Virus record (IMG/VR): IMGVR_UViG_3300010362_000080
Span: 1 to 29,216 of that record
Strand: one strand, 5' to 3'
Length of the DNA stretch: 29,216 nucleotides
Source: a virus
Lineage: Duplodnaviria > Caudoviricetes
Of this stretch, positions 1-29,216 are shown piece after piece; position 1 is the stretch's first letter, and every line of letters begins with the position of its first letter. The notes under the pieces are model-generated. The model saw only the letters and a list, made by a program, of their open reading frames with translations. It searched no databases and was not told the DNA's origin. The translations under genes and the position numbers were made by a program.

Positions 1-138
1 GACGCTGACGCGGAATTGTGGATTGCGCTTGATGACGCCGTTCGCGAATACCGCGCCGCACGGCCACTCGAACAGCGCATTGACGCCGCGCTGGAGGGGC
101 TGACGGATGAGGCGAAGTTGGCGAAAAACTGCCGGTAA
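1..138 (+). CDS. 3' end of a hypothetical protein (partial, runs off window start)
   Basis: Frame 1 is open from base 1 (DADAELWIALDDAVREYRAARPLEQRIDAALEG...) to TAA at 136-138. Confidence 0.55.
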   Translation, partial: DADAELWIALDDAVREYRAARPLEQRIDAALEGLTDEAKLAKNCR

Positions 139-179
139 GCGCCAGAACAGAACGCAAAATAACAACACAAAGGAGATAT

Positions 180-704
180 ATGAAAACACTTTTCTCGTTG
201 CTGCTCACCCTAATGATTGCTTTTGCCGCGAACTCGCAGTCGCTGAAGAAACCCGGCGCGGCGAAGATCGTTAGGCAGCGGATAACCGCGGAGTCGGTGA
301 ATCCGGCGGCGTTTGCCGGTGACGAATACAAATACGTGGACGACGAAGCCGCTGTCAATGTAACTCGTGAGGCCGAAGGCAAAAACCTCCGCGTCACTGT
401 CACGGTCGTATTCAGACTTGCGACCTCCGAACGCGGACAGGCGCGCCAGGAAGTCCTGATGCTTGGCGGCTACGAGGGAGACACATGGCAAAAAGTCACA
501 GCTGAATCTCACAGCATTCTCCTGGGCGGGGCGAAACTGACGACGATCGAAGAATACAGAGTCTATTACTACGCCGGCGTCGCAACTCTCGTGGCTTCAA
601 TGGACGCGAAGACTAGTCTTTTAGGAAGGCAGGCATTGAATAGGGGGGTACGATTCGTGAAGCTTGCTTATGAGCAGGGCGAGAAGATCAAGATTGAGAA
701 GTAA
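180..704 (+). CDS. Hypothetical exported protein with N-terminal signal peptide
   Basis: AGGAG SD before ATG. MKTLFSLLLTLMIAFAANS looks like a Sec signal. TAATG overlap with the next gene. Confidence 0.75.
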   Translation: MKTLFSLLLTLMIAFAANSQSLKKPGAAKIVRQRITAESVNPAAFAGDEYKYVDDEAAVNVTREAEGKNLRVTVTVVFRLATSERGQARQEVLMLGGYEGDTWQKVTAESHSILLGGAKLTTIEEYRVYYYAGVATLVASMDAKTSLLGRQALNRGVRFVKLAYEQGEKIKIEK

Positions 705-928
705 TGACCGATTCCCAACAGCAAATCGAATTTCAACTGATCCGCTGTCCGACCTGCGGCGCCGGGCTCTTCTATTTCTCTGGGCCGCCGAGCTTTCGGA
801 TTCGCATAAAATGCCGCCGCTGCACGTCTCGCGAAAAGACCCCGACTTTCGTGATTATCCAAGTTTCTCTTGAATCTGCGGTGATTTCTGCCGTAGACTC
901 AAAGCCGGAAAATTCTGCGTGCGCTTGA
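704..928 (+). CDS. com: Mu Com-family zinc-finger protein
   Basis: IRCPTCGAGLF...IRIKCRRC matches the Com pattern (IRCxxC..LF...I.IxCxRC) in a 74-aa protein. Confidence 0.75.
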   Translation: MTDSQQQIEFQLIRCPTCGAGLFYFSGPPSFRIRIKCRRCTSREKTPTFVIIQVSLESAVISAVDSKPENSACA

Positions 929-1001
929 ATTACGCGCCTAAACCATCGCGCCCCGTGCGCCGTCGGTCCACTTCGGATCGTGCGGCGCTTTTTCTTTTAT
1001 G
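916..1001 (+). promoter_or_regulatory. Conserved cis-regulatory element, copy 1: YGCGCY repeats, bulged hairpin, U-tract, ATG
   Basis: TGCGTGCGCT (916-925), CGCGCC (933, 947), TGCGCC (956), stem 957-969/975-988 with one bulge, then TTTTTCTTTT and ATG 999. Closely matches 4235-4318. Confidence 0.8.
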
Positions 1002-1301
1002 GATCAATGGGTAAAAATCGCCGGCCAGTTCGGAATACCAGTCGCGCTCTTAATGCTCCTGGCTTACTTCATTCTTCGTCACGTCTGGCCATTCGTCACC
1101 AGACAGATCCAGGACGCCCAAACTCAGCGCGCGGCAGAGATTGAGAAATTTGATAACACAATCCGCAAACGCGACGGCCTTATGGTCCAGCAATGGCAGG
1201 AACATCTGAAAGCGCTCGACGCAATAACCGGCGAGATTCGGGGATTGCGCGAGGATATACAGACAAATTATCCGCAGCGAACAACACGAAGGAGAAAATG
1301 A
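999..1301 (+). CDS. Holin-like protein (one N-terminal TM helix plus coiled coil)
   Basis: Hydrophobic FGIPVALLMLLAYFIL, heptad-like body and basic C-terminus (RTTRRRK). First gene of a membrane-protein cluster. Confidence 0.55.
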   Translation: MDQWVKIAGQFGIPVALLMLLAYFILRHVWPFVTRQIQDAQTQRAAEIEKFDNTIRKRDGLMVQQWQEHLKALDAITGEIRGLREDIQTNYPQRTTRRRK

Positions 1302-1621
1302 TTCGATTGTTATACGGCACATTGATCCTTATGGTCGCGCTCGACGCGATCGCCTCCACCCTGGCGGCGTGGTATATGTTTCGAATGCGCCAGCGATTCG
1401 GCCATTACCTGGCGCTCGCTTTCACCGGCGTCGCCGCCGAAGCCACGATTGCAATTATAACCACAGGATTCTCGCCGACCCCACAGCGAATCATTGTATG
1501 GGTCGTCGTCATCCGAATCCTGACCCGGCTTTTCAAAACAATCACAATGGTCATGTTGCCATTGTTCCTGCTCGGTTATATCAATGGCGACAAACCGGAG
1601 GTGATGAAAGATGCTGTCTGA
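1298..1621 (+). CDS. Three-TM membrane protein (holin/antiholin candidate)
   Basis: Start reassigned to ATG 1298 (AGGAG SD, ATGA overlap with the upstream stop). About three hydrophobic segments. Confidence 0.6.
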   Translation: MIRLLYGTLILMVALDAIASTLAAWYMFRMRQRFGHYLALAFTGVAAEATIAIITTGFSPTPQRIIVWVVVIRILTRLFKTITMVMLPLFLLGYINGDKPEVMKDAV

Positions 1622-2051
1622 TTTTCTCACTCACGTTAAAGATTACGTCCACAATAACCGCGCGCGGCTCGCTAAATTCGCATTTATCCTCGCCCTGATC
1701 ATCGGCGCCGCGCTCCTGATCTACGGCATTGTTGGCGAAATCCAAAAAGCCAAATACGATCGGCGCGTCAATCAACTTGACGAACAATTCAAAACCGCCG
1801 AGGCCAAAGCTCAGGCCGCAGCGCAAGCCGCCGACGCATACAAAACCGCGCTCGATCTGAAGCAATCGGAGATCCAGTTTCTGACGGCGAAAGCCGAAGC
1901 CGCCGATAAGAGAATGGGCCAAACCCGCACGGTGTACGTGCAAGCGAAGGAAAACTATGAACAGATTCGCGCTACCCCTATCCCTGCTACTCCTGTTTCC
2001 TGCGCAGACCTATGCCGGCAGTTGGCAGAGCTCGGGTACGAGTGCAAGTGA
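1611..2051 (+). CDS. Inner-membrane spanin-like (Rz-like) protein
   Basis: N-terminal TM (FAFILALIIGAALLIYGIV), long Ala/Lys/Gln coiled coil, Pro hinge and C-terminal cysteines. Overlapped out of frame by the next gene. Confidence 0.55.
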   Translation: MLSDFLTHVKDYVHNNRARLAKFAFILALIIGAALLIYGIVGEIQKAKYDRRVNQLDEQFKTAEAKAQAAAQAADAYKTALDLKQSEIQFLTAKAEAADKRMGQTRTVYVQAKENYEQIRATPIPATPVSCADLCRQLAELGYECK

Positions 2052-2403
2052 GTGCGAGGGCGCCGCAAAAGCATGCAGCGCCGCAGCGAAAGAATTGAAA
2101 GCGGCGCGAGAGTTAATTATCGGTCTCCAGGCGCATATCGACGCCGCCGAGGACCGGATAAAGATCGCATATCGTGAGATCGAAACTCTCAAGTCCGCCG
2201 GCGAACTGCAATCCGCGCGCGCGAAGGAACTTGAGAACGTAATCGCGGCCGAGCGAGAGCAGGTGGTCTTATCGTTGAAGAGGATTGAGCTTCAACAGCG
2301 ACGGATCGTCCAACTTGAAAAGCAACTCGGCCGCGCTCGTAAATTCGGCTTGATCGCCGGGGTGGCGGCGGGCGTTGCTATCCTCATCGGCGCAAGTAGA
2401 TAG
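1957..2403 (+). CDS. Spanin-partner-like protein: signal peptide, coiled coil, C-terminal TM
   Basis: Starts 95 nt inside the Rz-like gene in another frame. Signal peptide without lipobox, two Cys, coiled coil, C-terminal FGLIAGVAAGVAILIG. Confidence 0.5.
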   Translation: MNRFALPLSLLLLFPAQTYAGSWQSSGTSASECEGAAKACSAAAKELKAARELIIGLQAHIDAAEDRIKIAYREIETLKSAGELQSARAKELENVIAAEREQVVLSLKRIELQQRRIVQLEKQLGRARKFGLIAGVAAGVAILIGASR

Positions 2404-2525
2404 AACTGACAGGACGGCGTTGGCTACGTGAGAGGTGGTGCGCCGTCGTCAGCGGGGCGGGGAGTCTGATCGGGGCACACGGCTCGCTCGCCCAATTCGT
2501 ATTTGTTTTAAAACGTAGGAAAAAC

Positions 2526-2846
2526 GTGGGTGTAAAGGGCCAAAGTGGCGGTAAAAAAGGTAGATCGGGGCGCAAGTCGAAGTCTGAAGAGATGGGGCTC
2601 GTTGCGCTCCTCAATAAGTGCTGGACGCTCGACCAGCGCGAGGCATGCATTAGCAAACTTGCAACGCTTGCAGAGGAAGGTGATAAGGACGCGATCAAGT
2701 TACTAATGGCCTATACCTTCGGCAAGCCGAGGGAGAGTGTTGATCTCAATCACCATACCGAGGCGTTGCCCACTCTCAACGTGGTAATCAATGGACATGC
2801 AACTACACCCGCGCCAGGGCCTGGCGTTCCTGAGCCAAGCGAATGA
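2526..2846 (+). CDS. terS: Terminase small subunit (putative)
   Basis: GTG start after AGGA. Basic Gly-rich N-terminus (GVKGQSGGKKGRSGRK) and AIKLLMAYTFGKP motif. Overlaps terL. Confidence 0.7.
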   Translation: MGVKGQSGGKKGRSGRKSKSEEMGLVALLNKCWTLDQREACISKLATLAEEGDKDAIKLLMAYTFGKPRESVDLNHHTEALPTLNVVINGHATTPAPGPGVPEPSE

Positions 2847-4176
2847 GATTCTGTACGGCGGCGCTGCCGGCGGGGGCAAGTCTCACCTGATGCGCGTCGC
2901 GGCGATCGCATGGTGCGTCGCTATTCCGAATTTGCAAATCTATCTTTTCCGCCGCACGCTTCCCGATCTCCTCAAAAACCATCTGACCGGGCCGACCGGC
3001 TTTCCGGTCCTTCTCGCCGAATGGGTCAACAGCGGCTATTGCTCGATCAACTATTCTCGCAATCGTATCGAGTTTAAGAACGGCGCGAAGATTCACCTTT
3101 GCCACTGCGACAAGGAATCAGACGTTTACAAATATCACGGCGCGGAAATCCATGTGCTGATGATGGATGAATTGACGCACTTCTCAGAGACAATGTACAG
3201 GTTTCTACGCGGTCGCCTGCGCCTAGGCGGGTTGAAAATCCCGGATCAGTACAAGGGTTTATTTCCGCGAATCCTATGCGCCAGCAATCCCGGCTCCATT
3301 GGCCATAACTGGGTGAAGATGACCTTTGTTGACTGGGCGTCGCCGATGGAGATCAAGGGGGCCCCGAGGAGCGAAGGCGGGATGGCCCGCCAATACATTC
3401 CGGCTCGGCTCTATGACAATCCTACCCTAATTGAGACTGATCCCGATTACGCCTATCGCCTGGAAGGCCTCGGCAGCCCCGAACTGGTTCGGGCAATGAT
3501 GGACGGTGATTGGGACATTGTCGCGGGCGGGATGCTAGACGATTTGTGGCGCCGTGATCTGCACGCAATTGACCCCTTCGAAATCCCGTCGAGCTGGCGC
3601 ATTGACCGATCGTTCGACTGGGGATCGTCAAAGCCATTCGCGGTCCTATGGTGGGCTGAATCCGACGGCACGCAGGCCCCGAACGGCCGCCATTATCCGC
3701 CGGGTACGGTCTTTCTAATCAACGAATGGTATGGATGGAACGGCCGGGCGAATAACGGCTTGAAGATGCTCGCCGTCGAGATCGCGCGCGGGATTGTCGA
3801 GCGCGAATCCCTATGGCCATATCGCGTCGAGCCGGGCGCGGCGGATAGTTCGATATTCGACGCGGAAAACGGCGTCTGCATTGCTGACGATATGGCAGCA
3901 GTGGGCGTTCACTGGCTGCCAGCGGACAAATCTCCAGGGAGCCGCGTCACGGGCTGGGAGCGGCTTCGCAAGATGTTGAAAGCGGGATTGCAGCGCCCAA
4001 TGGAAGATGCGGGCATTTTCATCTTTAACCACTGCGCCCAGTGGATTCGCACTGTCCCGGTCTTACCTCGCGACGAAAAGAAGCCGGACGACGTGGACAC
4101 GGACGCCGAGGACCACGCCGGCGACGCGACGCGCTACAGGATTATGACCCCGGTCGCAGAGTGGAAAACGGCTTGA
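2791..4176 (+). CDS. terL: Terminase large subunit
   Basis: Walker A YGGAAGGGKS, Walker B VLMMDE, ASNPG coupling motif, nuclease SFDWG and C-terminal DHAGDATRY. Start may be ATG 2797. Confidence 0.96.
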   Translation: MDMQLHPRQGLAFLSQANEILYGGAAGGGKSHLMRVAAIAWCVAIPNLQIYLFRRTLPDLLKNHLTGPTGFPVLLAEWVNSGYCSINYSRNRIEFKNGAKIHLCHCDKESDVYKYHGAEIHVLMMDELTHFSETMYRFLRGRLRLGGLKIPDQYKGLFPRILCASNPGSIGHNWVKMTFVDWASPMEIKGAPRSEGGMARQYIPARLYDNPTLIETDPDYAYRLEGLGSPELVRAMMDGDWDIVAGGMLDDLWRRDLHAIDPFEIPSSWRIDRSFDWGSSKPFAVLWWAESDGTQAPNGRHYPPGTVFLINEWYGWNGRANNGLKMLAVEIARGIVERESLWPYRVEPGAADSSIFDAENGVCIADDMAAVGVHWLPADKSPGSRVTGWERLRKMLKAGLQRPMEDAGIFIFNHCAQWIRTVPVLPRDEKKPDDVDTDAEDHAGDATRYRIMTPVAEWKTA

Positions 4177-4234
4177 GTTTGCGATTCTGCTTGACTTAAC
4201 CAAAACGTATATCGCAAACTCGCGCTGACAATAT

Positions 4235-4318
4235 TGCGTGCGCTATTTCGCGCCTAACTGTTCGCGCCATCGTGCGCCGCCGATCTGAAAAGATCGCGCG
4301 GCGCTTTTTGTTTTTATG
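4235..4318 (+). promoter_or_regulatory. Conserved cis-regulatory element, copy 2, upstream of portal
   Basis: TGCGTGCGCT (4235-4244), CGCGCC (4249, 4263), TGCGCC (4273), stem 4274-4286/4291-4304 with GAAA loop and one bulge, then TTTTTGTTTTT and ATG 4316. Confidence 0.8.
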
Positions 4319-5671
4319 AGCCAAGCGATCGCCAGATACAGATACCAAAAGCCGGGGCTGCTTCAGCGAATTTATCAGGCGCTGAAGTTGCGCTTTACCG
4401 GCTTTGGTGGATCGTCGGGCCAATCCTGGGGCGGTCTCAATTGGGCGTCCGGCATATTCACTAATTCCCGGATCAACTACGCCGCGGAAGCTGGGGAACT
4501 GGAAAAGTCGTCACTTGTAATGGCGGCCGTCAACTGGCTGGGCCGCGTACTCCCAGAGGCGCCGCTGCAGGTCGTGCGCGCAGACGCTCGGGGGAAAGAA
4601 CAGCCGATCCCAAATCACCCAGCCATTGACCTGCTTAATCGTCCTAACCCGTTCTTTTCCGGCGCGACCCTCTTAAAAGCCTTCGCGCTATCGTGGATCA
4701 CGTCGGGCAACGCCTATTTCCTGAAAGCGCGCAACGAATTCGGTCAAGTCGTGCAGCTTTGGCACGTCCCACCGTGGATGATCGCGCCGCGCTGGCCCGA
4801 GGATGGCAGCGAATTTATTTCCTATTACGAATACCAGACGGACGGCGCCATTGTTCGTATCAGGGTCGAGGACGTGATTCATTTCAGAGACGGCGCCGAT
4901 CCGGTGAATATGGGGCGGACAGGGCTTTCGCCTGTCGCCTCAGTCCTTCGTGAGGTCTGCGCCGATAACGAGGTCGCGGTCTATCAATTTCTGCTTCTGA
5001 AACAAGGCGGCGTCCCGCCCGTCGCCCTGGCGCTCAAAGACGGCCAAGTCTCGGTCAGTTTCGATCCCACTGCCGTCAAGCAAGACTATGTCAGATCAAC
5101 GACCGGCGACCAGCGCGGCAAAGTGTTCGTCTCTAATCGCGCTGTCGAGATCACTAAGCTCGGCTTCAATCCCTCCGAGTTGGACATGAAAGTCTTGCGC
5201 CACCTTCCCGAGTCGCGCTTTGCCAGCGTGATCGGTATAGCCAAAGAGACTTTGGGTTTTGGCGCCGCCGACGAGAACAGTACTTACAACAACGTGGAGC
5301 AAGCCGACGAACGCTCAATCTGTACTTACGCAAAGCCCTTGTGGGACTTCATCGGCGACGAATTAACCCACCAATTGCGCGACGACGTCGGCCTGAGGCG
5401 CAATCACCGGATCGCCTTCGACCTGCGCAATATCGCAGCCTTACAGGAAGATCAAGACAAATTGCATATGCGCGCTAATGCCGACCTGGCCAGCGGCGGA
5501 ATCACTGTGAACGAATACCGCGAAATGATCGGCCTGGAGGGTCGCCCCGACGGCGAGGTCTATTTGCGGTCGGCCGCCGTTCAGGCTGTCACGCCGGAAG
5601 TGCAGGCTGCGGAGATTGATCAGGCAATCAATCCGCCGGACCCGGCGCAGGATAACGGAATGATCAATTAA
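4316..5671 (+). CDS. Portal protein (HK97 family)
   Basis: HPAIDLLNRPNP, GNAY, DVIHFR, GLSPV and GITVNEYREMIGL motifs. Follows terL. Confidence 0.95.
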   Translation: MSQAIARYRYQKPGLLQRIYQALKLRFTGFGGSSGQSWGGLNWASGIFTNSRINYAAEAGELEKSSLVMAAVNWLGRVLPEAPLQVVRADARGKEQPIPNHPAIDLLNRPNPFFSGATLLKAFALSWITSGNAYFLKARNEFGQVVQLWHVPPWMIAPRWPEDGSEFISYYEYQTDGAIVRIRVEDVIHFRDGADPVNMGRTGLSPVASVLREVCADNEVAVYQFLLLKQGGVPPVALALKDGQVSVSFDPTAVKQDYVRSTTGDQRGKVFVSNRAVEITKLGFNPSELDMKVLRHLPESRFASVIGIAKETLGFGAADENSTYNNVEQADERSICTYAKPLWDFIGDELTHQLRDDVGLRRNHRIAFDLRNIAALQEDQDKLHMRANADLASGGITVNEYREMIGLEGRPDGEVYLRSAAVQAVTPEVQAAEIDQAINPPDPAQDNGMIN

Positions 5672-5679
5672 GAGGCTTT

Positions 5680-6648
5680 ATGAACGAAGCGTTATTTTAT
5701 TTCGGTGACACTCTGAGAGCCCTCGACGATAAGGGCCGCGTCGGCGGCTATTCCGTTCGTTTTACTGATAGTGATCATAGGGATTTATACGGGGACTATT
5801 TCACCAAAGATACCTACCTCGGCGCGCACGAAGGGAACGGCGTTGATGTGCTGTTTCACCACGGATTACCACTTTATACCACTCGCCGGATGAGCGACGA
5901 ACAGAAGAAGGCTTTAGAGGCCTTCCGCAATCATATTTTCAGCAATACGGCAAAGAGTAAAAAAGACGACGTGGGTTTGTTCACTGAAGTCGTACTCGAC
6001 ATGGCCGACGAGTACGAAAAGGCTGTTTACGGCTTGGTGAAAGCCGGCAAGTTGGGGTGGTCGTCGGGTTCGACCTGGCACATGGTCAAGCGAACCGACG
6101 ACGGGCAGATTACACGCTGGCCGATTATCGAAATCTCGCTGACGCCCCAGCCCGCCGAGAAGTTAAATCGCGTCGCCACACTCAAAACCATTGAATCTTT
6201 GAAATTCGTTCCGCTCGGTGACGACGCGGACGACGATGACGAACAACCGATGTCTGAGGCAGAAAAACTGGTGTCCAGTTTCAAGGCCCTCGACATCGAC
6301 ACGCATTCCCGATTGGCGGTGTCCGCCGTGAAGGATCTAGCAGCCCGCTTTCGCAGCAAATACGAAGCGCGGCTAAAGGATAAACGCGCTCTTTCGGAGG
6401 CTTATCGTCAGAACGTGGCTTCAGTTCTTGAGCAATGGAAAGCGGCGTCCGCTGACCTGCAAACACTGCTCACTGAAGCGACGGCCACGACGAACGACGC
6501 CGAAAAGCGCGCCACGGAGAGCGAATACTTCAGATTGAAGTATAGGCACGCCGTCAAAAGGGGAAATAATGCTCAAAACCTTAGAACAACTGTTGAAAGT
6601 GGGGACGATGTTGGAAATCGCCGCCACGATCAAGAACAACACAGATAG
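5680..6648 (+). CDS. Prohead maturation protease (HK97-like) with C-terminal extension
   Basis: VGGY, DLYGDYF, VLFHHG, GWSSG and EISLTPQPA motifs. Lies between portal and capsid. Confidence 0.85.
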   Translation: MNEALFYFGDTLRALDDKGRVGGYSVRFTDSDHRDLYGDYFTKDTYLGAHEGNGVDVLFHHGLPLYTTRRMSDEQKKALEAFRNHIFSNTAKSKKDDVGLFTEVVLDMADEYEKAVYGLVKAGKLGWSSGSTWHMVKRTDDGQITRWPIIEISLTPQPAEKLNRVATLKTIESLKFVPLGDDADDDDEQPMSEAEKLVSSFKALDIDTHSRLAVSAVKDLAARFRSKYEARLKDKRALSEAYRQNVASVLEQWKAASADLQTLLTEATATTNDAEKRATESEYFRLKYRHAVKRGNNAQNLRTTVESGDDVGNRRHDQEQHR

Positions 6649-8038
6649 GCTTGCGGTACTGTTCGACGCCGCTGGAGACAGAGCAGACAAGGCCAACACT
6701 CAAGCCGAACTGGACGAGATCAAGGCGATTGACGCCGACCAGGAATTGCTGGAAGCGCGATATGCCGAACTGAAGAAGGTAGAGGAAGCGCGCGCCAAGA
6801 ACGAAGAACGTGTGAAGGCGTTCGCCACGCCGGTCACCCGCCCGCCGTTCCCGAACGGGAAGGAAGAAAAGAAAGCCAGCAAAGCCATCGTCTATTCGCC
6901 GATGGGCAATCTGCGGCATATCAACGTTTACGGCAATCGCCATCAGGACGAGGAATTGGCTTATCGCTTCTTCCAATGGTGGTCGGCGACCAATCTTCCG
7001 AGCCATTCGGCTCTGCGCGCGAAGGCTGAAACCTTCTGCCAGGACAACGGAATCCCGACCGTCAAGGCGCTGAACGAGGGGATCAACGAACAGGGCGGCG
7101 CGCTCGTTCCGCCTGAGTTCGACAACATGTTGATTCGGTTGCTGGAGACCTTCGGCGTCTTTAGGCGCTACACCCGAATGAATCAGATGGCGGGCGACAT
7201 CAAGATGGTCCCGCGCAGGACCGGGGGCGTAACAGCGGCATGGGTCGGCGAAGGCGCCTCGATCGCCGAATCGACGCCCAATTATGACAACGTGCAGTTG
7301 GTTGCAAAGAAGCTGGCTGCGCGCGTGGTGATGTCATCTGAGATCGCGGAAGATTCCGCCATCAGCATTGCCGATCAGTTGGCTTTCGAGATTGGGACTG
7401 CGTTCGCGCTGGCTGAAGATCAGGCCGGCTTCCTGGGTGACGGCTCTCCGACTTACGGCGGGATTACCGGCATTACACAGAAACTGCTCGGCCTGAGCGG
7501 AACAATCGCCAATATCGCCGGCCTTGTGGTCGCTTTTAAGGACTCAGACGGAACCGCCGCGAACACATTTGATGAGTTCGGCCTGAAGAGCTTCAACGCC
7601 ACGGTGGCGTTGCTCCCGCAGTACGCCGATACGGCGCAAACCGCCTGGTATTGCCATCGCTCGTTTTACTTCGGGACGATGCAGAGGATCGAACTCGCCG
7701 CCGGCGGCAACACTATCCGCGAAGTGGCGACAGGCGACCGGGCCGCTCGGCCTCTCTTCCTCGGCTATCCGGTGAACTTCACGCAGGTCATGCCGCGAAC
7801 GGACGCGAACTCGCAGATTGCCGCGATTCTGGGCGACCTCACGATGGCCACAATGATGGGCGACCGCCGCGCGCGCACGTTGTTTACTGATCCGTTCTCC
7901 CTGTCAGCGAATGACCAAATTTCTGTGAGGGGCACGGAAAGAGTAGATATCGTAGTCCACGACTACGGCAACGCCAGCGCCACAGCGGCATTGCGCCAGC
8001 CCGGTTCGGTCGTGGCTCTGATCTCTGCGGCGTCGTAA
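6569..8038 (+). CDS. Major capsid protein (HK97 fold) with N-terminal coiled-coil scaffold domain
   Basis: GGALVPPEF, AAWVGEG, KKLAA...SSEIAEDS, EDQAGFLGDG and LFLGYPV motifs. Alternative start at ATG 6608. Confidence 0.95.
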   Translation: MLKTLEQLLKVGTMLEIAATIKNNTDRLAVLFDAAGDRADKANTQAELDEIKAIDADQELLEARYAELKKVEEARAKNEERVKAFATPVTRPPFPNGKEEKKASKAIVYSPMGNLRHINVYGNRHQDEELAYRFFQWWSATNLPSHSALRAKAETFCQDNGIPTVKALNEGINEQGGALVPPEFDNMLIRLLETFGVFRRYTRMNQMAGDIKMVPRRTGGVTAAWVGEGASIAESTPNYDNVQLVAKKLAARVVMSSEIAEDSAISIADQLAFEIGTAFALAEDQAGFLGDGSPTYGGITGITQKLLGLSGTIANIAGLVVAFKDSDGTAANTFDEFGLKSFNATVALLPQYADTAQTAWYCHRSFYFGTMQRIELAAGGNTIREVATGDRAARPLFLGYPVNFTQVMPRTDANSQIAAILGDLTMATMMGDRRARTLFTDPFSLSANDQISVRGTERVDIVVHDYGNASATAALRQPGSVVALISAAS

Positions 8039-8105
8039 GCGTCGTCAATCGTGACGGTAATCGTTATCAAGGGGGCGGCGAGGGTCGCCCCATAGGAGAA
8101 AGCAA

Positions 8106-8534
8106 ATGATCGAACTTCAAACAGTTAAATTCGTCTCGGCGCTTCCGCCGATCTCCGTCGCCGGCGGCGCGAATGCCACGATGACCGTGGTTGACACCAA
8201 GGGTTTCCGACAGGTCGCGCTCGTGATTCAGGCCGGGCTGCTCGGCGCGAACGGCGTCGCCACGATTCAATGGCAGGAAAGCCACGAAGCGAACGGCGCC
8301 AACGCGGTGAATATCACGGGCGCGAACCACACGGCATTGGTTGACGCCGACGACAACAAAACCATCTGCACGTATCTCCAGCTTCTGGGGAATCGCAGGC
8401 GGTATTTGACGGCGATCATCACCGTCGGCTCGACGAACGCCTGTCTGCTCTCCGCGCTGGCGATCCTGAGCCGCGCTGAGGAAGCCCCGAACACGGCGGC
8501 TGAGCGCGGTTTGCTCGAACAGAAATTCGTATGA
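8106..8534 (+). CDS. Capsid-associated (decoration/cement-like) protein
   Basis: AGGAG SD. Beta-rich 142 aa with VDTKGF and RRYL motifs, directly after the capsid gene. Confidence 0.55.
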   Translation: MIELQTVKFVSALPPISVAGGANATMTVVDTKGFRQVALVIQAGLLGANGVATIQWQESHEANGANAVNITGANHTALVDADDNKTICTYLQLLGNRRRYLTAIITVGSTNACLLSALAILSRAEEAPNTAAERGLLEQKFV

Positions 8535-9223
8535 AAACGCTCTATACGCTCAACGTTGATGGATATTCACCGCGCATTTGCGAGGTGACGTATCCGCTGT
8601 TGAGACGTTATGCGGAGAAGATCGGCGCCGAGTTTTTCGTAATCACCGAGCGGAAGTCCCCAGAGCTTCCGCCGGTGATCGAAAAACTCCAAATCTACGA
8701 TATCGCGCGCGAGCGCGGCGACGATTGGATCGTGTTCTTTGATTCGGACGCGCTTGTTCATCCGGACATGCCCGATGTGACGGAGATATGCCCCTTTGAT
8801 TCGGTCATGCATAACGCCACGGATTACGCGTCGTGTCGATTCACGTATGACGACTACTTTCGCCGCGACGGGCGGCATATCGGCTCGGGTAATTGGTTCA
8901 CGGTCGCGTCGCGCTGGTGTCTGGACCTCTGGCATCCGCTGGAGGATATGACGTTTGATGAGGCCGTCGCGCGCATCAAGCCGACGGCGCTGGAAAGAAA
9001 CGCCGCCATCAAGCCGGATCACCTGATTGACGACTTCATTCTGTCCCGCAATATCGCGCGCTATGGATTGAAGGCGATTTCATTTCGCAAGATCGTGGCC
9101 GAACTCGGACAACTCGACACTTCCTATCTCTGGCATCACTACTTGCTAACTGAGGATCAGAAGCTGGCCGGAATGAAAAAGGTGTTGGAGTTATGGACGG
9201 GCGGCGCGATCAGGTACGAATGA
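8531..9223 (+). CDS. Glycosyltransferase-like protein (GT-A, DxD motif)
   Basis: YAEKIGAEF, EKLQIY and DWIVFFDSDALV resemble nucleotide-diphospho-sugar transferases. ATGA-coupled to the upstream gene. Confidence 0.65.
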   Translation: MKTLYTLNVDGYSPRICEVTYPLLRRYAEKIGAEFFVITERKSPELPPVIEKLQIYDIARERGDDWIVFFDSDALVHPDMPDVTEICPFDSVMHNATDYASCRFTYDDYFRRDGRHIGSGNWFTVASRWCLDLWHPLEDMTFDEAVARIKPTALERNAAIKPDHLIDDFILSRNIARYGLKAISFRKIVAELGQLDTSYLWHHYLLTEDQKLAGMKKVLELWTGGAIRYE

Positions 9224-9405
9224 TGGCAACCAAGCGGATAAAACTAATCAAGGCCTGGAATATGTTCGCGCCTGGCGCCGAGGTGGAATTTCAGACGTCG
9301 GTCGCTGATCTGCTGATTCAGAGAGGCCGCGCGGAAGAGGTTAAGCCGGTGCAGGCGCCTGCGCCGGTGATTAAGCCGAAGAAGTCGAAGAGAAAAGGTA
9401 AATGA
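9220..9405 (+). CDS. Small basic head-region protein
   Basis: ATG 9220 overlaps the upstream stop. KRIKLIKAW...ADLLIQRGRAEEV plus a Lys-rich tail. Confidence 0.6.
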   Translation: MMATKRIKLIKAWNMFAPGAEVEFQTSVADLLIQRGRAEEVKPVQAPAPVIKPKKSKRKGK

Positions 9406-10049
9406 CGCCGAAATTCACAACTGATTGGCACACGCACGCGATTCCGGTATGGCGGAAGGTACTCGAACCGTATAGAGGCCAACCCGACGTGCGCGTGTTG
9501 GAGATCGGGTGCTTTGAGGGACGGTCAACAGTGTGGCTGCTGGAGAATGTATTGACGCATGCCGATGCTCATATTGATTGCGTAGACACCTTCGAGGGAA
9601 GCGTTGAGCATAGGGGGATGGGCTTAAACCTCGGCGATCTGCATGTCCAATTCTTGATGAATATTGAGCCATATAGGGGAAAGGTTTCCGTATATCGAGG
9701 GCCATCTCAAGAAATCTTGCGAGATCGCTGGCTCACCTTGGGTCAATACGACTTCGTCTACATAGACGGCTCGCACGCGTCGGCCGACGTCCTAGAAGAC
9801 GCCGTGTTGAGCTTCCGGCTTCTGAAGGTTGGGGGCTTGATGATCTTCGACGATTACGCGTGGGACGGTGGCGGCCCTACCGAGTTCGACAACCCGAGGC
9901 GCGGGATTGACGCTTTTTATTACGCCTACGGAAATCAATTGCAGCGCGCCCACGTATCTTATCAGGCGATATTCCGCCGTGTGGCCGAACCTAGCGAACC
10001 GGAACCGGAATCGCCCGGATTCGCAGAGATGATTCAGAAACTTATTTAA
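9402..10049 (+). CDS. Class I SAM-dependent methyltransferase (Methyltransf_24-like)
   Basis: VLEIGCFEGRS (motif I), CVDTF, YDFVYIDGSH and LKVGGLMIFDDY. Confidence 0.88.
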   Translation: MTPKFTTDWHTHAIPVWRKVLEPYRGQPDVRVLEIGCFEGRSTVWLLENVLTHADAHIDCVDTFEGSVEHRGMGLNLGDLHVQFLMNIEPYRGKVSVYRGPSQEILRDRWLTLGQYDFVYIDGSHASADVLEDAVLSFRLLKVGGLMIFDDYAWDGGGPTEFDNPRRGIDAFYYAYGNQLQRAHVSYQAIFRRVAEPSEPEPESPGFAEMIQKLI

Positions 10050-10052
10050 CCT

Positions 10053-10523
10053 ATGCCGACGGTAGAAGACCATAAAGAGGCGGCGCTGGCTCAGTTGAGA
10101 ATGTTGGTCCAGCCAGACGATACGCCGCTACTTGATGATGTCGAGCTGAATTCGATTCTCGACAGCGTACAGCGCGCATCTTTCTGGGCGCTCTCGACGG
10201 CATTCACCTTCGGCGCCGTCGTGTTGCCGGTTACAAAGAACGGCCATCGCTATCGAGTGGTAAGTGCTGGAACGACAGCGGCGACCGAGCCCACCTGGCC
10301 GACGCGGGACGGCGCCGTAATTACCGACGGCACGGTCACATGGCAGGAAGCCGGGGCGGATTTCGATAACGTCTTTGATGTCCGGGCCGCGGCAGAGCAG
10401 GCGTGGACGCTGAAACAATCGAAGGTGGCGCAGTTGTTCGACGTTGGATCGGACAAATTGTCGCAGATCACGGAACAATGCAAGCAGATGGCTGAGGCGT
10501 TCGCGCCTATCAAGTTCGCATAG
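10053..10523 (+). CDS. Head-tail adaptor-like protein with an inserted Trp/Thr-rich beta module
   Basis: Helical termini (LRMLV...LDDVELNSIL; DVRAAAEQAW..K) flank NGHRYRVVSAGTT..EPTWP...DGTVTW. Position fits an adaptor. Confidence 0.6.
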   Translation: MPTVEDHKEAALAQLRMLVQPDDTPLLDDVELNSILDSVQRASFWALSTAFTFGAVVLPVTKNGHRYRVVSAGTTAATEPTWPTRDGAVITDGTVTWQEAGADFDNVFDVRAAAEQAWTLKQSKVAQLFDVGSDKLSQITEQCKQMAEAFAPIKFA

Positions 10524-10527
10524 CGAT

Positions 10528-10806
10528 ATGGCGCTGATCACTAAAAGATGTTCGGCTCGCGGCTCTACAACGATTTTTACGATTGATGATGTTACGGAGC
10601 GGGTCACGCAGGTTTCATGGATCGCCGTCGCTAACGCAATGACGATCAGGATTTTTGACAATTTAGGAACTGTCTTACTTGAGATAGATACCGCCGTGGA
10701 CGTGTCGCCGATCGCGGTTGATTTCCCCGCGAGGTTGGTCGAGATCGAAAGGCCGTTGCAGTCGCCGAAATCCTATCTGTCTCCCATATTCGCGGTCTTC
10801 TGGTAA
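10528..10806 (+). CDS. Hypothetical virion-region protein
   Basis: ATG 10528 just after the upstream stop. TAATG overlap with the next gene. Confidence 0.55.
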   Translation: MALITKRCSARGSTTIFTIDDVTERVTQVSWIAVANAMTIRIFDNLGTVLLEIDTAVDVSPIAVDFPARLVEIERPLQSPKSYLSPIFAVFW

Positions 10807-11603
10807 TGGCATATCGAGACTCGACAACAGCTTCTGGCAATAGCGACACGCCGTCGGTCAGCGTGCCTGCGGGGGTGCAGTCGGGTGACATTGTCATTCT
10901 GGTCGCTACGATCGATGCCTCGGCGGCTGTGTTCGATCCCGGCGATTACCCTTCCGGCTTTACCGAACTCCACGACGTTGACGTCACATTCGACGGACAC
11001 TCGATGTCGGTCTCCTGGAAGCGGCTGAGCGCGGCGGATGCAGGGTCTTACACCTTCGGGGCGCTCGGGGCGTCCGGGGATTGGATATGTCAGGCGTACG
11101 CTTTCAGCGGCAGATCGCCAAGCAGCGATCCGACCTCGACGTCGAACATTCAGAATTCTAGCCAGTCGTCGCCGGTCACGGTCTCGGCGACAGGCGTGAC
11201 GGCGGTCGCCGGCGATGATTTGCTGTGGATTTCCGCGCCGGACGTGAATTTGAACGACGTGGGCACGGGTCACACGCCGCCGGCGAGCTTTGCCGAAAAA
11301 GAAGACGCCGAGAACGCATGGTCAAACTTATCCGGCGCGACGCAAGAGAATGTCGGCGCGGGCGCGACGGGCACTGTCAGCGGGACATTCACGATGGCCA
11401 GCAACAATTGCGGATGGGCGGCGTTTCTGGTCCGCATTCCCGCAGACACCGGACCGCCGGGCGGTTTTTGGCAACTGGAGGAAAGTACCGATAAGTGGCT
11501 GCTTGAAGACGGCTCAGGACTATGGACGCTGGAAGAGACGTTAGACGCCGATTTTCCAGCCGCGCCTGGGCGCAATTGGCAGAATACGTTGATCAGGATG
11601 TGA
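10806..11603 (+). CDS. Ser/Thr-rich beta-sandwich virion accessory protein
   Basis: Shares a domain with the interior of 25220..27406. C-terminal WLLEDGSGLWTLE motif. Confidence 0.7.
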   Translation: MAYRDSTTASGNSDTPSVSVPAGVQSGDIVILVATIDASAAVFDPGDYPSGFTELHDVDVTFDGHSMSVSWKRLSAADAGSYTFGALGASGDWICQAYAFSGRSPSSDPTSTSNIQNSSQSSPVTVSATGVTAVAGDDLLWISAPDVNLNDVGTGHTPPASFAEKEDAENAWSNLSGATQENVGAGATGTVSGTFTMASNNCGWAAFLVRIPADTGPPGGFWQLEESTDKWLLEDGSGLWTLEETLDADFPAAPGRNWQNTLIRM

Positions 11604-11604
11604 T

Positions 11605-12261
11605 ATGGCCAATACCAAGATAAGCGCAGCAACAAATAATCCTACCGTGGCTGCTACAGATGAATTTGCTACCAATAAGGCGGGGGCCTCTAATAGGACT
11701 CCCGCATCAGCACTGGCTACATATGTCAAAGGCGTAAGCGAACTCTTCAACGCTTCAACTGCCTCGCAGTCAGGATTTTCGTCAGATACGTATTTGACTA
11801 ATTCAAATATCGCCATCCCTGCAAACAATCCGCAGGCCAAGACGATGTATCGCTGTGTTTTTCGCGCTACGAAAACCGGCGCAGGGACTGCGACAGCGGT
11901 CATCAATGTCAGGATCGGGACCAATGGAACCACTGCCGACACCGCCAGATGCGTTATTACTTTTCCGACAGCGCAGACGGCCGCTACGGATAGCGCGTTG
12001 ATGGAAATCTGGGCAACGTTCAGATCGGTAGGAGGCGGCACTTCGGCAGTTCTTCAAGTTGCTTTTCGAATGCATCGGACGAACACAACAACAGGATTCA
12101 TAAGCACCGGCGGACTGCAAGTGACGTTTATAGACGTGACTTCCAGCGGATTCGATTCGACTGTGGCTAATAGCATTATAGGAGTAAGCATCAACGCGGG
12201 GGCATCGGCCAACTGGACGGTGGCGTTAGCTCAAGCGGAACTTATTAACTTGTCGGTTTAA
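11605..12261 (+). CDS. Fiber-like virion accessory protein
   Basis: MANTKIS N-terminus, Thr/Ala/Ser-rich, beta-rich C-terminal domain. Confidence 0.7.
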   Translation: MANTKISAATNNPTVAATDEFATNKAGASNRTPASALATYVKGVSELFNASTASQSGFSSDTYLTNSNIAIPANNPQAKTMYRCVFRATKTGAGTATAVINVRIGTNGTTADTARCVITFPTAQTAATDSALMEIWATFRSVGGGTSAVLQVAFRMHRTNTTTGFISTGGLQVTFIDVTSSGFDSTVANSIIGVSINAGASANWTVALAQAELINLSV

Positions 12262-12275
12262 AATATGAGGAAGCA

Positions 12276-12593
12276 ATGCTTTAAGAAGTTTGGGGGACCA
12301 CCAATATAGTAAACCCAAGTTCTGGCTCTAATCTTGAACGAAATATTAAATGGGACGGAGGAAGAGGTTTGCTTTATATCAACACCTTTTCTACTACTGG
12401 AAGTGACCAGATGAATTTTGCATTCTCTACAACGTATGGTAGTGGCGCTTCTATAAATATTCCCATCAATACTTTCAATGCAGATGCAACATATTCGTTT
12501 GAGATGCCGGAAGGGTGGCTTACTTTTACTTTTTCATTAACTGCCAATGAAAGCGTTAGTTGGGATAGAGTAGTTATTCTCTCGACAGATTAG
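12276..12593 (+). pseudogene. AT-rich ORF with an in-frame stop at codon 3 (or a short gene from TTG 12369)
   Basis: GAGG SD, then ATG CTT TAA (12276-12284). The same frame stays open to TAG 12593. Confidence 0.4.
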
Positions 12594-12612
12594 TTTGGCT
12601 TAGGAGTAACAA

Positions 12613-13113
12613 ATGGGTCGAGTCTACACGGTACACGGTGAAAACCTGACGCTCGGCACCGGAAGCGTTCTAGTTGCCCTGCAAACCGCCGCAACGGTAT
12701 CAGCCGCCGCAATAGTTCGCCCGCTGCGGGTGGAAGCGACGCAGAGCGGATCGACAACGAGCGCACAAGCGAGGCTGTTGTTTTCAACCCGCGACACGGC
12801 GGGTACCCTGACAACCACCAGCGTAACTCCGACAAATACCGACTTGGCCGGTCCAGCGTCAGGGCTGTCGGGCAATACGAGCGTAATCGGCGGCGCCGGA
12901 CGAATCGGGATCAACTCCTCCGCGGATTCGGGCGGTACCTACACCAATCACTTCGCCGCCGCGTTCAACGTGCTAAATGGTTATATGTATCTGCCAGTTC
13001 CGGAGGAGCGGATTGTAGTGCCCGCTTCAACTGTATGGTGTGTCAGGTTTGCCGCGGCGCCGGCGTCAACTACGGGCTGGACAATCCTGCTCGTATACGA
13101 GGAAGTCTATTGA
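12613..13113 (+). CDS. Virion accessory protein (beta-rich)
   Basis: AGGAG SD. Thr/Ser/Ala-rich 166 aa inside the structural operon. Confidence 0.75.
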   Translation: MGRVYTVHGENLTLGTGSVLVALQTAATVSAAAIVRPLRVEATQSGSTTSAQARLLFSTRDTAGTLTTTSVTPTNTDLAGPASGLSGNTSVIGGAGRIGINSSADSGGTYTNHFAAAFNVLNGYMYLPVPEERIVVPASTVWCVRFAAAPASTTGWTILLVYEEVY

Positions 13114-13116
13114 TAG

Positions 13117-14376
13117 ATGCCTGTTTATCGCCCATATCAACAGCCGCAGCAGGGGCCGAAGATCGCGCCGCTGGTGCAGGTCGGTGGGGCTGTGGCACTG
13201 GAAGCGAGGGCGGCAGGCGGATCGAGTCTCAGAGGGGCCGCAAACGTGGCATATGCGCTTGGCTCTCGACTCGTCGGCACAAGTAGGACCCTGGCGCAGT
13301 CTTCGATAGCTCGGACCATAGCCGCCAGCGCGGCAGGTAGAACGGCGACGCGGGCAGCGACCGGAATAGCGCGATCTTTGACAGTTAATGCCTTTGGCCG
13401 GACCAGAACGCTGGCGAATGCCATTGTGGCGCGCGCTCTGGCAGTGCGATCGGTCGGCAGTTCGCTTACGCAATTGTCTTTTGCCGCCTCGGGCGCGATT
13501 GCGGCAAGGGTTACCGCGGGCGCCAGAGTGGTTGGATCGCTGATCGCGTCGCGGGCATTAACCGCCAATGCTAGCGCGAGAACAATGGTCCGGGCCGCTC
13601 AAAATGTCGCTTATGCGCTGTCGGCGCGATCCGTGGGGCGGACAGCGACCAGGGCCGGGGCGCGCGCCGCCTATGCGTTATCTGCAAGGATCAGCGCAGG
13701 CGCCGCGTCGGTTGCTGGCCAAAAGATCAACCGGGCGATTTCAGCGGTAATTCGCGCCACGGCCTCAGTCGGATCAAGTTTGCCGCCCGTCTTCGTTGAG
13801 GTCGTCCCATTCGTCCGGGCATTGTTGCGGGCCTCAATGCGGGTGGCTGGACTGGGAGCGTCAATGGACAGGCCCAGCGCCACGGCGAGCGTGCGGAAAG
13901 CCGAGGCTATTTCAATGTCGGTAAATGATCCGGCGATCTCGGGGAGCGCCAAAATCAGAAGGCCGATAGTGGTAAGCGCAGTAAATATGATTGCCAAGAA
14001 TGTCACTTTAAAAGGGTACGTAATCGGCGATGACACGGAGATCGCTTTCGAGTTGACCGATTGGCCGGCGGGCGTCCTGCTCTCGAAGGCTTATTTTACG
14101 GTCAAGAAGAGTCTTAAGGACGCCGACGGCGCGGCAATCATTCAGCGCTCGATTACGTCGAGTCTTACCGCGCAAGGCAAGATCACGGCCAACGGCTCGC
14201 TTGGAACGGCTGAAGGTTATTTTTTGATTAGGCATCAGGACGCGGAGTGGACGAATGTAAAGCCTGATCTCGACTATTACTTCGACATTCAACCGATCAC
14301 GGATCAAGCGACGGTGCAGACGCCGATTGTCGGCACGATTGCCTTCATAAAGGGACGAACGGACGCCACGTCATAG
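13117..14376 (+). CDS. Fiber-like protein with ten 20-aa repeats and a C-terminal BppU-like domain
   Basis: Exact 20-residue periodicity from residue 27. C-terminal GDDTEIAFEL...AYFTVKK...YYFDIQ...GTIAF. Confidence 0.7.
   Translation: MPVYRPYQQPQQGPKIAPLVQVGGAVALEARAAGGSSLRGAANVAYALGSRLVGTSRTLAQSSIARTIAASAAGRTATRAATGIARSLTVNAFGRTRTLANAIVARALAVRSVGSSLTQLSFAASGAIAARVTAGARVVGSLIASRALTANASARTMVRAAQNVAYALSARSVGRTATRAGARAAYALSARISAGAASVAGQKINRAISAVIRATASVGSSLPPVFVEVVPFVRALLRASMRVAGLGASMDRPSATASVRKAEAISMSVNDPAISGSAKIRRPIVVSAVNMIAKNVTLKGYVIGDDTEIAFELTDWPAGVLLSKAYFTVKKSLKDADGAAIIQRSITSSLTAQGKITANGSLGTAEGYFLIRHQDAEWTNVKPDLDYYFDIQPITDQATVQTPIVGTIAFIKGRTDATS
13195..13794 (+). repeat. Degenerate 60-nt (20-aa) tandem coding repeat, about 10 units
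   Basis: Units include ALEARAAGGSSLRGAANVAY, ALTANASARTMVRAAQNVAY and ALSARSVGRTATRAGARAAY. Confidence 0.75.
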
Positions 14377-14387
14377 GGGAATAGATT

Positions 14388-15038
14388 ATGCCGGGAAGTA
14401 AATCAGACTTTTTAGAAAATAAACTGCTCGACCACGTAGTCGGTAATCAAGCATATACGGCGCCTACCAATATCCATGTGGCGCTCTTCACAGTCGCGCC
14501 GACCGATTCAGGCGGCGGTACGGAAGTGACCGGCGGCTCATATGCGCGCGTTCAGGTGACGAATAACAATACGAACTTTCCCAACGCTTCGAGCGGTCTC
14601 AAACAAAACGGCACGGCGATCACCTTCGCGCAGGCCTCGGCGGATTGGGGAACGATTGTCGCGTTTGGACTGTTCGACGCCTCGACGTCTGGAAATTTGC
14701 TTTATTGGGGATGGCTCGGCACTGACGATGGCGACCTGTTTACGGCGACAGTCGCTGACGTTCTGACCGCTCCAGGCCACTCCGTCGTCAACGATAATGT
14801 GGTTCGGATTCTAATCGTGCCAGGTGGCACGCTGCCGACAGGATTAACTGAAGGGACAACTTACTTCGTGATCTCCCAATCGGGCGATACGTTTTCATTA
14901 TCCACGACTCAGGGCGGCGGCGCGGTCAATATCACGGCCTCCGGCTCGGGTCTGGTCGCAAAAATTACGACAAAACCCGTGCTAAACGGCGATACGCCGT
15001 CTTTTGCTATTAATGCTCTACAAATCCGAGAAGATTGA
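14388..15038 (+). CDS. Conserved virion structural protein with an inserted beta domain
   Basis: SDFLENKLLDH, VALFT, TEVTGGSYARV, WGTIVAFGLFDA and GNLLYWG are typical of a common phage structural family. Confidence 0.8.
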   Translation: MPGSKSDFLENKLLDHVVGNQAYTAPTNIHVALFTVAPTDSGGGTEVTGGSYARVQVTNNNTNFPNASSGLKQNGTAITFAQASADWGTIVAFGLFDASTSGNLLYWGWLGTDDGDLFTATVADVLTAPGHSVVNDNVVRILIVPGGTLPTGLTEGTTYFVISQSGDTFSLSTTQGGGAVNITASGSGLVAKITTKPVLNGDTPSFAINALQIRED

Positions 15039-15044
15039 GTAGGA

Positions 15045-15437
15045 ATGGCTGGACTTCTCACAAAATCGCATTTGCAAAGGCTCAACGCCCTACACCGCAT
15101 CCGTCACGCGCTCCAGGGCGAAGAGCCAACGATTACCCTTCTGAAGCGCGGGACACTAAATGCGCTTGTGGAGCTGATCTCGCTAGACACCGGCTGGACT
15201 TATAGCGATCGTGAGAAGGACGGAAGTAGATTGCATCCGTCGGCGATGTTCGAACTGCAGATCGCCGAGGAATTGATCACATCGAGCGAAGTTTATCAAA
15301 CCGTGGCCGTCCAGCACGGCACGCAGCGGTTTTCAATCGCGCGAATCACTCCCGGCGAGCCGGGAATCTTTCCGCCGGCGGGACTTCAGCGCTATTGGCG
15401 CTTCTGGCTCGCGCCGCTGGAGGAGATCGCGTCATGA
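15045..15437 (+). CDS. Head-closure-like neck protein
   Basis: 130 aa. Assigned by position before the gp10-like and terminator-like genes. Confidence 0.5.
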   Translation: MAGLLTKSHLQRLNALHRIRHALQGEEPTITLLKRGTLNALVELISLDTGWTYSDREKDGSRLHPSAMFELQIAEELITSSEVYQTVAVQHGTQRFSIARITPGEPGIFPPAGLQRYWRFWLAPLEEIAS

Positions 15438-15829
15438 GAACTGAGGTAATCATCGCTCCTGAAGTCAGGCGGGGGGTAATCGGCGACTTGAAGCAGATTA
15501 TCGAAAAAGACTTGACCGATTTGCGAGAGACCATATTCGAAGAATTCGAAGCGCCGAAGACCGGCCGGCAATATCGTCGCCCAGGCGGCGGCACATATCG
15601 AGCGTCGGCGCCGGGAGAGCCGCCGGCCATCCGCACCAGATACCTGCGAGATTCAGTCACGGAGCCGCGCGTGCAGGAAGTGTCGCCGGGGGTGGTTGGT
15701 CAGATCGAGATCACGGCGCCGTATGCGGAAGGCCTGGAGGAAGGCACTAAACGGGTCGCGCCGCGCCCATTCGTTATACCGGCGATTGACGCCCTTCTAA
15801 AAGGCCTCGGCCGGATCGGAGTGCGATAA
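15434..15829 (+). CDS. HK97 gp10-like tail completion/neck protein
   Basis: ASAPGEPPAIRT..LRDS and YAEGLEEGTKRVAPRPF motifs. Start reassigned to ATG 15434 (GGAG SD, ATGA overlap). Confidence 0.8.
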   Translation: MRTEVIIAPEVRRGVIGDLKQIIEKDLTDLRETIFEEFEAPKTGRQYRRPGGGTYRASAPGEPPAIRTRYLRDSVTEPRVQEVSPGVVGQIEITAPYAEGLEEGTKRVAPRPFVIPAIDALLKGLGRIGVR

Positions 15830-16327
15830 ATGGCTAGCGAATTCGAGATCAGGGAGGCGATTGTGGCGCGAATCCAGAGCGCCCTATCCGTATTCACGCC
15901 GGCGGCGATCGTTCTGTCGCGCGACATAACCGGAATTCTGGAGTCGGGGACCTATAGCGGATTGCTCGATACCGCGAACAAAATTCACGTCTGGGTAGTC
16001 ACGCAGCGGGCAGCGCTTCCGGACGATATACGGCAGGGCGGAACGCTGTACGAGTTGGATTACGATCTGACGCAAATCATTCAGTACCGAAGCGGATCAG
16101 ACACGTCGAATTCGGATAAGGAAGCGAGCATCGAGCGCGACGCAGTGACCAACGCCTTTCGCTACGTCGGGGAACTGCCGGACATTCTGAAGCGCGCGCG
16201 TGTACAGCCAATCGAATGGCCCGTCGGCGCGATTGACAGACCTGAGCCGATCACGCGCGGGACGGCGCGGCAGTCAAAGGCGATTTTGCGCGCAAGCAAT
16301 TTTTACGGACCTACTACGTGTAGTTAA
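15830..16327 (+). CDS. Tail terminator-like protein
   Basis: IREAIVARI N-terminus. Lies immediately before the major tail protein. Confidence 0.55.
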   Translation: MASEFEIREAIVARIQSALSVFTPAAIVLSRDITGILESGTYSGLLDTANKIHVWVVTQRAALPDDIRQGGTLYELDYDLTQIIQYRSGSDTSNSDKEASIERDAVTNAFRYVGELPDILKRARVQPIEWPVGAIDRPEPITRGTARQSKAILRASNFYGPTTCS

Positions 16328-16339
16328 TCGGAGGAATCA

Positions 16340-17776
16340 ATGGCGATCGACAATCTAATACAAGATGCGGAATTATTTATCTCGACAAGAGAAGGGGCTT
16401 TTAATACCCCGGTGACGAGTGCGGCGAGTTACGAGCGCGCAGGATGGCAGAACGCGGCCGTGTACGTTCCAGAACCAGAATTCTCGACGGATGCGGGCCG
16501 GGCCGGCAACGCTTCGGAATTCCAAACCGGTCAATGTCTCCGCCGCTTTCTGCCGGCCAGCATCGGATGCGCCGATCGGGCGAATTTCAAACTATATGGA
16601 AAAATGGCCATGCGCGCATTCGGCGGCACTCCCGCAGCTCCGGTAAACGTCGCCGGCGTCGCCTATCGCCATTCCGCGGCGTTGCTGCCGAAGGCCGCCG
16701 GGCTCCAGCTTCCTTCGTTTAACGCGATCACGGTAAGCGGCGGCGCTTCGACCTTGTGGCCGGGCACCGTCGTTAATGACTTCTCGATGAGTCAAAACCT
16801 CGACGAAGATTTTCAGATTGCGTTTAGCCTCCTGACCTCCGGCAAACACCGCATACCGCACCTGATCGGGACACAGCAAGTTGAAACGGCGACGGCCGCA
16901 GGAACGGTCTCCGGATCGGGCAATGCGAAAGCCACGATCACGTCGAATCTGATCGGCGGCGGGACGCGCGTCGTTATTTTTGCCGTCACGGCCTCCGACA
17001 CCGCCGCGGTCTGGGCGGGAAAATGCCGCACGGCGCTGACAAATGATCCGATAATCGGCGATGTCTATATAGTCTCTGGCGCGTCAACCTCGATCGTTCT
17101 CACCGCCCGTCACACCGCGCCAAATGATGCCACGCTCAATATCGCCACAGACAATGATACAAGCACGGGGATCACTCCCTCGCCGACCTCGACCAATACG
17201 ACCGGCGGCGTCTACACGCTCCCCGATCCGCCGGCGTTTACCTGTCTCGATCCAAAGCCTTTTCTTGAATACACGGACGATGTCGGCTTGCGCGACCTGT
17301 CGGCGGATTGCCGATACCGAAGTTGGAGTTGGTCCTTCAGCAACAATCACAATCCGCAACTCGCCAGGTGCGCCGGTGATCCGAAGCAGAAGCGCGGCGA
17401 TTATTCGATCACGACTCCAGGCGTCGGCGTCGCAGCCTACGCGAATAAATCAGTCCGAGGGCCGCGGACGATCTCCGCTGAAATCGTTTATCTGGTAAAT
17501 AGCCGGGTTTCGGAATGGGAGAAAATGTGCGACTCAATCCAATTGACCAACCTCAAAATGGGCGCGCGCGGGGTGGTTTTGGACGCCGTGGCGCCGACCT
17601 ACGAAGAGTTATCAATTGTAATCCCGAAAGCCAAATTCAATGGCGTAAGGGGCGACAGCGTGGACGGATATGCGGCGTTTCGATTCTCATTCGCGGCCGA
17701 ATTCGACGCGACGACGATCGCCGCAAGGATAGATGTCGTCAACAACCTGGACGGGGCGTCACCGCCGTTCAATTAA
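16340..17776 (+). CDS. Major tail tube protein with an internal accessory domain
   Basis: GGAGG SD. Lies between the terminator-like gene and the chaperone. Tube-like strands (GTVVNDFSMS, FSNN, RTISAEI, ELSIVIPKAKF). Confidence 0.75.
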   Translation: MAIDNLIQDAELFISTREGAFNTPVTSAASYERAGWQNAAVYVPEPEFSTDAGRAGNASEFQTGQCLRRFLPASIGCADRANFKLYGKMAMRAFGGTPAAPVNVAGVAYRHSAALLPKAAGLQLPSFNAITVSGGASTLWPGTVVNDFSMSQNLDEDFQIAFSLLTSGKHRIPHLIGTQQVETATAAGTVSGSGNAKATITSNLIGGGTRVVIFAVTASDTAAVWAGKCRTALTNDPIIGDVYIVSGASTSIVLTARHTAPNDATLNIATDNDTSTGITPSPTSTNTTGGVYTLPDPPAFTCLDPKPFLEYTDDVGLRDLSADCRYRSWSWSFSNNHNPQLARCAGDPKQKRGDYSITTPGVGVAAYANKSVRGPRTISAEIVYLVNSRVSEWEKMCDSIQLTNLKMGARGVVLDAVAPTYEELSIVIPKAKFNGVRGDSVDGYAAFRFSFAAEFDATTIAARIDVVNNLDGASPPFN

Positions 17777-17782
17777 GGAACT

Positions 17783-18025
17783 ATGCCAACAATTGAAGAA
17801 GTCCCAATCGAGAATGCGCCAGTCATCGTGGTAGCCGATCACAGCGCAAAGACTGAAACCGCCGAGGAGATCGAACAGCGGCTAAGGCGCGAGGATTACG
17901 CGCGCCGCAACGCTCAAGCGATAAAAGACCGCGAAGATATTCTCAGGCGGAATGGAGTGATCGGACCGGACGAAATCCTCACGACGGACATGGAGGCGGC
18001 TTTAAGGCAGCGATGCTGTTTGTAA
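17783..18025 (+). CDS. Hypothetical protein
   Basis: AAGGA SD. Charged, helical-looking 80 aa. Confidence 0.6.
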   Translation: MPTIEEVPIENAPVIVVADHSAKTETAEEIEQRLRREDYARRNAQAIKDREDILRRNGVIGPDEILTTDMEAALRQRCCL

Positions 18026-18249
18026 AGACTCGATCTTTCGTGCGCGCCGTGCTGTCGTTTCTGCGCCACGGCGATATACCGCTGATCGAACACGACCGGC
18101 GGCAGGAAATCTGTCTGAACTGCGACCGCCTGGCGCCGACCTGGACCGGCGTTTTTTGTTCGGCCTGCGGCTGCCCGCCGTCGCCGATCTCGGATTTGCG
18201 AACAAAGTGGCGGATGCGAAAACTACGCTGTCCGCTGGGGAAATGGTAA
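18013..18249 (+). CDS. Small Cys-rich protein (DUF6171-like)
   Basis: RRQEICLNC...CSACGC...CPLGKW pattern. Confidence 0.7.
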   Translation: MLFVKTRSFVRAVLSFLRHGDIPLIEHDRRQEICLNCDRLAPTWTGVFCSACGCPPSPISDLRTKWRMRKLRCPLGKW

Positions 18250-18258
18250 GGAGGAAAA

Positions 18259-18462
18259 ATGTTTCATTTACTCGAAGGATTGTTTTTCGAGCGACTGGAG
18301 GACGGCTCTGTTCGGATTCTCAAAACAAACGGCGTCCTGGAGACCGACCCGGTGATTTTCGACATGGTCATTGACGAACGGCAATGGGATGGCGTCCTCG
18401 CTGCGCTTCAACACGGATTCAAGGTGCAGGTCGGCGCCGCGCCGCCGGAAGAAGAAGTTTGA
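18259..18462 (+). CDS. Hypothetical protein
   Basis: AAGGAGG SD. FH...GLFFERLEDGSVRI. Confidence 0.7.
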   Translation: MFHLLEGLFFERLEDGSVRILKTNGVLETDPVIFDMVIDERQWDGVLAALQHGFKVQVGAAPPEEEV

Positions 18463-18467
18463 TAACC

Positions 18468-18564
18468 ATCGGCTCGCTTACTCTCGGTTGATCACCGGGA
18501 GGACAAAACGCGAAACCTTCACGCGCCGCGGGCCGATCCACTTTGAAGGATCGCCAGAAGGAGG
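18468..18564 (+). promoter_or_regulatory. Structured intergenic RNA (multi-stem, possible pseudoknot) before the tail chaperone
   Basis: Pairings read by eye: 18468-77/18528-37, 18481-88/18494-501, 18509-12/18522-25, and loop 18516-21 with 18544-49. Confidence 0.5.
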
Positions 18565-18567
18565 CAC

Positions 18568-19317
18568 ATGTCAGAAGGCAACGGCTTTTTTCAATTTGAC
18601 GAACAGACTCACATAGTGAGCTTTCCCGCCACGACAAAGAGCGGCGGTACTCAGATCGTATCTCACCGGCTGCGCAAGCCGACACTGGAAGAATTGAACG
18701 AACGGGAGTCGCTGATCAAATACGAGACGGTAAAGATCAATTCCCGCGAAACTACGGCTCGGTCGGATCAGCCGACCGCCGACGCGCGATTATGGGAGAG
18801 AATCGTCGAGGCCGTGAAAGGCTATGACGGCGGCGAAGAGTGGCGGGAATTAGACGAAAATTCCAAGTCCCGTTTCAACCCAAGCCACAAATCGGACGCC
18901 ATCACCCTGCTCTACGCGATGAAATCCGAGATTCACGGCGACGATGATTTTGTCCCGATCGGGCCAAGCGACTGGACGGTTAAGCAGGAGATCGGACCGA
19001 ACAGGGAGCCGGATTTTGTTGTCTATCACGTTTTGCGAGAGCCGACCGAAGAAGAGCGGCAGAGATACAACCGCGGCAAATCCAGCACCGCTTACGTGGC
19101 AGGGACGAGGCGGGAAGAGACAAGAATGCGAACCTATTTGAAGGCGCCTATCGAGCTATACGACGCGTTGATTCAGGAGATCAAAGGCGGGACGGTTGGT
19201 GGAGAGGGCTTTTCTCAATCCAATCGCAAGCCGTTCCTTGCGGCGATTGATCCTTTGATGAAACGCGACGCCGTACAGACGCTGCTTAGTTCGCTTGAGG
19301 CGCAAATGTCGGACTGA
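18568..19317 (+). CDS. Tail assembly chaperone (gpG-like)
   Basis: AAGGAGG SD. Lies between the major tail and tape measure genes. Has an internal duplication (HRLRKPTLEE / HVLREPTEEE). Confidence 0.7.
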   Translation: MSEGNGFFQFDEQTHIVSFPATTKSGGTQIVSHRLRKPTLEELNERESLIKYETVKINSRETTARSDQPTADARLWERIVEAVKGYDGGEEWRELDENSKSRFNPSHKSDAITLLYAMKSEIHGDDDFVPIGPSDWTVKQEIGPNREPDFVVYHVLREPTEEERQRYNRGKSSTAYVAGTRREETRMRTYLKAPIELYDALIQEIKGGTVGGEGFSQSNRKPFLAAIDPLMKRDAVQTLLSSLEAQMSD

Positions 19318-19730
19318 CCGAAGCGCTTCAGGGATGGCTCGATTCTTACTTTGAAGCGCGGCGGAAGGGAGACGGTAAAACGTGCAAGGGCGAAGATGAA
19401 TGCGGCGAGAAGGGGCGGCCGGACGGGCAGGGAGGACTGAGAGGCAAACCCGCCGACATTGATCGAATCTGCAAATCCTGTCCATTCCTTCCCACAAAGC
19501 CCGGCAATGCGCCGTTATATCTCGCCCACCTTATTTCGGCGGCATATCGAATGGAGGCGATTCTCGGAGAGACCGCGGGGAGCGTATATCCGAACTTCTA
19601 TACGCCTCTGGAGTGGGAATGCTTTCTAACGCTGAAGTACGCGCGGGCGAAAGACAGCGATAAGGATCTGCCGCCGCAGAAGCCGAAGAATGACGCTGCG
19701 ATCCGGGCGGCTCTAGGGGTGAGGCGTTGA
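19314..19730 (+). CDS. gpT-like chaperone extension in the -1 frame (absent from the ORF track)
   Basis: -1 frame is open 19299-19730 (LTEALQGWLDSYFEARRKGDGKTCKGEDEC...CKSCPF...LGVRR). No ATG/GTG/TTG before 19551. Confidence 0.65.
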   Translation: MTEALQGWLDSYFEARRKGDGKTCKGEDECGEKGRPDGQGGLRGKPADIDRICKSCPFLPTKPGNAPLYLAHLISAAYRMEAILGETAGSVYPNFYTPLEWECFLTLKYARAKDSDKDLPPQKPKNDAAIRAALGVRR

Positions 19731-20051
19731 GGCTTTAACCAGGGCAAAGCAAATCAGGCAAAAGCCTGCCATCGCGACCATGATAAAAGCCCTCATAAAG
19801 AGGCCGACTGAATGTGCAATAAACACCGAATATCCGAGCGCCGCGACGACAAGGATCATCCATTCAGCGGCGCCGAGGAGGAAGCCGCGCGAGAGAATCT
19901 GACGGGTGTTTGTTGCCCTGCGCTGGAGTAGATAGGCAGAGATCGACCAGAAGGAGAGCAACATCAGGACGGCGACAGGCGAGGGCCTTGCTACCAGATA
20001 CGGCAGCAACCCGGCAAAGAACCCCATAACGATGGCGGTAGCGATTTTCAT
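19713..20051 (-). CDS. Multi-TM membrane protein (moron-like)
   Basis: About four hydrophobic helices. Fills the gap between chaperone and tape measure on the opposite strand. Confidence 0.65.
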   Translation of the reverse strand: MKIATAIVMGFFAGLLPYLVARPSPVAVLMLLSFWSISAYLLQRRATNTRQILSRGFLLGAAEWMILVVAALGYSVFIAHSVGLFMRAFIMVAMAGFCLICFALVKASTPHP

Positions 20052-20087
20052 AATTCGGGATTCTGTATCGATTGGAGTCGAAAATAA

Positions 20088-22934
20088 ATGGCCAGAGAGA
20101 TCGTCGTAAAATTCATCGCGGACACAAAGGACTTTAACAAGGCTATTGACGACTCTAAGCGCAAGCTGGAGAGCGCGGCCAGCGGCGGCGCGAAAGAATT
20201 TAACAATATGCGTTCAGCGATCAGCGCATCAACGATCGCCCTCACAGCCTTCGGACTGGCCGGCGTGGCGGCTCTGAGAAGCATCGGTACGGCCGCGCTC
20301 GACGCCGCAATTAAGATCGACCGCCAGGTCAGCTCGCTTAAAGCCCTAACCGGATCGGCCGAGGCCGCCACGAAGAGATTTCAGGAACTATTCAAGATCG
20401 CGCAGGCGACGCCGGGCTTAACTACAAGCCTGGCTACAACTCTCGATACGCAACTACGAGTGTTCAACGTTGCTGAGGCCACGATAAATAAATTGCTGCC
20501 GGTGGTAGGGCGACTCAATGCAATTTCTCCCCTCGGCGATCCGAAGCAGTTTGTTAATAATTTGACACAGTTGATCTCGCAAAACTTCGAGGGCCAGGAT
20601 CTGAAAGAACTGATCGGCCAGTCTCCAATTGCGGGAAAACTGCTTGCGCAAATCTTCAACGTGGACAATCCCACGAACGCCGAAGCGATCCGGGCGGCAG
20701 CGAAGAGGATGGGTATTACTACAGTCGAAAAGCTCGCCGAAGAGCTGGTCAAAGCGGCTGAGAATAATTCCGCGCTGAAAAATGCCGTCGAAACGATTGG
20801 CGGGCAGTTCGACAAATTGAAAGATCGGCTTGATGTCGCATTGGCGCCATTGGGCGCTGAGATCGCAAAGACGTTGATACCGATTTTCAACGATCTGGTG
20901 AAGATCGTCGAGACTTACGGATCAACCGTGGCGGATGTGTTCCGCGATAATCGAAACGAGATCGTCGCCACTGCGCGCGAGATTACGGCGATGGCCGTCG
21001 AGGTCGGTAAGCTGGTCGGCGAGATTATTCGGGTCGGCTCGCAGAGCGGAGTATTTAAATTGCTGGCGAGATCAGCGGGCGCTATTCAGGACATCATCAA
21101 CAACCCATTCTCCCTGGAGGCTGTCGGGCCGGCTGAACGCGCAGCCATCGCCAGATTCGACGCGCTTGATGCCGAGGCGGCTACGGTTCGCAATTCTCCC
21201 TTCTTGAGCACGCCAGAACAATCCAGGGCCGCGGCGGCGGCCGGCGGCGGCGGCAGGACAGGCGGCGCGCTTACAGGAGGGAGAACAGGCGGCGGCGGGG
21301 GCGTCGCATCATCGGCGGCGCGCGATGCCGCCAGGAAGCAGGCGCAGGAAATCGCGGAGATGCGTAAGAAGATTCTCGACGCGCAAAACCAATTCTTCGA
21401 CGATCGGATCAAAGAACTAGAAGATGTCGAGCGGGCCATTACCGGGCAAAATCTCGAAAATATCCGCCAGGGCGCGGAAGCTGAAAAATTGCGCGCCAAT
21501 AGGCCAGCGCAATTGGCGCTCAGCGCCGCGGCTCGGGATGAGCGCATTCGCGGGATAGAAGCTGAATCGGCTCAGCTCGCACGAAACACGGCGCGGAAAG
21601 CGGCCGAAGACCTCGCAAAAGTCCCGGTAATTCTATCGAACAGCGAGAGATTGATGCGGGGATTCGCAAATGCGACCGAAACCGCCGGCGACGCGTTCGA
21701 GCGCTTCGGCGCGAATGTGGCTTTCGCTTTCACGAATGTCCGCACACTATTCGACAGTTTGAAGCGCGCCGTACTCGGCTTCTTCAACGATCTGCTTGGC
21801 AGCGCGCTTCAAAACATTGTCCGAGGGACTCTGGGCGGCATATTCGGCAGTATAGGCGGATCTCTCGGCAATCTATTTCGCTCGCCGGTCTCGACTCCGG
21901 CTTCGATCTCAAGCGGCGCCGCTGGAGCGCTCAGTCCGTTCATCGGCTTCGGCCAGGGACTAAGCCCCGTGGAATCAGGCGGAACTATTGCGCTTTCGAC
22001 TCAAGCCGCTTTCAGACCCTCTTTCCTGGGCGGGATCGGGAAGTCTCTTGCGGGCGCGGCGCCGTTCCTGGGGTTATCGCTCGGCGGCGGTCTGGGCGGG
22101 CAGAGCATCGCGGGCGGTATTCTGGGGTCCGCGGGCGGTTTCCTGGCGGGCGGGGCGGTTGCGGGCGCGGCCGGACTGCTCGGGCCGGCGGCCACGGCGT
22201 TCTTTACGAATCCTTTCACGGCGATCGCCGGCGTCGGTCTGCTAGTTGGCGGAGCGCTGCTCGGAAAAGCCAAGCAGCGCAAGCAGGACGAACAAGCAAG
22301 CGGCGAATTCTTGAGCCAGGCGCTTAACGGAATCGAACAGATACTGGCGCAGGTCTCGGCCGGCGGGATTGACGGCAGTCAAGCCAGGGCCCTATTCGAA
22401 AATCAGGTCTTATTTCAGTTCGTCCAACAAATCAAAACGCTCAAGACGCAATCCGTCGTTCAGTCCCGGCTGACGAATCAGACTCAGGACCTGCGCAACG
22501 TCTTCGAATCCCGGCTTCCGGGCGCGGTCACGCAGGCGCAGGAGCGATTGGCGAGTCAACAGCGGATCGCGGCGATTGACCGGCGTCTGGTGCCGGAATT
22601 CGCGTCGGGCGGCACGACGGCCGGGGGGCTGGCGCTCCTGCACCCAGGAGAAAAAGTTCTGAATTTACAGCAACAATCAGCGATCAGGGCAATGGCTGGA
22701 CCTTCAGTCTTCGAGCGCGCCGGCGTGCCGGGGATCAAACAAAAGGCCATTTTCGATACCGGCGGGACAATGGGGAGAGGGTTTGCGGCGCCGATCGAGA
22801 TCAACTTGCAGGCGCAGGTATTGATAGGAAAGTCCGACGCCACCCGGATTGTAGTTGTCGGCGCGACCACGCCGCAGGGCCAGGCCGTGCTGGTCAACGG
22901 CGTCAAGGCGGCGCGGACCGATAGGGAACTGTGA
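20088..22934 (+). CDS. Tape measure protein
   Basis: 948 aa. IVVKFIADTKDF N-terminus, ALTGSAEAA tape-measure segment, Gly-rich hydrophobic region and FASGG...ALLHPGEKVL C-terminal motif. Confidence 0.92.
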   Translation: MAREIVVKFIADTKDFNKAIDDSKRKLESAASGGAKEFNNMRSAISASTIALTAFGLAGVAALRSIGTAALDAAIKIDRQVSSLKALTGSAEAATKRFQELFKIAQATPGLTTSLATTLDTQLRVFNVAEATINKLLPVVGRLNAISPLGDPKQFVNNLTQLISQNFEGQDLKELIGQSPIAGKLLAQIFNVDNPTNAEAIRAAAKRMGITTVEKLAEELVKAAENNSALKNAVETIGGQFDKLKDRLDVALAPLGAEIAKTLIPIFNDLVKIVETYGSTVADVFRDNRNEIVATAREITAMAVEVGKLVGEIIRVGSQSGVFKLLARSAGAIQDIINNPFSLEAVGPAERAAIARFDALDAEAATVRNSPFLSTPEQSRAAAAAGGGGRTGGALTGGRTGGGGGVASSAARDAARKQAQEIAEMRKKILDAQNQFFDDRIKELEDVERAITGQNLENIRQGAEAEKLRANRPAQLALSAAARDERIRGIEAESAQLARNTARKAAEDLAKVPVILSNSERLMRGFANATETAGDAFERFGANVAFAFTNVRTLFDSLKRAVLGFFNDLLGSALQNIVRGTLGGIFGSIGGSLGNLFRSPVSTPASISSGAAGALSPFIGFGQGLSPVESGGTIALSTQAAFRPSFLGGIGKSLAGAAPFLGLSLGGGLGGQSIAGGILGSAGGFLAGGAVAGAAGLLGPAATAFFTNPFTAIAGVGLLVGGALLGKAKQRKQDEQASGEFLSQALNGIEQILAQVSAGGIDGSQARALFENQVLFQFVQQIKTLKTQSVVQSRLTNQTQDLRNVFESRLPGAVTQAQERLASQQRIAAIDRRLVPEFASGGTTAGGLALLHPGEKVLNLQQQSAIRAMAGPSVFERAGVPGIKQKAIFDTGGTMGRGFAAPIEINLQAQVLIGKSDATRIVVVGATTPQGQAVLVNGVKAARTDREL

Positions 22935-23062
22935 TGAAAATGAAGACTTTGGTCGGTCTCGTAATCCTGGCGCTGCTCGCCGGATTGGTGATCGGCAAAT
23001 GCGTCGGCAATCGCGCTCGACCGCAGGGCGGGCCGTCCGTGACTTCGACGCCATGGCCGTAG
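22934..23062 (+). CDS. 42-aa single-TM protein (absent from the ORF track)
   Basis: TGATG overlap with the tape measure stop. MKMKTLVGLVILALLAGLVIGKCVGNRARPQGGPSVTSTPWP. Confidence 0.55.
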   Translation: MKMKTLVGLVILALLAGLVIGKCVGNRARPQGGPSVTSTPWP

Positions 23063-23078
23063 ATTAACTGGAGAATAT

Positions 23079-23741
23079 ATGCCGCGAAAAATGCCCGCGG
23101 GCCTGATGACCCTTTTAGGCCGCTCGGACAAACGAATCGAGACTCATACGACGCTTCAAGTCTCGATTGATAACGGCGACATCAAACGCGAATATTATTT
23201 CGCCTCGGCGAAACTGACGATCAACGGCGCTCCCTACAGTCCACAATTGCAGAAAGGGAGCCAGATCAAGGCGAGTCTAACGCGCGCGGCTGATAAGGCG
23301 ACGGTTGACCTACAGAACGTTGATACGCTGCTTGGGCGGGAATTCCTGACGCTTGGCCAGGCGCTCTATGGCGCGGAGGCAAAGGTGGGAAGATTCTGGC
23401 GCGATCTCAATTCCGGAGCCGAATTCCATAAGATACTTTTGACCGGGCCGCTCGTGGGAATCCAGATTGATGAGAACACCGTCCAATTGACCGCCGTGAG
23501 CGAGCCTTACGCGGATATTTCGGTTGGAGCGCGGCGCCGTGTGGCGCTCTCCTGCCAGTGGCAATTTCGCAATCCGACCACCTGCGGCTATAACGGCTCG
23601 CTTTTGACCTGTAATTTTCTACTGAACCATATAGGCGGATGCGAGGGCAGGCATGGCGGTGGGGTGGGCGCGAGTTTGAAGCGCGCGAAGTTCGGCGGAT
23701 TCGCGTTCCAAAACAGCGGATCAAGATTGAAGACTTTATAA
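23079..23741 (+). CDS. Tail tip hub protein, lambda gpL-like, with a four-Cys C-terminus
   Basis: GGAG SD. CQWQFRNPTTCGY...TC...GGC...FGGF resembles the Fe-S-binding C-terminus of gpL-like proteins. Confidence 0.75.
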   Translation: MPRKMPAGLMTLLGRSDKRIETHTTLQVSIDNGDIKREYYFASAKLTINGAPYSPQLQKGSQIKASLTRAADKATVDLQNVDTLLGREFLTLGQALYGAEAKVGRFWRDLNSGAEFHKILLTGPLVGIQIDENTVQLTAVSEPYADISVGARRRVALSCQWQFRNPTTCGYNGSLLTCNFLLNHIGGCEGRHGGGVGASLKRAKFGGFAFQNSGSRLKTL

Positions 23742-25223
23742 ATGCCATTTCCAATAGATTTCGGACCTGATCTCCCGTTTGATCCGATTGACAGTTCGTT
23801 TGGGTCGATCGGCGGTACCAGCGTGCCTGAGCCAATCGGCGGATTTGGCGGCTCGGGCAGGATAGGCGCCGGGGAAATATCCGGCGGCTCGACCTCCGCG
23901 CCGATCGCGCAGGCCGCCGAACAGATCGAAGAGTTTGTTGCGGAGGGCGGCGGGCCGCTCTTTATCGTCTATGGGGAGCATCTGATCGCGGGAAATCTGA
24001 TCGTTCACAAATTCACGGCTGGAACGCCGAATACTTCAATTGTCTTCGTGGCTTTGGGAGAAGGTCAGGGCGACGGCGGCGATGTTGGCGAGTGGGACGG
24101 CGCCCTTGCGGTCTATTATGCCGGCGCGTCCCAAAGCGTTTCTCCGAACGGTTCGACGGCGGGATATAGGTTTTACAACGGGTTTATCAGCACGGATGTT
24201 TCGACAGGGAATCAGCCGGTTGATGCTTTTCTGACCAACGGCCTCGCCTACAGTGGCACCGCATACATTGCCGTCAAACTGACGGACGCCGTCGCCAACG
24301 CTGAAGACAGACCGGACAAGCTCCGGGGGCGGTACAAGGGCCGCCGGATGCTGGATTTCGGGATCATCGGCAACGTCAACGGCTACGGCTATTCGACGAA
24401 TCCGGCGCGGATCGCGGCCGATCGAATTCTTGCTTATTACCAACACAAATTGGGCGACAAGACGCAGGCGCGCGTTAAACTCTATAACAAAGTCGATTGG
24501 GAGCCATGGCGCGGATGGGCGGACTACAACGCGGCGTCGATCAGTTGGGACAACGGGACCTCGACAGTGAGTATCCCTCGATTTGAAGGCCATATGGCCT
24601 TCACGCAAGATGCGATCCTGGCCGATGCTCTCGATCAGATATGCGCAACCGCCGGCGCGTTCTGGCAGGATGACGGTGAGCAAATAATCTTTCTCGCGCC
24701 GATAGACCGGACGCCGGTCCACCACTTCGACGAATCGAATATCGTCGCCGGGTCGGTATCAATCCAGCCCCGCGACCTGCGCGAGCGTCCGAATTATTTC
24801 ATTGCCGAATTCAGAGACATTGACGACCCGTTTCTCGGAATGACCTCGGTTGAGATCAGGCGCGAAGCTCTGATTAAACAGGTCGGCGAAATCAAGTCGG
24901 TTCGGGCCCTGCCGAATATGAACCAATCGCAGGCGAGGCGACTGCTTGAGCGCGCCGCGCGGCTCGAAGCGGACAATCCAAATATTATCTCGCTCGCCGG
25001 CGATGAGACTTCAATCCATTTGTTGCCAGGTGATTTCGTAACGATCAGTCACCCGCTCGGACCCAACGGCGGCTATCAGTATCAACTCTGTCTCGTGCTG
25101 GAGATCGTCCTCTCGAGCGCGGAGGACGCGCCAGATACTGCCCAATTCACGCTCCAGCAAATTGACGACTCAATTTATTCCGACGCCGCGCATGGACCCA
25201 GACAGGAGGCCTTGACCCCATGA
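23742..25223 (+). CDS. Tail tip attachment protein (gpJ-like)
   Basis: IVYGEHLIAGN, VALGEG, YSGTAYI, YSTNPARIAAD, FDESNIVAGS and LLPGDFVTISHP motifs. Confidence 0.85.
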   Translation: MPFPIDFGPDLPFDPIDSSFGSIGGTSVPEPIGGFGGSGRIGAGEISGGSTSAPIAQAAEQIEEFVAEGGGPLFIVYGEHLIAGNLIVHKFTAGTPNTSIVFVALGEGQGDGGDVGEWDGALAVYYAGASQSVSPNGSTAGYRFYNGFISTDVSTGNQPVDAFLTNGLAYSGTAYIAVKLTDAVANAEDRPDKLRGRYKGRRMLDFGIIGNVNGYGYSTNPARIAADRILAYYQHKLGDKTQARVKLYNKVDWEPWRGWADYNAASISWDNGTSTVSIPRFEGHMAFTQDAILADALDQICATAGAFWQDDGEQIIFLAPIDRTPVHHFDESNIVAGSVSIQPRDLRERPNYFIAEFRDIDDPFLGMTSVEIRREALIKQVGEIKSVRALPNMNQSQARRLLERAARLEADNPNIISLAGDETSIHLLPGDFVTISHPLGPNGGYQYQLCLVLEIVLSSAEDAPDTAQFTLQQIDDSIYSDAAHGPRQEALTP

Positions 25224-27406
25224 GCAGATTGGCTCTATTTCCGCCCGTCGCTACGGTTTATCCGAACGATGTCCAGAAGTTTACCGCGAAGGCCGTCCCG
25301 CAACCGTCGATGTGGTTCGGCGTGGCCAGCTCCGGCGATATAGCGTCGGACTTCTCGCTGTTCGTGGACGGCGCGCAAAGCTCGGTCGCAGGCAACGGCG
25401 CGCACAAACTCTATTCGGGTATCGGCTTTGCCGAATGGACGGTTGACGATAATTTCAGGCCAACCTCGAGCGGATCTTGGAATATCACGGGCGGGATTCA
25501 GGACGTTGCCGGCTTTCTCTATCTTTACCGCGTCACGGTCTCAGCGACTCAGATTCTGATCCAGGATGAGGCGCTCAACACTCTGACGACGATCTCTTAT
25601 TCTACGGTCTCCGGCGACGCCTATCGGCTGGAGCTCGCAAACGGATTTAGACTGTATCGTAATGGCGTGCTTTTGCATTCTCGCGTCAGCTTGGGCACTC
25701 AGACAATCTACCCAATGAGCTACAGTTCAAACCTGATCAAGCCAGTCATCACCAACCCGGCTCGAATCCTGGCGCCGCGATTGGTGGGGGATTGGCGTCT
25801 TTCGGAGACGGTGACTTTTACTGCGCCGTCCCACGGCTCGATCTCGGCCACAGGTCCAGGACTGGAGACGACATACTCAGGCGGGACAGTTCCCGGAACC
25901 TACACGCTTACGGGCCAGATCGAGCCAGGATCTGACGCTGAGGGCGTTCAGAAGGCGACCGCGATAATCTCCATACCGCCGCTCCAGATCCTGGGCGATA
26001 AATCAATTACCCTACAGCCCGGCCAGAAGATCCGGCCAAAAACGAATTACGACGAAGCACAGGGCAATCTCGTCTCGTGGTCGATCCCGCTCGGCGGCGG
26101 ATCGTTCACGCAGGGCGAATTTACCGCGCCAGCGCTCGCGGGCCTGAGTACGCTCAGAGCGACCGCGAGCGTCAATAGCAATATCGCGGAGATCAGCGCG
26201 CTGACGGCGGCCGTGATCACGAACGCCAATGGCTATACGGCGGCTAAAGCGAGCGAGCAAATAGATTTCGATACGAACATCCCACTGATCCCATACTTTG
26301 CCGGCGCCGGAGCATTCGCCGAGGGGACGGGCAATATCACTCCAGGATTGCCGGTCGGCATCCAGGCGAATGACATTCTCTTATTATTTGTCGAATCGGC
26401 AAATCAAACAGTCTCGGCTCCTTCAGGGTACGCCGCCGTGGCTGACAGTCCGCAAGGCACTGGCACGGGCGGCGCGTCCGGATCTGTTCGTCTGGATATA
26501 TTCTGGAAGCGGGCGACAGCGAACGAGACGGCTCCGACCGTCACCGATCCTGGCGATCATGCGATCGGCCAGATTCTCGCGTTCCGCGGCGTGATCGACA
26601 GTGGTAATCCGTGGGACGTGACGGCGGGCAATACCGCGGCGAGCAGCACGAGCGTTTCGATTCCCGGCGACACGACGACCGTCGCCAATTGCCTTGTGGT
26701 CCTGGCCGTCGCCAATGCAACCGACACCGCCGCGGCTCAGACTTCAGGATATACAAACGCGGATCTGGTCAACCTTGTTGAATTGACCGATGTGAACACG
26801 ACGCAGGGCGTGGGTGGGGGCTTTAGCGTGGCCGTGGGAGAAAAGGCGTCAATTGGCGCTTACGCAGCGACGACAGCCACGCTGGCGACGGCCTCGGCGC
26901 AGGGTAGGATTTCAATCGCGCTCAAACCGTCGCTCACGACCTGGACCGCGTCGGCTGGCTCGATCAACAGCACTTCCGGAGTGTGGACGGCGCCGAGCCT
27001 GGCCGGCCAGACGGCGAAGATTACCGCCAGCAACGGCACTCTCAGCGTGACGATCAATGTCCCTGTGCTTGACGCCTTCCCGCTTACCGATCCGACCCTG
27101 CCAGTCACCTGGGATCGAAATCTGACGGTACTTGTCAGCATGCCGGAGGATCGCAGCGGCCGCGCCACTCGCCAGAAATCCCCGCCGTTCGACTCTTATG
27201 AGGTCAAGTTCCTTTCGCGCAGCCTGACCGAAACCAACACCGTGGACGCTTTCTTTGACGGAAAAGGATTCGGGAATCTATTCATCTTCGAAGATAAGGT
27301 CCGAAACGTGCGCCGGGTCGGCTGGTTCGATTCCCCGATCCGCCATGAGGGCAACGACGAATGCGCGATTGACCTGTCCTTCAGGTTTCTGGAGGCAAGA
27401 TTGTAA
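25220..27406 (+). CDS. Ig-repeat tail protein with inserted domains and a C-terminal distal-tail (gpM/Dit)-like domain
   Basis: Ig-like repeats (W...GS...G.(F/W)TAP.LAG). Last ~110 aa read YEVKF...VDAFFD..G....FIFED...FDSPI...LSFRFLE. Confidence 0.65.
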   Translation: MSRLALFPPVATVYPNDVQKFTAKAVPQPSMWFGVASSGDIASDFSLFVDGAQSSVAGNGAHKLYSGIGFAEWTVDDNFRPTSSGSWNITGGIQDVAGFLYLYRVTVSATQILIQDEALNTLTTISYSTVSGDAYRLELANGFRLYRNGVLLHSRVSLGTQTIYPMSYSSNLIKPVITNPARILAPRLVGDWRLSETVTFTAPSHGSISATGPGLETTYSGGTVPGTYTLTGQIEPGSDAEGVQKATAIISIPPLQILGDKSITLQPGQKIRPKTNYDEAQGNLVSWSIPLGGGSFTQGEFTAPALAGLSTLRATASVNSNIAEISALTAAVITNANGYTAAKASEQIDFDTNIPLIPYFAGAGAFAEGTGNITPGLPVGIQANDILLLFVESANQTVSAPSGYAAVADSPQGTGTGGASGSVRLDIFWKRATANETAPTVTDPGDHAIGQILAFRGVIDSGNPWDVTAGNTAASSTSVSIPGDTTTVANCLVVLAVANATDTAAAQTSGYTNADLVNLVELTDVNTTQGVGGGFSVAVGEKASIGAYAATTATLATASAQGRISIALKPSLTTWTASAGSINSTSGVWTAPSLAGQTAKITASNGTLSVTINVPVLDAFPLTDPTLPVTWDRNLTVLVSMPEDRSGRATRQKSPPFDSYEVKFLSRSLTETNTVDAFFDGKGFGNLFIFEDKVRNVRRVGWFDSPIRHEGNDECAIDLSFRFLEARL

Positions 27407-27417
27407 CGGGAGGGATT

Positions 27418-27672
27418 ATGCCGGCACTGTCAGAAGCGAATAGGGAATTGATTTATGAAGAAATCATCTTGAAGAATCGAGACGGCGAGGTCGATTCTTT
27501 AACGAGAGCAGACTTGCGGGCCGCGATTGACGCAATTGACGATTGGATACTCGCCAATCAGGCGGCCTTCAATACCGCCATTCCACAGCCCGCGCGCGGC
27601 GTCCTGACGGCGCGGCAGAAGGCTTTGATCTTTAGCTTTATCCTTCGCCGGCGCTGGTTAGTGGACGCCTAG
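27418..27672 (+). CDS. Hypothetical protein
   Basis: GGAGG SD. LRAAIDAIDDWI..NQAAFNTAIPQPAR..LTARQKA. Confidence 0.75.
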   Translation: MPALSEANRELIYEEIILKNRDGEVDSLTRADLRAAIDAIDDWILANQAAFNTAIPQPARGVLTARQKALIFSFILRRRWLVDA

Positions 27673-27717
27673 CCTGCGGCAACGCCTTACGGCATCAATG
27701 GAAATTGGGTAGCTTGG

Positions 27718-27933
27718 CTATTTGCCAGCTTGAAACGTCCCAGCCTGCTCCCACTTGCCAGATACGCCTCTGCGCTCCAAGTGCAACGTGACTTTCTTGA
27801 CGTGGCTGTATTTGTTGCACGCCTCACCGATTACGCGCTGCTTGTTTGCGCCTTCAGTTACGATAAGGCTCAGGTCGTGGGCTGGTTCATTTCTGAGACT
27901 GCTTGGATTGTGGTCAATAACTCGATATTCCAT
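27718..27933 (-). CDS. Hypothetical protein
   Basis: AAGGAG SD on the minus strand and its own sigma70-like promoter. Confidence 0.7.
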   Translation of the reverse strand: MEYRVIDHNPSSLRNEPAHDLSLIVTEGANKQRVIGEACNKYSHVKKVTLHLERRGVSGKWEQAGTFQAGK

Positions 27934-27984
27934 TTCAATTCTCCTTCGATCTCGCGCGGCGTGATTGCCGCTTGCGATGGTGTA

Positions 27985-28013
27985 AATATACGCGCACGCG
28001 TAGAAATAGTCAA
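27985..28013 (-). promoter_or_regulatory. Sigma70-type promoter with a palindromic operator
   Basis: TTGACT-N17-TATATT on the minus strand. TACGCG-CA-CGCGTA at 27989-28002. Confidence 0.7.
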
Positions 28014-28024
28014 CAAGAATATTA

Positions 28025-28228
28025 TTAGAATTGAGATTTTTTTCTGCCGCGAGGTCGTGGACCTTTACCCTGACCGGGCAACTGGTAGGCCTCGACCGCG
28101 TATCTGGGAAGCAGGAAAATCGGGCCTACCTTCTCGGCTGGGAGAATATTCCTGCGGATCAATTGCAAGATTGTACTCTTGGAACATCCCTTCAAATCCG
28201 CCGCTTGTCTTATAGTGATTTTTTCCAT
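28025..28228 (-). CDS. Excisionase-like (HTH_17) DNA-binding protein
   Basis: ITIRQAADLKGCSKSTILQLIRRNILPAEKVG plus a basic PRGRKK tail. Confidence 0.85.
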   Translation of the reverse strand: MEKITIRQAADLKGCSKSTILQLIRRNILPAEKVGPIFLLPRYAVEAYQLPGQGKGPRPRGRKKSQF

Positions 28229-28234
28229 AGCCAG

Positions 28235-28263
28235 AATATATCCGAAAATAATTCTACGCGCAA
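28235..28263 (-). promoter_or_regulatory. Promoter for a probably leaderless HTH transcript
   Basis: TTGCGC-N17-TATATT on the minus strand. The -10 box ends 6 nt before the ATG and there is no SD. Confidence 0.55.
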
Positions 28264-28276
28264 GGATATAATTATC

Positions 28277-28304
28277 TTGACAACTCTGCGCGCTTGCGTA
28301 TAAT
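28277..28304 (+). promoter_or_regulatory. Consensus sigma70 promoter
   Basis: TTGACA (28277-82), 16-nt spacer, TATAAT (28299-304). Confidence 0.8.
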
Positions 28305-28341
28305 TATCCCTGTCAGTTGATAACACGAAAGGGGCAGGGAA

Positions 28342-28704
28342 ATGATCAATATTCAGAAATTCAACGAAGTGGCGAAAGCGGCGAAGGCCAAAACGAATAA
28401 CAAGCGCTGGATCGCGGCGATCGACAAGGCCGTCGCCGGCGTGATCTCCGGATGGTGGGTGATCACGGAGCTGGCGGATTGCGTGGCCGTGACGACCGAG
28501 ACCGGCAAAACCTACTTTGCTAACGGCGTTTGCCAGTGCGAATCCTTCAAGAACGGCCAACCCTGCAAACATCGGGCGCTCTATCGGCTGATCGATCTTT
28601 ACAACGAGAAAGAGCAGGCGACCCCGCCTGCTCCTCGCATCACTCGTTCAGTCAATCCTGCTCCTTCGACTGGCGCTATGTGGTTCGCAGTGGCGGGGGC
28701 GTGA
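28342..28704 (+). CDS. SWIM zinc-finger protein
   Basis: CQCESFKNGQPCKH fits the CxC...CxH SWIM signature. Confidence 0.8.
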   Translation: MINIQKFNEVAKAAKAKTNNKRWIAAIDKAVAGVISGWWVITELADCVAVTTETGKTYFANGVCQCESFKNGQPCKHRALYRLIDLYNEKEQATPPAPRITRSVNPAPSTGAMWFAVAGA

Positions 28705-28798
28705 ACAAATCGGCGAACAGATCACACAATAGAGTGTAAGCAGCAAACGGCGCTTACGATCTTTGAAAATTAAACCTCAAACGCAAAGGAGATTAGTT

Positions 28799-29032
28799 AT
28801 GGAAATCATTTCCGAATTCCAGGTCGACAATATCAAAAACGCGATCCTCGAAGATTTGAAAGCTCATCCGGGTTGGCAGTGCGAGTCAATGATTCATCAA
28901 AGGATCTGCGGTAGTGGATGCTGGGAACACTTCCCGGAAACGTTCTCAGTGCTGGTAGAACTCAAAAACGAGGGAAAGATAAAGTCGAGTGGAAACAACG
29001 GATTCAACAGTTTCGCGTTCAAGTTGGCATAG
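28799..29032 (+). CDS. Hypothetical protein
   Basis: AAGGAG SD before ATG 28799, preferred to TTG 28763. Confidence 0.6.
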   Translation: MEIISEFQVDNIKNAILEDLKAHPGWQCESMIHQRICGSGCWEHFPETFSVLVELKNEGKIKSSGNNGFNSFAFKLA

Positions 29033-29058
29033 CAGACAGGCGGGCGGGGCATCGATCA

Positions 29059-29091
29059 GGGGGCGAGAGGGCGACTCGCCCCTTTTTTTTT
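29059..29091 (+). terminator. Rho-independent terminator
   Basis: GGGCGAG/CTCGCCC stem (29061-67/29075-81) followed by ten T. Confidence 0.85.
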
Positions 29092-29216
29092 CGTTGATCG
29101 GGTGACAGACGCGTCCGAGCTAGGGAAAACAAACTATATCATTTGGGACTGATACTATATCTTCCGTTGCGTTACCGACTTCTGTTATGTTCTCACGCTT
29201 TTGACGGCAGGGAAAC

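Follow-up and report, generated by a model that had tools for sequence, protein, structure and literature searches.

The locus described here bears on how many tailed phages of uncultured hosts may time their late genes, and it offers a defined protein, a site of 13-14 nt and a predicted terminator. The window, by which we mean the whole 29,216-nt stretch of phage DNA analysed, is a 29-kb piece whose source record starts 700 nt upstream of a zinc-finger gene. A preliminary description of this DNA had reported an element of ~85 nt in two copies, at 916-1001 and 4235-4318, and this is borne out. The copies share 79% mean column identity (alignment with 159 columns given) and have a local score of 61 against each other, whereas the runners-up on the two strands reach 24 and 27 and the best of 100 shuffled queries 34; on the plus strand, TGCGTGCGC, GCGCCTAA and GCGGCGCTTTT have exactly two occurrences each. 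The leader pair is real and unique within the window. It was not listed by an ungapped repeat finder, Rfam 15 gave no family at gathering score over the element when run on positions 1-6000, and copy 1 had no match among annotated phages. An RNA holder listing for 600-4600 returned none, which carries no weight regarding expression.

Each copy ends in a predicted intrinsic terminator on the plus strand, with the 13-bp bulged stem, the U-tract and the adjoining ATG (999 and 4316) as earlier described. Terminator 1 (957-998) consists of a stem at 957-988 and a U-tract at 989-998, terminator 2 (4274-4315) of a stem at 4274-4304 with a GAAA loop and a U-tract at 4305-4315; in both the bulge lies on the 3' side, which is presumably why the built-in terminator scan missed the two hairpins. 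The three pairs said to differ between the copies in a compensatory manner were all correctly named, but only C969-G975/U4286-A4291 changes on both sides, while the other two (966/978 vs 4283/4294 and 963/982 vs 4280/4298) are one-sided G.U swaps, so that the two window copies alone provide little covariation. Relatives provide it: across eight close copies, 97.1% of the cells of the terminator stem are paired and two-sided changes occur at 5 of its 13 pairs, a combination matched by none of 500 shuffles. The U-tracts are retained as well.

Upstream of each terminator lies a promoter-like site, a part of the locus not seen in the preliminary description. Predicted promoter 1 (870-899, plus strand) sits within the 3' end of the zinc-finger gene and comprises a -35 TTGAAT (870-875), an 18-nt spacer and a -10 TAGACT (894-899); predicted promoter 2 (4191-4220, plus strand) is intergenic, with a -35 TTGACT (4191-4196), the same spacer length and a -10 CAAACT (4215-4220) whose first T is missing. 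The built-in promoter scan detected neither. A TTGA-18-nACT pattern, derived post hoc, is found in 9/9 close elements, 50-57 nt upstream of the copy or terminator, and occurs twice on the plus strand of the window, once per copy. The hexamers of promoter 1 recur with unrelated spacers at four related loci (L176, L296, L293, L289), and the promoter 2 site is also present at three (L002, L003, L007); among five gene-linked promoters, the sequences between -35 and -10 are unrelated and contain no conserved DNA element. With one promoter-like site per copy, the two leaders should belong to separate transcripts.

Between promoter and terminator lie GCGC repeats, and the pairing of the third with the fourth escaped the preliminary description too. 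Repeats 1 and 2 are located at 919-937 in copy 1 (GCGC at 921-924 and 934-937) and at 4238-4253 in copy 2 (GCGC at 4240-4243 and 4250-4253), both on the plus strand. Repeats 3 and 4 can form a 4-bp hairpin, GCGC-C(N)2-3GW-GCGC, which resembles the Mu Com site in format and would occupy the base of the terminator; as predicted antiterminators, the two small hairpins read GCGC-CCCGU-GCGC (948-960, plus strand), with 957-960 in common with terminator 1, and GCGC-CAUCGU-GCGC (4264-4277, plus strand), which differs by one base from the hairpin of the phage B3 com gene. In GCGC form, this format occurs on the plus strand of the window solely at 948 and 4264. It is found in eight of nine close elements, overlapping the terminator base in seven, and 5/8 com loci fetched, Mu and B3 among them, carry a 4-bp hairpin of this type 29-35 nt before the next start. 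Its sequence is invariant across the close copies, so covariation lends it no support there. Two loci, L289 and L290, have no small hairpin, L289 also lacking repeats 2-3, yet retain gene, promoter and terminator. As GCGC is self-complementary, a nested repeat-1/repeat-4 fold is also predicted without protein and is dominant in nascent lengths; in copy 1, repeat 1 may pair with either repeat 2 or repeat 4.

What might act on this hairpin? The ORF at 704-928 (plus strand), whose start and the stop of the preceding ORF overlap, encodes a 74-aa C4 zinc ribbon that is a distant relative of Mu Com; its cysteines (C15, C18, C37 and C40) are invariant in 11/11 sequences. A profile of its close homologues aligns to Mu Com with an hhalign probability of 95.6 and a pairwise E-value of 1.1e-8, and a profile comparison gives 22.6 bits for Mu Com vs 2.0 bits for P2 Ogr (P 0.009). 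The Pfam family Com (PF10122) scores the protein at 11.4 bits, below the cut-off of 22.9 and below the 17.7 bits that the same profile gives ribosomal eS27; five of the 11 homologues have weak matches to it (best E 0.016), and one of ten carries the source annotation 'phage FluMu protein Com'. The Com-like identity proposed earlier holds as far as a zinc ribbon alignable to Mu Com, but not at the level of the curated family. The predicted structure is a low-confidence model (pLDDT 65.9), with which fold searches returned nothing at the E 0.001 or Z 5 level; Atlas rows named Com reached TM 0.54-0.69, under the service's bar. Nothing beyond the query itself came out of a word-based protein search.

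Gene and element travel together in close relatives. All six full-length homologue loci, four of them distinct, carry a promoter and terminator at the gene's 3' end, and the pair is found at three different genome positions, with the gene following replication-type genes (DUF927, DUF3102, helicase). A second, distant type of element emerged from wider searches. Among its terminator-like matches, 41/49 have an alternative stem of at least 3 bp, vs 0/22 of the other matches, this stem not being part of the search pattern, and in 29 aligned elements both mutually exclusive helices covary (0.911 vs 0.169 and 0.542 vs 0.111). A promoter-like site accompanies 21/32 distant elements vs 5/153 control windows. 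The distant type has another antiterminator with a 10-nt loop, and its model matches the window copies in the terminator part only; this 10-nt-loop register was rejected for the window lineage, where the upstream arm is fixed while the terminator arm changes. It is present in 11/41 portal-relative loci, several of them near-duplicates, each time beside a C4 ORF; in 27/41, many represented by short stretches, neither pattern nor eye found an element. The linkage to a com gene is complete in the six homologue loci but does not extend to all distant genomes: a strong zinc-finger match is found in only 3 of 25 non-seed records, mostly fragments, and no Com-like gene was found in G016 (100% complete), G019 (95%), which carries two element copies, G023 (88%) or G007 (78%). 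PF10122 matched 0/32 distant records, and Rfam 15 gave no family at gathering score for 14 distant loci. For the distant type, a separate and more diverged partner may exist. GP20-b was rejected as the element's family, its sub-threshold match lying beside the element and not on it; L001 and nine of 14 candidate loci were judged chance matches, as were most of 120 loose-pattern loci, in place of which a stricter search was used.

Based on these results, we give a probability of about 0.55 to the reading that each copy is a late-gene attenuator whose terminator is opened by the Com-like protein via the small hairpin. A host-type promoter, as predicted, would start a short leader RNA, whose transcription would probably stop at hairpin and U-tract. 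The zinc finger encoded beside copy 1 would then probably bind the overlapping small hairpin in nascent RNA and keep the terminator base open, allowing read-through into lysis-like and terminase genes at copy 1 and into portal and capsid genes at copy 2. The reading builds on what the sequences contain, namely the two copies, their promoter-like hexamers, the covarying stem, the hairpin overlap and the gene-element linkage in close relatives; from these we infer that the promoters are used, that transcription terminates, that the protein binds zinc and RNA, and that it also acts in trans at copy 2. Conservation, linkage and covariation in relatives support the earlier proposal of an RNA switch in the late-gene leaders on which a Com-like protein acts. 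The protein's probable target is the small hairpin made by repeats 3 and 4 and not, as suggested, the linear YGCGCY repeats.

The first block (999-2403, plus strand) contains small ORFs for membrane and coiled-coil proteins (999-1301, 1298-1621, 1611-2051 and 1957-2403) that we take to be holin- and spanin-like; family matches are weak (best phrog_4297, E 0.006) and no endolysin was recognised, so that the label 'lysis operon' is a weak one. Putative small (2526-2846) and large (2791-4176) terminase genes lie between the copies on the same strand, and the second block (4316-8038, plus strand) starts with portal (4316-5671), a putative prohead protease (5680-6648; no family match) and major capsid genes. 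A genome scan matched portals only, at 33-37% identity.

The hairpin could instead act on translation, as in Mu, with the long stem blocking ribosome loading and the Com-like protein binding the small hairpin to relieve it, a reading we regard as unlikely. It draws on the only activity shown for Com, translational activation (PMC6483171), and on the start codons: as described earlier, both window ATGs have no Shine-Dalgarno sequence (-1.7 kcal/mol), while 22 of 33 starts scored reach -4 or better and seven others are also weaker than -3; an AUG directly follows the U-tract, without Shine-Dalgarno sequence, in 6/9 close and 8/32 distant elements. However, the AUG, 11-12 nt beyond the stem in the window, is outside it in every copy and farther off in 3/9 close and 24/32 distant elements, often with a free Shine-Dalgarno sequence, no more than 8/32 of the distant ones having it 16 nt or less from the stem, and the U-tracts are kept; of the two hairpin functions considered in the preliminary description, termination is for this reason favoured over start-codon blocking. 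In addition, the predicted stability of the full stem exceeds that of the open form by ~10-11 kcal/mol, a difference that fits capture during transcription better than later melting. It is quite improbable, in our view, that the RNA switch is real but operated by another phage or host factor, or by folding kinetics, the zinc-finger gene being merely a neighbour hosting a promoter. The genomes in which no Com-like gene was found and the protein-free nested fold speak for this, but the pair stays joined at three genome positions, the small hairpin matches those of com loci, and a diverged partner may serve the distant type.

Control by the protein at the DNA or polymerase level, in the manner of lambda Q and AlpA or of the activator P2 Ogr, with the GCGC repeats as DNA sites before an ordinary leader terminator, would agree with the Q-style placement of the gene after replication-type genes and before promoter, terminator and lysis-like genes, with the weak -10 of copy 2 and with the ability of zinc ribbons to bind DNA. 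We nevertheless consider it very unlikely: the promoter spacer is unconserved, repeat spacing varies, similarity to Ogr is as low as given above, and the covarying exclusive helices of distant homologues point to a switch in RNA. Also very unlikely, in our view, is that the hairpins are simple terminators or attenuators without regulation, which would fix the proportion between the gene blocks, with the repeats as left-overs of duplication. Covariation in the close lineage supports the terminator only, and L289 does without repeats 2-3, but a constitutive terminator 50-57 nt after a promoter would merely yield a short RNA, and the single-stranded repeats are kept while spacers and loops drift.

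Several known systems share features with the attenuator proposed here. In BglG/LicT/SacY antitermination, a weak, protein-stabilised RAT hairpin shares part of its sequence with the 5' arm of the terminator in the leader; our small hairpin is likewise mutually exclusive with the terminator (by sequence in 7/9 close elements, by covariation in 29 distant ones), but the protein is a 74-aa zinc ribbon without CAT or PRD Pfam match, and the setting is phage late genes, not sugar operons. Lambda Q precedes pR', the short leader terminator tR', lysis and then packaging genes; it binds promoter DNA, loads on polymerase and antiterminates processively. To our knowledge, promoters of P2 Ogr have no -35, unlike those in the window; Ogr and P4 Delta are small four-cysteine late regulators as well, but with other cysteine spacing. 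AlpA acts like Q by promoter DNA binding, polymerase loading and processive antitermination (PMC9371919). The window shares with Q and AlpA the order of regulator gene, promoter, short leader terminator, lysis and packaging genes, but places its conserved information in the transcribed leader, with a separate leader per block, and its RNA-binding effector would operate in the BglG/RAT way.

Closest is Com/mom of Mu (PF10122), together with the com-methyltransferase pairs of B3, FluMu and others and com-like genes before llpA bacteriocins. The small C4 zinc ribbon with its IRC..C..LF...I.I.C.RC pattern is shared, as are an RNA site that lies within the regulator's gene or at its 3' end and a 4-bp hairpin, its loop of C(N)2-3G-purine type, that overlaps with a larger hairpin of inhibitory function (PMC6483171, PMC3299994, PMC6240691). 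Here, however, lysis-like, portal and head genes would be the targets in place of an enzyme that modifies DNA, a U-tract closes the large hairpin and the start codon is outside it, the 3' end of the gene contains a predicted promoter, another site follows 3.3 kb away, the loops end in GU, and the protein stays under the Pfam cut-off. As already stated in the preliminary description, there is no mom-like gene, in our scan among 39 ORFs of the 29-kb piece, and the ORF after the zinc-finger gene encodes a small membrane protein, not Mom or a methyltransferase.

Com-like genes extend far beyond Mu, with a role described as still to be explored (PMC6240691), and in the literature searched we found no antitermination or terminator read-through role for the family. 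Somewhat short of an even chance, we consider it possible that zinc ribbons of the Com type are RNA-binding antiterminators of phage late genes, a class that is widespread but has escaped description, and that they belong to a portable cassette, made up of the gene with its embedded promoter, the switch hairpin and the terminator, that replaces Q-type control. Such a cassette might move between lysis, portal and protease genes and act in trans on extra copies, and translational control of mom in Mu would then be a special case. If the attenuator reading is right, late control by Q antitermination, Ogr/C activators and phage sigma factors gains a further mechanism, and with it comes a protein-gated terminator of very small size that has specificity variants in nature. 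In the same broader, tentative picture, the protein would co-evolve with its RNA site, from GU here to GA in relatives and a 10-nt loop in the distant type. The Com target hairpin is reported to carry CC(N)2-3GAG in its loop, the GA being crucial for binding (PMC6483171); both window loops end in GU (GUG), a point against the attenuator reading, GA (GAG) occurs in four of nine close elements, and the small hairpin of one relative is identical to that in the B3 com gene.

Within the 29,216-base virus record, whose + strand carries tailed-phage late genes (terminase, portal, capsid, tape measure and tail), we confirmed an element in two copies, one at 916–1001, adjoining the gene of a 74-aa C4 zinc ribbon protein (704–928, + strand), and one at 4235–4318, before the portal gene (4316). 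The copies have a mean column identity of 79% in alignment, and their mutual local score of 61 exceeds the 24 and 27 obtained elsewhere and the maximum of 34 among 100 shuffled queries. Repeats, U-tracts, ATGs and the 13-bp bulged stems (957–988 and 4274–4304) lie where the preliminary description had placed them, and an independent detector of this hairpin, run on both strands of the window, gave no third copy. Two details had to be qualified: of the three stem-pair changes named as pairing-preserving, one is two-sided and the other two are not, and although neither ATG has a Shine-Dalgarno sequence (SD), the contrast drawn with other genes is limited, as 7 others of 33 starts also lack one. 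That description did not include a promoter-like site (TTGA.., an 18-nt spacer, nAnACT), which is present in 9/9 close elements, 50–57 nt upstream of the terminator base (38 nt in a short form). Spacer sequences show no relationship between gene-linked copies, and the site persists both within the gene and in non-coding DNA; the pattern, which was defined post hoc, has two occurrences on the window's + strand, at 870 and 4191. Since each copy has its own promoter-like site, each most plausibly forms the 5' leader of a separate transcript.

Related phages yielded seven further elements of this type, either upstream of portal (L002, L003, L007) or at the 3' end of the zinc-finger gene, with the gene of a small membrane protein following (L176, L178/L296, L293 and, in the short form, L289). 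Across eight aligned close copies, which omit L289 as it is without repeats 2 and 3, pairing in the terminator stem reaches 97.1%, and both sides change at 5 of its 13 pairs; none of 500 shuffles scored as high, a control that related sequences can beat, and this covariation counts as support, not proof. At another locus (L305:1501–1565), a terminator with GCGCC...GGCGC ends precedes a small membrane gene, but neither the conserved loop nor a neighbouring zinc-finger gene is present.

Also missing from the preliminary description was a competing small hairpin formed by repeats 3 and 4, GCGC-CCCGU-GCGC at 948–960 in copy 1 and GCGC-CAUCGU-GCGC at 4264–4277 in copy 2, both occupying the terminator's four base pairs nearest the U-tract. 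According to PMC6483171, the Com target is CC(N)2-3GAG in the loop of a hairpin adjoining an inhibitory stem, with GA being crucial; both window loops end in GU, against this GA. The Mu Com site folds as AUGC-CUGCGA-GCAU, and of the 8 com loci fetched, 5 have a four-pair hairpin of this format 29–35 nt upstream of the next start, 1 has a three-pair site further away and 2 have none. The B3 hairpin GCGC-CAUCGA-GCGC, located by analogy rather than experiment, is the same as that of L176 and differs by one base from window copy 2. Eight of nine close elements contain the Com format, seven of them at the terminator base. As background, the window's two strands together hold 9 sites with at least four pairs; on the + strand, only the two copies have the GCGC form. 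The small-hairpin stem is invariant in the close copies and hence yields no covariation, and L289 lacks the hairpin. Because GCGC is self-complementary, an alternative nested fold (repeat 1 with 4, 2 with 3) is also predicted, and would dominate during synthesis of the terminator; repeat 4 is sequestered by either fold, and the finished terminator is predicted to be ~10–11 kcal/mol more favourable. The earlier proposal, that a Com-like protein binds YGCGCY repeats and opens a terminator-like or start-blocking hairpin, is supported in part, and sharpened: with a probability of roughly 0.55, transcription would by default stop within both leaders, and the Com-like protein, encoded by the last gene of the upstream operon, would capture the predicted small hairpin during transcription, allowing read-through at both copies. 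In the short form (L289/L290:6173–6273), gene, promoter and terminator are present, repeats 2–3 and the Com-format hairpin are absent, and repeat 1 is the sole possible partner for the terminator base. In Moraxella phage Mcat3 (L299:1501–1661), an unannotated com-like ORF lies 3' of the terminase region, and a hypothetical gene upstream of the coat gene has a Com-format hairpin 32 nt ahead of it.

In phages whose portals are related, the sequence RGAUGAGCGC precedes a terminator with the same ends, located either at the corresponding place or 3' of portal. Scanning for the 10-nt loop and the terminator 3' end gave 71 loci, 49 of which fold as terminators; an alternative stem of at least 3 bp closes the loop in 41/49 of these versus 0/22 of the others. 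From 40 distinct cores, 8 without a closing pair were dropped, and the mean for the remaining 32 is 4.53 pairs when own partners are matched and 1.77 when partners are swapped (0/10,000 swaps as high). Small helix and terminator share columns 18–22, and both covary, in 29/32 elements (three near-duplicates omitted), the loop and outer five terminator pairs being set by the search pattern and carrying no weight. Of the distant elements, 21/32 have a promoter-like site upstream, versus 5/153 control windows, and just 8/32 have an AUG within 16 nt of the stem. These exclusive helices, promoter-like sites and AUG distances suggest that the distant family acts on termination, as a two-state RNA switch. 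The distant-element model ranks both window copies top within the window (E 0.0045 and 0.031) by the terminator part only; the window lineage has its terminator in common with the distant family and a different upstream half. In that lineage, translational activation instead of read-through is unlikely yet conceivable, because 6/9 close elements have an SD-less AUG directly after the U-tract. An effector other than the Com-like protein is rated slightly less likely still, followed by action at the DNA level and by plain terminators, both very unlikely. Two distant-type loci stand out. At L229:2428–2486 (−), a full-length GP20-b match below threshold (32.4 bits against a cut-off of 36.2) lies directly downstream of the terminator, before a scaffold-like gene, placing two regulatory RNAs in series. 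The 95% complete provirus G019 (L277) has two elements (− strand, 1051 and 8102), before a holin-like and a scaffold-like gene, and no recognisable Com-like gene.

Over the zinc ribbon the Com-like protein matches Mu Com with a probability of 95.6 and 22.6 bits (B3 Com, 14.5 bits; Ogr, 2.0 bits), and for 1/10 homologues the source gives the name FluMu Com. Because it falls under the Pfam Com cut-off and ribosomal eS27 scores 17.7 bits with the same profile, it is, by profile comparison, Com-like rather than a filed Com family member. A protein-alignment search returned 8 loci, 6 with full-length matches (4 distinct), all six with promoter and terminator; 2 match the N-terminal half only, lack a terminator and sit before an apparent DNA methyltransferase, as judged by motif. 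In seven of ten further homologues the C-terminal residues are those that repeat 1 and the −10 region encode here, which, from proteins and not their DNA, hints indirectly at linkage. Among portal-relative loci, 11/41 hold the distant type, and a C4 ORF adjoins 11/11. The anticipated linkage to com genes is tight in near relatives (6/6 full-length loci) and loose in distant ones, where 3/25 non-seed records, most of them fragments, have a strong zinc-finger match, and no Com-like gene was found in G016, G019, G023 and G007 (78–100% complete). The zinc-finger gene follows replication-type genes in close relatives, and the cassette of gene, promoter and switch occupies three positions among related phages: between terminase and portal (L009, L049, L204), between portal and a protease-like gene (L011, L027–L043), and before holin-like genes (the window, L176, L293, L191).

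No Rfam family covers the element, and the literature searched, mostly non-subscription, contained no paper describing late-gene antitermination of the Com type. In extracts of PMC3299994 and PMC6240691, com homologues appear only before methyltransferases and bacteriocins. The RNA motif had no match in six supplementary files of PMC10690425, and may be listed as an unannotated candidate in the supplement of PMC5737381 or in other files of PMC10690425.

Elsewhere in the window, the intergenic region 2404–2525, before a putative small terminase gene, has two strong GC-rich hairpins that bear no relation to the element. Among the head-tail genes (8531–10049), a 230-aa ORF with a DSD motif, without a family match and glycosyltransferase-like by eye, and a Methyltransf_24 gene possibly serve virion modification. 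Finally, a consensus promoter at 28250–28308 (TTGACA, 28277–28282; 16-nt spacer; TATAAT, 28299–28304) lies inside an imperfect direct and inverted, operator-like repeat and precedes small ORFs at the window end.
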